From Setoptus koraiensis (Eukaryota > Animalia > Arthropoda): a stretch of DNA of 64,000 bases. Location: the NCBI GenBank assembly GCA_048013815.1, contig CM106585.1, forward strand, positions 6,758,001 to 6,822,000, given 5' to 3'. The first letter of the stretch is position 1. Every line of letters begins with the position of its first letter. The notes under the pieces were generated by a model. It saw only the letters and a list, made by a program, of their open reading frames with translations. It had not been told where the DNA came from and did not search any database. A program made the translations under genes and the position numbers. Below, piece by piece: positions 1 to 64,000 of this stretch.

Positions 1-237
1 ATTTCAGGTGGAATTCAAGTAAATGCTGTGTAGGAGGCGTGATCATGGCAAAAACCGCAATTATGCGGGTTCCGCTGTCAAGAGTGAATGTCCGAATATC
101 TGCTTACCATGCTCTAGCATCACCAGTCCCTATGAGAACGTGTTTATCCCATGTGTTTACGATTCAAGACACGCTAGATATATTTAAACATTAAAATTCA
201 AGTGTGTTTATTTTAATAAAATAAATCTAGGATCATC

Positions 238-1847
238 ATGAAGGTTCACATGATAACCCGGGCCCCCGGGGATTTCATGCGAGAAACAAAACACGACATT
301 CACAAAGGTAGGCATTTCGACGGAATCTCAATATCAACTTTACCGGCTTCATGATAATAGCATAACAGATTTTTTTTTTCGATTTATTCCGTACAGTATT
401 TAAAAATTATGATCAAAAACTACATCAACATAGTCTGGAAAGGGAATTCAAAAGAGCTCTGAATGCAACAAAGTTGGAGAGAGTATTTGCTAAGCCTTTC
501 ATCGGAAATCTCAGCGGCCATGGAGATATTGTCAATAATCTACTCAAACATCAGACCAGGTTGTCAATTATGGCCAGTGGAGCGTACGATGGCTGTATCA
601 AGATCTGGGATCTGTCAACGCGAAAATGCATGCGAACAATTCAAGCTCACAATACCGCCATCCGTGCCATGTGTGTGTCAAGATTGAATGAGAATCACTT
701 TTTTAGCGTAGACACACAATCCAACATCAAACGATGGAGATACTTCAGTAGTGATCAGATTGTAGCTCCCAAGAGGAAGAAAAGGAAGACTATGAGCGCT
801 GTAGTGTCTATCAATAAGCCATCTAACAGCCAAGATGATGACCAGGACGATGACCAAGACGATGACCAAGACGATGATACAATTATAGATTCGGATGAAG
901 ATGATGATGATATAGAAGAAGCCTACGATCAATCTATGGAGGATTCTGACATTCCCCTCGACACTATCTTGGCAAGAAGCATCATCTTAAGTATGGATCA
1001 TCATTATGACAGAGCTCTCATGGTGACTGCTGGGGATAAAGTAGATCTGTGGGAAGAGAATAGGAATGAACCTCTGCGCAGTTGGAAGTGGGGAGCAGAT
1101 TCTACACAGTACGTGAAATTTAACCCAATCGAAGTCGACATGTTTGCGACAACTTCTAGTGACAGAGCCATAACTTTATTCGACGTAAGGCAAGCCAATC
1201 CCTTGAGGAAAGTGGTCCTCGAACTAAAATCAAATCAGCTTTGTTGGAATCCAATGGAAGCATTCATGTTTACAGTGGCAAATGAAGATCATGACCTATA
1301 CACATTTGACATGAGAAAATTAACCAAACCGGTCTTGATACACAAAGATCACGTGGACGCAGTTATCGCATTAGACTACTCGCCTACTGGGTTGGAAATT
1401 GTTAGTGGAAGCTATGATAAGAGCATAAGGATATTTCCCTCTAAAGGTGGCCGTAGTAGAGATGTGTATTATACTAAACGAATGCAGCGCTTAACCGATG
1501 TTATATGGTCGAACGATGCCAAGTACTTGGTGTCTGCCTCTGATGAGATGGATTTGCGTATGTGGCGCGCCAACGCAAGCGAAGTGCCCGGCCCCAAAAT
1601 GTTGCGACAGCAATTGGCCGAACAGCAAGACGCGAAATTGAAGCAAAAGTTCAAAAATTATCCAGATATTAGGCGCATCGCACGTCACCGTCATGTGCCC
1701 AAGCACATCTACCACTCTCGTAAAGAGAAACGTGAAATGATAAACTCAAGAAGGAGAAAGGAAGCCAACAGGATAGCCCATAGTAGGCCAGGCACTATAG
1801 AGGTCAGACCTGAGAAAGAGCGCCATATTGTGAGAGAGGAGGAGTAA
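238..1847 (+). CDS. DCAF13: DDB1- and CUL4-associated factor 13 / Sof1 (WD40 U3 snoRNP/SSU processome protein); join(238..307,397..1847)
   Basis: Exon 1 encodes MKVHMITRAPGDFMRETKHDIHK, like the DCAF13 N-terminus MKVK..SR.P..Y.RET. An 89-nt GT-AG intron (308..396, phase 1, T-tract before CAG) joins in frame to VFKNYDQKLH...RALNATKLERVFAKPF. WD40 repeats and the C-terminal Sof1 domain (IRRIARHRHVPKHIY, RRKEANRIAHS) follow. Confidence 0.96.
831..878 (+). repeat. Coding 12-bp tandem repeat (CARGAYGATGAY x4) encoding (QDDD)4 in DCAF13
   Basis: caagatgatgac caggacgatgac caagacgatgac caagacgatgat, read directly. Confidence 0.9.
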
Positions 1848-2015
1848 TATGTTGAAACGCTTGACCATTTGATTGCAATGGAATTTATTATCTAAAGTTT
1901 CGTTCCTGTGTACATGTTTGTAATATTGGTGTAAATCTATTAAATTTAATAGTAGGATAAATGTGCAGTGAATGTGTTTTTTTTCTATGTAAACTAATCA
2001 GATGAAAAAGTATCG

Positions 2016-2603
2016 TCATGGTAGATGAAGTTGATGGTAACCGGTCATATGCTGTAGCTTGTGTTGGAATTGTTGCAACTGTTGTTGAGCAGGTTGAGCA
2101 CACGTTAAGTTAATCTGTTGATTAGATTGTAGATCAGTGCGATGATTGTTGCTGTTGCCGGTGTTGTTGTTGTTGTTGTGATGATTTGAATTTTGTTGAT
2201 GATAATGATTCTCATTAATAGTTTCACGTGGCTGTTGATGCTGCTGCTTGTACATGGCCAGTATCGATTCTGTAGGCGATATTGAATTGTCTCGCTTTGC
2301 GGAAAATATAACCCGCATGAAGTCTAATTCTCTACTAAGTGTATCAACTTTTCTCTCCAATTGACCATTTTCACTTTTTAACTGATCAACACGTTCTTGC
2401 GTTTCAATAGTTTTTTGTTTCGATTTAAATCTGCTTTTTTTAACCGCCGCATTGTTCCTCTCTCTCCTTTGCCTGTACTCTGGGCTGTTTTTTGATAGCA
2501 TAACACGATTAACACGCGCATATTTTGACGAATTGTCTGACGAAATGTCGGAATCGTCGTTGAGCATGTTGATTTTCAAGCGGGCGTAGTCCTCGTCGTC
2601 CAT
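2016..2603 (-). CDS. CEBPG: C/EBP-gamma-like bZIP transcription factor (Irbp18/CEBPG type), intronless, 195 aa
   Basis: Basic region EYRQRRERNNAAVKKSRFKSKQK followed by a leucine heptad (VDQLKSENGQLERKVDTLSRELDFM). The short N-terminus without a transactivation domain fits the gamma class. N/Q-rich C-terminal tail. Confidence 0.88.
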   Translation of the reverse strand: MDDEDYARLKINMLNDDSDISSDNSSKYARVNRVMLSKNSPEYRQRRERNNAAVKKSRFKSKQKTIETQERVDQLKSENGQLERKVDTLSRELDFMRVIFSAKRDNSISPTESILAMYKQQHQQPRETINENHYHQQNSNHHNNNNNTGNSNNHRTDLQSNQQINLTCAQPAQQQLQQFQHKLQHMTGYHQLHLP

Positions 2604-4547
2604 CAGTCTCTATTGTATTTGTTGATGATGCAAATATTTTAAATACTTGTAATAATAATAAATAGATAGATAGATAGATAGTGCCAGATATGTATCACTA
2701 GATACAGCAAACAAATTAGGTAATGTATGTGAAAGTGTTAACGCAATGCTTGCTCTTTATATAGTGATCAACAAGCATGATGGAACTTTCTGCCTGATGA
2801 AGACATGCGTACTGCTACCGATGAGTCATGTTCTGTGCACAGACACTATTGGCTTGGCAAGATTATCTTGCTCACGAATGCCTGTTACAGCAGTGCTGAA
2901 TCGGCGCACAATTGCACACAACTTGTGAACGCGCGCGCGTCAGAGCGAGCACGCACAGAGACAATTCGTGGAATTGGCGAGTATGTGTGTGTGAGTGTGT
3001 GTGTGTGTGCGAGAGACAGAGATTGGCCTGGCCACCGCACACACACACATTTCCAGCGAACTTTGCATTACTCATCAATGTGTGCACTGGCGCCAATTTC
3101 AAACAGCCAAAGTGTCCACTTTGCAAGCGCCCTCTCTTGTGCGGACGCGCAGAAGAGAGGGCGCCACCGGGCCAGTCGCAAAGTCGCTAGGCGCCTCGCG
3201 CCTCGGCCAGCATATATCCACCAGCGTTATAGTGGTAGTGACCCCGCTAGCTATTTAATCTGTTGGTCTTGACGTTGCTGTTGTCGTTGTTGCTGGTGCT
3301 GCGTTATTGTTGCGAGTGTGCGCTGTAGTTGAAAATTGTTGATTAGCGATAGTGGCCCGAAAACTGAGTGCCTATGTGTGCGCCTGAAAGTTGCGAAAAG
3401 CGAAGGCATCAATCCCGAAATATCAAGCGAGCAAGACGCACAGGCAGAATTGTAAGTAATATCTATATATACACACAGAGGGACGGAGAGCGCGAGAGAG
3501 AGAGAGTGAAACAGCCAGCTAGCGAGCACTCCGAGGTACAGAAAACAGAGGGAGCGAGGGAGAGGAAACTGAATCGAATCATTTTGTTATTCTCGTCACC
3601 ATCATCATCAGCGAGCGCGAGTGAATTGTGACTTACATAACAACATTTCCAGAGAGGGACAGCGAGAGAGAGCGAATTCTCACTGCTCTCACTCAATCTT
3701 CTAATAGAGTGATAGAGTATGGGTGTAAACGATAACTGACTGCTACTGCTGCCGCCGCCGACGCCGCCGTTGTTGTTGTTACGACATATCGCAAACATCG
3801 CCGAGTCAAAAGTAGACTAGTTAACCCTCGTGCTAAATGTTAAATTCAGTCCGTCTGTCGTGCTGGGCGCCGTTGTGGCAGTTGTCGGTTGTTGTCAGAC
3901 TCCTCAAGCTCACAAACACACACCAACACATGTAGTCTACGCACTTTTGAGCTTCTTCCACACATATTTTGATTAAAATTGAATTTAGAATTAGAATTAA
4001 ATTGTTTTCGACGACAAGCCAACGAATCCAAACTAAGATTCTTTCGCTCCTCACTAGTACGCATCGCACAAACACACGACAACAGCCTTCGACAACAATT
4101 GCTGTCGCCTCACAATACATCCGCTCGCCTAGCCGCACCGACCACCAACAATTGCCGAGACTCGCACCGCCAACAATCGGCACTTGCCTAACACAAGCAA
4201 TCATCGGGCCGAAGTGACATCAGCAGACAGCAGACAGCAGCCAGCATCGGCATACATCAGCAGACAGCGCCGAACAGCAGAAGACAGTGCCGATCGAGTC
4301 CGGCGGGCCATCGAAAAGAATCACCGGCCGAGAATTGCCAACCGAGAATCGCTAGTCGAGAATCGTCAGCCAAGAGTCGCCAGTCGCAACGCGACAAAAA
4401 GAAGCTTATTCACGCAGCTCGGCCGTCGTGGGTGAAATTAGTTTAATTATCGGCCGTGATCAGTGCAGCAAAAGTGTGCCCATCGGCCGTTCTCGCATAG
4501 TTCAACATCAAGTGCCCGCCAGTAGCCCGACATAAGCCACGACAAGC
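2604..4547. promoter_or_regulatory. Divergent CEBPG/Shal promoter and 5' UTR region with (GT)n, (CA)n and (GA)n tracts; possible Shal 5'-UTR intron donor GTAAGT at 3452
   Basis: Lies between head-to-head start codons. (GT)n at ~2985-3008, GAGA tracts at ~3490-3505 and ~3660-3670, consensus donor at 3452. TSSs cannot be located from sequence. Confidence 0.55.
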
Positions 4548-6040
4548 ATGGCCTCCGTGGCGGCCTGGTTACCGTTTGCGCGTGCCGCCGCCATTGGTTG
4601 GGTGCCCATAGCCAGCAATCCGTTGCCTGGGCCGCCCATAAACAATGATCATGTGAGACGCGAGGATGAAAAATTCACCATCAATGTGTCGGGCAGAAAA
4701 TTTGAAACGTGGCGCAACACTGTGGAAAAGTATCCCGACACATTGTTGGGCTCGTCAGAGAGAGATTTCTTTTTTGATGAGCAAACAAAAGAGTATTTCT
4801 TTGATCGAGATCCCGACATATTCCGGCACATACTAAATTATTATCGCACCGGCAAGCTACATTATCCAAAGCACGAATGTTTGATGGCCTACGATGAAGA
4901 GTTGGCCTTCTTTGGCATTATACCCGACGTCATAGGCGATTGTTGCTACGAAGATTACAGAGACAGAAAAAGAGAGAATGCCGAACGAATGTTAGACGAT
5001 CGTATTAGTGAAAATAATGGCGAAAAAGAATTAGAGCAACGTTCCATGCGAGAACAAATGTGGCGCGCCTTCGAAAATCCGCACACCTCAACAGCGGCAC
5101 TAGTGTTCTATTATGTAACAGGTTTCTTTATAGCTGTTAGTGTTGTGGCCAATGTAGTTGAGACAGTGCCGTGCACCATTATATCGCGAATACATCAAAA
5201 TTTAAAATATTACAAACAACAGGCGTCGTTGGCCGCCGCGGCAAACGCGGCCGCCCTCATCGAGCAACAGCATCAATTACAGCAACAACAACAACACAAT
5301 TTGTTGTATTTGCAACAACAACAACAACACCAGCAACATCATCCAGATTCCTATCCGCCGTCAGCAGCAGCTTCCAGCAATCAACAGCAACAGCAGCAGC
5401 AACAGTATACAAATGCCAGCCAACAGCAACAACAACAGCAACAACAAACGCCAACAGTTAGCCCAAGCGTTGTAGCCAATCAACAAGCTGCTTCCACTAG
5501 CTCGCCACCTTCCACTTTCTCCACTTATTACAGTGATCACTATAACAGTTACAATTACTATTATCAAGAGGCAGAAAATTTAAGTTGTGGCGACACATTC
5601 AAGGTGGCATTCTTTTGTTTAGATACAGCCTGTGTTATGATATTCACCGCGGAATATCTACTTCGTTTATATGCCGCTCCGTCGCGTTGTAAATTTATGC
5701 ATTCAGTAATGTCATTAATAGATGTTGTAGCCATTATGCCATATTATATAGGCTTAGGCATTAAAGACAACGACGATGTTTCGGGCGCATTTGTTACATT
5801 GAGAGTATTTAGAGTATTTAGGATATTTAAATTTTCGCGCCACTCGCAAGGTCTCAGAATATTGGGCTACACATTGAAGTCTTGCGCAAGCGAATTGGGT
5901 TTTCTGGTATTCTCGCTGGCCATGGCCATTATAATATTTGCCACCGTAATGTATTACGCCGAGAAAAATGTCGACGGCACCACCTTTACATCGATACCTG
6001 CCGCCTTTTGGTACACCATAGTGACTATGACCACCCTCGG
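4548..6040 (+). CDS. Shal: Shal/Kv4 voltage-gated K+ channel, coding exon 1 (KChIP-binding N-terminus, T1, S1-S5, P-loop up to TLG)
   Basis: [22 protein letters not shown] is the Kv4-specific N-terminus. T1 domain with the zinc ligands HYPKHEC...IGDCCYEDY; S4 [14 protein letters not shown]; ends [10 protein letters not shown]|GTAAGT (phase 2 donor at 6041). Confidence 0.98.
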
Positions 6041-6838
6041 GTAAGTACCCATCATCATCACACTGCTTTTGCCCACTCTAGCGGCGCCGGTTTGCCCGGT
6101 TTGCGGGCGCTTTCGCCCGGCCGGCCGGCCGGCGCCGCTCCTCAAAATGAGATGCGCCTCTACCCAAACTGGGGGGGCGCTTCCGCCCAAAGTAGCGAGT
6201 TGCAACTGTTTTGCACAAACTGCCAGCGCTGGTTGTGCGGCCAGTCGAGGGACCTAGCGCGTTCGCGACTGCACCGCCGCCGCCGCCGCCGCCGTGTATC
6301 GTTGGCGCGCTAGTTGGCGCAATCATTAATTGTAATTCAATGGGCTTCGTTTGATTGAATTGAATTGCTTCTAATTGAATGGATACGGAACGGAGCGACG
6401 CGACGATGTTACGCAACATCCATTCAGGGCAGCCGAAACTGCCGCAACTGCAACAACGGCGACAACGGCGACAACTGCAACGGCGGCAACAACGGCAACA
6501 ACGGCAACAACTGCGACAACAGAGGCAATATAAGCGACTCAATTCTAATTGGCTACTCGCCACCAGGCTGGCATGTCAGCAGTAGCCGACCATTAGCAAC
6601 TATTAACTATGTGAGTGGATGATTTCGTTATATATCAAGCATGACTATTAGCGCATACTGGCGCGCCGACGACCGCTCGCCACGATAAAGGCGCCCTAAA
6701 GATGAAATGACTCTTTTTATGGCTTCACACATATGCCTCTCGCGGGTCGGGCCTGCCAACAACAACAACCGGCCACCCGGCGGCCCGTCCGCGCCCGTCG
6801 GCCGCTCGTGCCCGTCGGCCGCTCGTGTACCCGCGCGC

Positions 6839-6904
6839 CCATTCGCGCGTCCATTCGGCGTCCATTCGGCGTCCATTCGGCTTTCATTCGGCGTTCATTC
6901 GGCG
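6839..6904. repeat. Minisatellite, 11-bp unit CATTCGGCGTC x ~6
   Basis: Direct reading. Confidence 0.85.
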
Positions 6905-9570
6905 CCTGTCCGGCGGGCGCGTCTATCGGGCAGGGGCGTCGTCGTCCGTGCGCGCGCCGACGGGCGCCGGTTCGGGCGAGCTCGGCACAGGCAGTTTTGT
7001 CGGCCAACAAACTGAACAAACTGTTCAGTAATGACCCAAACGGGGCAATATCTGGCCCCATTGCCGGACACAATGATAGCCCGGCGGGGATGTTGTGTGC
7101 GTGTGGGGATTTTTTTCATTTGCGACGAGCGACTCAATAACCTGGCCAATGGCCCGGCCAGTCGGCCAGCCAATTGACTGGGCGCCCGCCATGTCTACCC
7201 AGCCATTAATCAATTATGCAAATCCGCGCTGCGCGTGTCTTATGGGTCGCTCGGGCGCGGGCCCGAGCGTGTGCGTGTAATTACACTTTGCTCGCCGCTG
7301 CCTATAAGCTGCGGCGCTATGCAGCCGCTTGTTTGCCGGCAAATGAGCCCTATTCAATTTCTTCAAATCAAATTTCCAGTGGCGCCACCGCTGGCACTTG
7401 TGCCTGGCGCTGCCCGACGCGACGGGCTGGCTCGCGCGGTGCCCGACCGGCCGGACCGGCGGCGCGCACTGCGGGCGCCCAGGCCGCAGCGGCCGACGCT
7501 TGGCCGAGCACGCGCCAGATCAAGTAGGTGATGATGGATTTGCGCGGCCCCATCGCCGGACCGCGCAACGGAGCAACGGAGCGACGGGGCGACGGGCAAT
7601 GGGGCGGCGGATCGCAGATAAGAATCTTGGTGGCTGGCGAGCTGACTCTCGGGCGTCCAATTTGAGATGATGAGCCCAATGTTTGTGCGTTTGTTTGTTT
7701 GCTGCTGCCGCTGCCAGCGCCCGTTCGCGGCTGCTGCCGGCGCCCGTTCGCGGCCGCTACTGGCGCCCTCCGAAGCCAACGACACAATGATGGCAATGCT
7801 ATCTGGTCTTGATAGAGAAGCTGACTGGCTGGCAGCAGTTTATTGTGTGTTTTATTATTATTCAGGCCATTGCCAGCGGTGAAGTGTGAGCCCGCTGCGA
7901 GGGCGCGAGCGAAAGAAAAAACACGCCAAACAAAATCATCGCTACAAAAACATCAACACAGCGCCAACAACAACAACAACATCAACCGCAAGCCAGATAT
8001 AGCGCGCCAGATACAGCCCGACTAGCCCGGCGGTCTAGCCAGCGAACCGAGCTCGGCAGTCTGGCGTTCTGGCGCTCTGGCGCTCTGGCGTGCGCGCGAT
8101 CTGGCGTTTTGGCCATCTCGCGGGCTGGCGCGAGCAGATCTTATCGTCGGGCTTTCATCATCGTCATGCGAGCAGCGCCAGTGCGGCTGCGACGGCCGTC
8201 CGGCCGATGTCGCCACCATTACGACTGGCGCCCGGCCGACTGGCGCTCGGGCTGGCCCGCTTGTGCGCGCCACACAAAAAGACACAAAAAGTGACACAAC
8301 CGACGACAACAATGACTCGCCGATAGCGGCTGGCCCGAGCGCCGCTGCCCGACCGGTGGCGCGGCCCACTTCGGGCCGCCGGGCCACCACACATCCCTAT
8401 AGGCATCGGGCGCGCGTGGGCCTTGCATCGGCTGCGCGCAAAGGCGCCCAGGATGCACGCACCGTTGCTCTGATTAGAGACTGTCGGGCCGCTCCAATAT
8501 CGCGCCCATAATTGCGTTATCAATTCTGCCATTCTCGCCACTGTGGCACCGCTGGCCGGCCCGCCATCGCGCCGGCTCAGCCGCTCTTTGGCTCGTCGCC
8601 GCTGCGGAGGCGGGCGCCGCGCCAAGACTCCGGCCGGGTCCGGCCAGTGCAGCAGGTTCGCGCCGCGCGAATTGCCGTTATCGATTGGCGCGCGAACGCC
8701 GCCATGGCACCGTTCCAACTGATGTGCCCCCGCGAGCCAGCCAACCCGACAAACAAACAAATTTATTCGGCACGGATAGATGTATGGCGATCGGGGCGAC
8801 ATCGTTACGACTGGCGGCGCTGCGTCTTGGCGCTCTCAGCCGATAGCGAGAGCCAGTCAAATAAATGGCACGGTGCAAGACGAATAATAACGATCTTGCC
8901 ATGAGCCGGCACCGAATGGGGGGCCCCATTGATGTAGTGGATATGGCTGACACGGCTTGCGGCAGCCTGGTGAGAGGCTCGCGGGAGCCCTGCGACTCAC
9001 AACTTGCGATTCGCAAGTTGCGAGAGCCTCCCAAACCAAAATGCAAATTGCGCATTGGGGATCCTCTCACAACCGAAGCCAATGCGACAACGACCGTTGA
9101 GAGATACACACACACCAGCCTTTATATGGGCACTATATCGCTCGGCAAACACGCCAGCCTCGCGCGCGCCAGCCAGCGCGGGGCCCCGCCATTATCCATT
9201 ACTGGCAATCAAGGGAACAGCCTAAAAAACTGGCCAGCCAGCCAGCCAGCCAGCCAGCGGGCTCGCCAGCTCGTGAGGCCGGCGTATATAAATACCCATA
9301 TATGTATATAGTTGATGCAGCCGGCGTGTGGGGGCCACCAGAATCTAGCGGCTAGATGGATGGCGGGGCGGGCGCAGTATGTTCATATCAAATGGAATTT
9401 CGCAAAGCGGCGACACTCAGTGTCGCCGCCATGCCTCATATCCATCATGACGTGCCCGGTCCATCCGGTCGCAGAGTTGTTTGCCCGGCCGACGGCCCAG
9501 TGGGGCCCCCAGCGCGCCACTTGGACTGGCCAACTGGCCGTTCACGGTACATTTCCATTTGGCCGTTGTG

Positions 9571-9649
9571 CGCCACTCCGCGCCACTCCGCGCCATTCCG
9601 CGCCATTCCGCGCCATTCCGCGCCATTCTGCGCCATTCCGCGCCATTCT
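9571..9649. repeat. Minisatellite, 10-bp unit CGCCATTCCG x 8
   Basis: Direct reading. Confidence 0.92.
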
Positions 9650-12600
9650 ATCGCGCGCTTCGGCCGCGGCCATCTATCCGGCCGCGTCTATCGGGCCGCT
9701 TCTATCTGGCCGCGTCTGTCTGGCCGGCTGGCCCCGGGCCAGCCGAGCATATCCGCTCTGGTCTGGGGGCGCGGACAGCGACGGACGGGCTGTCCGCGCT
9801 ATTCACTGTGCGGCGCGTTATTCACTACTCTGGTCACTTTGTGTCCAGTCGGCTGGCCGGCCGGGCCTTCTCTCCGGCCTGCGGTGCCCGCCCGCCAGCC
9901 CACCGGTCGGCCGGCCGCCGGCCGGTTCACCTGGTCGCGCCCGCTGACCGATCGATGTGACGCGTGCATCTGCGCCCCGCTGCCTCCTCTCCCGCGCCCC
10001 CCTGCGCTGGCTGGCCTCTGATCCCGCGCGCGCCACTGCGGCGGCCCGCGTAGCGGCGCACTGCGGCAACTCGCTCGTCCGCTCGACATACTCGAGCGTC
10101 ACTTCCGAGAATCAATCTCAATTCGAGATAACGCCCGGCGCTCGCCTGGCGATATAATGACAGATTGGCGGCACGAGATTGCTGCCGGCTCGTGGGGCCG
10201 CCGCCGCCGCCTGTGATATTTGCCCGCTGCTCGTGGGCTCCGGCTCGCCGGCAGATAATTCAAATTTAATTCTCTTCGCTGCCTATTCTCGGCCACTCAT
10301 TTTTGTGCGAGTGCGTGCCAGCGTGTGTCAGTCAGTTTACAACTCTCCTCACTTGATGTTTTGCTCTGTCAGACACTCTATTTATCTAGCCAAAGACGAG
10401 CTGGCTGGCTGCGACATGTTCGTCGCGCGCCCCCATTGAGACGGCTTCGAGTAGCGCGCAAAAATTATTTATTATGTCATGCCAAACAACTTATCCGTGC
10501 GAGCTGGCTGGCCGGCTAACGCAGCACATTTATACGCGCCAGCGCGGTGCGGTGTGATCATCATATTATATAATCTAATAATGTCGAGTAGGCGAGCGCA
10601 TAGGGGCCCACATGAATGACAGCAGTGCAAACAAAGAGCGGCGACCAGGGAAATAATGATCATTTTGAAATAAGTTGTGCGCGTCGCGCCGAGCCGAGCC
10701 GCATTATACGCCGCTATATTTAAATATACAATATACGCCGTATTATGTACCGGTATATTTAAATGCGCCGCCTATAGGCGCCTCATACATACATACATAC
10801 ATATCGGGTGTGTGCGGTCGTGTGCATCACGGGCCGTCGGAAGACGCCGCCCGCTCCCGTAAACCCGTGCACCGCATCGTCATTCGAACGAGCGATGAAG
10901 CGTTCGAAGCGGCGCGATCCCCTCTTGTCGCCCGGGCCGATTGTGTAACGGCGGTCGGGCCAAGTTAAAAATTGGCACCAATTGTCGGGCCCGCCTAGTG
11001 GCGACGCGGCGCCTCTTCCCTCGTCGAGTTAATCGGTGACTGGGAGGCGCGATCGCTGTCGGGCCGCGACAATTGTCAAATCAAAAGCTGCGCGACTCGA
11101 GAGCGGCTCGCCTGAATAGTTAAACAAACTGTCTGGCTGTCTAATTTCGCTCCCTCGTCGCCCTGTCAGCGGATGGCGAAAAGTGCGCCAGAATCGCCGC
11201 GTTCGCCGTCGCTCTCGACGGCAAGAGCGGTTGCGCAACTGCGCACCGACCAGATTAGACAATGTCTTGTCTAATTTTATTTTGCGTAATTTGTCCGCTC
11301 GCGGTTCGCCGGCTCCGCCGAGCGGCCCCCGAACCGGTCCCGAGCGGCTTTCCCGAGCGGCCGCCCAAACGGCTCGCCAACTGGCTCACCGAACGCCGCC
11401 AGCCAGCCAGCCGGCCACCGTTCGGCTGGCGCGCCAATCAATTGCTTGGCCCGGTTTGAATCACTTCCGGCGGCGCCGGCACTGCGCGTCACGTAGGCAA
11501 TTCCACGCACCATTGGCCCGCGCGCGCGCGCCTTCGTGTCGCCCCTTCGGCCCATTTGTCTGTCAGTTTCGAGTCTATCAGTCATTTAAGTCTGTGCCGC
11601 AGCGCCCATTGTGACATTGTCTCTGCGTCGACTGACAGGTCGACTTTGTCGCGCGGGCCCCGCGCGGCCCCACGCGGCCCCTGACGGCAGTTATCGGCGG
11701 CGCGACGCACAACTGGCATGCCTTAGATGATTATTCTTCGTGCTGGCGCGCGCGCGCGTTCTTTTTTTCGCCCGTTATCTCTGGGTGCCGCTCGCTGGGT
11801 GCCGTTGGCTGGGCGGGCCGATGTTATGCCGCTCGCTGGATGGTTCGCATGATTTTAATGAAGCGGCGTACCCGCGTGTCGCCACTGGCTATGCCACCGG
11901 TCCGCTCGCTTCACTGATTCAAACCCGCTGCCTGGCGCCATCGCGGGCCTCATTGTCGCTGCGAGCTGCGTCTTGGCGAGCGCTCTGTGGGGAGCCCCGC
12001 GAGCCGCCAGTAGTATAAACAATTGGGGCGCTCGGGCACGCACTCGCCAATCTAATCTCAATCTGTTGTCAATTAAAAGTTGATTGTGCTGGCGCGTTCG
12101 CACGCGCCGCGCGCGATAAGCTGCTCTTGACTTTGTCTAGGTGCCCCGACGAGTCCGGATCGGTGGGTCGCGATGCGAAGAATTCACTGGAAAGAATTCA
12201 TTGGAAAGAAAGAATTCCGACGAATTCCTGTTCGCCGGGCGCGCCATTGCATTCTTTTTTTCTCGGACGGGCCCCGATCAGCTGATCAGCGGCACACGGC
12301 GACGTGCCCCAACAAAATATGTTGTCGCCGCCGCCATATAGGGCGGCCCCGGTATACATAGCGGAGAGCATGTTTATAACAAGCGCTGGCAAATTGTGTC
12401 CGTGACTCCGGTGTCACAAAGACAATTGTGCCCAACAATCATACCCATCAGCGATACCTGGGTACCGCTCTAACGAACGACCCGTCGGTGGTGCCGGTGT
12501 TGTTGTTGTGGTTGGCGCTGTTGTTGTTGTCGCGGTTGGCGCTGTTGTTGTCGGCGCTGTTGCCGGCGACGGCCATCGAGATTAACAACAAGCGCTGACG

Positions 12601-13865
12601 TCAAAATAAATTATGCAAATCATTTACCATATATTAATAAAAATGGGGCCGCCTGTGTTTCTGTGCCGGCCCGGGCGCTCGATGAGAGCGCCCGGGTCGC
12701 CTCATGCCAGTGTCGTCATGTCAATGGCGGCGGCATTCGTGCCAGTTTGACGGTCGCTACTCGTCACACAGGAGCCCCCGTATCCATGTTGGGGCCACCA
12801 TCGGGCCGCCATCGAGCTGACGTCATGCGATTGTATGGCTGGTGCGCGCGGGCCCCAAAATAGATAGACAGACGGACGGAATAGATGGCAGTCTGGCCCG
12901 GCGCTATCTGTTCGGGGCCCGACGCTAGTTGATTTCTGTGACAGTAATCCGGGAATGGGGCCCCGGCCAGCAGATGATTAGCTATTCATGCCGTCCGATA
13001 AACTGTATCGGATCTGAGTGGGCCAAGGTTGCCGCCATATGTGATTATCTTTTGTGTGCGCGCGCGAAGCCTTTTCAGTCGCCGCTAGAGGCCCGCTATC
13101 GCGCACTGAATGGTGAGGGGTGCGGGGGGGGCGCCACCGACCGAATTGAGCCGACCGAATTGAGCCGGCTCGCTCGCGATCTGGCACGCATAGATGGCGA
13201 GATACTTCGGGCCGCCCGTCCGCGCCGATTCACCGCCGGCGGCCGGTATGGGCGCCGTTGCGCGATTCACCGGTGAATATCAGCACTGTTTATAATTGAC
13301 CTTCTAGTGCGTTCTTAATCGTCGTCGCGGCGATCGTCTCGGCCGCGGCCGAGTCGCGCCCTATTTTACGGCGTTCTTAGTTACGCAACTTGACATTAAC
13401 TGATGCATGATGACGACGACAATCTGCATTCCAGATGAGCAAACAAAGAGCAATAACAAAACGAGTTTATCGTCTTTAAAATGCTCGCCGTCGCCGGCGT
13501 GTGTGATTGTCGCTCGGCGCTATATGGCCGGCGCTGCACGGGCCGCATGGGCACACATAGCCCGGCCGAAGCGGGCCGTCGCTGTGCACCGGATACACTG
13601 CGGGCCGCACGGGCTCGCCTCGGCGGGCCCACATGGCCCGTGCAGAGCGCGCGTCACGGAAGGATTGCTCCGCTGGCGCTAATTTGTGCGGCTGTTCGGG
13701 GCCATATTGGCCCGGCCCGTGCGCAATGCGCGGTTCGCCCGTGTCACACGGGCCGTGTGCGGTGTGTGCGATTCGCCTACCTGGTCATCCGCGAACACGG
13801 CCGCACGTCTTTACGACGCGGCCCGCTCGCGGCGCCTCGGACATCTGCGCCCGTGTCCGCGCCAG

Positions 13866-13925
13866 TGTCCGCGCAAATACCCGCGAAAATGTCCGCGCAA
13901 ATACCCGCGAAAATGTCCGCGCAAA
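13866..13925. repeat. Tandem repeat, 24-bp unit TGTCCGCGCAAATACCCGCGAAAA x 2.5
   Basis: Direct reading. Confidence 0.85.
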
Positions 13926-15286
13926 CATAAGAGCGGATATTCTGCAACAGCGAGCGGCCGCCACGGGCCGAGTGTGTGCAGTTTTAATGGAGTGGACGGC
14001 ACAGCACGCCAAACTAAATTAAACTTTATTCCCAAAAATTTATCCGGCGCGCAAATTCAAATTGCGCAGGCTTCGCCTGGCGTGTTGTGCGCCGTGTGCA
14101 TGGTCGCTTGCGTTGCGTCGGGCACTAGCGGTCCTATTTCGCGTTATGTAACGCGCCACTTATATCGCATATCGCAGCGAAATGTCAGGTGAGCCGCTGT
14201 TGTTGTTGTTGTTTGTATCCATGACAGGCCCCATTGGAATGGGGCGCAACGCACCACGCACTTGTGCTGGTGACCGTTGTGGTGCAGTGCTCGCTGGCAC
14301 GTATGCAACGGTACGTGCGCGTTTGTTTGCATGTCAGCGTGCGCTAGCCCCAAGCTAGATCAATTACAGGTGACTATAGTGCTCCGAATCATTGCTCGCC
14401 AGCGCTCCATCTTGGGCCAGATAGAGGCGGCCAATAGCGAGAGAGGGGCCCCCTTCTCGAGTTGCCTGTCGTCTAGACAGCGAGCAAACTGGAGCGAGCG
14501 AGCACCACAGTGAGAGCGACAGCGCGAGTTTGTTCGCGCCAGCGACACCGACTAAATATACTTGGCGCGCGCGATGACGCAATTTCCAGCAATGAACGGC
14601 AACGCGACAACAGCGACAACAGCGACAACAACAGCAACAGCAACAACCGCTGCCAGCTTTCTATGAGGCACGAGACGAATGGGCAAAAAGAGCCAGATAA
14701 AATGGCGACAGCTCCGAGGCCGACGATGCTGGCGACTATTCTAGACACAAACAGAGATGATTTGCATAATCTCATACTGTTCCTGTTGTGGCGCTCGGCG
14801 GGCCTGTCGGGCTGGCGGTGGCTCATCCGTTCTGGTTGTCGTCGTGGCCGTCGCCGGGCTGGTCGCTGCCACGGGCTGCCACCAGTGAATGGGGGCGCCT
14901 TAAATGAGCCGTTCGGCTAATGCGACGCACCGCCGACGACGGCGCGCTGACGGGCCGCATCGGCGCCGGCAACGGGAGCGCCGCTGGCCGAGGGGCTATC
15001 AAAATAGAAGATGGAAAATAGAAACTGGAAACTGGAGATACGCATCTCGATCCGCGCACCGTGCACAATATACAACGCAATATACAATTGCACCACCACG
15101 CTGGCACATCAAAAGTGGGCCAGGTCGGGCCGCATTGGGGCCAGCGGCGCCGGCGTCGGCTGGCCGCTGGGCGACATATCCACACATGCGAGTGGGGCGG
15201 CGGTTCCACATGCGGACTCGGCCGATACGGTTCGAGTTATAGGCCGCTGTCTGGCCAGGGTAATATTGCAATTTTGCGCCACAAGC

Positions 15287-15337
15287 GCCACGGATAACCG
15301 GCGCCAGCCACGGATAACCGGCCCCAGCCACGGATAA
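15287..15337. repeat. Tandem repeat, 20-bp unit GCCACGGATAACCGGCSCCA x 2.5
   Basis: Direct reading. Confidence 0.85.
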
Positions 15338-16853
15338 GGGACCCGCGCGAATATAGATAGACGAGTTGGGGATAAGGTGCAGTTAGCTGGTATGACGGCG
15401 CCCATTAGTCAGATGTAATAATGGCGCCGGCCAACTAGCCGGCCGCCGCCGCATCATGATTTACTCCGCTCCTGTGGGGCTGTTGGGGCCGCTTGCGGGG
15501 CTTGCGCGCCGTTCTCCACTCTCTCTGGGCCATTGGTGGGCGCTATTATCCGCCGCAGACGGCGCCCTTATTCTGCGCTCTCATCCGCCGTCATTCTGTG
15601 CCGCCTCATCCGCCATTCGCCGCTATTATCCGCCATTGGCCGCTATTATCCGCCATTCGCCACTAATATTCTCTAATAGGATGACGCGCCAATGCAGTCA
15701 GCAGCGAAATGGGGCCAATTTGGCAACCAACACGAGCTTGCCGCCGCCGCCACCGCCGCCGCTTTGTGTTTGTTGTGCTTTTTTGGCTGGCGCGCGCCCC
15801 CAGCTCGATACCAATCATCCATCCATCTATCCGGCTATTCGAGTTGAGGCGAGTCTGGTTAGTGTGGTGGCAGGTGTAAGTGTGCCGAATGAATGGGGGC
15901 CCATAAATGAATTTCGATGGGCCAAACCGATTTACACTGATAGCTGGCAGCGCGATGACGGCGAGCCGCGCACTCCTCCAGCGATCGCATCCATGACTTG
16001 GCTCGTTCGGTAGCGCCATCTCGGCGCCGCTCTAACGCGCGACGCCAGCGCCACTGTGCCCGCGAGCCAGCGCACCGACGAGCACCAGACGAATCGATTC
16101 GCGGCCAGGAAATGGATGGGCGCGTTAACCCGAGCACCCGCGCCAGCCAGCGCCGACAACAATTCGCGGCCGACGTCGCGCAACGTCGACAACTCGCAAC
16201 GCCGCCAACGTTAAATGCCCGAAACGATACCCAGCTCCTCATCCGGCCCCACACAAGCGGCCCCAATATCGGCAACCAGGCCCGGCCAGCCAGCAGCGAC
16301 GTTTGTAGCGCCGCTGAACGATAGAAGATTACCTAATAAATTGATTGCTTAATCTCATCTATATTTATTTGTGTGCCACTCGGTTATCTTCAGTCGCGCC
16401 TCACTGGCCGCCGCTTGCAGCGGCACTGGCAACTTTGGCATTGTTGTGCTGCAAACGACGGCCGCCGGGGCCCCGTTCGACGGGCCACAATTACACGCGC
16501 GCACAATTCAAATTTCGAGGCGCACAATGGGGCCCTTGCGAGCCATGCGAGGGCCCTTGCCGTTACTACCGGTTGCCGTTGTCGAACGGGCCCAGCCAGA
16601 CGGCGGGCGCCCGTGTGCACGGTCTCGGCGGGCCGAGGCGACAATGATAATGGGGGGCTCCCCCGATCGCAATAAGATTAACTGTGCATGGGCGCGCCTA
16701 GTGGCAAATTTATTTTTGTGGCGCGCGCCGTCTGATGTGCGTTGGGCGCGTTGTTAGAGCGTGTTGGTGCTGGGGCCCGCCGGTTCGTGTCGCCGAGCTC
16801 GTGGGCCGGCTCTGCCGTGTCGCGTTATCGGCGCGCCACCGATCCAATCAGCA

Positions 16854-16904
16854 CCAGCCGAGCGCCAGCCGAGCGCCAGCCGAGCGCCAGCCGAGCGCCA
16901 GCCG
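16854..16904. repeat. Tandem repeat, 11-bp unit CCAGCCGAGCG x 4.6
   Basis: Direct reading. Confidence 0.88.
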
Positions 16905-18244
16905 GCAGACCCAATACCCTGGGCAATACCCGTCGGAATCGAAAGTAATAGGTGATGATGAGCAATGGCTCCCTTCTCGTCTCGTCTCGGCGCGCTGGCG
17001 CGCGAGCCGGCGCGGCCGGCGGGCCCGTCGGAGCCAGCAGAGCATAGAGCGCGCGCTGTCTGTTTATTCAATCAATTCTTGAGCTCGCCGAGATTCCATT
17101 CCGATGCGAGCCGCTGTCGGCCGCGCCGATCCGCACTGGATCCAATCGAATCCAGCGCCAGCTTATCCGTTGGCGTGAGCCCCCTTTATCCGCCGGTGCG
17201 CGCGGCCGACAGGCTCGCCGCTCGCCGATGATTGCCCGACGGCCCTCGACTCGAGGCTTCGAGGGGCCAAGCGCCGACAGCGCCACACTAGCCGCGCCGA
17301 CAGCCCGACAGCAGCCGCGCCGACAGCACAGACAACGACGACGCCGGCAGCACAGGTGAGCGGGCGCTCGCCGGGGATTGGGGGGGGGCTGGCTGGCAAA
17401 AGTGAAATTAGAGATTAGCGAGTCGAGTTATGTAACAACTCGGCGGGCACGACCATGACGACGATGATGACGCTGATAAGATAAAATAGGAAGTGAAAGT
17501 TGTTGCGTAACAACATTAATAATTGTGCGACACACACACACACACATGACGCCAGTTTGTCGACTGGCAAACAAATTGACTCGCTCGTGTTATTGCGTCG
17601 GCCGCTTGGCCGGCGGCTCGCCTGGCTGCTGCGATGACGGGGCCCCACTTGCGGCCCCGTTTGCTAGCCGTGCCGCGCCGCTGTGCACTGCGGCTTGTCA
17701 CTGCGCTGACAGGTGAAAGTAAGCAGCGGATGCAGCGACGCGCTTACGTAATCAAGCTGCCTGTTTTGCTCATTAACTGCGCCGTTGTGTGCGTTGCTCG
17801 TCATTGGCCGCTCGTCGTCTGGATAGTCTCTCAATTAGGCGCGCCAGACGTTGCTCGCTTAATTGGCGCTCGCTACGAGCGCCTAGCTCGCCGTGCCACA
17901 TCGGCCGAACTGGCGCACAACGGCGCGGCTGTTCGCATGATGTTCAACGCGAATGTTCGCAAATGCGAACAGCCGCGCCGTTGTGCGCCGTTGTGCGCCG
18001 TTTGTGGGGCCGCTGGCGAGCAGCGAGCAAAAAACTGTAAAAGCCGGCGCAACTGGCTCGCCGGCTGGCGCTGAGCTGTTAAGTGGGCACGTCCAACGCG
18101 CGAGCGCCCGACAACTGCATTTATGCAAATATAATCAAGTGCGAGATCGCTAATCGAGCGGCCGACCGTGTGCCGCTCGCTCGCACATTGCGGGCACAAC
18201 ATTGTGCAGCCACGTGATTGGCCCGGCGACAACTGGTTCGGCCG

Positions 18245-18334
18245 GCCATAACGGGATCCGCCCGCGATAACGGGATCGGCCCGCGATAACGGGATCGGCC
18301 CGCCATAACGGGATCGGCCCGCCATAACGGGATC
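18245..18334. repeat. Minisatellite, 19-bp unit GCSATAACGGGATCGGCCC x ~4.7
   Basis: Direct reading. Confidence 0.92.
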
Positions 18335-21300
18335 AAACGGGCGACAAATGTGCGCAGCGAGCACTCGAATTGGCGAGCTCGGCACTTGCAAGTGCCCGTG
18401 TGCCAATTGTTAAGTGATTCCATTTTATTATTTGCCACTCCACTGACCAGTGGCCGGCCCGACAGTATTGGCGGCGGCGGCGCGTATCGCCCGTTTGCGT
18501 GCGCCACCGTTACGTCTGGCCGGCACGCGGTCCGGTCGAGCAAGAGTGTGATGTAACCCTTGTGCTTTGCATATATATTATATTATACAATGTTACGCAA
18601 CACGCGTTATATGACGTACATTATATAACATATATTATATAATGTGTATTGCGTGTTGCGTGTATTGCCTGGATCGCGTGCATATAGTGCCAGCGCGCGC
18701 GCGGCCGGAACAGCGAGCAGGGGGCGCTGTGGGCGCCGCCGGCGCTCCAATTGCCGATTGCGAGCGAGTGGGGGGGTGGGGGCCGAATTCGATCTGCACT
18801 GATTGCTCTCTTCTTGGCTTTGTTGGCTGCGTCTTGCCAACAAACTCGTGCCAACGCTGCGCTGTTTGTGTTGGCCGTGCGCATTTGTTTGTTTATTGCG
18901 CAATTGCTTCAACAGCCACCGGCTCGCCGCGGCACGGGCCCCACTGTCCCGTGCAGCACGCAGCGCGTGACGCATCAAGCATAACAATGAAACTGGTTAC
19001 CGTGTCTGAGGCCCGGCCCGGCAGCCAAATAGCGATGGCCCGGCAGCCGAATAGCGATGGCCCGGCAGCCATTGGTGAGTCGCCCGGCGACCGGCGCGCC
19101 CCCTAGCCGATGTGAGCGGGCCAAATCAGGGCTGTGTGTCGCGATACTCTGACAGTTGGCACGGTGCGGCGGCCTAGTTTGACGGCTGCCCATTTGGGGC
19201 GCGACAATACATTATGTTTGCGTTGTGTTGTTGCGACCATAATCTAAATAATCGATCCCGTGTGCGCGCTCATTGTCGTCGGCCCGTCGCACTTGCAGCG
19301 ACAGCGGGCTGGCCGCTTTTTGTCCGCCGCCGTTGCCACCATTATTGATTGGCCCCAGCCGCGCACCCGTTCGCGGGCCCGTCCGTTAGTTTTGTCGGGC
19401 GCGGCGCGGTCTTGCCAGCGCAGCACATTGGCAAAACGGCGACCGTGTGCCAATTGTGCTGACAATGAGCAGCCGTGAGCAGCCAACTGGCCGACATTGT
19501 GAGCAGACGACGGGCCGACATTTGCAAATCATCACGAGGGGGTGCCATCGATGGCGCGCGAATTCGCGTAGTTGCCGCAATTTGCGAATGGCGCCCAGTT
19601 GCCCCAGTCTACGAATAGTGGCGTCTTGGCGCGCCTGTGGCGCCCTCTACGCAACAATGCGCCCCATATTGTGTGCCGCAATCGGTGTGCCTTGCCAGCG
19701 CACTGCCCGACAACGTTGAGCCGCACAACAAGCGTGCACATAACGTCTCATAGGGGGACACCGTTGCCCGACTTGCCCGATCTATCGGGCCGTCCGGCCC
19801 AGCCATCACCAGCGCATCTATGGACCGACTGGCGCATCGGCGGACCGACTGGCGCATCAGCGGACTTCGGCGGTGCGGCGGCACTCATTAGTGTGCACGT
19901 AGGGCCCCCGATGCGGGCGCCACCGGACTAGTTAGCTGGCGGCTTATTATATAAGTTATAAGTCAACAAAAAGGGACAAACAAACAAACAAACAAACGAA
20001 CAAATATTGGCCGGCCTGCCGGCCAGCCTGCATCGGCTCGCCAGTCGGTGCGGAATCTCGGACACTGCGTCAGCCAGCCACTGCGGAGGAGTGCGCTCGT
20101 TGGGGCCCGCCGCTAGTCGCCGCTGTGCAACGCGAGCGACCTGATACCGACACGCCGGCCAAGCAGTAGTCACAATGGCGCCAAGAAGCGCCCACTAGCG
20201 TTCAACTACTGCTAACACTAGCCTAGTCCAACTGCTGCCAACCGACTGGGGCGCCGAGCGACGGCAATAACTCGGCACTCGGGCAAGACAGCGAATTAAC
20301 AATGCAGCCAGCAACTAATGCTGGCACGTACGCGGGCGCAACAAAAAGGCGAAGGAGATTACTTTTAATTATATCAGTGGGGCCGTGTTTGCAAATCATG
20401 CCCGGCCCGGGAGCAGCCAGATCAAGTCAAAAGATCATTAGCGGGCCGCTTGGCCGGGCCGGGCCGGGCCGGCCAAGCGGCCGAACGGCCAGCGAGCGAG
20501 CGTGATCGGCCAAGATATCAGTTAGTTGCCACGTTGCTTGGCACGCCAGGGGCCCCACGAGCCCGTTGGCTCGTGCTAATAGCGACCATAGCGCGCTGCC
20601 AGCATCGAGTCAGCTGACGAGAAGTAGACAAGTCCAGTGACAAGGATTACGCCATGACAAGTGCAAAGTAACGGTGCACACTAATGAGCTAATGTGTCAG
20701 CTCTGTCGTTGTGTCATGTCACGCAATATACACAATACACCGCCGACTGCACCAACGTACCCACTGCGCACGACACACACACACACACACCGCACAGGCA
20801 ACGCGTGATCATATTCAAATTAATTAGCGACGCCCGAGCCCGGCCCGGCCCGGCCCGCGATCGACGGGCGCACAAACAATAATGAATAATCTAATTGGCC
20901 GCGTGTCGGCTCGCCGCTCGGGCCCCATTTGGCGCCGCGCCGAGCCAAAAACTCATCAAGTCGCGCTAATTGCGCCCACTCTATTAACCTTTGTTATAGA
21001 CACTGGCTCCGTTATTGCGTCACAGCCAACCTGACAGGCAGCGCGCAATAGGCCGCCGGCGCGGCACAGCGGTCTCGCCAGACTGGCGCTGCGCGCCGCA
21101 TCAACTATTACATCGACTGGCACGGTGTGCCGATGCGAACGGTGTGCCGCGCCAGTTACGTAATGAGGTGCCGATATGTATCGAGGCACGGATACGGTGG
21201 GCGATCTTGGCTCAATTGGCGCGCGTATTCATGCATAAATATGTGCAGCATCCGCTCGGTGTGGTGCGCGTGGGCGTCAATTATGTGGCGACAACTCGGC

Positions 21301-24300
21301 GGCAACTCGGCGACAATTCGGCGACAATGTTGCGCAATTCTACGCCACAAATGACGCCGCTTGCGATAATTGGCGCTCGAGGACCCGCCGGTAAAACGCG
21401 CGGCGCCGGCACGCACGCGCCTCCGGATGAACGCATCGGGACCCGCAACTGGCAATTGGTGGCCAATTGTGGCCGATGCCACTCACTACCTGGCGCACTG
21501 ATTGTGACCACTGGCGATCGTGTCACTGGCGCGACTCGGCCACTGTGCGGCGCAAAACTGGCGAGCACCGTGATTTGTCACCAATGGCTAGGGCGACGCC
21601 GGCCGACTCTGGCTCCCCGAACGGCCACCAGGGGACCGAGCCGCCCACGTTACAAGCGCGACGATCCGGCAAGGTGTGCGGCTGACACTATTGCGCAACT
21701 ATCGCAGAGATTTTGTTTCGCCAGCAAGCGCCATAAATATGTATCATATTTGTGTATGTAATGCATAGTGTGAAGGACGCTCAGAGGGCGCCACTGTTGG
21801 AGTGGTCACTGGCGAGCAGCCATCGCTAATGATGGCGATCATTGGCGCCCACGACAATGACTGGGCTCCGAATTAGCCCGACTGGCCGCCGTCGGCCGCT
21901 AGGAGGCGCACAAATATATGGATACAACATAAATGAGCGACCAATGGCATAAATGACGACCAGTGGCGCCCCTGACGCCCATTCGGTTACTGTAACCAAC
22001 TGTCTGACACGCGCACCAGGTACGCGCAAACGGACACGAGGCGCACGATTGCATGGGGGGCTCGTTAACGGGGCGCCCTCTTGAGCACTCATTACAATAA
22101 TCATCATTATGGCGCTTGTGGCCATTGATGAGCTCGCCGCGACCGCAGTGATTCAATTCGGCCAAGTCCACCATTCAAATCTGCATCTCGGCCGGCCATT
22201 ATTATGTCGATATTATGTTTATATAACCAGCGAGCACGCTAACGGTGACGGTTACGTAACTAACGGTTTGCACATTAACGCGTTGCCCGTGTCGACAAGC
22301 GAGCGAGCGAACGGGCGGGCCGACGAGGCGCAATGTTGAGCGGCCCGGGCACATAATTAATTATATTATTATTATTAATAATGATGATCATAATCAAAAT
22401 AAATTGCCAATTTCTCCAGCCGGCGCATGATAGATGACCGCAGCGCGCACCGGCCCGGTCCACACACACGATCGGACTGTCGTCCCGTGCGGAATGGGCG
22501 GCATCTCGGGCGGTGCCTCAATTGGCTTCGAATCATCGCTTTCCCGACGGGCCAGCGATCGGGCCAGCCCCGACGAGCGGTCACTCCGGAGCCCGAGCAC
22601 CGACTGTCCCGAGACGGGCCCGCCGAACACGAGTCGGTTATTCACGCGTGAACTGGGGCATTATTGGGACCATTATTGGCACACCGGCCCCACACACACA
22701 CTCAATGTTCTACAGCCAATATCTCATCACAAGGGCCGGCCAGCGCCCGGCCATCAGATTAGCGGATATCTAGTTGTTATTATCATGCGAGGCGGCCGCC
22801 GCTGTAGCACGTGCCCGCGATAGCCGATCGCTGTGGACAAGTGGGTCACTCCAGATTTTGTTTTTATCCGCGCCGCGCATCCCTTTCCGGCCCGGACGTC
22901 CGCTGCGGGCCGGCGGCTTGTGCTTGCGACCGGTCAGGCGGGCCGGCTTGTGCTTGCGACAGGTCGGGCGGGCCTGTAGCACCGTCTAGCTGGCGGCATC
23001 CGGCCCGCGGGAGGAATGGGCCGGCAAGCATAATCGTATGCTCAATGGCGCGCTGGCGACTTGATCGACTTGATTGCGGCGGACCCGCCGGACTTGACGG
23101 CGAGTGCTTCTCGGATTTGTGTGCCGGATATCGATAACTTATCAATGATAAGTGAACTGCGCCCGTGGGCCCACATGACACACAGTGTGTGCCACTGTGC
23201 GCGCTGAGCACATTATAACGTGACCCGAGCGCTCATGCGGCGGGCCGCAAAAAAACGGCGACCCGCCGGCGCCGCTGCCAATCTGGGCTGGGCTTGGGGG
23301 GGAGGGCAGGGCGACCATTCCGTGTCACCATTACGGATAGAGAGCCGTTTGAGAGCAAGTCGGCAGCTCTCGAATGGCATGCATGCCGGCCAGCCGTAAT
23401 GGGCACGCGATGGGCGATGGGGCCCTCTGGTCATTAGCTGGTCGCATGCGACTCGCCAGAGCACACCTAAACCATTGGTGTGTGTAATTGACCAACATTA
23501 CACATTGTTGTTGTTATGTAACTGTGTCGCTGTAACGTGTTGCGGCCGACGGGGCCTCGTAACTGGCCGCCACCGCGCCGAGCCGTGGGCCACGACTCGA
23601 GGGCCACGAGGCGCCCAGGCGGCCGACGGGGCCCAGCAGAGCGAGAGGGGAGCGCGGCCAATGGCCAGAAATCAATCACGGACCTAAAAATAGCCACTGA
23701 CCGCTGGCGCGCACGCGTTTGTGCCAGGCTACCTGGTACGCGGGGCCAGCAAACAAATGACGTTGCACAAGTTGTGCAACGGCAACAAATTCAACAAAAA
23801 CAACCGACTGACAACTAAGCTGGCCAAACGGCGCTCGCCGGGCCCAACTTTGGGGCCCCCGCAGACAGCGTTTAGCGTGGCGCAAGTGGCGCACCGAGCG
23901 CAAAGAGCGCAAATGGCGCTATGTGACCGGCATACAGGCACCGTTTTATGCCATTTCGGGCCCTGCATCCGCCGCTCATTGGCTACAATGACAACAACAA
24001 CAAGCGGTGCGCCCACAACCAGCGGTGCCGGCCTTTGTTTGCATTGCACTTGCCACCGGATTGGCGGCTGAAAGCCGGGCCCCGGCGAGCGGCCTGACGA
24101 GCGGCCCGAGGTGTCGCTTTCTGGCTGGCAAGAGCTCGATAACTCGGCTTATCGCTCGCGTTGGCGTTCACGTTTGATAGCTTTGTCAGGGGGGCCCAAA
24201 ATAAAAACTGGCGGCTTGAAACTTTTGCCGCAGTCGCTCGCCGCGACAAATGTTGCCGTTGCGTATAAAATTTGTCCGCCGTTTGTTTGCGGCTCGAGCG

Positions 24301-24442
24301 CTGGCCGGCTGGCAGCTTATGGCTTATTCTTGCCACAATTGCGGGCCCCACTCGGCAGCAACTTAAATAACTTTACCGATATAACTCACTCGCTGGCGCT
24401 TTCACGAGTGCCTGCGCACCAGCCAGCCAATAACCGTAAAAC

Positions 24443-24466
24443 ATATATATATATATATATATATAT
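24443..24466. repeat. (AT)12 microsatellite
   Basis: Direct reading. Confidence 0.9.
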
Positions 24467-27400
24467 GCTCGCGAGCTGGATATATATAGCCAGAGCTGAT
24501 TGAGCGCTTGCCGTGGCGCGCCGATCGCGCGCCCAAACGAGCGGGCCCCATTTAGGGCTCGCCGGACGCGTGGCAAACTGGCGCAACGGCAAACTGGAGG
24601 CGCCCCACTTGTGCTTGCCGCCGCGTTCAATATCAAAACCGAAATTCGTGTCACACAAGCGATTTAGAAATTTTTTGCGACCTCGCCATTTATACTCGTG
24701 TCTACTTGTGTGTCAGGCCGGCCCCCTGGCCCTTTTTTCCTTCTTTGCTGGATATCGAGCCGCAGCGCCGCCTCTGTCGGTCAATATCCAGCCAGCCGAG
24801 CGCTAATGGGGCGCCGTCGGCCGCCACTAGGTGAGCCAGTCGAACACGAAGGATGTTCCGCCGGCCCCATTGCCGGCAGTTGGCGGCCCCGGTCGCTGGC
24901 TGGCTGTCATGTTAGCCAGTGCGGTCATTGTGTATCATGTTATATTATCATTTATATGTTGTTGTTGTTGTTGTTGCGTGGCATCATTATATTTGTTGCT
25001 GCTTGTTGTGTTGTTTGTCCGCTGGCGCCGTTATGGTTGCTGTCGCTGTTGTTGTCGTCGTCGTTGGTGGCGCGGTTGTTGTCGGGCGCTCATTGTCGCC
25101 ACACAAAAGCATGTTGACACAGCAGCAACTACGACAACAACAACAGCAGCAACCACGACAACAACAGCAACTGCGACAACAGCGGCAACTGCGACAACAG
25201 CAGCAACTGCGACAACAACAGCGCCAACGACAAATGCAAGCGATGCGCCCACTTGCCGGATGGCGCCCGCGCAGCCAACCGCCGGGGCGCCCGCGTCGCC
25301 AGTGGCGAGCGGCCAAGGCAAACAAGCTTTGCGACCAGCGGCCTCGCCGCTGATATTCATTCATTGATGCCGATGATATCCATGAATACTGAGCAACCGT
25401 CATGGGCGCCGTTTATAAATAGACGGGCGGCGCTTGTGTGCACCGCCAGCCAGCCAGCCAGCCAGCCAGCCGCGCCAACAACGGGGCCCCACCAACACAC
25501 GCCCCCGGCGGAGCCACTAATTATGCCCTGGCCGCTGCCATGTTGTATTATGTGCACCGTTGTCCGCAGCATGATATCCGCAGTATGATATTTGCAGTGC
25601 GCCCTATCAGCGGTGCGATATCCGCAATGCGATATTCGTGGCAGTATGATATGAGCGGTGCGGATCCGCAGTGTGCGATATCCGTGGCATAATGGCGCCC
25701 AAAAGTAGGTGCCTCTAACAATGTCAAATGAGCACAAACAGACCGAATAAACACAAAGCAAACTGCGCGTGTATCGTTGCGATATGCAACGAGATCGGGT
25801 GCCCGTGGCGAGCAGCCGATATGCAGATAGATACATATTTATTTTATTTTGGCTACAATCAATGACTTGATGAGCCGTCCCGCCGCTAATGATGCCCGCG
25901 TGCAACGAGCAAACAACCTCTCGGGGGCCACTTGCCGACCGAGCGCCGGGCCGGCGCAAACTGCATGCCTAGCGCCGGGTATCGGGAGCTCACAATTGGA
26001 TAATAATCGATGTTTGAACAATAAACTCACTGGCCTGAAATTGGCCAGACGAATTTTGGGATGGCGAGCCGCCGGGCGACTGGCGAACGCGGCGCACGCG
26101 AAAGCAGAAAATAAGCCAATAAGAGGCCCGAAGGAGGCCGGAAGGAGGCCCGAAAGAGGCCCAGAAGAGTCGCACAAACTTCGGTGATGGATTAGGCCAT
26201 CGAAAGGGAAACATCGAGAGGGCACCCTAATCACGAGGCTGGACCCTCGGTGTGGAGTGTGCGCCCAGTGGCCGGCCAGACACTGTTGGCCCGAGGAGGC
26301 TCGGCGAAAGCCAAACAGTTTGAAGAAACTAGTGATCGTGTTTCTTCAAGAAACGGATGAGCCAGAGCGGTGAAAGTTGCGCTGAATTTGAATCCACGAA
26401 CGGATATCCAGCAATGGATATCAATATGAAACTGCCCGAGAGTGACTCAGGTGAATGCATGCACCCAGTCTGCACCTATATGCTCAGCTAGATCAGCGTA
26501 CAACCACCCGAACTGTATCATCCGGCTCGGATTATCCGAGTGGGATATTCATACGCAGTGCACGCGAGAACAAAGTGGTGGCTGCTTGTGAATTTCGACC
26601 AGGCGAATTCATGTTGCAATGTTATGCAACAAACAGCTACAAGATTGTTGTTTGCGACATTACGGTCAGCGGCAACAATTATGGCCGCTCCAACGTACCC
26701 GCCGGCCAGTCGACGGCGTATGCCTTTTCGGCCATGACCATGACCAGCGGACCAGCGGGCCGACGGCTGGCGCCGCTCGAAAGTCGGCGGCCCGCTGGCG
26801 AGTGGCGACTCTCGACTGGGCGCTCGGGACTCGCGACTCGGGACGGCTTGTCGTCGGAAGAGCGCCGCTGTTATTACTGTCGGGCCGGGCATAGTTGTTG
26901 CCATTACTTGCAGTGGTTGTTGTTGTTGTTTATGTGGGCACCGAAGCGCGTCTGAGAGTGTTGTGTGGCGCCGCTGGGCCTCTACACTCTAGAGTCTAGA
27001 GCGTTGTGTCTATGGCAGCGAGTCGAGTGTTGTCAGGCATAATAAGAAGTACCCGAGAGAAGCGCCCAGAGAAGCTTCTTATTCGCTTCTTTGAATCGAA
27101 ATAATGATTCTCTGTGTGTCTCGGTTTTGTTCTTGGTCCCCTTTTTTGGGGCCCGCTTGTGATGGCGACTCGGCGGATACTCGGCGCGCGGGCGACTCGG
27201 CGGATTCGCGGCGCACTGGCTAGGCTGGGCCTGAGCCAGCGGCAACAATGGATCGCGAGCCCACAACAATGCAGCAGATGCGCCCGGCCGGATCCCGGCC
27301 GACGGCTCTGGCTGGCGGCGGCCAGTCGAGGCTCGCTGCAGCCTGCAGAGACGCTCTGAAGCCGGCTGCGGGGCCGGCTCTGAACTTCACACTGTGAAGT

Positions 27401-27789
27401 TCACAGTCTGGAGCCAGCCCGAAGCGGCGCCCGAGCGCCCGTTTGTATCAACCCCCACGGTGTGCGTTATGGGTTATGGTTATGGCTTTTGGGGTTATGT
27501 TGTTCATCATCGTGTCGTCGTTGTTTGCAGAGAGAAATTTCTCCCTTGCGCCTCCCTCTCCCGTCGCTCTCCGTTGCGCCCGTTTGCGGAGCGAGAGCAC
27601 TATCTGGGCGTGCTTCGTTGCGCGGAATCGCAGCCAGACTCTGGCTCTCTGGCTGCCGGAGAGCCAAAGTCCGGGGCCCCGCGCGACCGGACCAGCGGCC
27701 TCTCCGGCTAGCTGCTGGCCGGTTATTCGAGCAATCCAAGCCGCCGCCATTATCTGCCACTAACCAGCCGACTGGCCGCCCACCAGCCA

Positions 27790-27948
27790 GCCGATTCGCC
27801 AGCAAATAACCGGCCGACTCGCCAGCAAATAACCGGCCGACTCGCCAGCAAATAACCGGCCGACTCGCCAGCAAATAACCGGCCGACTCGCCAGCAAATA
27901 ACCGGCCGACTCGCCAACAACTAACCGGCCGACTCGCCAACAACTAAC
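27790..27948. repeat. Minisatellite, 23-bp unit GCCGACTCGCCAGCAAATAACCG x ~7
   Basis: Direct reading; the last two copies carry the variant CAACAACTAAC. Confidence 0.95.
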
Positions 27949-28436
27949 TAGGTTAGCAGCGCAGACAGACCGACTGACTATTATGAGTATTATTGCGCGT
28001 GTTGCTGGCGCGCTGGCGAGATAAGCCAACCAGAAGCACGCGCTGTGTCGTACACCCAACTACCAGCCGGTAACTAGGTTAGTTTGGGGCCGGTCGCAAT
28101 TGAAAATTCAATTCTCGCTTGCCAGCTCATTAGATGCGTGAGTGGAAACTTGCACGAGCCGATAAAGTTTATCGTCGTCGCGGCCGCATCATTTGGCCTG
28201 CGATTGGCGCTCGATTGGGGCCCGTGCCCGAGCGCAAACTTTGCGCACTTTATCTGTCTGTTTACGCTCTGTCTGTTGTTGTCGCCCATTATTGTCCGGC
28301 GAGCCCTGAATTGGGCCCGAAAACATAACTTGTTAGCTTAACTGTTAACTTAACTGTTCCCTTTGCAAGTACCTGATTGAGAGCGCCTCTTAATGACAGA
28401 TGACGAGCGCCAATCGTTGCGCGAACAAGTGGCGCC

Positions 28437-28511
28437 AATGTCGCTAGCCGTGAATGTCGCTAGTCGCGAATGTCGCTAGTCGCGAATGTCGCTAGTCGCG
28501 AATGTCGCTAG
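28437..28511. repeat. Minisatellite, 16-bp unit AATGTCGCTAGTCGCG x ~4.7
   Basis: Direct reading. Confidence 0.9.
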
Positions 28512-31500
28512 GCGCTTGTCGCCAATTCCATGCTAGCAAAGTATTGCTGCGTTGGGGTGCCCGCACTGTGCAGACAGCCAACACTGTGCCTGTTGTGCGC
28601 CAATGCGACACGACAGGCAATGTGTCAAAATGCTTATCAACGAACCGAGTCGCCAGTTATGTAACAACATCTTACGCAACAACAACATGAACAGCTCGCA
28701 CTTAATTTATCGCCCTAGGAATGTCGCCCCTGTCGGCGAAATGTCGCAACGTTGTCGCACACAGATTGACAGGGCCCGCCGATGGGTCGATGACCCGGCG
28801 CACTGATTGATTCAGTGGCGTGCTGGCACTCGAAACATTGGGGCAGCATTGGGGCCCGCCATTAAAAGCATTTGGAGATGACAATAATTACAAAACTTGT
28901 GTGTATCATTTGACTTGCGCTTGGCGAATGCTCCAATGATAGATGGCGCGTTTATTTGTCCCTCACCATTCATTATTAACGTCCGTCTAGATGATCGGGC
29001 ACACAGAGTGCAGACTCTCGATCAATGTAATGGCCGCCCAAGGGGCCCTTGCATCAACCAGCTCGACTGGGCGAGACAACGAGCGGCTTGCAGTGGTCGC
29101 CTCAATCGAGATATAGCCGGCCAGCGGGGCGCCCCAGCGTTTCGCCGGGCAGCCTGGTGGTCGTTTCTCTAGTTGTGTCGTGCGCCAGCTACGTAACTGG
29201 CGATTAACACACAACAACAGCAGCAACAGCGACAGTTATGCAACTGTTGTTGTTGCTGTGTGACATGTCGGGCCGGAAAGTCACGTCAAGTAGCTCGATA
29301 GTGGCGGGACGAGATTACTTTGGGCGGACTTGTGTTTATTTTCGTGGGCCCCAGCACGGTGCTGGCAGCACCTAGCTCTGGTGCCCGATTCCTTGTCAGC
29401 TGGCCGCGATATCTGGCCGGCCGGCCGACCGGCCGGCTGGCTGGCCGGCAGCAGTTTTGCATGGCGGCCCGCGGGCTTGCGACTGTGTCCGCGACGTGCG
29501 GCAGCGCCGCCGGTGCCCACGGTGATGGCGGCAACGCGGCCATACGACCGGCGTGATTTTGCTAATGCCCGCTAATGCCATTAGCGAGCCATCTCTGCCA
29601 CAACCAAAAATACCTATTTGTGGCCCATGTGGCTATTGTCTGGCTGCCCCTGGCCACTGGCCGCAGCAGATTAGCGACTGCGGCCCAACCGGAAACCGAC
29701 CTGACAGCGGCCATCGGTTGCAGCGGGCAGCCAGCCGATGACCATTGATTGGTCTATCAACTTGCGGCGGTCGCTAATTGGACATTTTCCCCCGGAGCAA
29801 ACGTTTTGGCGGGCTTGCTGCGGGGGCCCACTTGAGGCCAGCACCACGGCGCGTGTGTGTGCTTGGGCATACTGCAGCTCGTATGCGCGAGCCATTATAC
29901 GAGCTGCAATATGCCCAAAATACCTCCAGAATACCCGCTTCGGCGGCAGCGCGTAAGCGGCAGCCACCGAAGCCCATTTCAGGCCAGCGGAATCTGTCCG
30001 AATTTCAGACCCTGAAACGTATCTAAGCGCGTATCGATCGCTGTAAATTTATGGTGAGTGAATTTATGGTTTTATCGCCATGAGAGTGAATGGCAGTTTG
30101 GGGCTACCGGCGAGCCCAAAATGCGGCGTGCCCGCGAGTATCGCATGCACTTGCCGACCGCCAACTGACAGTTGCAAGCCGACAGCTGACAGTTGCGAGC
30201 TGACCGATACATTGCGCCCGCATTCGACTGGGGGCCCCCGACGGCCAATTGGGCCGGTGGCGCAAATTTATGAGGCCCCGCTCGCCAACTGAACTGTTCC
30301 GTTCTAAATTCACGCGTGAATCCGGAGCAGTCCGGCAGTTCATTCTGCACACTGCACGCTGTCACTTGCCGACATTGCGGCGCCTCGGCTGCAGCCTGCA
30401 GACCCAAGCGAGAATTTGCGACAACTGGGGCCCCATCGTTGCCAGTGCGTTGTATGACGGGGGGCCCCGACATAACGGACACTGGACACTGGCCAGCTCG
30501 CCGGCCCGCCGACCTGGCAAGTGGCAAATTGATTGCGTGTCAAACAACAATAATCCTGTTTATCATCATGATTTGGGGTGTGTCGTATGCGCGCCAAGCG
30601 GGCCCCAGTGCGCGCCGCCAGCTGCCAAATTGGCAGTTGTTGGCGGCCGTTGTAATTGATTGTAACGGCGTACTTTTTAACACCACCGCCAGTGGCCATC
30701 GATACAACCCACGCCCATGCCCGCGAGATACCTGAGCTGAGTTGCCGTCGCTACTTCTAGCAAGTGGCCAGGCCAACTTGCGAGGCGACGTGATCACGTG
30801 ATAATTAAGGGGCCCCGTTTGGCTGGTTGGAACTTTGGTTGGAAGCGTCGGCGACCCCTGGCGAATGTTTGAAAGAGAATGTTGAAATCCAGACGAACAA
30901 ACCGCCGGCCGTCCATATCCGCTCGCGTCTGACCCCGGCCAGCCGGCCAACGCTGAACAGGGGCGGATGTAAGCCGCGTTTGGCCGCGCGTCGATACAAT
31001 CGAAATTGGATCTGGCAATTTGGCCCGGTTTTGAATTACTCTCAAACAACAAACAGGCCAGCAAACAGATAAACGAGCCACCCCGAGCCACACCTAAAAG
31101 TTTCGGGCGAAAAGTTTCAGGCCGAAAGTCGGCCTCGGCTCGGGCGCGACTTTGGGGCGCTCGCTGGCTCGCCCGGCCCGCCATTCGGCTCGGCGTGGCT
31201 CGTTTTCAAGCCGGGATGCGCCCAAGAACCCGTGGCGCTCGCCGGTGTCGTTGCTGGCGTCGCTGCGCCATTGGGGCCAGTCCGCAATTGTCCCTGTTTC
31301 GCCAAAAACAAATTGGCGGGCCCAAATATTTGGATTGTGCGTTCGCGCCCGGCTGTGCCCGATATGCGTGATGCGGTTTTGCCAGTTTCGCCCGCTTTGC
31401 CAGTCCGCATGCTGGCCCCAATTGCACAGTGGTCATTTGGACCGTGCCCTTACAGTATCGCAAAGTATCGCTTGGGATTGTATAAATTTGCGCCGCTGGC

Positions 31501-34500
31501 AACGCTGCAAATTTATATAATCTCCGCTCCAACTGGAAACTTTTCAACCCAAGCGACCCGCCGCCAGTCAGCCGGCCAGCCGACCCCAAAAGCCGACATA
31601 TCACCGAAATACGGCGGCGCGTATCGCTATTTCGCGTGCCACGAGGCTCTCCGGCGGCAACCAGTACGCCAATTGAACGAGAGCGTGCACGAGCTCCGCT
31701 CGTGCAATTAATCGGGGCCCCAGCGCCAAAATCGCTTTGTTGTGTGTGTGTGTGCCAGACGCGAAATTATTATTATTTTATTATTATCATATCTGATTTT
31801 TGAATTACATCTATATGAATGTTGCCTGTTTACAGGCTGCGGGCTCGTGGCGCCTCGTGTGCCACATGCCGTGCACGCCGGGCGCCCCAATTCCACCGAT
31901 ACGCACTGCGGCGCGGTTTACGGCTGGGCCGGGCCAGCCGCAAACGTTGGGGCTCGTCCCCATTGGGCCCAGTGCGAGTGTTCGCGAGTCGGCCCAGAGA
32001 TTGTTCATTCATCATTTTGTCGCCCCAGTTGCATTGGCCTCGCCGGCCGGCTGCCGGCCATTGGTCGCTGGCAAATAATTGATTTTCGACGCCAAGACGA
32101 AGCCGAATCTCTCTGCGCTCGCCGGATATATTCAGCATGCCAATTCAACTGGCGCCCGTCGAGCCGCTTCAATCAGATCGCTGATTATCGGACTCTGATT
32201 ATCGGACTGGCAAGTTGCAAGCAACGCTGTTTGGCGCGCCGCGCGGGCCCCAATTTGGTCCGCAAAGCGCACACAAAAAGAAGCAAGCGAAACGGAAACA
32301 CTTGCCGCTGGATGTCGCAGCGGGCACAATTTTGGGATTTGGCGATTTTGCTGACTGGGCCAATTTGGGCAACTCTCACTCATCATCGACACACTGTCAG
32401 CCAGTGCCGTCTGGGCGCCATCACACAGAGACGGGGCCCCTAATGAGTTTTGCTGCACTCTGCTGTTTGCCGATAGTGCCCAGTTAGCAAACAAACAAGT
32501 TGCCTTATTTAATAAAGCAACTTGTGCTCTCTCAGCTGGCCCCAAAAAAGGGCCCCAGTAGAAATGGAAATTGTGCGCCATTTGTAATGCATGTCGTAAT
32601 ATAGCCGTCGCACGGATATACCGTGTCTTCGCTTGCCGCGGATCCGCGCCGGCCCGGCGCGACTCAACTCGACCCGGCCCGACACGACTCAACTCGACTC
32701 GGCTCGACGCGACTCGAGTTGGCGCCTTGCGGGCCGTCGTGGTCGCGCCGCCTGGCGGCCCCCGGCTTGTTGCAGGCCCTGTCCATATGGGGACCCATTA
32801 CAATGCACAAAATTGTGATTTATGCGCCGATTCTCCGGCGTTCGTTTGCAAACATCAATCGGGTCAGATGGTGTCGTGAGAGCGGCGAGTGTGGGCAGAT
32901 AATTATTTTCGAGCCGCTGTGCGTAGTTTCGCACTGTGCATCACGGGCACTGGTCGGCGGCGCCGGGCCGGCCATTATCCGAGCGGGCGCTAACGAGCGA
33001 CGGGCGAGCTGCCAGGGCCCGCAGCCACCGTTGCCGCTACCACTATCCATTACCCGCCATCCATTATCCGATATATTCAGATAAACAGATAGCTGCTGGG
33101 GGCCACAAAGCGGCCCAGTGCCAGCGCGAGAGCCGCCAGCGAGATTGTTTCTCGGATAAAATTTGATCAGATTACTTTGGTTGCTGCTTAAAGTTTAAGT
33201 TGCAGTGTTAGTGTCAGCTATCAACGCTATTCAGTTAGCGCCCCTTCAGATCGTCGTCGGCGTCTCAAGATCGCGTCTAGTCGCCAAAGTATCTGAGTGT
33301 TAACAGTGTCTGAAAATAGTTCCATTAATTTATATGAACAGTGCAACGCCGTTTGAGTGGCCCCCGCTCGAACGGGCGCTAACCGGCGAGCACGAGATTC
33401 GCGCGCGGGGCCCCTCGAAAGGGGTCAATCAGTAATCAGCGATGACGACAACAGCGCCATTTCGCACACGCCGGCAAGTGTGGCGCCTCAAGTTGGTTGG
33501 CACTTCTTTGGGGTCCTCACAAGCTGGGGCTCACACGCAGGCAATCTAGGAGCACGTTCTTCGTGAGCCCAGTTAATATGGGATAATAATCAAACTGTAG
33601 ATGATATCGAACCGTGTATGATATCAAACTGGGATCTCTCTATTTATATACTATTTATTTTGTATTTATCCGACTGTCTCTATTAAAAGCAAAAGCACTT
33701 ACACACCGGGATGCTGGCGGCGCTTGTCGCAACTATCGGCGCCACTATTGGCGCCACTATTGTGGCCCATTGTGGGGCGCCATTGTGCCGCACAATGTCA
33801 GCCTGGCTCCGGCTGCCAGGCTCGGGCTGCCGGACTCTGGCTGCCCGAGATCGAGTGCATTAGGCCTGGCGAGATCTATCATCGTTCGGCAAGGGGGCCT
33901 CTATCAAATTGAGTCAAGATATAACTCACAGTCAGCGGGCCGCGGAGAGCTTACAAATGCTGCGGCGGCGCCGGCCAGATTAGGGCTGTGCCGCACGAGC
34001 GAAACTGCACGGTCTGCGCAATTGGGGCCCCGTAGAGTCTCTGGCATAGACACGCGGCAACCAGCGCGAAAGTCGCTAGGTGCCCCTCGCGCGGAATCTC
34101 CATTTTAGAGGAGGGCCGGCCCGCCGTTGGCCTCGCTACTGGCCGCACACAAGCCGCACGAGCCGCACGAACCCCGCGAGCCGGCCAAGGTGTTCCAGAG
34201 ATGGGGCCCGAGATACCGGCGATCTCAGAGATAGAGACTCTCTATTAGAGGGGCCCCTTTGTGGACTCTACAATGTAGACTCTGCAATGTAGAGGCGTCG
34301 GCGGCGCTACGTTCGAGAGATTTGGACGAGGGGCGCCGGCAATAACAAGCGCCCATGTAGAGACAATTTTGAGCCGGCGCTCGGGGGCCAGTTCATTAAA
34401 TAGCATTCAGAGACCGACTGGCACAATCATACTTTAATACACTGCCCGTGGCTCGTCATCGCAACTAGCGCAACCACCGACCAAGCAAGCAAGCAAGCGA

Positions 34501-35317
34501 CTGGGCAATGACGCAACGTCTCGGGCCGCGTCTCGCCCGCTCTTGCCCGATCGTCTCGTTGTGTGCGTGTCTCGCGGGCACCCAATCTTGCGTTTGTTGG
34601 CGCGACCGAGCGCGGCGCCCACAATAACGCGCTCACACTCAATTTCCAAACAAGAGCCAACAACAGCAAATATCAAATATTATATTGAATATCCAGCAAA
34701 CAATATCGGATGGCGCGACCATCGTAGTGGGCGCCGTCAGCAGTCGCTGTTGCCTTTGCACCCTTTCGACCCGTCGTTTGCACCTGAAGGGGCCCGCCTG
34801 AAGATGGCGCCGGCGAGTGTCGAGCTGGGCCCACAAGCGAGCGCACACTCGGCGCACAGCCAGGCCCCAATCGGCGGCCAAGAGATCACTGTGATGATCA
34901 CCACTAGGAATTTCGTAGGACGAATAGCCAAGAGATGGCTATCTCTGGCAAATTCTCTGGCTTGCAACTCGTTTGTTGGGCTCGCTTTTGGCTGGCTGCC
35001 GGTGGGCTGCCGGCGTGCTGCTGGCGTGCTGCTGGCGGGCTGCTGGCGGGCTGAAATTGCGAAATTGGGGCCCCAAACGAGCGCACATTGTGTATATTGT
35101 GATAGGGGAACGCATTCATCCATGTCCAATTTTGTGTGCCCGGTGCCCCGCAAATTCACTTGCCGGCGCCACTGGCAAGTGAATTCACTCACAGGTGGTA
35201 CGAGCACGACGGCTATCGCTGGCTGTCACTCTCATAACACCTATTATCCAATTGGTTGCCAATTCGAATAATGCACGCGCACATCTTTATATGCAATCTA
35301 TATATGGCTGGCATATC

Positions 35318-35443
35318 CGCGCCGGCCTCATATATCCATATAAGCAGCGCGCCGGCCTCATATATCCGCATAAACAGCGCGCCGGCCTCATATATCCGCA
35401 TAAACAGCGCGCCGGCCTCATATATCCACATAAACAGCGCGCC
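35318..35443. repeat. Minisatellite, 30-bp unit GCGCGCCGGCCTCATATATCCGCATAAACA x ~4
   Basis: Direct reading. Confidence 0.92.
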
Positions 35444-36530
35444 ATAAACAGCTATGGCACCTATGTGCGCCAGTATAGGCACCTATAGGCGCCCGTACCT
35501 GCGACAGTCCGCGCCACAATGAGCACAAAGGCAACACAAAGCGGCCAATGTCGTACGCTCGTGATTTGGGGCCCCACTGGCCGGCTGCGATATTGGGGCC
35601 CCAATGGCTGCCACACTGGCTGCCTAATACACACGGGCTGCCTAATACACATCGGCACGACGAGACGACAATGGCTGGTCCACCAGCGGCCAGCAATCCA
35701 TTCTATTGAAATTTACCGTTTAATTAAACAATTACAGTTGCTTCACTGACCAAGTGGGTCGCATTCAATGGGGCTCAATGGGCGCCGTTATTGCGCCAGT
35801 TTCGCTCAACGCAGTCGTCGCCCGCTGCAACGGCCAAATGAGCCAATTATTGCCCACGCTTGCCACGGGTACAACGTGCCCACTGCGGCAAGCGGTCTTG
35901 CCGCGTCCACTTTATGCACTGAGAGCAAATAAATATCGAGCGAGCGGAAGCGATCGGCGCAACACTTTCAAATGCCTTTCGACGAGATAATCGCCGGCCC
36001 GCGAGCCTCGTCGCCCGACACTTTTTGCCGGCGCGTATTCAAATCGTGCGCGGCCGCGGGGCCGGCTCGAACGGGCCGGCCCGTGCCCCGAGTTGCCGCA
36101 CGCTCGCCGCGCACCGACAAACCGCGACAAACCGCGACACTGTCCGACAGTGACTGTCGCAGCGGGCTGACAACTGCGCCAAAAACAACGACAACAACCC
36201 AAAAGCGGCGACAACAACCCAAAACGGCTCGTGCACGGCGCGCATTATCCGTGACCGCCAATGAGCAATTGCAACAGGAAGCCCCGATGATGACATACTT
36301 GATCTGATTGTCGCCGCGCACGAGCCAGCCGGCCGGCCGCGAATTCGGGCTCGGTTTGTTTCTCAGTTTGTCGGTGGGGCCCGCGGCTTTATCTGGTCGC
36401 AAGCGCGTCGCAAGTGGCCGCGTTGCGTGAGTATTAATACATCTCGATGGCCACTAATGGCAAATTGAAGAGCCCGACGCGAGATAAGTGCCCGTGCACC
36501 CGATTCGCCCAGCCTAGCGCCTATCGGCCG

Positions 36531-36637
36531 GGCCGGCGTATATCGGCCAGCGTAGTGGCCGGCGTATATCGGCCGTGTAGTGGCCGGCGTATATCGGCCG
36601 TGTAGTGGCCGGCGCATATCGGCCGTGTAGTGGCCGG
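36531..36637. repeat. Minisatellite, 25-bp unit GGCCGGCGTATATCGGCCGTGTAGT x ~4, with internal inverted repeat GGCCG/CGGCC
   Basis: Direct reading. Confidence 0.9.
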
Positions 36638-37464
36638 AATATGGCATTAAATCAGACCGAGCCGAGCCGAGCCAGCCAGCGAGTGAGCTGCCGGCCTGGC
36701 CATTATCTCTCGATGGCAGGCCCTGCGCGGCCAATGATCACACAAGAGAATTTATGTTTCTACTCCGTCTCTCTACAAATAAGCTATTTAACTGGCCACT
36801 TTGGGGCCCGTCCCTCTACTGGCCAGTGGCCACTTGGAGAGCTTGCGCTGGCCACGCCAATCAAAGCAAACTTTTATCTCCACTGTTGTGAGCTGTTCAC
36901 GCAACGGCCCAGCCGAACCAGTTACAAAACACGCCGGACACACTGAGTGTACATGGTTGCAAGTTGCCAATCTCGAGAGAGCTTCGCCAGTTGCCGATCG
37001 CAACTGGCGACGGATCGAAGCGGATCAATTCGAAGCCGCTCTGTTGAATTATTGCCATCGGTGCTCGGTCGGCTGGCAGCCGGATGACAGAGCGCACAGA
37101 CTCGTTGTCTGGTTGGCCGTCCGTCACACGGACGGCCAACCAGACAACCAAAACAAAACTAAAACAAAGCAGCAAACAAAGCGAAACAAACGCGCCAGAT
37201 CAACTGGCCGGGCCGGCTCAAGTGGCGCCAACTAGATCCGCTTCGGGCCTGCCTCGCCAGCGAGCCTCTGAGAGACGCGGCCGGAATATTTGTTCGGCGC
37301 GCCTACAGGCCCACTTGCAGGCCGGTCGGGCCGTCGCCGGTCCGGGGCCCGCGACACGGGACACAGGCAAGAGTAGCCTCAATCATCTAGGGCGGCCGCG
37401 ATAATGTTGAACGCGACCGATATTGTGCTGTATAAAATTATCAATAATATCACGTGTCGATTGC

Positions 37465-37540
37465 TTGTTGTTGTTGCTGTTGTTGTTGCTGTTGTTGCTG
37501 TTGTTGCTGTTGTTGCTGTTGTTGCTGTTGTGGTTGCTGT
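37465..37540. repeat. (GTTGTTGCT)n trinucleotide-derived repeat
   Basis: Direct reading. Confidence 0.88.
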
Positions 37541-38350
37541 GCGCGATAACAACTGGTCACTCTGATTGGCCAAGCGGCCACTGCGAACTGGCCCACCGAC
37601 CAGACTCTGGTCACTAGAGCGATTTAATTGAAGTTTGAACTCGAGTTGCCCGATCGCTCGCGGCCGCCAGCCTGCTGCTCGATTGACCAACAACTGGCGT
37701 CGCTCAATTCAGCTGGGCAAAAATTCAGTATAATATTATAAATATTAAAAGCGAGCCCTCTGTCGCCCCCTTTGGGCCTCATCCCCGCTCCGAGCCCCGT
37801 CGTCGTGTCTCGTCCGTGCACACCAACAGATTGCCTGATTATGCAACGACAGATTTCGAGCCAAATTTGAATAATGACAACAATGCACTAAAGTGTGCTC
37901 GAATTGGCCTGGCTCGCGGCCCATTATTCATGCCAGTGTCGACACGCGGCGGACAGTGCACTCATTAGGGGCCTCTCACACGTGCTGGCCTTGGATTGGT
38001 CGTATTAGGTTTTAGGCACCGGCGAGCAGGCCAATTTCGGCTGGTATAAATAAAATATTTATTTATTTATTTCGTTTGTTTAGTGTGCGGCTAGCCAGCT
38101 GAATAATCGCTCGCACAGGCCAAGTCATCATGGTGTGCTTTTCGCCAGCTAGGCCGCAATAATGATTGATAATTGAAAATGATTAGCCCAATTGCATCGA
38201 TTGATCACGAGAGAGAGAGCGAGAGGGCGATTGGGCGATTGGGGCCCCCGAAATGGGGCCGAAATTGCGCGAGTCATGTCTGGCCCCATCTCAAATGGCC
38301 GGCTGTTTTCATTATCGCCTCGCTCGCTTCGTGCGGGCCCCCGGGTTGCC

Positions 38351-38402
38351 GAGTCTGGACGGCAGAGTCTGGACGGCAGAGTCTCGACGGCAGAGTCTGG
38401 AT
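38351..38402. repeat. Tandem repeat, 14-bp unit GAGTCTGGACGGCA x ~3.6
   Basis: Direct reading. Confidence 0.85.
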
Positions 38403-39389
38403 CGCGGGCTCTGGATTGCCGAGTCCGCGGATTTGACAGTGTGGATTAGCGAGCGATTGTTTGCGTCCGGTGTGTGCAACGAACCAGTCGCAATGGTCGG
38501 TCGCTGCAAATGGGGCCCGCGCTGCCAGGCAAACAACTGGCGCGGCGAGCGGCCAGTGAGAACGGCCAGTGAGTCGAACTGTCAGACGGTTGTTGTGGCC
38601 GTCGCAGTTGGAGTGGCAGTCAGATAATCTGTGATTATCTGGTGCGCGTTATATTGTGATTGCAAAAATGGGCCGGGCCGGATTTGAGGTGCATTGTTTT
38701 GTATTCAGTTTGCAGTTTTTGCAGTGCACGGCCGCCAGACACAAACGGACAAAAAATATCCATCGCCAAAGATTAATAGTGAAGAGGAATATCTGCTGAC
38801 TTTCGGTCAGTTTGGCGCATTCCAGTTTGTTTCGCTCAAAGTGCACACAGAACCACTCACTACAATCGCATGTGTCGGCGGGCCGGGCCGGGCCCCCAAC
38901 AGGCCCGCTGCGATTATTTATCTTGTTCGGCTGCTTATAATGCAGAGTCTGTACTTCGGAGACTGTTTATTTTCAGCCGGCGGACCTGAAAATTGACAAG
39001 CGCGCCCAGATTGGGCCCAGATTTTTGTGAGCCCGGCAAGAAAAGAGCCAGGCCCTGAAAGGGGCCCGACGAGGGCCAGTGTTCGCCTGTTCGCCCGTTA
39101 GCCCGTTCGCCCGTTTGCCGGCTAGCGCCGTGCGGCGCTGGCGCGCCAGTTGTGCGCGAATGTCGCTATAGTCCAGTGCGCCGCGGCCATCTAATCTGGC
39201 CGCTCGCATTATACGAGCCGTACGGGCCCCGATGGCGGCAATAATTATATACTAGCGTCTTGGCTTGTTGGCGGCGCCGCCGCTGAGCCACTCCATATTG
39301 TGCGAGTATCGCCAAACTCCGACATTCGCCGCCAAACTCGGACACGCTCGGCCACGACTCGGCGGTGACTGACATTTGGCGAGCTGGCT

Positions 39390-39488
39390 GGATATTGTGC
39401 AGATATTGTGCGGATATTGTGCGGACATTGTGCGGACATTGTGCGGATATTGTGCGGACATTGCGCGGATATTGTGCGGACATTGTGC
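39390..39488. repeat. Minisatellite, 11-bp unit GGAYATTGTGC x 9
   Basis: Direct reading. Confidence 0.92.
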
Positions 39489-41806
39489 CGACCAGCTGAC
39501 CGCTAACACATAAACATGGCATTGTTTTTGGTGCCGTTAAACCGTTTATATGTATAAACGGCTCCGAACCGAGCTCGCATGGCCAGCAACACTTTCGCGC
39601 GCGCGAACAACAATCGCGGGCCCCAGCAAACACAATTGAGCGCCGCTGGCCAAGGGAGCAGCGCCGACTTGCGACAACAATCCGACCGTTAAGTTGGCGC
39701 GCAAAAGTCACCACAGTCACTTGGCCCGGCTGCACAACGAGCCGTCTCGGCGAGCCCTGACGAGTCTGTGGGGCCCCATCTGCGAGTTTTTGCTTTTTGC
39801 TTTTTGCCAGCCCGGCGCGCTGTCTGGCCAGCGCTGGCTTGAATGATGAGGCCCCATCTTGTCGTTGCGCAATGTTTTTGCGGCCCGACAAGATGGGGCC
39901 GCTGGTGGGGGCCCCAGTTCAGCCAGTACTGGCCCACAAGTGTGTGCCGTGCAGAGATTTGATGGACTTTTGCCGATGCGCACAATGCACATACACAAGC
40001 GTCTATGGGCCAGTGGGCAAGACAGACGGGCATCATCAAGTCCTGACAAGCGGTCCTTTGTTTGTGTCTTGGCACGCCACTAATCGTGTCGCAATTGCCT
40101 GGGCCGGCCCGAATTGCCAACGGGCCGGCCATGCCACGGGCCGCTGCTTGGCTCACTCTTTTTCGCACACTCTAACAGCGCACGCTCTTATCGCATCGCG
40201 CAGCCAGCGGGGCCCCACTGGCAAGACCGCGCCAGACAGACAAGACGACGGGGCCCCATTTTACAATTGCCGCAATATACGCGCCGCAACAGACCGCCGC
40301 GTCCATATAAAACGCTGGCCACTGTTGTGTGCAGCGCCATTTATGTAACATGTTTTGCTGGATGTTATGTAACATGTTGTGCGCAAATGGCCGCAAACGG
40401 CCAATGCGTCATTTGTGCGCGGGCCGGCCTCGCGGATAACCGCACCCTCGGAGCGGCCCGAACGGGTCAGCCGCCAGTTGTTCGGCCCGCTAGCCGGCTC
40501 TGGTGTCCCGTAGCCCGACCACCGCTGCGACGATGTCTCTCTGCGGTCGCAGCCTCGGCGCCCCGTGGGACCCATCGTGCCGGACCGCGTGCTCGGCGTC
40601 GCTGTGGCCACCGCCGGTCAGCTGGTGCACACTCGATCGTCTGTCAATCGGTCAGCTCGCTGTTAATGAATTGTCGCCATCGGGCGAGCTTGTTGGCGTC
40701 CGCTGGTGTCACCTTTCGTCGCCGCTCTTTTGCCTTTCTGACTCGGGCCGGGCGCGCACAAGCTCCGCGAGAGCTGGTCGGCGACCGGTCTGCTGCGGCG
40801 CCCAACGGTCGCCCGGCGATCGGCCGAGCGGCCCCGCGAGAACGCTCGTCGGACAGCCGCACCGCACCGGCCGCGTTGCCCGCACTGCCGGCTGGTGCCC
40901 GGGCGCCAACTTGCCAGCCGCCGGCCTCTCGAGTCGAAGGTCTCGAAGCACTCAGGTCATTCCAAAAATAGAGCGCCACTCTCGGTGCGCCAACTGGCCA
41001 ATTGTGCCCACTGGGCTGGTCATTCCGCGCACTCCCCCGGCGCCCGCCGGCCAACAGCACCGAGCTGCCCGCACAACGAGCGCGCTCGTCATAACGGCGA
41101 GCGGGCCCCATTACATGTAGCCAGTTGAGTTGTTGCTGACGGCGCCCATTATGGCAAAAATGCGTTTACCTGGCGCGCACGTTGCGCCCATCGCCGGCCC
41201 AGCCCAGATTGATTGTGGCAGCGCCCGTGATACCCGAGCTTGGCGGCTCGACCGGCTTGGCCGCCACCGGTGCTCGCTGCTTGCAAGCGGCGAGTACAAG
41301 TGGCCAGATAAGCGCGTGCTGGTCGGCGGATGTTGCACGCGCTTATCCGTCGGCGACAACTCGCCGGCGAACAGCTTAGAGGCGCCCCTGACTGGCCCCA
41401 GTCATTGGTGGCGGGCACAAGTGAATGGCGCGCCAACAACTGAATTGCCGGCGCCCAACAGGCAAATAGAGATGGATGATTGCGGCGCGGCTGGCGGGGC
41501 CCCGCTCGCCAGGCTCGCCGAATCGCCGACTCGCCGACTCGTGGACTCGCCGACACGCCGACTCGCGAACTCGCGGGCTTGCAACGGGCGGCTATCTTTA
41601 GAACTGGTGCACGTATTTGGCTGTTTATTGTTGCCGGTGCCGCCGTTGGGGCGCCCGCTCTCGGCAACGGGGCCTCGTGACGCTTCCTCTGCCGCTTGTT
41701 TGTGCTCTGATCTGTCTCGCCATCGGCGCCCCATCTCGCTTGCCGATAGCGCGATCCAGCCCATCAATACAAAATCGTTGGCTCGCCGCTCGCTGCGGCC
41801 GTGGCC

Positions 41807-41885
41807 GCCGGTTCGATATCGACCGCGGTGGGCCGGGCCGGCTCGATATCGTCCGCGGTGGGCCGGGCCGGCTCGATATCGTCCG
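41807..41885. repeat. Tandem repeat, 30-bp unit GCCGGCTCGATATCGTCCGCGGTGGGCCGG x ~2.6
   Basis: Direct reading. Confidence 0.85.
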
Positions 41886-43019
41886 TCGAACAGCGCTGCC
41901 TGCTATATCCGTTATCCGCGACACGGGCGCATACTCACCGCGTTGTTTGCGAGCGTATATTGAGCGAGCGGCCTGGCCACAAAGCCGGGATTACCGGCGC
42001 GACTCGGCGCCGGGCGCCTCATTACAGGCACAAATTGCGGGCCGCAAATAAGCCGTCGGGCAGCGAGTTGGGCGAGCACGTCCGCTGTCGGGCCGGCGCC
42101 GGCGCCGGCTTGTTTATTTGGCATTTTTCATTTGGCCGCTGGATGCCGTCTGTAAATATACATGGGGGTACGGGTATAACGCGCGGCGCGGCTCGCAAAC
42201 TGCAAATTGCTTCTCTGCCGGCGCCAAGCGGCAATTCTCAAGACTTGCACTAAACACCAACTAGACGCCGGCAATTTAATCAGACATTTAAGAGACACTT
42301 TTTTTGCCTTCATCAGTGTTAGCGCCGTGTGTTGGCTTCATTTTGGGCTCGCCAGCGTCCATTTGCATGACAAGCGCAAAATGTCGACGCCAAAATCGCC
42401 CATCTCGGCGCCTAATTTATACACCTGACGAGCTTATATTAGCCGCTGTTATATGATATAACTCACCTTGTCTGCTGGCATGGGATATTAATGGGCCCAA
42501 GTAGACAATTGAGCCGGCACAGTGGTCACCGGCTGCGATGCCAGTGTGCCAACGGTCGAGTATCGCTGCTCGCTGGGCAATAATTCCAGTGAGACACTCG
42601 TCCACAAACTCGTCGCTCGGATTATCCGTGGCATGATTATGATAATGCGACGGCCCCCAACGAAATAAAGCGTTTGTTAGAGATGCAAATGTGCTGTTTG
42701 ATTGTGTCGAAAGGCCAGCGACACTGTTGGTATGTAAATGGGGCCTGCGAGTAGCTGGCATGTAGTAAGTGCACCGCCATAAAACCTATTACTATCTAGT
42801 TACGTCTCAATTTAAGTTGAATGGGGCCCTGGGTGCGTTTCGCTTACAATTTAATCCAGCTTGTTCAGTGGCACACGTGATGCGATGGCAGCTTTATTTG
42901 GGCTGCGCCGGTCGCGCCCACTATCGCGCCTCGCCGGCCTCACGATTTCTGTTGGGCGAGCTGTGAGTTTTGCCAGTTTGCCGAGCAGCCTGGTCGAGCC
43001 GTCTGGTCGGGCTGCCGGC

Positions 43020-43082
43020 CCCATCCGCGCCCTCCGCGCCCATCCGCGCCCATCCGCGCCCATCCGCGCCCATCCGCGCCCA
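43020..43082. repeat. Minisatellite, 10-bp unit CCATCCGCGC x 6
   Basis: Direct reading. Confidence 0.9.
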
Positions 43083-44875
43083 CCCGAACCCGTTCGGACC
43101 GTCGTGGCGAGCGGGCAAGCGATGCGGCAATACGCAATCGGAGCAAAACGCTCGATGCTCATTCATAGTCGGTGGCCAGCACGACTCTCTCGAATGGGGC
43201 CCCATACTAGGCTTGTTGAGGGTTGCGTGCGTGCACAGTGTAAATATATATTTATCATCCTGCAGACATTACCTAATATCGCTTGCACTAGATTTTAGGT
43301 GCTTTGCGGTGCATCATGCTGCTGTCCCTATTGTTGTCGTCGTTGTTGTCGTCGTTGGTGCCGTCGTTGTTGTCGCTGCTGATGCTGTCGTTGGCCAACA
43401 AATTGTTGGCAACAATGTATCCGATATTCATAATTTGATTGTCCAACAAAACAACGTGTCGTCGCAATACTTGCTAGCGTTGCATGACACGTATGCACTG
43501 ATTGCGTGACTGATCTTGTGCGCTCCCCCCCTCCCGCTGCCCACGGTTCAATGACAATAATGACGCAATCAATTAATTAATTGATTTAAAAAATAACATA
43601 TCGCTCGCTGCAACACAATGGATAGAGAGCCAGAGATAGAGAGCCATTAATTATGGCGCTAAACTGACTGTGAGACATGTTAAACAATATTTGCGCTGTG
43701 GCGTGACAACACAGTACAGTTGCAAATTGCAATTACCATGTACATTGCTTCTGTACTGTCGCTTGTTGTCGTTACCAGTCGGCTCAGATCACTGCTACTA
43801 GATACTGTTATATCATGATAATGTAGTGAATTGTGACTGAATTACGACTAAATTATGACTTCATTATGACGACCAATATCATTATGTAATGTGTCGTGGC
43901 GAGCAAGACAGCGTTGATTTTCATTTGTATTTTTTTTTATTTTAATTGTGCCAACTATTGCGACACGAAGGAAAGCGTCGCAGCCAGATATTGCTGAGAT
44001 ATTGTTGCAAGTAGCAAGCGCTAATATGCCCTCGTGTTAAATGCCCGTGTCTACATGTGCCATGGTATAACCATGTATACATGAGGTATACCTAAATATG
44101 TATAACTATATATTTAACAAGACTACCTATACAACTTGTGCCCATTGCATAACTTCTGTAGCCGTTTTTAGCTAAAACGAGTAGCTAAAACGAGTAGCGA
44201 GTGTATAAATTGAGGTGCTCCAACTCAATTTTGGGAGCACAACTGCCAGCGATTGCGAGTGTGCCGATGGGACAACATTGCACGACAGTTGGTGCGTGAT
44301 GTAATCAAGTCAACGCCGGCACTGCTGAGGAGCACAGGTGAACGAGCTCATGTTGCGCAACAATATTTATTTGATAGAGACAGATATTTGTTTGCGTTGT
44401 GTGGCTTGTGGGTTAAGTAGTGTGTCTATTGTTGTTGCTGTTCATTATTTGTGTTTGTTGTGTCGCTATTTTACACACAACAACAACACCAACAACAGCA
44501 ACAGCAACAGCAACAGCAACAACAACGGCAGCGGCAACGACAATGACAACATTGTAGCCCATAACAGCGCACAATGGCAACAACCATATAGCACAAGTTG
44601 CCAGTCACAACACGGTCACAGTGTTCAACACTGAGCGTGTTGTGTAGCCAACACGGTTACGTAATAAGCACATCTTGCAACTGGGCCCGCCCCCGCTTGC
44701 GAGCCTTGTGAGCCTTGTGGTGCTCGTGAGGCTCGTGAGGCTCGCGAGGCTTGCAAAGCCAGAGGCGCAAGTTGTACAATATCATTAGGCAATATTATTA
44801 CGCAATAATAATAATAATAATATTGCTGTGCGCGTCTCGGCCCCGGCGGCCACACACTGTTGCTGTTCGTTTAAT

Positions 44876-44907
<32 letters not shown>

Positions 44908-46370
44908 GATGTATGACAAAAATCGTGGCTGATGCCAAGTTGACAGATTGCATTTGTTTACACTCCGTCTAAGTGAAGTGACAAGCGCCTTCGCTTGTAA
45001 TCAGCGTCATAACGTCGGCCAATCTACTCTACTTGTCGTCGTGTCATCCTGTCATTGCTCACTCCGTGGCATACAGTGTACGCCATACTATAGCCGCTAT
45101 AGTATGCCATAGAGCGCCCACCAGCGCCACGGCCTACCTAGCCAAATAGCTGCGTAACTGTAGTTACGTAATACACGTAACGTATTACATAACTATGCTG
45201 CATAACATATTGCATAGCATACACAACAACATGCAACGTATTACATAACTGTGTAACAGCGTGCGTTTTGTTGCTGCCACAACGGCAGCCGCGCCAACAA
45301 CCACAGCATCACACGACAACAATGGCTGTGGCCGCAAAAATGACATGATAATTATTTTCGCTTTATCTACTCCATCTAGTGGTGCTTTATTAACATTGCC
45401 ATTATGTCCAGCGGTGCCACATACTCACTTATATACTGTACACTGGATACTGGATATATATATCCAGCATATATCCAGCATATATCCAGTATATACATGC
45501 ATGCAACATGGGCGCCATATGAGGCCGCCGGCTCGCACTCTAGCGGGCAACGGTTGTGTGAGAAACGCTCAAGATTAGACGTGATTACATGATAATAATG
45601 ATGATGATAGCAGTAATAATAATAATCACCGTCATCATACCAACGCGCTGGCCAGCGACAGATAATTAGTGGCCCGACCGGTGCTGGTCAGCGGGCCCCA
45701 ACTGCAACACGAGCGCAACAAAGCTGCACATACGAGCTGCGAATGAAGAGCCAATGAACGGGCCCATTTCTTTGCGCCCAAAACATATCTGGCCAATCCG
45801 ATTGCACGGCGCCCTATAAACCATATCTCGGGGGAGCGGCTAATTTGGCGAGCTGGCCATTGTGTTTTGGTGCGCGTTTCGGCGCTTCGGTGCGTGTTTT
45901 GGCCAGAGCGCCCCCCTCCCCCTATTTGGGCCGCTTCTCGCTTATCTTTTGCTGGCCCGCTGGCTCGTCTTGTTGGGCAGCAACAGCAGCAGTAGCAACA
46001 ACAACAACGACTCGCTTGGCGATGGGGTCTGGGCCCAGTGGCCGACACCGTCGCCAGTTGATAAAACAACACGAATTCACATATGAATAGGCTGTAAATT
46101 CTCATTAGTTTAGGCGTTTGCCACTTCTACTCATTATCATTACTCTCTAATGCTGTCTTGTGTCGCTACAACTACTTACTACAAACTAGATTACACTCTC
46201 CGGCCATCCGCATTCCGGATAGCCGGCTAGGCGAGACAGAGGCACTGTCGTTAGCAATCGACGTTGTTTAGTTGGCCGACTTGTGTACGTAATTTGTTTG
46301 TTTATTTATTCCTTCTGTTGGGCACTTTTGGCGCAAGGCATCGGTTAAGATTACTCTCGGCCTCATCTCG

Positions 46371-46485
46371 GCCGACTCTGCCGACTCTGCCGACTCTGCC
46401 GACTCTGCCGACTCTGCCGACTCTGCCGACTCTCCCAACTCGGCCAACTCGGCCAATCTCCGCCAATCTCTGGCCATCTCGGCCA
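46371..46485. repeat. Minisatellite, 9-bp unit GCCGACTCT x 7, decaying into GCCAATCTC variants
   Basis: Direct reading. Confidence 0.9.
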
Positions 46486-46747
46486 ATGTGCCGCATTTGC
46501 AGATTGGCACCTCGCTTGTCCTGTCCGCTAGATGGCCAGTCGGCTGGTCCGCAGCACACTGGCCAACATGGCCCCTCTTAGTTAGCCAACAGCAGTGATT
46601 AGATTTCAGCTCGCCAGATTTATGGCGTCGCGAGTCGCGAATCACGAATCACGGCACCCCTCAGCGGCCTCAATGTTACGCAACGCTGCTTCCTATAGCT
46701 TCTTACAACTAAATATTCAAAGCGCCCAGCCAATGGGCCAAATCAAG

Positions 46748-47136
46748 TCACTTGTACTAACCTCACCTCACCTGTCTGTCTCTTCCTCGGCGCGCTATTG
46801 TGTGCCGCTGGTGGCAACAAAAACAAAAACAACCGACCGCCGCCAACAACAACATCACTGACACGTCATCATCGGCACGATGCAATCTGATACCATGATA
46901 AATGGGTTAACGGATAAATGGGTAAACGGATAAATGGGTAAATGGGTAAACGGATAAATGGATAAATGGATAAATGGATGAATGGATGAATGGATAAATG
47001 GACTGCCAATGAACGTGACAAACATTCCGCCCTCGCTTGCAATTACAACGGCCGACAATATACAACGACCAACAACACACAACAACCAATCAATATATAA
47101 CGACCAATCAACATATAACAATCATTGCCCGCTAAC
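46748..47136 (+). promoter_or_regulatory. 389-nt AG-exclusion zone with distant branch point TACTAAC (46755-46761) and pyrimidine tract (46761-46788), Shal intron 1
   Basis: Read base by base: the last AG is at 46746-46747 and the next is the acceptor at 47137-47138. Confidence 0.8.
46897..47002. repeat. 8-bp unit array GGATAAAT/GGGTAAAY/GGATGAAT x ~13, inside the intron-1 AG-exclusion zone
   Basis: Direct reading. Confidence 0.9.
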
Positions 47137-47138
47137 AG

Positions 47139-47301
47139 GTACGGTGATATGGTGCCGGCCACCATGATTGGCAAGATAGTTGGAGGCGTTTGCTCATTAA
47201 GCGGAGTGTTGGTCATTGCTCTTCCCGTTCCCGTTATAGTGTCCAATTTTTCACGTATCTATCACCAGAATCAGCGCGCCGACAAGAGGAAGGCTCAAAA
47301 G
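47139..47301 (+). CDS. Shal: Shal coding exon 2 (163 nt): YGD, S6, proximal C-terminus
   Basis: [54 protein letters not shown], then donor GTAAGT at 47302. Confidence 0.97.
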
Positions 47302-47422
47302 GTAAGTGCTCGTGGTCGGTTGTGGTTTTCGTTGCGCAATCATATCTCGCGTGCTGTCTCGTTGCACCGACAGACGGACAGAGCGACGATTTTGTCGGAC
47401 AACGAGCGCTCTGTTGTTCGAG

Positions 47423-47808
47423 TTGATTGGACTTTTTTTTGGCGCCCGCGATGAAATTAAATTAACAATTCAAATTGCCCTTGTCTCTGTCTTTTGCTGG
47501 CGTCCAATCTCTGGCTCGTGCGATATCTCTCTACGTGCATCTGATCAAATTATGATTAAAACATGACCGCCAACAACCTAATGATGACCACACACACACA
47601 CACAAACGTGGCACGAAAACGTGACTGTCACTCTAACGACCCGACCGTACACCTTGAATGTGACCTATGAACACGCCATTGCAAACAACACGCACAAATC
47701 AACTACAAACTGCCCAACAATATATGTATGGATATGGATATGCACGCAATCACGTGTCGCCACGTGTAAAAAAAAAACAACTGACACACAACAACTTGCC
47801 GAAATTAC
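47423..47808 (+). promoter_or_regulatory. 386-nt AG-exclusion zone with candidate distant branch point TTAAC (47462-47466) and pyrimidine tract (~47475-47498), Shal intron 2
   Basis: The last AG is at 47421-47422 and the next is the acceptor at 47809-47810. Confidence 0.72.
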
Positions 47809-47810
47809 AG

Positions 47811-47990
47811 AAAGCACGTATGGCCAGAATACGCATAGCCAAGGCAACAAGTGGAGCGGCGTTTGTCAGCAAAAAGAAGGCCTGCGAGGCCCGTCTTGCC
47901 GCTCAGGAGGCCGGCCAGGAAGTGGAGCCGTATGACGACATATTCGAGTTGCAGCACCATCATCTGTTGAGGTGTCTGGAACGGGCAACG
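47811..47990 (+). CDS. Shal: Shal coding exon 3 (180 nt), including the Kv4 di-leucine motif
   Basis: TTACAG|AAA GCA CGT gives KARMARIRIAKATSG...FELQHHHLLRCLERAT, then donor GTAAGT at 47991. Confidence 0.95.
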
Positions 47991-48168
47991 GTAAGTTCAT
48001 GTAACATTTCATGATTCGTCATTTCAAATCACCGTTATCACGTGCTGCTTCCGGTTTCCGGTTTCCAGTTTCCAGCCTTGCCACTAATACAATTATCGCT
48101 CTGGTATTTCCATATTCTCATATGCTTCACATATTTTTCGCATCGACAATTGAACAACTCAATCGCAG

Positions 48169-48363
48169 GATCGCGAATTCGTTGAGCTCGACCTGGCCGC
48201 CAATCAACTCAATCAGCAATTGTCACCGGAGAATCAGTCACAGTCATTGTCTTTGCCGGAAAAAATTAAACTAGCAGCCAAAAGTACAGGTGATAAAAGT
48301 TGTTTATATTCGTGTTGCACGCAACCACTCAGGCCTCTGTTGCAAGCAAGGCGCAGGAAGAAG
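48169..48363 (+). CDS. Shal: Shal coding exon 4 (195 nt)
   Basis: CGCAG|GAT CGC GAA TTC gives DREFVELD, as in arthropod long Shal isoforms, plus SCC...RRRKK like Kv4 TCCSRRHKK. Donor AAG|GTAAGT at 48364. Confidence 0.88.
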
Positions 48364-48519
48364 GTAAGTAAATTATATCGTCCGACAGGCAATTGGCACC
48401 CAATCAAACCAGATATGAGATATGATGATCAAATACCAGAAACTAATCTATGCCTACCGCTAAACCCAAATCGGGCACATTTGCCGCACAAACGTTTAAT
48501 CAACCAATTAATTGATCAG

Positions 48520-49245
48520 GGCAATTCGAGCACGGATCAATCAAACCAAGACGGCGACGATTGTGATGAGGAATTGGCCGACATGCACAATGCTGGCTCA
48601 TCTCTCATCGCGGATCAATCGGCTTCACCGAGCGCTACTAGCCGCCAGCCATCGAGCATAAATAACAACAATAACAACAACAAAAATCACAATAATAATC
48701 ATAGCTCGCCAACGCAACCTGGACCTAGTTCCTCTTTTGTGGCTCCAGTTTCGTCAAGCCGGCCCAGCAACGGACATCATCATCAGGCATTGTTACGTCA
48801 GCCACTATCTACTTCTTCTGCCACTTGTGATAATAACAATAATAATAATAATAATAACAAACCACCAACTTCAACTGCCACTAAAACCGCCATCGCCACT
48901 ATAATCTCTAGACCATCTCCAATAAATATTGAGAAGATAACACCATTAAGCAGCAGCACCAGTAGCACCACCGCAAGACCAGCCACCACCTCTAGACAGC
49001 AACAACAACAGCAACAGTCCAGCAGCTCTAAACAAGCTTCTCAGCAGCCAATTGACAAGCGTTCCTCTTCTATAGAAACAAAAGCCGATATTGAGCAAGC
49101 AACACCAACATCGGCCACTGCCCCAGGTGACGGCGTAGCCATAATTGATATGGGCTCCGGTGTTGGCGACACTGCCGGACCGGAAGCGGGCACTACCAGC
49201 TCTAGTGGGCGCAAAAAGGGCAAGGGTGGTGGCAAAAAGAAATGA
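48520..49245 (+). CDS. Shal: Shal probable terminal coding exon (low-complexity S/N/Q/T tail ending GKKK*); full protein ~918 aa, or ~970 aa if intron 4 is retained
   Basis: In-frame acceptor GATCAG|GGC at 48519, preceded by an ACTAAT branch match (48442-48447) and a 78-nt AG-free run. Stop TGA at 49243-49245. Confidence 0.65.
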   Translation, partial: GNSSTDQSNQDGDDCDEELADMHNAGSSLIADQSASPSATSRQPSSINNNNNNNKNHNNNHSSPTQPGPSSSFVAPVSSSRPSNGHHHQALLRQPLSTSSATCDNNNNNNNNNKPPTSTATKTAIATIISRPSPINIEKITPLSSSTSSTTARPATTSRQQQQQQQSSSSKQASQQPIDKRSSSIETKADIEQATPTSATAPGDGVAIIDMGSGVGDTAGPEAGTTSSSGRKKGKGGGKKK

Positions 49246-50769
49246 CAAGCTTTTGGCTCAAACTTTGATTAATTCCAGTGACCACCGCCACGTTAAACCA
49301 CACTGACATTGATAAATGGATGCTGACAAACACTCACAATGAATAGTTTCAGGATAACGGCCAGAGGAAAGCCAGAGGGCAGCACAAATAGAGAATTCAT
49401 ATTAGAATTAAATCATATTTATCTTTACCGTTATACACAAACCCAACACACATATATATACACACCTATATATATGATATACATAGTTATTTTCGTCGAG
49501 TGTATCATCTATGTGGACTATTCTCAATTGCATAAACTAATCGGTGCGCCAACAAGCAAACGCAACCACTCTTACAACACCAAATCAATATTGTATCACC
49601 TTTAGGTATATACAAAACCATATATACATGTACAATCACCGTTCCTCTTGTTATATGTTATGTAACCATCTGGCTATTTGTATCAAGTTGTATTGTAACA
49701 CCGCCACCACCATCATCATCATCGCCTCATAAATAATTTATGGTCAGTCACTCCAGTAGATGATGGTGGCGGTCTAGTTGGCGGATAAGTAGCTTACATG
49801 TGACAAGCAATATAAAGACAAGAACTTCCAAATTAGGAAACAATTATTATCAATATTAGAACATTATAGACTATCCCTCTCTCTCTCTTTCTCTCTATGT
49901 CCCACTCCTCCTAGTCAAATCCGGATACAGAAAGAAACAACAAAAAATAGCGACCACAAACAGATATTCAATTAACAGTAATACATACATAATAGATCAC
50001 ACGCTATTTACACTTGTATTGGGACATCATTGTTGTTGCTATCATAATAATAATGTTTTGCAGCATCTCCAATAACGAACGGGCTTGTCATAGATTCTGC
50101 AAACTAAAATTCAAAAATACAAGTCTGCTCACTTATGATCATTCAAACTAGGAAACCCGACAGAATCCCCATCACGAGTTACGGCAATGGTGATAGTTAA
50201 TCGCTCATGTAAAAAAATCTTCTCTATCAGGTTTCACATCGAATCTTATTACATGTATCATCTCTTTTTTGTTCCAAAATTAGTAATTATTATTACGTCA
50301 ACGAACGCACTATCATATTGTCCACTAATAATTGTATTATTATCACCAGCAATACATCATGTAAGAATATCGAAGGAAAAAAGATAGAGAGCAAGAGAGA
50401 AACAATAATCATATCATTGCACAACGAAACTACACTAAATGTATACATGACCTGAAGTTAGGTTGACGCAACAAATCACCACATTAAACAAACAAACAAA
50501 CAAACAAAAAACTGTTATTGAATTGAAAACTATTGAATTGCTGTTGAGACAGTAGAGTCAGACCAATAGTATCCCTGAATTTATATAAATTGAATTATTG
50601 AATATAGATTGAAATTTAATTGCTGTTGGTATTTCGTAAGTTTTGAGTTGTGTGAAGACAATTGATAGACTATAATAATAGGCCAATTTGTACGGTTCAC
50701 AAGATGGGGAAAAGAATACACATGAACGTATCCAAAGATTTGAATACATCAGGGATTTTGTCAAGTGTA

Positions 50770-52176
50770 TCAATCTTGTATTGCGCGAATTATTGTAGGT
50801 GCTCCTCTGCTCAAATGGTTCATTTCTTCCTTGTTGATTAAGTGGTTTGTTTTTCCAACTAATGACATCAACGAGTTTAAATTTCTCGACCAATCGTTGA
50901 GTACTTCATTGGGATGCTTGTGTGCGCTAAAGCTCACAATACCGGCAAGACGATCGACCTTGGCCCATATAGTCTTATTCACCACCATATAACTTAAAAC
51001 TTCCTCAGCCTCATCAATGGATAGATTTAATAATTCAGACATTCTAACTAGCCTAACTCTGCTGTAGTATTTCGTCATAATGCGTATGTTGTGCTCTACA
51101 ATGCGACTCTTAAAATCTTTCCACCGTTTATCCGCTTGTTCGTTTCCGACAGGGAAGACATCAGTTGGAGGACATGCAGGCGTTCCTACTCTCAGTAACG
51201 TCTCATATTGTTCCACAACTTGATTCCAGAATATTAGTTCAGCTGTGGTGAAAGCTTTCAATAATCCTTTGAATTGTGGTATTTCATCTAATGTCTTCTC
51301 TAATGACAGGCGGTGTATCAGATCCGATTGCTCGTTATCATATGGGGCGAGGACGGCATATAAGACGACATTCTTAAGTGTCTGGTGTTTCCTAATGGTG
51401 TCATCTTTGATGACTTTAGTCTGGAATACTGCCTGATAATGTTTGCAAATAGCCAAATAACGTCCATCATGCTGATCAATCTGTATCATAAGGTCATAAT
51501 ATTTCAATTTGAGATGATTGACATCTTCATCTACAAAGAACTTGGTGCTAACTTTTTTGCTAATTATCTGTGCCCTTATATAATCCTTCACCGCCAAACA
51601 GTAGCGTATCTGTTCTAGAATAAGTTCGGTTTTTTCTTTCTTATCCATGGAACCCAATGTTTCCACCTGAGTCTCTTGCATTATCTTAGCCGCCTCCTCC
51701 ATAAGCCCGTCATTTTCTTTGATTTGAGCAAGCCTGTGAGTTAATCTAGCCCTTTCCACTTCTACGTAGATCTTGCCCGCAGTGACTGTGCGTAATGTAT
51801 TGATGAATAATAATTGAGTCGCTTTGTCAGGTGCCTTGTCTACCCATTCACAACATTTTTGTACCATGGCAGTGACTGCCTGTTTGTATTGACCACGACG
51901 TTTAGTTAGGCCAGTTATTTGTTCGGTGAGTGTCTGCCATTGGCCCACCTCGTAGCACAGACTAACAATACCCACCAGTATACGACTAGTTGAAGACATG
52001 TCAGCTCCGGTTCTTGTTTGTTTCTCTAGAGTCGATAGTATCTCAATGGCCTCGGACAGTCTCTTTGGGTCCTCTTTGGTTATCTTCTCACAATAAGGCA
52101 ATTTTTCGTCCACAACCGAACTGTAGTCAACCTCCATTTTGACTATCTTGCCCGAGTCTGTAAAATCCATGTCCAT
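50770..52176 (-). CDS. PSMD12: 26S proteasome non-ATPase regulatory subunit 12 (Rpn5), intronless, 468 aa
   Basis: KMEVDYS...[58 protein letters not shown], and a C-terminal PCI domain ([19 protein letters not shown]...[11 protein letters not shown]). Confidence 0.97.
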
Positions 52177-52666
52177 CTTGAATGAGAATTAAATTTGTTT
52201 CAATTCCTCTTGAAGTCTCAATAAGCAGAAAAGGCCGGTCACAATGTAGACGAGACGAATATGGGCTGTGTAATAATTAGGCGACAACTATTGATTGTAA
52301 TAACCGAGTCACTAGTTACTGTGGTATTAGAGGCAATCGAAGCGATGGTGTCTCAATAATAAATATGTAGTGAAAATAAAAAGATTACAGAAGATGCTGT
52401 GATATACTGTGCTACAATAACAAGCACCGCTGACATGAGACGATTTCAAGGGGCAAATCTTTTGAATCTGGTCTTGTAGAGAGACCGGCTCCGCATAACA
52501 AATACCGATTAGTGCTTTATTCACTTCGCTCAACATTTGTTTCGACACCGCACACAACGGCATCTTCTGCGATAGTTAAATATTGAGGCGCCAAATTTGA
52601 ATTATTTTTCAAAAAAAAAAAAATCTTTATAAAAACAACAATTTGTTCCTTGAAAGACTCTTCTTT

Positions 52667-53644
52667 CTAAAGAGATTCAAGATATTGAACGAATAGCTCG
52701 GCAATATTAGAGCCATTCTCAATCGGATGCAACTTGGTATAAACAATGAATTGGCGCTTCAAACGACTGAGCTCGGCATTCGACATTACTTTGGTGTAGG
52801 TGTATTTCTTGCTTGTCCCCGGTATAGTTACCACGCCCGAAGGAGCACGGGTCAATTTTTGGTGTTTCAAAATTGCCTCAACCACTTTAGTGGTTATAGA
52901 TTCTAGCTCTTGAAAGAAATTAAGCGGTTGAGATGTCGGCGGAGCGGTGCTCTTGTTAGGAAGCAGAGGGTTGCTTTTTGTGATAAACTCAAATATCTTG
53001 CTGATGTCAAGATCTTTAGCTTCCTTATCTGACACCAAAAACAGGGGCGAGTCCCAGCGATCTTTTTCGTTACACTTTTCGTATCGCTGTATTAGTGCCT
53101 CGAATGTTGCATCGTCATATCCATTAGAGTCTTTTTCGTCATCGACATCCTTGTCACTAGAATCAATGCTACTTTCACCCTCTATCTCGTTATCCTCGGG
53201 CTCTTCCTCGTAGCATCTTTCAGCCTGCCTGTCACAGTGCTCCTGATTTCTGGTTTTGCAAACCTCGACCGGGGGATAACATTCCACAACACAATGCTGA
53301 GTTTTGGCCTCCTTGCTTATGCAGTACAATTCATATCTGAAACCTTTGATATAACAAGCTGCGTCCAGTATCACAATATGTCCCTGGTTAATATAACGTG
53401 AAGCCTCACTTTTAAGCCAACCACGAAGCTCTTTCTCGCGATTCAAGTTTTGGTAGACGGTGTAGCGGCCCTCAGCATTAAGTCTTCTTCCATCTGTTAC
53501 CAGTTTGACCTGTCTTCTTTTTTTTCGACTGCCGGAACCTTGTGATTCCTTTTTCTCGAGATGTTCTACAAAATAATCACGAATCTGTTTGGCAATTCGT
53601 GATTTACCTGAACAAGGCAGACCAGTCACGATTATTAATGGCAT
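52667..53644 (-). CDS. KTI12: KTI12 (Elongator-associated PSTK-like ATPase), intronless, 325 aa
   Basis: N-terminal P-loop MPLIIVTGLPCSGKS, EKELRG...IVILDAACYIKGFRYELYC, LIQRYEKCNEKDRWDSPLF, C-terminal LSRLKRQFI. Confidence 0.95.
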   Translation of the reverse strand: MPLIIVTGLPCSGKSRIAKQIRDYFVEHLEKKESQGSGSRKKRRQVKLVTDGRRLNAEGRYTVYQNLNREKELRGWLKSEASRYINQGHIVILDAACYIKGFRYELYCISKEAKTQHCVVECYPPVEVCKTRNQEHCDRQAERCYEEEPEDNEIEGESSIDSSDKDVDDEKDSNGYDDATFEALIQRYEKCNEKDRWDSPLFLVSDKEAKDLDISKIFEFITKSNPLLPNKSTAPPTSQPLNFFQELESITTKVVEAILKHQKLTRAPSGVVTIPGTSKKYTYTKVMSNAELSRLKRQFIVYTKLHPIENGSNIAELFVQYLESL

Positions 53645-54382
53645 CTCCTCGATGGTTCTTCAGTCGAATACTTTAAAATCAAATCAACAAAACTCAATTG
53701 CTGGTTGCCTAGATCGACAATGTGATGGGTCATTTTCGCTGACACAGCTCCAGAATTCGGGACGAAATGATATTTCGATTCTTTCAAAAAAGATTATTTA
53801 TAGGTTCCGTGTGGGTCTGCAGTGGATGGGTGTGGTCTGGGTACGCGCGCGGTTGGAGTGCATCGGGCCCGGTGAGAGCATCACGGGCTTGATACCTCGG
53901 CGAGTAGTCTAATGCAACGACATCGAAAGTAACGATCCGTCGACAACAATTATTCGATGCTTCGCTCAACAACGTTCATTCCATGGAAAGATCGATTCCT
54001 TTAGTCGATAAAACAACGATATTCACCGTGTCCATTAGTATCTAGACCCGGCTCTGACCCTCCCGCTCATTAGCAGGCATCGGAAGGCTGTAGGCGTGGA
54101 CGGTAGGCCGGGGCCGCATGGCAGTTTCGACGAATCGAGTTGTCGGCGAATGAAATCGTTCGACGATTCGTAGCACGCCAGGCACAGTTGTGTGCAGCGA
54201 ATGAAGTTACGATTCATTGGGTAACTGTGCCATTTCGTGAAAGTTTGCCAATCAAAACACATGGCCGGCGAAATCGTGTACATGTAAATACTTGTGAAGA
54301 TAGAGATACCACGTTTATATTTGTTTGTATATTTGTTTGTATATTAGTCGCTAGAACTCCAATTATCCAGGCTCTATCAATC
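53645..54382. promoter_or_regulatory. Bidirectional KTI12/LSm7 promoter region: CGA/ATCGAT-rich AT core (~53915-54032) flanked by two GC-rich islands; possible 87-nt 5'-UTR intron 54284..54370
   Basis: Head-to-head genes 738 nt apart. DRE-like ATCGAT/TCGATA words in the core; CATTAG (Inr-like) faces outward on both sides; GTAAAT...TCCAG candidate intron. Confidence 0.55.
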
Positions 54383-54736
54383 ATGTCTGGTCACCATCAA
54401 GCTAGATCTAACAACCAGCAGCAAGGAAATTCTGGCCAGAAGGTTGCGCCAAAGAAAGAAAGTATAATAAATCTCAGTAAATATTTAGACAAAAGTGTTA
54501 GAGTCAAATTTCAAGGAGGCCGCGAAGCGACAGGAATATTAAAGGGTTACGACCAATTATTAAATTTGGTCCTTGATAGCACACAAGAGTATTTGAGAGA
54601 TGCCAACGACAGTTCTAAGCTTACAGATGAAACGAGGTCTCTCGGACTGATCGTATGCCGCGGACCCGCCATCATTGTTGTGTGTCCAGAAGAGGGACAC
54701 GAGTCTATAACGAATCCATTCACAGAAGCTGAATAA
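54383..54736 (+). CDS. LSM7: U6 snRNA-associated Sm-like protein LSm7, 117 aa
   Basis: KKESIINLSKYLDKSVRVKFQGGREATGILKGYDQLLNLVLD...RSLGLIVCRGPAI...ITNPF. The true start is taken as the ATG at 54383; the longer track ORF begins at a non-ATG codon. Confidence 0.95.
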   Translation: MSGHHQARSNNQQQGNSGQKVAPKKESIINLSKYLDKSVRVKFQGGREATGILKGYDQLLNLVLDSTQEYLRDANDSSKLTDETRSLGLIVCRGPAIIVVCPEEGHESITNPFTEAE

Positions 54737-54952
54737 TAAATAAGCAAACAAACGAAAATCCATCTTCAAATGATGCGTACGTCTAGTTGAGCAGTTAACA
54801 GCTACTTCAAATTTATGAATCATTAAGCGAGACAACAAGAAAATATATGAATGATATGTAACACTCAATAAAAAATAACCGAACAAGTGAAGCGTTGTTT
54901 AGGTTTCTTTGAGAATGAGTATTGTGACTTTTTTATTTAAAATTTTAAAATT

Positions 54953-55465
54953 CTACATAAATGGAATTATACCTAGGCTAGCTAGAGTTTGTAAAGGTGA
55001 TCTCTTACATTTATCGAATATTTTCGAGCAACTGTGCCCCATCATACCTTCCAACCAGGCTTGAGCGTAGGGGCTAGACATGTCAGTTATATTCCTGATT
55101 GCCAGTCTTAAAAGCCAGTTGCTGATGAAACTTATCTTCTTGTAAATTAATACTCCCATCTCACATGCAGCGCGATTCCTGCACTGGTCATCAGCAATAT
55201 GTAAATATCTATTTGCGCCCGTGTTAATAACTGAATATAAAGTTGATGTTAACGATGATGATGAAGATGATGGTGACGATGAAGATTCGGCCGTTTTGGG
55301 CGTCTCGGAGGTTTGACTAGATGAGGCGGACCTAGGTGAGATTAAGGATCGGCCGATGGAAACATGTCCTCCTCTGACTAATTCGTGTTGTCCGCGAATG
55401 AAAGTTGGGAAGACGACAACTGAAATGATAATAGGTAAGAAAGAGTTAAAAGTTGTTGGTTTCAT
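54953..55465 (-). CDS. Secreted Cys-containing protein, DM4/DM12-like, 170 aa
   Basis: ATG at 55465 starts a signal-peptide-like MKPTTFNSFLPIIISVVVFPTFIRG, then a Ser-rich linker, then C-x2-R-x2-CE...Y-x2-A-x3-G-x4-C-x3-F-x2-C-x2-SP, the spacing I recall for DM4/DM12 proteins. Family call is by pattern memory only. Confidence 0.6.
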   Translation of the reverse strand: MKPTTFNSFLPIIISVVVFPTFIRGQHELVRGGHVSIGRSLISPRSASSSQTSETPKTAESSSSPSSSSSSLTSTLYSVINTGANRYLHIADDQCRNRAACEMGVLIYKKISFISNWLLRLAIRNITDMSSPYAQAWLEGMMGHSCSKIFDKCKRSPLQTLASLGIIPFM

Positions 55466-55899
55466 TATGATGATGTGTTGACCAATTAAAACTATAAAGT
55501 AATCAACTGTGTGATATGATGATGGTGCTAGGTCATGGGCGAATAAACATGATCTAACCATTGTACCTAGAGATCTCGCCCTTAAATAGGCGATGGCACC
55601 GCTAAAATGTGACAATGTTATATAATGTTATATGACAATAACACTTGAAAGTTTGACGTCCACAACTCGCATGTGTAATTGCACATGAGTGGCTAGATCT
55701 GACGAGATCTGAATCCGATACTTTTCTCCATGCGAAAACTACTAGCGATTTCAACGCCCACGGGTACAAGTAGTACCGCGTCATATTGTGCGTGATGCAG
55801 GGAACATATTACCCGAACACACCTACCGCAATATTCGCTGTTTGAAATAAAAACAATCACATCAGCGCGTGTTCATCAGCTATAAACATCCAATGGAAT

Positions 55900-58434
55900 A
55901 TGTATCAGTCACTAGTTAAACAGTCTCATTTGTTAGAATATCTCCGACGGGCTCCGGGAAAACAAATACTTCATCGTGAGACTGAAGAATGGTCCAAGGC
56001 TTTCTGGAATCACAAGAGAGTCGTAGAATTAGGCGGCAGTGAATCATGCCTTGAGAGTTTGCCTCATCTCAAGGATGAGATATTCACCATGATATTACCT
56101 CCTCCCAACATAACTGGGAATCTTCATCTGGGGCATGCATTGACAGCCTCGATACAAGACACAATAGTCAGGCACAAGCTAATGACGGGCAAAAAGGTGG
56201 ACTGGATTCCAGGATTTGATCACGCGGGCCTGTCAACGCAAACCATGGTAGAGAAACAATTATGGAGGGACAACCGTCAAACGAGGCAGGCACTTGGCAA
56301 AGAGAAGTTCCTAGAAATGTCAAACAAATGGAAAGAGGATAGAATTGCTGAGATGAAGAGTCAGTTAGACAGATTTGGTCTTTTGTTGAATTATGACAAG
56401 GAGTATTTTACTATGGACGAACGAATGAGCAAAGCAGTGACCAAAGCCTTCATAAAACTCCATCAAGAAGGACTACTCTATAGAGAGGCTAAACCGGTGC
56501 ATTGGTCAACGTTCCTTCAATCGACATTGTCAGACATAGAGGTGTCCAAAGTGTATTTGAAGGGCAAGACTCTCCTGGATGTTCCTGGGTATAGCAACAA
56601 AATTGCGTTCGGCTTACTGCACAAGTTTGCTCTGAAAATTTTAGACGCCACCAACACCACTCCGACAGATGAGGAAATTTCTGTGGCTACAACTCGCATC
56701 GAGACCATGCTCGGCGATGTGGCTATCGCTGTGAATCCCAATGACTCAAGATACCAGCATTATATAGGAAGAATGTGTATTCATCCGCTGACTGGCAAGA
56801 AAATTCCCATAATTGGCGATGAGTATGTTGTGATTGATAAAGGGACAGGTGCAGTGAAAATTACCCCATACGTAGATGAAGCAGATTGGGCTCTGGCGAA
56901 ACGCCATAACTTACCGATAGAGAGGACCATAGACGATTCAGGGACCATCCTCTGTCCTTCTGCGCCAAAATTTGATGGCATAAAACAATTCGACGCTAGA
57001 GAGCTGATTATAGAAGCTCTTGACGAACTGAAGCTGTTCAGAGGATCCGAGGATTATCAAACATCTGTTCCGGTGTGTTCAAGAACAGGTGATATTATTG
57101 ACAAACGACCTCTAACCCAATGGTTCATCAATTGCGAACAGTTAGCCATAAGCGCCATGAATGCAGTGAAAAATGGTAAGATAGATTTGCAACCGGACAA
57201 CTACAAAAACTCCATATCCTCATGGCTAGTGGATAACGGAGTGAAAGATTGGTGCATTTCTAGACAGAGTTGGTGGGGCCATAGAATACCAGCTTACAGG
57301 TTGTCCGATAACCCAGACGCAACTGATAGTTGGGTTGCTGCGTCTAGCATGGATGAAGCCAAAATGTTGCTAGTCACACGGAATGGTCATAGCGACTCTG
57401 AGATATATCAGGATTGCGATGTACTCGACACATGGTTTTCATCATCTTTGCTGCCACTCTCTGTTAGTGATTGGCCTGGTGAGAAATTTGAAAGTAACCG
57501 AGCCAAGGGCCTGTTTCCGTTATCTTTAATGGAAACAGGGTTTGACATTCTCAACTACTGGGTGTCGAGAATGATAATTCTAAGTCTGCACCTCACTGGT
57601 GATGTGCCTTTCAAGAAAGTGTTACTTCACGGAATGGTATGTGATAGCAAAGGTAAAAAGATGTCGAAATCAGTAGGTAATGTCATTAATCCGCTTGATA
57701 TTATCGATGGTACCCGAAGCAACAAACGTGATATAAATGCCCTGACCAGCAAAGATAAAAATGTCGATATACCCGAATGCGGCCCGGATGTTCTAAGAGC
57801 TTACCTAATAAGCTCTCGTTCGAAAAAAGAAATCATCAGTTTTCAAGTTGAAAATTTGATTGGTTTGAGAAAATTTACAAACAAAATTTGGAACAATTAT
57901 CGTTACATTTTACCTTTGATTGAAGCTAATCAAAACTTGAACATTAGTATGCATTATAATCTCGACGATTTGAATGATTTAAGTGAGATTGATAAGACAG
58001 TGCTAAGTCAAATGGCGGATTGTGTCGAAGAATGTGAGTCAGCCTTTATCGAAGACAACCTATATATAGGTTATGAAGCCATTTACAAGTTTTGGATGAT
58101 AAACTTTTGTAACACATATTTGCCTAAAACCAAAGACTTGGTTCGCTCATCCGCCAAAAACAATATTGAATTAAACGAAAGAGATTGTTTTCGCACGCTA
58201 CAAATTCAAGTGAAGTGTCTGGAAACGGTAACAAGACTACTACATCCCTATATGCCACATCTGACTGAGCTTGTATATCAGAAATTGCGCGTCGCCTGCT
58301 TAGGAAATCGTGTTAACGAAGATAATATCGATTCATTAACACCCAGCATATGCTTTGCGAGTTACCCCACAAGTTTAGAATGGGTTAGATACAGAGATAA
58401 AAATGATTACAATCATAATAGTTGTAAGAAATAA
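55900..58434 (+). CDS. VARS2: Valyl-tRNA synthetase, probably mitochondrial (VARS2-like), uninterrupted ORF, 844 aa
   Basis: PPPNITGNLHLGHAL (HIGH motif), WIPGFDHAGLSTQ, TTRIETMLGDVAIAVNP, GTGAVKITP, DWCISRQSWWGHRIP, DVLDTWFSS, LHGMV...KMSKSVGNVINP, and anticodon domain LLHPYMPHLTE. No GST-like N-terminal domain and a divergent sequence argue for the mitochondrial paralog (inference). Confidence 0.9.
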   Translation: MYQSLVKQSHLLEYLRRAPGKQILHRETEEWSKAFWNHKRVVELGGSESCLESLPHLKDEIFTMILPPPNITGNLHLGHALTASIQDTIVRHKLMTGKKVDWIPGFDHAGLSTQTMVEKQLWRDNRQTRQALGKEKFLEMSNKWKEDRIAEMKSQLDRFGLLLNYDKEYFTMDERMSKAVTKAFIKLHQEGLLYREAKPVHWSTFLQSTLSDIEVSKVYLKGKTLLDVPGYSNKIAFGLLHKFALKILDATNTTPTDEEISVATTRIETMLGDVAIAVNPNDSRYQHYIGRMCIHPLTGKKIPIIGDEYVVIDKGTGAVKITPYVDEADWALAKRHNLPIERTIDDSGTILCPSAPKFDGIKQFDARELIIEALDELKLFRGSEDYQTSVPVCSRTGDIIDKRPLTQWFINCEQLAISAMNAVKNGKIDLQPDNYKNSISSWLVDNGVKDWCISRQSWWGHRIPAYRLSDNPDATDSWVAASSMDEAKMLLVTRNGHSDSEIYQDCDVLDTWFSSSLLPLSVSDWPGEKFESNRAKGLFPLSLMETGFDILNYWVSRMIILSLHLTGDVPFKKVLLHGMVCDSKGKKMSKSVGNVINPLDIIDGTRSNKRDINALTSKDKNVDIPECGPDVLRAYLISSRSKKEIISFQVENLIGLRKFTNKIWNNYRYILPLIEANQNLNISMHYNLDDLNDLSEIDKTVLSQMADCVEECESAFIEDNLYIGYEAIYKFWMINFCNTYLPKTKDLVRSSAKNNIELNERDCFRTLQIQVKCLETVTRLLHPYMPHLTELVYQKLRVACLGNRVNEDNIDSLTPSICFASYPTSLEWVRYRDKNDYNHNSCKK

Positions 58435-60334
58435 ATTGGAGGAAAATGCTCCAAGTTGTGTGTCACATCCTTTTTTATTGATTATCCATTCAAGCTAACG
58501 ACGTCTACAGATTAGAATACTACTTGTGTTCATTAGTGGAGAGATGTTGCTAAAGATATAGCTGTTTGATTGAATTAGCAGAGGTGAGGAGGAGAAAAAA
58601 ATTGTTTAATCGGTCAGAGTCAATCTGTGTGAGCCAGATAGAGTGGTTGCGTTTTATTTGGTCGACGGTCAAGTTGAATGTGTGCTTCCCTTTCTCAATG
58701 TTCGTTATCATTGCAACAGCAGCAGCGGCAGACTTTTTCCTTTTTTCCCCTTTTGTATCTCATTTGGCATCTCATTTGGCATCTCAACTGCGGCACTGCC
58801 ATAGCGAACATGGAGAGCGCAAGACGAAGAAGAACAAGTTGCAGGTTGAGGTTGGCCATCCTTGATGATTTGCAACAGGCAGCAGCAGCGTCGACAGCAG
58901 TGAGTGCACTGACTACTTGTTGCTTTCCCCGTTGTGCGCCTCCATTTCATCTTCTTCTTCTTCTTTTTCAGGCAGAGAGAGAGAGAGAGAGAGAATCTCT
59001 TGTTGGCGTATGTTTATTCGAGCCGGCTTGTGAATCGATCTGATCGACCATGATAGGTCGCTCATCAGCTTTGTTACTGTTGTAGAACTTTTAGTGTGTG
59101 TGTGTGTGTATAAGTTGGCTGGCTGCTTTATTCTTCTCCACTCTTGAAGAGTTGCCTGTGTGTTTGTTCACCGTCATTGTGAGTTGCGGTGCAAGGAGGC
59201 AGCCAGGTATACACTGGCATACCAGCACACTGGTGTGTGTGTGTGTGTGTGTGCCGCAGAGAAAAGATGGCAACTAGTTGCACTGGCGCTCGTAGCTGCA
59301 TCAACTAGTTTCTGGCTGCGCTGGACGCCGGCCACTAAAAATAGGTTTCCCTGTGTGTGTGTGTGTGTGCCTGGCTGCGTTTGTGTCGGTGCCAGCGGAG
59401 TGCACAGTAGTTTATAGGACTTATTTACACCAGTGGCTTTATCATAACGAACTTGTTCGCTTTTCTTCTTCTTCTTTCTTCATCGAACGGCGACCAGCAA
59501 GACGAACGAACCAAACCGTTCAGCGCCTATATCGTGCATAACAAATTGAAAATTTGTATCTATTACTGCGCTCCAGCGTCCATAGTGAGCTGCTCCAAAT
59601 TCGTTGTGTGTGTGTGTGTGTTTTTTTTCTCCAGTTCCATTGTGAGTGTCTTTCCGCGCGTCTGCTCGGCCAATTCGGTAGATTCGGTTAGAGTAGAATG
59701 TTCCCCTAGCAGCACTCGTTAAGCAGCAACTACCCCCAAACAGATAAGAACAAAATCCACCGACGCAGAAACGAACATCGAACAAATTGTGTTATCAACG
59801 ACGAGCGTTGCATTACGGCCAATCACTCATCGAATATCCACAATTGTAATTAATTATCCGCACGACGGTCAGGTGAATTTATCCCGTATTTAGTTTGCAC
59901 CCGGTGAGCGCACCCAGTGAATAAGTTTAAAATAAATCAAACCGTTCGACAGAGTCTGGTTGCCACAAACGAGCCTCGATACTGCACCCGCATTCGCAAG
60001 CCGAAATGATCACAAGATGGTAGCGGATCACAATCAGACCAAAATGATCGTCCACAGCCGGCCCCGGTGCATCCATGTCACGAAATCGCTCCAGCAAACC
60101 AGAAATTAGAAAAAATTACAATTCAACAGCCAAACAGCCATTATATTTTTATTTTTATTATTATTAATCGCCATTTTATACAACACATCAAGACATCATA
60201 CATTGTTTATCGCGCGATAAACAACAAACAAAATGGTTGCCACCACAGGCACGAGACATCATCATAGTGGGCAATTCCACATTGTCCGTCAAGATATCAA
60301 CTTAAGTTACTACAAAAGCAAAAGATTGGATATA

Positions 60335-63300
60335 ATGAGATCCATCAGGGATGTTCCTCGATCTATCGTTAGGCCCACTTGTTTGAATAGATTTTTATTA
60401 TTAAATTATTTATTGTTATCCACAGTCACATTTTTATTGTGTGCACAACTATTCCTCTCAACAACTGTCTCTGGTCAACAAAGAAGCCAATTACCAAAGT
60501 TTTTAGACCAATTTAGCATGAGAGACTTTCACATTGACGAATCAAAACCCATAGGATCCATTGTTTACACCCTGAAAGGCGAAGACCCAAAAGGCGGAAG
60601 AGTCAATTATGCCATAAGCACAGATGTATTTGATGTAGATTCAGAAACTGGTAATGTTAAACTAATTAAACAATTAGATCGGGAAACCAAATCTAAGATT
60701 GATGTTATTATAAGCGTGTCAGACAATAATGGTGAAGTAACATCACTCAAAAGGACTATAACTGTGGACGATGCAGACGATTCGTTGCCCGTATTTCAAC
60801 AAAATATTAATTCAACACACAAGTTCAATCCAACATCTACAGCCAACTACGCTATCAAAGTTCTCGAATCTGTGCCTGTTGATCAAATCATTTCCAGCGA
60901 TATTCTAGTGACAGATGCTGATGAAGGAACAAATGCTGACATATTATTCGAGTGTAAATCTAGCAAAACGGCGTGCCAGACCTTTGAGATCGTCTCTAGA
61001 AGACTTTCTCCAGGGCGTTACAGTTTTAATTTAAAAACTAAACAAAGTCTCGATTTTGAACAAACACAATCGTACAGATTGACAGTTGTAGCGAAAGGAA
61101 GAAAATCAGAAAGAGAAAAAGAGGCTATTATCGATATATCAGTTGTCAATGTTCAAGATGAACGACCGAAATTCGTGAATGCCCCTTACTTGATAACTGT
61201 CGAAGAAAATACACGCTCTGAACAAGTAGTCCTGAAAGTAGATGTACAAGATGGCGACCTGATGGATCAACGCAAGTTGGGCCTGATAAAATTCAATGAT
61301 CCCAGTAACTATTTTACCGTGACGAGAGAGCAAGATGCTGAAACTATATGGTATATAGAGACATCAGAAATTATGATAGACAGGGAAGATCCGATTATTG
61401 CAGCTAAAGGCGGATTGTATGAATTTAATCTTGTTGCCTTTGAATTGGATGACGGAGGCCGACCTATTATTGGACCTAGCGAAAAGACAAACACCACTAC
61501 AGTAGTCCATGTCATGATAGTAGATGTAAGAGATTCTCTGCCGAAATTCACCAGGCTTGATGGTACTACATTCAACGAACCTTTTATATCTTTGAATATC
61601 TCAGAAAGTCTAACTACCGGTTCCGCTGTTGCTGGTATTGACCTTATGGTATCCGACGACGATATAGATAGCAATGCCATATTCTCTTTGGTCCTCATCG
61701 ATTCTGATGAAACAAAAGCAAGTTCAGTCTTCTCTGTAGAGCCTGCCATAGTTCAGGGCCAAGCACCTGTTATATTAAGAATTGTTAATTCTACCCTGCT
61801 AGATTATGAAGACGAACGATGTAGGCGTTACAACTTTGCATTGATTGCTCTGAAAGATAATGAAAACAAAGTTGTTTTGCCGGTAACGGTTAACGTGCAG
61901 GATGCTAATGACAATGCTCCACAATTCGTTACTGATCAGTTCATTGTACAGATACCTGAAAGTGTGTCCGCCAACACATTGATTCATACGATTACTGCCA
62001 CAGATAAGGATTCTAATCTTTACGGTGAAATAAATTATACCCTCAGTGGATTTGAAGCAAAAAAGTTCAAACTTGACACGAAAACCGGAGAAATAATGAT
62101 CGCGGACTGCGGCCAACCTCAATGCCTGGATTACGAGTCCGAGTCTATGTACTTTTTGACTTACGAAGCCCGTGATGGAGGAGGAAAGTTCGCAACTGCA
62201 AGCCTTATTATTCAAGTTTTGGATACCAACGATCATGCGCCTGTGTTTTCAGAAAAAATCTACAGGAGGGAACTCATTACTGACAATATCAAAAACTACA
62301 TTTCTCCTCCATTAGTCGTCAAAGCAAAAGACAATGATGGTCCTAACAACGGTGGCCAAGGAAATGTGAAATACAGTCTAAATGATTCAAACCTAACTGG
62401 TCTTACAGTAGATCCTATAACTGGCCAAGTGTCCTTAACTAAACAATTGGATATAAAGAAATTAGTTCCTAAAACTTTCGTAGATCGGAAAATTGTTTTT
62501 CAAGCTGAGGTGGTAGCCACAGACAACGGAGAACAACCATTGAGTGGAACTGCTTCGATTGTATTGATTCTTAAGGGTGATCGCGATGGAGCACCAAGAT
62601 TTATAAATGAACCTTACCGTGTTACGGTGAGAGAAGACCAAAAACCTGATTTGACCATTTTCAAAGTCGAAGCAATCGATCCGGATGGTACCGATTCTCA
62701 ACTACGTTATTCGGTGGGTTATGATAAGAATAGCCTCGTGAACATCAACGCAACCACTGGTGAACTATCCATTGACGCTAATGCTGATCTAGATTATAAT
62801 TGTTTCAAAGATAAACGATACAATATCACTGTTTATACAACAGACAACGGAAAACCTTATCCTCTGAGTGCACAGACGACTGTAACACTTTTGATTGAAG
62901 ATGTGAACAATAAGCCCCCGAAATTCAGAACAAATGAAGTTTCCTCCATCATCAATGCAGGCAGAACGATGGTCAATGATGTTGTGGCGAAAATGGAGGC
63001 CGATGATACTGATACGACCTCCATACTGAGATATTCCATAGATGGGGAACTTACAAATATCCGAGATCGCGGAGGAGTGTTGTTCACGCTAGACGACATA
63101 GTTAATTCAACAGATAACTATCTTAACGAGATGTCATCGAGGGATAGGATTGACATGCAAACTAGAATAACTAAAATGTTCAGCATTGATACAAGCACCG
63201 GTGACGTTCGGATGTTGATTGAACCAGATTACGCTTTTATATCTTTAGTCAACCTGACGATAAGAGTAACCGATGTGAATCAATTCAACCCATATGGACA

Positions 63301-64000
63301 GGAACCAGAGCAAACTGATGTAGCACATTGCTTGATATATTTACAAAATACTCTAGATAGAAGTCCCGTTTTCGCTGCTCCTTGGGGAAACAACGGGAGC
63401 AATTATGAAATCTCCATAGACGAGGAAATACAAGTTGGATCAACGATACTCACACTTGTAGCTAGAGATCCCCCAACAAATCAACCAATCAAAAATATTA
63501 TGAAGGTGACCGAAAGCGATCCTAAGAACTTCTTTAACGTTGAACCTGCAGGAATAGTCAGAATTGCTAAAAGGATTGACTACGAAGATTTACCATTTCC
63601 GAAGCAGCTTAGCCTAAGTGTCAGAGCTATTGGAAATTTGGAAGATAATGAAGTCCTAACAACAACAATGCGAATAATTGTCAAAGTTAATGATCTCAAT
63701 GACAATCCTCCCATTTTCTCCAGTGATTCCTACATAGGGAATGTGAGCGAATCGGCTGTTTTCCCTCATAACATACTTACTGTGTCAGCGGAGGATAAGG
63801 ATTCTAGCAGTCATGTATTCTACGATGTCTCCGGTCATGGTAGTGAATTGTTCGATATAGATTCAGGAGGATCGATATTCATCAGACGAAACGTAAGACT
63901 CGACAGAGAGTTGGAATCAATGTATTTACTGCAAGTTACTGCCAGTGATTGCAATAAAAACCAATCTTCAAATCCCGACCAGTCCGGTTGCAGTCGATCT
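60335..64000 (+). CDS. Non-classical cadherin, Cad88C/cadherin-23-like, 5'-partial view (ORF open to the window end, no intron seen)
   Basis: ATG at 60335 and a hydrophobic signal (FLLLNYLLLSTVTFLLCAQLFLSTTVSG). EC1 reads GSIVYTLKGEDPKGGRVNYAIS...VDSETGNVKLIKQLDRETK...VIISVSD, closely resembling Cad88C EC1 as I recall it. Repeated LDRE/LDYE, DxNDNxP and AxDxD calcium motifs. The frame was open wherever I translated it (60335-~61920 and the last lines); the ORF is missing from the track because it has no stop in the window. Confidence 0.9.
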   Translation, partial: MRSIRDVPRSIVRPTCLNRFLLLNYLLLSTVTFLLCAQLFLSTTVSGQQRSQLPKFLDQFSMRDFHIDESKPIGSIVYTLKGEDPKGGRVNYAISTDVFDVDSETGNVKLIKQLDRETKSKIDVIISVSDNNGEVTSLKRTITVDDADDSLPVFQQNINSTHKFNPTSTANYAIKVLESVPVDQIISSDILVTDADEGTNADILFECKSSKTACQTFEIVSRRLSPGRYSFNLKTKQSLDFEQTQSYRLTVVAKGRKSEREKEAIIDISVVNVQDERPKFVNAPYLITVEENTRSEQVVLKVDVQDGDLMDQRKLGLIKFNDPSNYFTVTREQDAETIWYIETSEIMIDREDPIIAAKGGLYEFNLVAFELDDGGRPIIGPSEKTNTTTVVHVMIVDVRDSLPKFTRLDGTTFNEPFISLNISESLTTGSAVAGIDLMVSDDDIDSNAIFSLVLIDSDETKASSVFSVEPAIVQGQAPVILRIVNSTLLDYEDERCRRYNFALIALKDNENKVVLPVTVNVQDANDNAPQFVTDQFIVQIPESVSANTLIHTITATDKDSNLYGEINYTLSGFEAKKFKLDTKTGEIMIADCGQPQCLDYESESMYFLTYEARDGGGKFATASLIIQVLDTNDHAPVFSEKIYRRELITDNIKNYISPPLVVKAKDNDGPNNGGQGNVKYSLNDSNLTGLTVDPITGQVSLTKQLDIKKLVPKTFVDRKIVFQAEVVATDNGEQPLSGTASIVLILKGDRDGAPRFINEPYRVTVREDQKPDLTIFKVEAIDPDGTDSQLRYSVGYDKNSLVNINATTGELSIDANADLDYNCFKDKRYNITVYTTDNGKPYPLSAQTTVTLLIEDVNNKPPKFRTNEVSSIINAGRTMVNDVVAKMEADDTDTTSILRYSIDGELTNIRDRGGVLFTLDDIVNSTDNYLNEMSSRDRIDMQTRITKMFSIDTSTGDVRMLIEPDYAFISLVNLTIRVTDVNQFNPYGQEPEQTDVAHCLIYLQNTLDRSPVFAAPWGNNGSNYEISIDEEIQVGSTILTLVARDPPTNQPIKNIMKVTESDPKNFFNVEPAGIVRIAKRIDYEDLPFPKQLSLSVRAIGNLEDNEVLTTTMRIIVKVNDLNDNPPIFSSDSYIGNVSESAVFPHNILTVSAEDKDSSSHVFYDVSGHGSELFDIDSGGSIFIRRNVRLDRELESMYLLQVTASDCNKNQSSNPDQSGCSRS

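Follow-up and report, generated by a model that had tools for sequence, protein, structure and literature searches.

The first intron of the Shal (Kv4) gene in the window (the whole 64-kb stretch of DNA analyzed here) ends in 389 nt without a single AG dinucleotide, and AG-free runs recur before the acceptors of the other Shal introns of the window and of the orthologous introns of related mites. We consider it probable that the run in intron 1 is a genuine AG-exclusion zone, held AG-free by selection, and that a distant branch site selects the 3′ splice site as the default, constitutive mode of splicing in Shal.

The Shal gene and its first intron

Coding exon 1 of Shal (4548–6040, + strand), identified as an ORF and by tblastn to mite and tick Shal proteins, runs from the Met to ...TMTTLG and ends with the final GG of the Gly codon at a GG/GTAAGT donor. 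Intron 1 (6041–47138, +; 41,098 nt, phase 2, GTAAGT...CAG) is followed by exon 2 (47139–47301, +; 163 nt), which opens with G/TAC GGT GAT (YGDMVP...) and encodes the YGD that completes the selectivity filter, followed by S6 and the beginning of the C-terminus. The rest of the gene consists of intron 2 (47302–47810, +; 509 nt, GTAAGT...CAG), exon 3 (47811–47990, +; KARMARIR...CLERAT), intron 3 (47991–48168, +; 178 nt) and the last coding exon, exon 4 (48169–49245, +; DREFVELD... to the stop). The predicted exon junctions are strongly supported by homology and reading frame. The site of intron 1 (TLG/YGD, phase 2) is common to Halotydeus destructor, where the intron is 3.3 kb long, and Panonychus citri (47.5 kb), and judging from sequence comparison the intron position is ancient. 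Among the matches listed for exon 1, the nearest relatives are about 37 Logan assemblies with a common poly-Q insert and the nearest named species are acariform mites. The insert, of low complexity and about 130 aa, lies in the S1–S2 loop (5170–5560); it is present in variable form in these ~37 relatives and not in the named mites and ticks. The 240 hits listed, from which a length filter would hide a product of ~970 aa, included no eriophyoid Shal protein that was full-length or spanned a junction.

Upstream of its last few hundred nucleotides, intron 1 (6041–46747) is GC-rich (58%) and has many GC-rich tandem repeats, and the neighboring genes are packed and intronless. Pfam detected no nested gene in the ten largest ORFs of the intron, and no second copy of exon 2 was found within it. 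The other genes of the window are single ORFs (Sof1/DCAF13, bZIP, Rpn5, KTI12, an LSM protein and a class-I tRNA synthetase), which is consistent with an intron-poor, eriophyoid-type genome. The sequence separating KTI12 from Rpn5 was considered as a possible further intron and looked intergenic. These two genes lie downstream of Shal in the window (49246–52176), whereas at four of the related loci described below (L001, L002, L007 and L008) Shal is followed by a gene resembling heparan-sulfate N-sulfotransferase and encoded on the opposite strand, so that synteny 3′ of Shal has been lost between the window and these loci.

An AG-free zone before exon 2

The last AG before the zone is located at 46746–46747 (+). 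Up to this point AG density is normal, with 18 AG in the 400 nt preceding the zone and gaps of 16, 5 and 22 nt between the nearest of them. From 46748 to 47136 (+) there is no AG although the sequence is A-rich, as an earlier note on this DNA had pointed out, and the first AG past the zone is that of the acceptor (47137–47138, +; context CTAACAG/G). Given the composition of the zone (36% A, 19% G), 26 AG would be expected against the 0 observed; all 15 other dinucleotides are present, 8–58 times each, GA 21 times, and not one of 50,000 mononucleotide shuffles of the zone was without AG. The absence of AG is thus not a consequence of composition. No other AG-free run in the window reaches the 389 nt of the zone, and gaps between AGs in the window have a median of 10 nt and a 99.9th percentile of 222 nt. 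The earlier note had put the other long runs at about 230 nt in A-poor sequence, and indeed runs of 230, 228 and 201 nt were found at 9–12% A. The zone thus joins an AG-free run at the acceptor, well beyond the at least 100–150 nt by which introns with distant branch points are recognized, to a normal AG frequency upstream.

The zone is A/C-rich and weakly structured. Local BLAST indicated that it consists of unique sequence apart from one minisatellite of about 110 nt (about 46895–47003, +). Origin of the zone from a repeat family or a transposon was rejected, as no further copies were present in the window or in the relatives. Rfam scans for non-coding RNAs in or beside the zone returned just sub-threshold miRNA noise upstream. 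These scans, the local BLAST and the alignment to a sister contig covered the sequence on either side of 46947–47005.

Candidate branch sites

The best branch-site candidate is a perfect TACTAAC at 46755–46761 (+), whose putative branch A (46760) lies 378 nt upstream of the G of the acceptor (47138). The motif begins 9 nt past the last AG, at the 5′ edge of the zone, and is the single copy on the + strand of the window, none being present on the − strand. It is directly followed by a pyrimidine-rich tract (46762–46790, +; 23 of 29 nt are C or T), which contains the 20-nt window richest in pyrimidines anywhere in the zone (offset 21). The opening of the zone described in the earlier note is hence confirmed, with a branch-site consensus and an adjoining pyrimidine tract side by side at the 5′ end. 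At the other end of the zone, pyrimidines account for 50% of the last 40 nt before the exon-2 acceptor, T for 23% and A+C for 70%; there is therefore no polypyrimidine tract at this acceptor, and its earlier characterization as A/C-rich and tract-free was accurate.

Near the acceptor, the motif TATAAC, a weak branch-site match, occurs at −37 and −19 (47096 and 47114), and CTAAC occurs at −3. The latter was considered as a fused branch/acceptor motif of the Yarrowia or Trichomonas type and was rejected, being too close to the acceptor and absent in most relatives (the locus L013 alone ends in CTAACAG). The two UAUAAC could in principle provide a proximal branch point, the AG-free run being a by-product of A/C-rich low complexity and of repeat growth, and this is helped by the minisatellite making up ~110 nt of the zone and by the last 100 nt before the acceptor being so G-poor that just 2.9 AG are expected there. 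However, between the motif CTGAT discussed below and the acceptor about 16 AG would be expected and none is seen (p ~2e-7), and the zone is mostly unique sequence, with GA occurring 21 times. Moreover, AG-free runs are found also in the next intron and in all 21 of 21 orthologous introns, and the relatives have a perfect CTAAY at the start of the zone, away from the acceptor. We consider a proximal branch point very unlikely.

A second candidate emerges from the comparison with a sister contig (L012, a 597-nt ENA contig with 294 nt of sequence upstream of the exon), which is 95% identical to the window in exon-2 DNA against 76–83% for the other loci. Despite many indels, this contig too is AG-free up to its acceptor, over 168 nt. 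Its zone starts 26 nt before a block, GCAATCTGATACC, that is common to both sequences (46882–46894, +, in the window), and it also shares with the window several blocks nearer the acceptor and the AACAG/G end. The minisatellite and other insertions of the window are missing, which implies that the spacer grew by ~110 nt or more in the lineage of the window while still remaining AG-free. The shared block contains CTGAT (46887–46891), situated at −248 in the window and at −140 in the sister contig, without an adjoining pyrimidine tract. TACTAAC does not occur in the 294 upstream nucleotides of the sister contig, which has several AGs upstream of the shared block, so that TACTAAC is possibly a recent or an additional site.

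One could therefore suppose that the conserved CTGAT is the working branch site, that TACTAAC and its tract are unused, redundant or recent, and that the extra 130 AG-free nucleotides are partly due to chance. The GCAATCTGATACC block is the only upstream sequence clearly common to the sister contig, CTGAT is the sole YTRAY in the zone of that contig, the zone of Halotydeus carries CTGAC at its start, and the absence of AG from TACTAAC to CTGAT has a p-value of only ~0.006. Against this, TACTAAC is a perfect match to U2, is unique in 64 kb, has the best tract beside it and lies exactly at the boundary in AG density, whereas CTGAT has no adjoining tract; in addition, both sites are possibly used. 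On balance we regard exclusive use of CTGAT as unlikely, though worth keeping in mind.

The absence of AG, its recurrence in orthologues, the motif enrichment reported below and the zone of the sister contig together make it likely that the branch point lies at least 248 nt upstream of the exon-2 acceptor. Among single sites TACTAAC at −378 is the strongest candidate, about as likely as not to be the branch site, and TACTAAC and CTGAT may both be used. Of the distant branch point proposed in the earlier note, the layout of the zone, its sharp boundary and a probable distance of at least 248 nt are thus upheld, while A46760 stays a candidate branch nucleotide, CTGAT being conserved in the sister contig, whose 294 upstream nucleotides contain no TACTAAC. 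It should be added that the two strands of the 41-kb intron have nearly equal numbers of CTAAY (51 sense versus 50 antisense), with no sense-strand depletion, so a branch motif together with the first AG cannot be the whole recognition code. There must be something more to mark a real site, for example an extended match, an adjoining tract or exon definition.

AG-free zones in the other Shal introns of the window

Intron 2 ends in a zone of 386 AG-free nucleotides (47423–47808), in which 21 AG would be expected and which is the second-longest AG-free run in the window. The two longest runs in 64 kb thus both end exactly at Shal acceptors, that of intron 2 at the acceptor of exon 3, and the chance of this is ~6e-7 under a random model in which the top two runs end at two of three known acceptors. 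Intron 3 has a zone of 91 nt with ACTAAT (48083–48088) beginning 7 nt in and its CTAAT core 8 nt in; the candidate branch A would be 48087, 81 nt from the acceptor. In all three introns the AG-free run before the acceptor greatly exceeds the next gap between AGs upstream, with 389 versus 16, 386 versus 14 and 91 versus 5 nt in introns 1, 2 and 3, respectively.

Another sequence feature was noticed in intron 2. A GGCGCC-centered motif is found within ~10–40 nt of the exon-3 acceptor at five of the related loci (L001, L002, L006, L007 and L008), its extended form TGGCGCCATCTC being identical in L001 and L007 and having an E2F- or CTCF-like core. In the window the motif lies at 47439–47446, at the start of the intron 2 zone and ~365 nt from the acceptor, which suggests that an AG-free insertion of ~330 nt took place between motif and acceptor. 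Separately, TTGGCGCC is enriched in the window (12 occurrences versus 5.2 ± 2.1 expected).

Orthologous introns in relatives and outgroups

Using the exon-2 ORF as a query, nine distinct orthologous loci were recovered (L001; L002, with its near-copies L003 and L004; L005–L008; and L011–L013), plus the two named outgroups Halotydeus and Panonychus. The earlier note had proposed that orthologous Shal introns of other mites be checked for a conserved zone, and the answer is positive: in all 21 orthologous Shal introns from 10 eriophyoid-type loci, the first AG-free run upstream of the acceptor, counted without any AG that lies within 6 nt of it, is longer than the next AG gap (medians of 80 versus 6 nt; Wilcoxon p=3e-5 for the contrast between first and second gap). 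In the orthologues the zones measure 40–211 nt at eight loci and 168 nt in the sister contig. The zones of the 21 introns are enriched in branch-site motifs, with 25 CTAAY where composition-matched shuffles have 8.9 ± 2.9 (at most 20 in any of 2,000 shuffles), and CTAAY is present in 16 of 21 zones where 6.6 would be expected, CTAAC being the commonest permutation of its own letters. The motif often lies a few nucleotides from the last AG, as in AGCTAAC, cAGtgCTAAT and ACTAATAG. Candidate branch-to-acceptor distances range from 17 to 146 nt in the relatives and from 174 to 378 nt in the window.

The lack of a polypyrimidine tract at the acceptor is likewise general in the group. In the last 40 nt, the intron-1 acceptors of the eriophyoid-type loci have 3–23% T and 65–90% A+C, in contrast to 42–50% T for the same intron in Halotydeus and Panonychus; the intron-1 zones of these outgroups measure 49 and 142 nt, respectively. 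In the four long zones (introns 1 and 2 of the window and introns 1 and 2 of L001, the latter with zones of 211 and 205 nt), pyrimidines are most concentrated in a stretch at the start of the zone, 195–368 nt from the acceptor. Where an AG does occur 1–3 nt before the acceptor AG in the relatives, it is part of a GAG and is followed by UAG or CAG, and use of the GAG would yield a stop or a frameshift. This pattern is in keeping with the known rule of competition cited by Gooding et al. (PMC1431707). A minor observation concerns the locus L007 (1668–1900), where intron 3 has been lost precisely and exon 3 continues directly into DREFVEQD..., which illustrates that introns are still being lost in the lineage.

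A probably general rather than regulated mode of 3′ splice-site selection

It had been suggested in the earlier note that completion of the K+ selectivity filter is gated by a regulated splice with a distant branch point, which would make the layout a Shal-specific device acting through STAR/HOW, PTB or similar proteins. The layout is indeed like that of vertebrate exons with distant branch points, among which cassette exons make up 32.5% versus 19.8% (PMC1431707), ACUAAC is the core of the STAR-family element, and the tract after TACTAAC has UCUCUU-like motifs. Nevertheless, the same layout is present in the next Shal intron and in all orthologues, there is a single copy of exon 2 and no alternative to it, and skipping of this exon, whose 163 nt are not divisible by 3, would disrupt the reading frame and delete YGD and S6. 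The suggestion of gating finds no support in these observations, and we think it very improbable that such a regulated switch exists here. As for the STAR-family element to which the motif had been attributed, the ACUAAC core is present, but the bipartite form recognized by STAR/QKI proteins is absent, no UAAY half-site being found within 20 nt on either side. A lone UACUAAC would simply be a constitutive SF1/U2 branch site. What we see thus appears to be the constitutive ending of Shal introns in this lineage and not a switch specific to the pore exon.

Under the reading that we prefer, that of a constitutive AG-exclusion zone, U2 and SF1 would bind a strong branch site of the CTAAY type, namely TACTAAC (46755–46761) with its own tract and possibly also CTGAT (46887–46891), and once the first catalytic step is complete, the nearest AG downstream would be taken as the acceptor, presumably by a linear search. 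A new AG arising in the spacer would then act as a premature acceptor and break the reading frame of the channel, and for this reason such mutations would be removed by selection. The spacer itself could be any AG-free sequence, here A/C-rich and poorly structured, and may behave like an unstructured tether. Its length would be free to drift fast through indels and minisatellite growth, as the range from 40–211 nt in the relatives and 168 nt in the sister contig to 389 nt in the window suggests.

Alternatively, RNA secondary structure might loop out the spacer and shorten the effective distance between branch point and acceptor, for which there is precedent in some yeast introns (PMC3239191). 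However, the predicted fold of the zone is less stable than that of its dinucleotide shuffles (z = +2.0; at least as stable in 99 of 100 shuffles), the zone of intron 2 has z = +1.5 and the zones of the relatives range from −1.35 to +2.1, and the folding energy per nucleotide of the zones is low compared with the −0.29 to −0.32 kcal/mol/nt of the flanking intron. A bridging structure was rejected on these folding z-scores, and we give it hardly any credence.

Beyond Shal, selection of acceptors from distant branch sites is probably the mode used in most introns of this intron-poor genome, an extrapolation from one gene followed across taxa. It is conceivable, and we propose it tentatively, that eriophyoid-type mites rewired the recognition of their 3′ splice sites after intron loss, replacing the usual signals by a tract-free acceptor, a distant strong branch site and use of the first AG. 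We are similarly hesitant about the corollary that AG exclusion over 100–1,000 nt has become a default in an animal genome, possibly coupled to changes in U2AF, SF1 or a second-step factor.

Relation to known splicing systems

The best-known distant branch points are those of vertebrates, where they have been described for alpha-tropomyosin exon 3, alpha-actinin, PTB exon 11, nPTB, GABBR1 exon 23 and HTR4 exons 3–5 (Gooding et al. 2006, PMC1431707). Verified sites reach −351 (PTB exon 11) and predicted ones −389 and −566, so distances like the 378 nt of TACTAAC are mechanically possible (PMC1431707). The vertebrate exons and the Shal exon have in common a long AG-free run up to the acceptor, a branch site and tract at its 5′ end and a normal AG frequency upstream. 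Zone lengths are comparable (381 nt for PTB, 438 nt for nPTB and 590 nt for Fugu PTB), and consecutive long zones in one gene are found in Shal here and in HTR4 in vertebrates. In humans, introns with zones of at least 100 nt amount to 1.2% and are linked to regulated exons (PMC1431707). In the mites, by contrast, all Shal introns of the 10 related taxa show the layout, the exon has the appearance of a constitutive one, and ordinary acceptors are tract-free as well. The zone is an instance of a known layout, which appears here as a lineage-wide and probably constitutive variant.

In other respects the mites resemble budding yeast, in being intron-poor, in having GTAAGT donors, an enrichment of CTAAY/TACTAAC and tract-free acceptors, and in the use of the first AG after the branch motif. 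Intron-poor protists and yeasts have converged on strong branch sites, some of them with tract-free acceptors, at short fixed distances (Irimia & Roy 2008, PMC2483917), and in yeasts a longer distance from branch point to AG has been tied, not without debate, to the loss of U2AF1 (PMC4202332). No U2AF subunit is encoded in the window. The combination of a strong branch consensus (CTAAY in 16 of 21 zones) with acceptors devoid of a tract is found in the mites as well, in the one gene considered, but the short fixed distance is not (17–146 nt in the relatives and 174–378 nt in the window). Distances in yeast are tens of nucleotides, and in intron-poor protists the branch site is fixed at a few nucleotides from the AG, whereas mite Shal combines fast-evolving distances of 35–380 nt or more with introns of 41 kb, in an animal. 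The branch motif is also less uniform than in yeast, since CTGAT, CTGAC and TTAAC occur too. With regard to the STAR elements bound by SF1, HOW and QKI, the likeness is confined to the ACUAAC core and the bipartite UAAY half-site is missing.

We found no paper describing intron or splice signals of eriophyoids or of mites in the literature searched; the eriophyoid genome papers checked are silent on branch points and splice signals, and that on Aculops on pyrimidine tracts as well. Distant branch points in vertebrates are textbook exceptions, usually tied to regulated exons. Should the mode proposed here be true across the lineage, it would amount to a natural experiment on how the 3′ AG is found over hundreds of nucleotides, would inform on what U2AF is needed for, and would represent a change of splicing signals after massive intron loss, of the sort that Irimia & Roy described for protists and yeasts, in a metazoan that has 41-kb introns. 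In practical terms, acceptors of these pest mites will be mis-called by gene finders and branch-point predictors that look for a T-rich tract with a branch site no more than 40 nt away, and AG-free runs could be used to find acceptors and missed exons.

A hairpin resembling an RNA-editing substrate in exon 2

At the end of the zone and in exon 2, the Rfam model K_chan_RES (RF00485, the I/V RNA-editing hairpin of Kv1.1) matches the window at 47135–47247 (+) over its full length with 71.8 bits, above the gathering score of 51. The A that is unpaired in this model corresponds to 47236, where the Ile codon of PVPV-I-VSNF begins; this Ile is homologous to I400 of Kv1.1. RNA editing of Shal exon 2 at this position is putative. 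Across 12 mite sequences no covariation was found in the stem beyond that forced by coding, while 74% of cells pair, against 30–50% in slid controls. At the foot of the stem lie the G of the acceptor and the base with which the exon opens.
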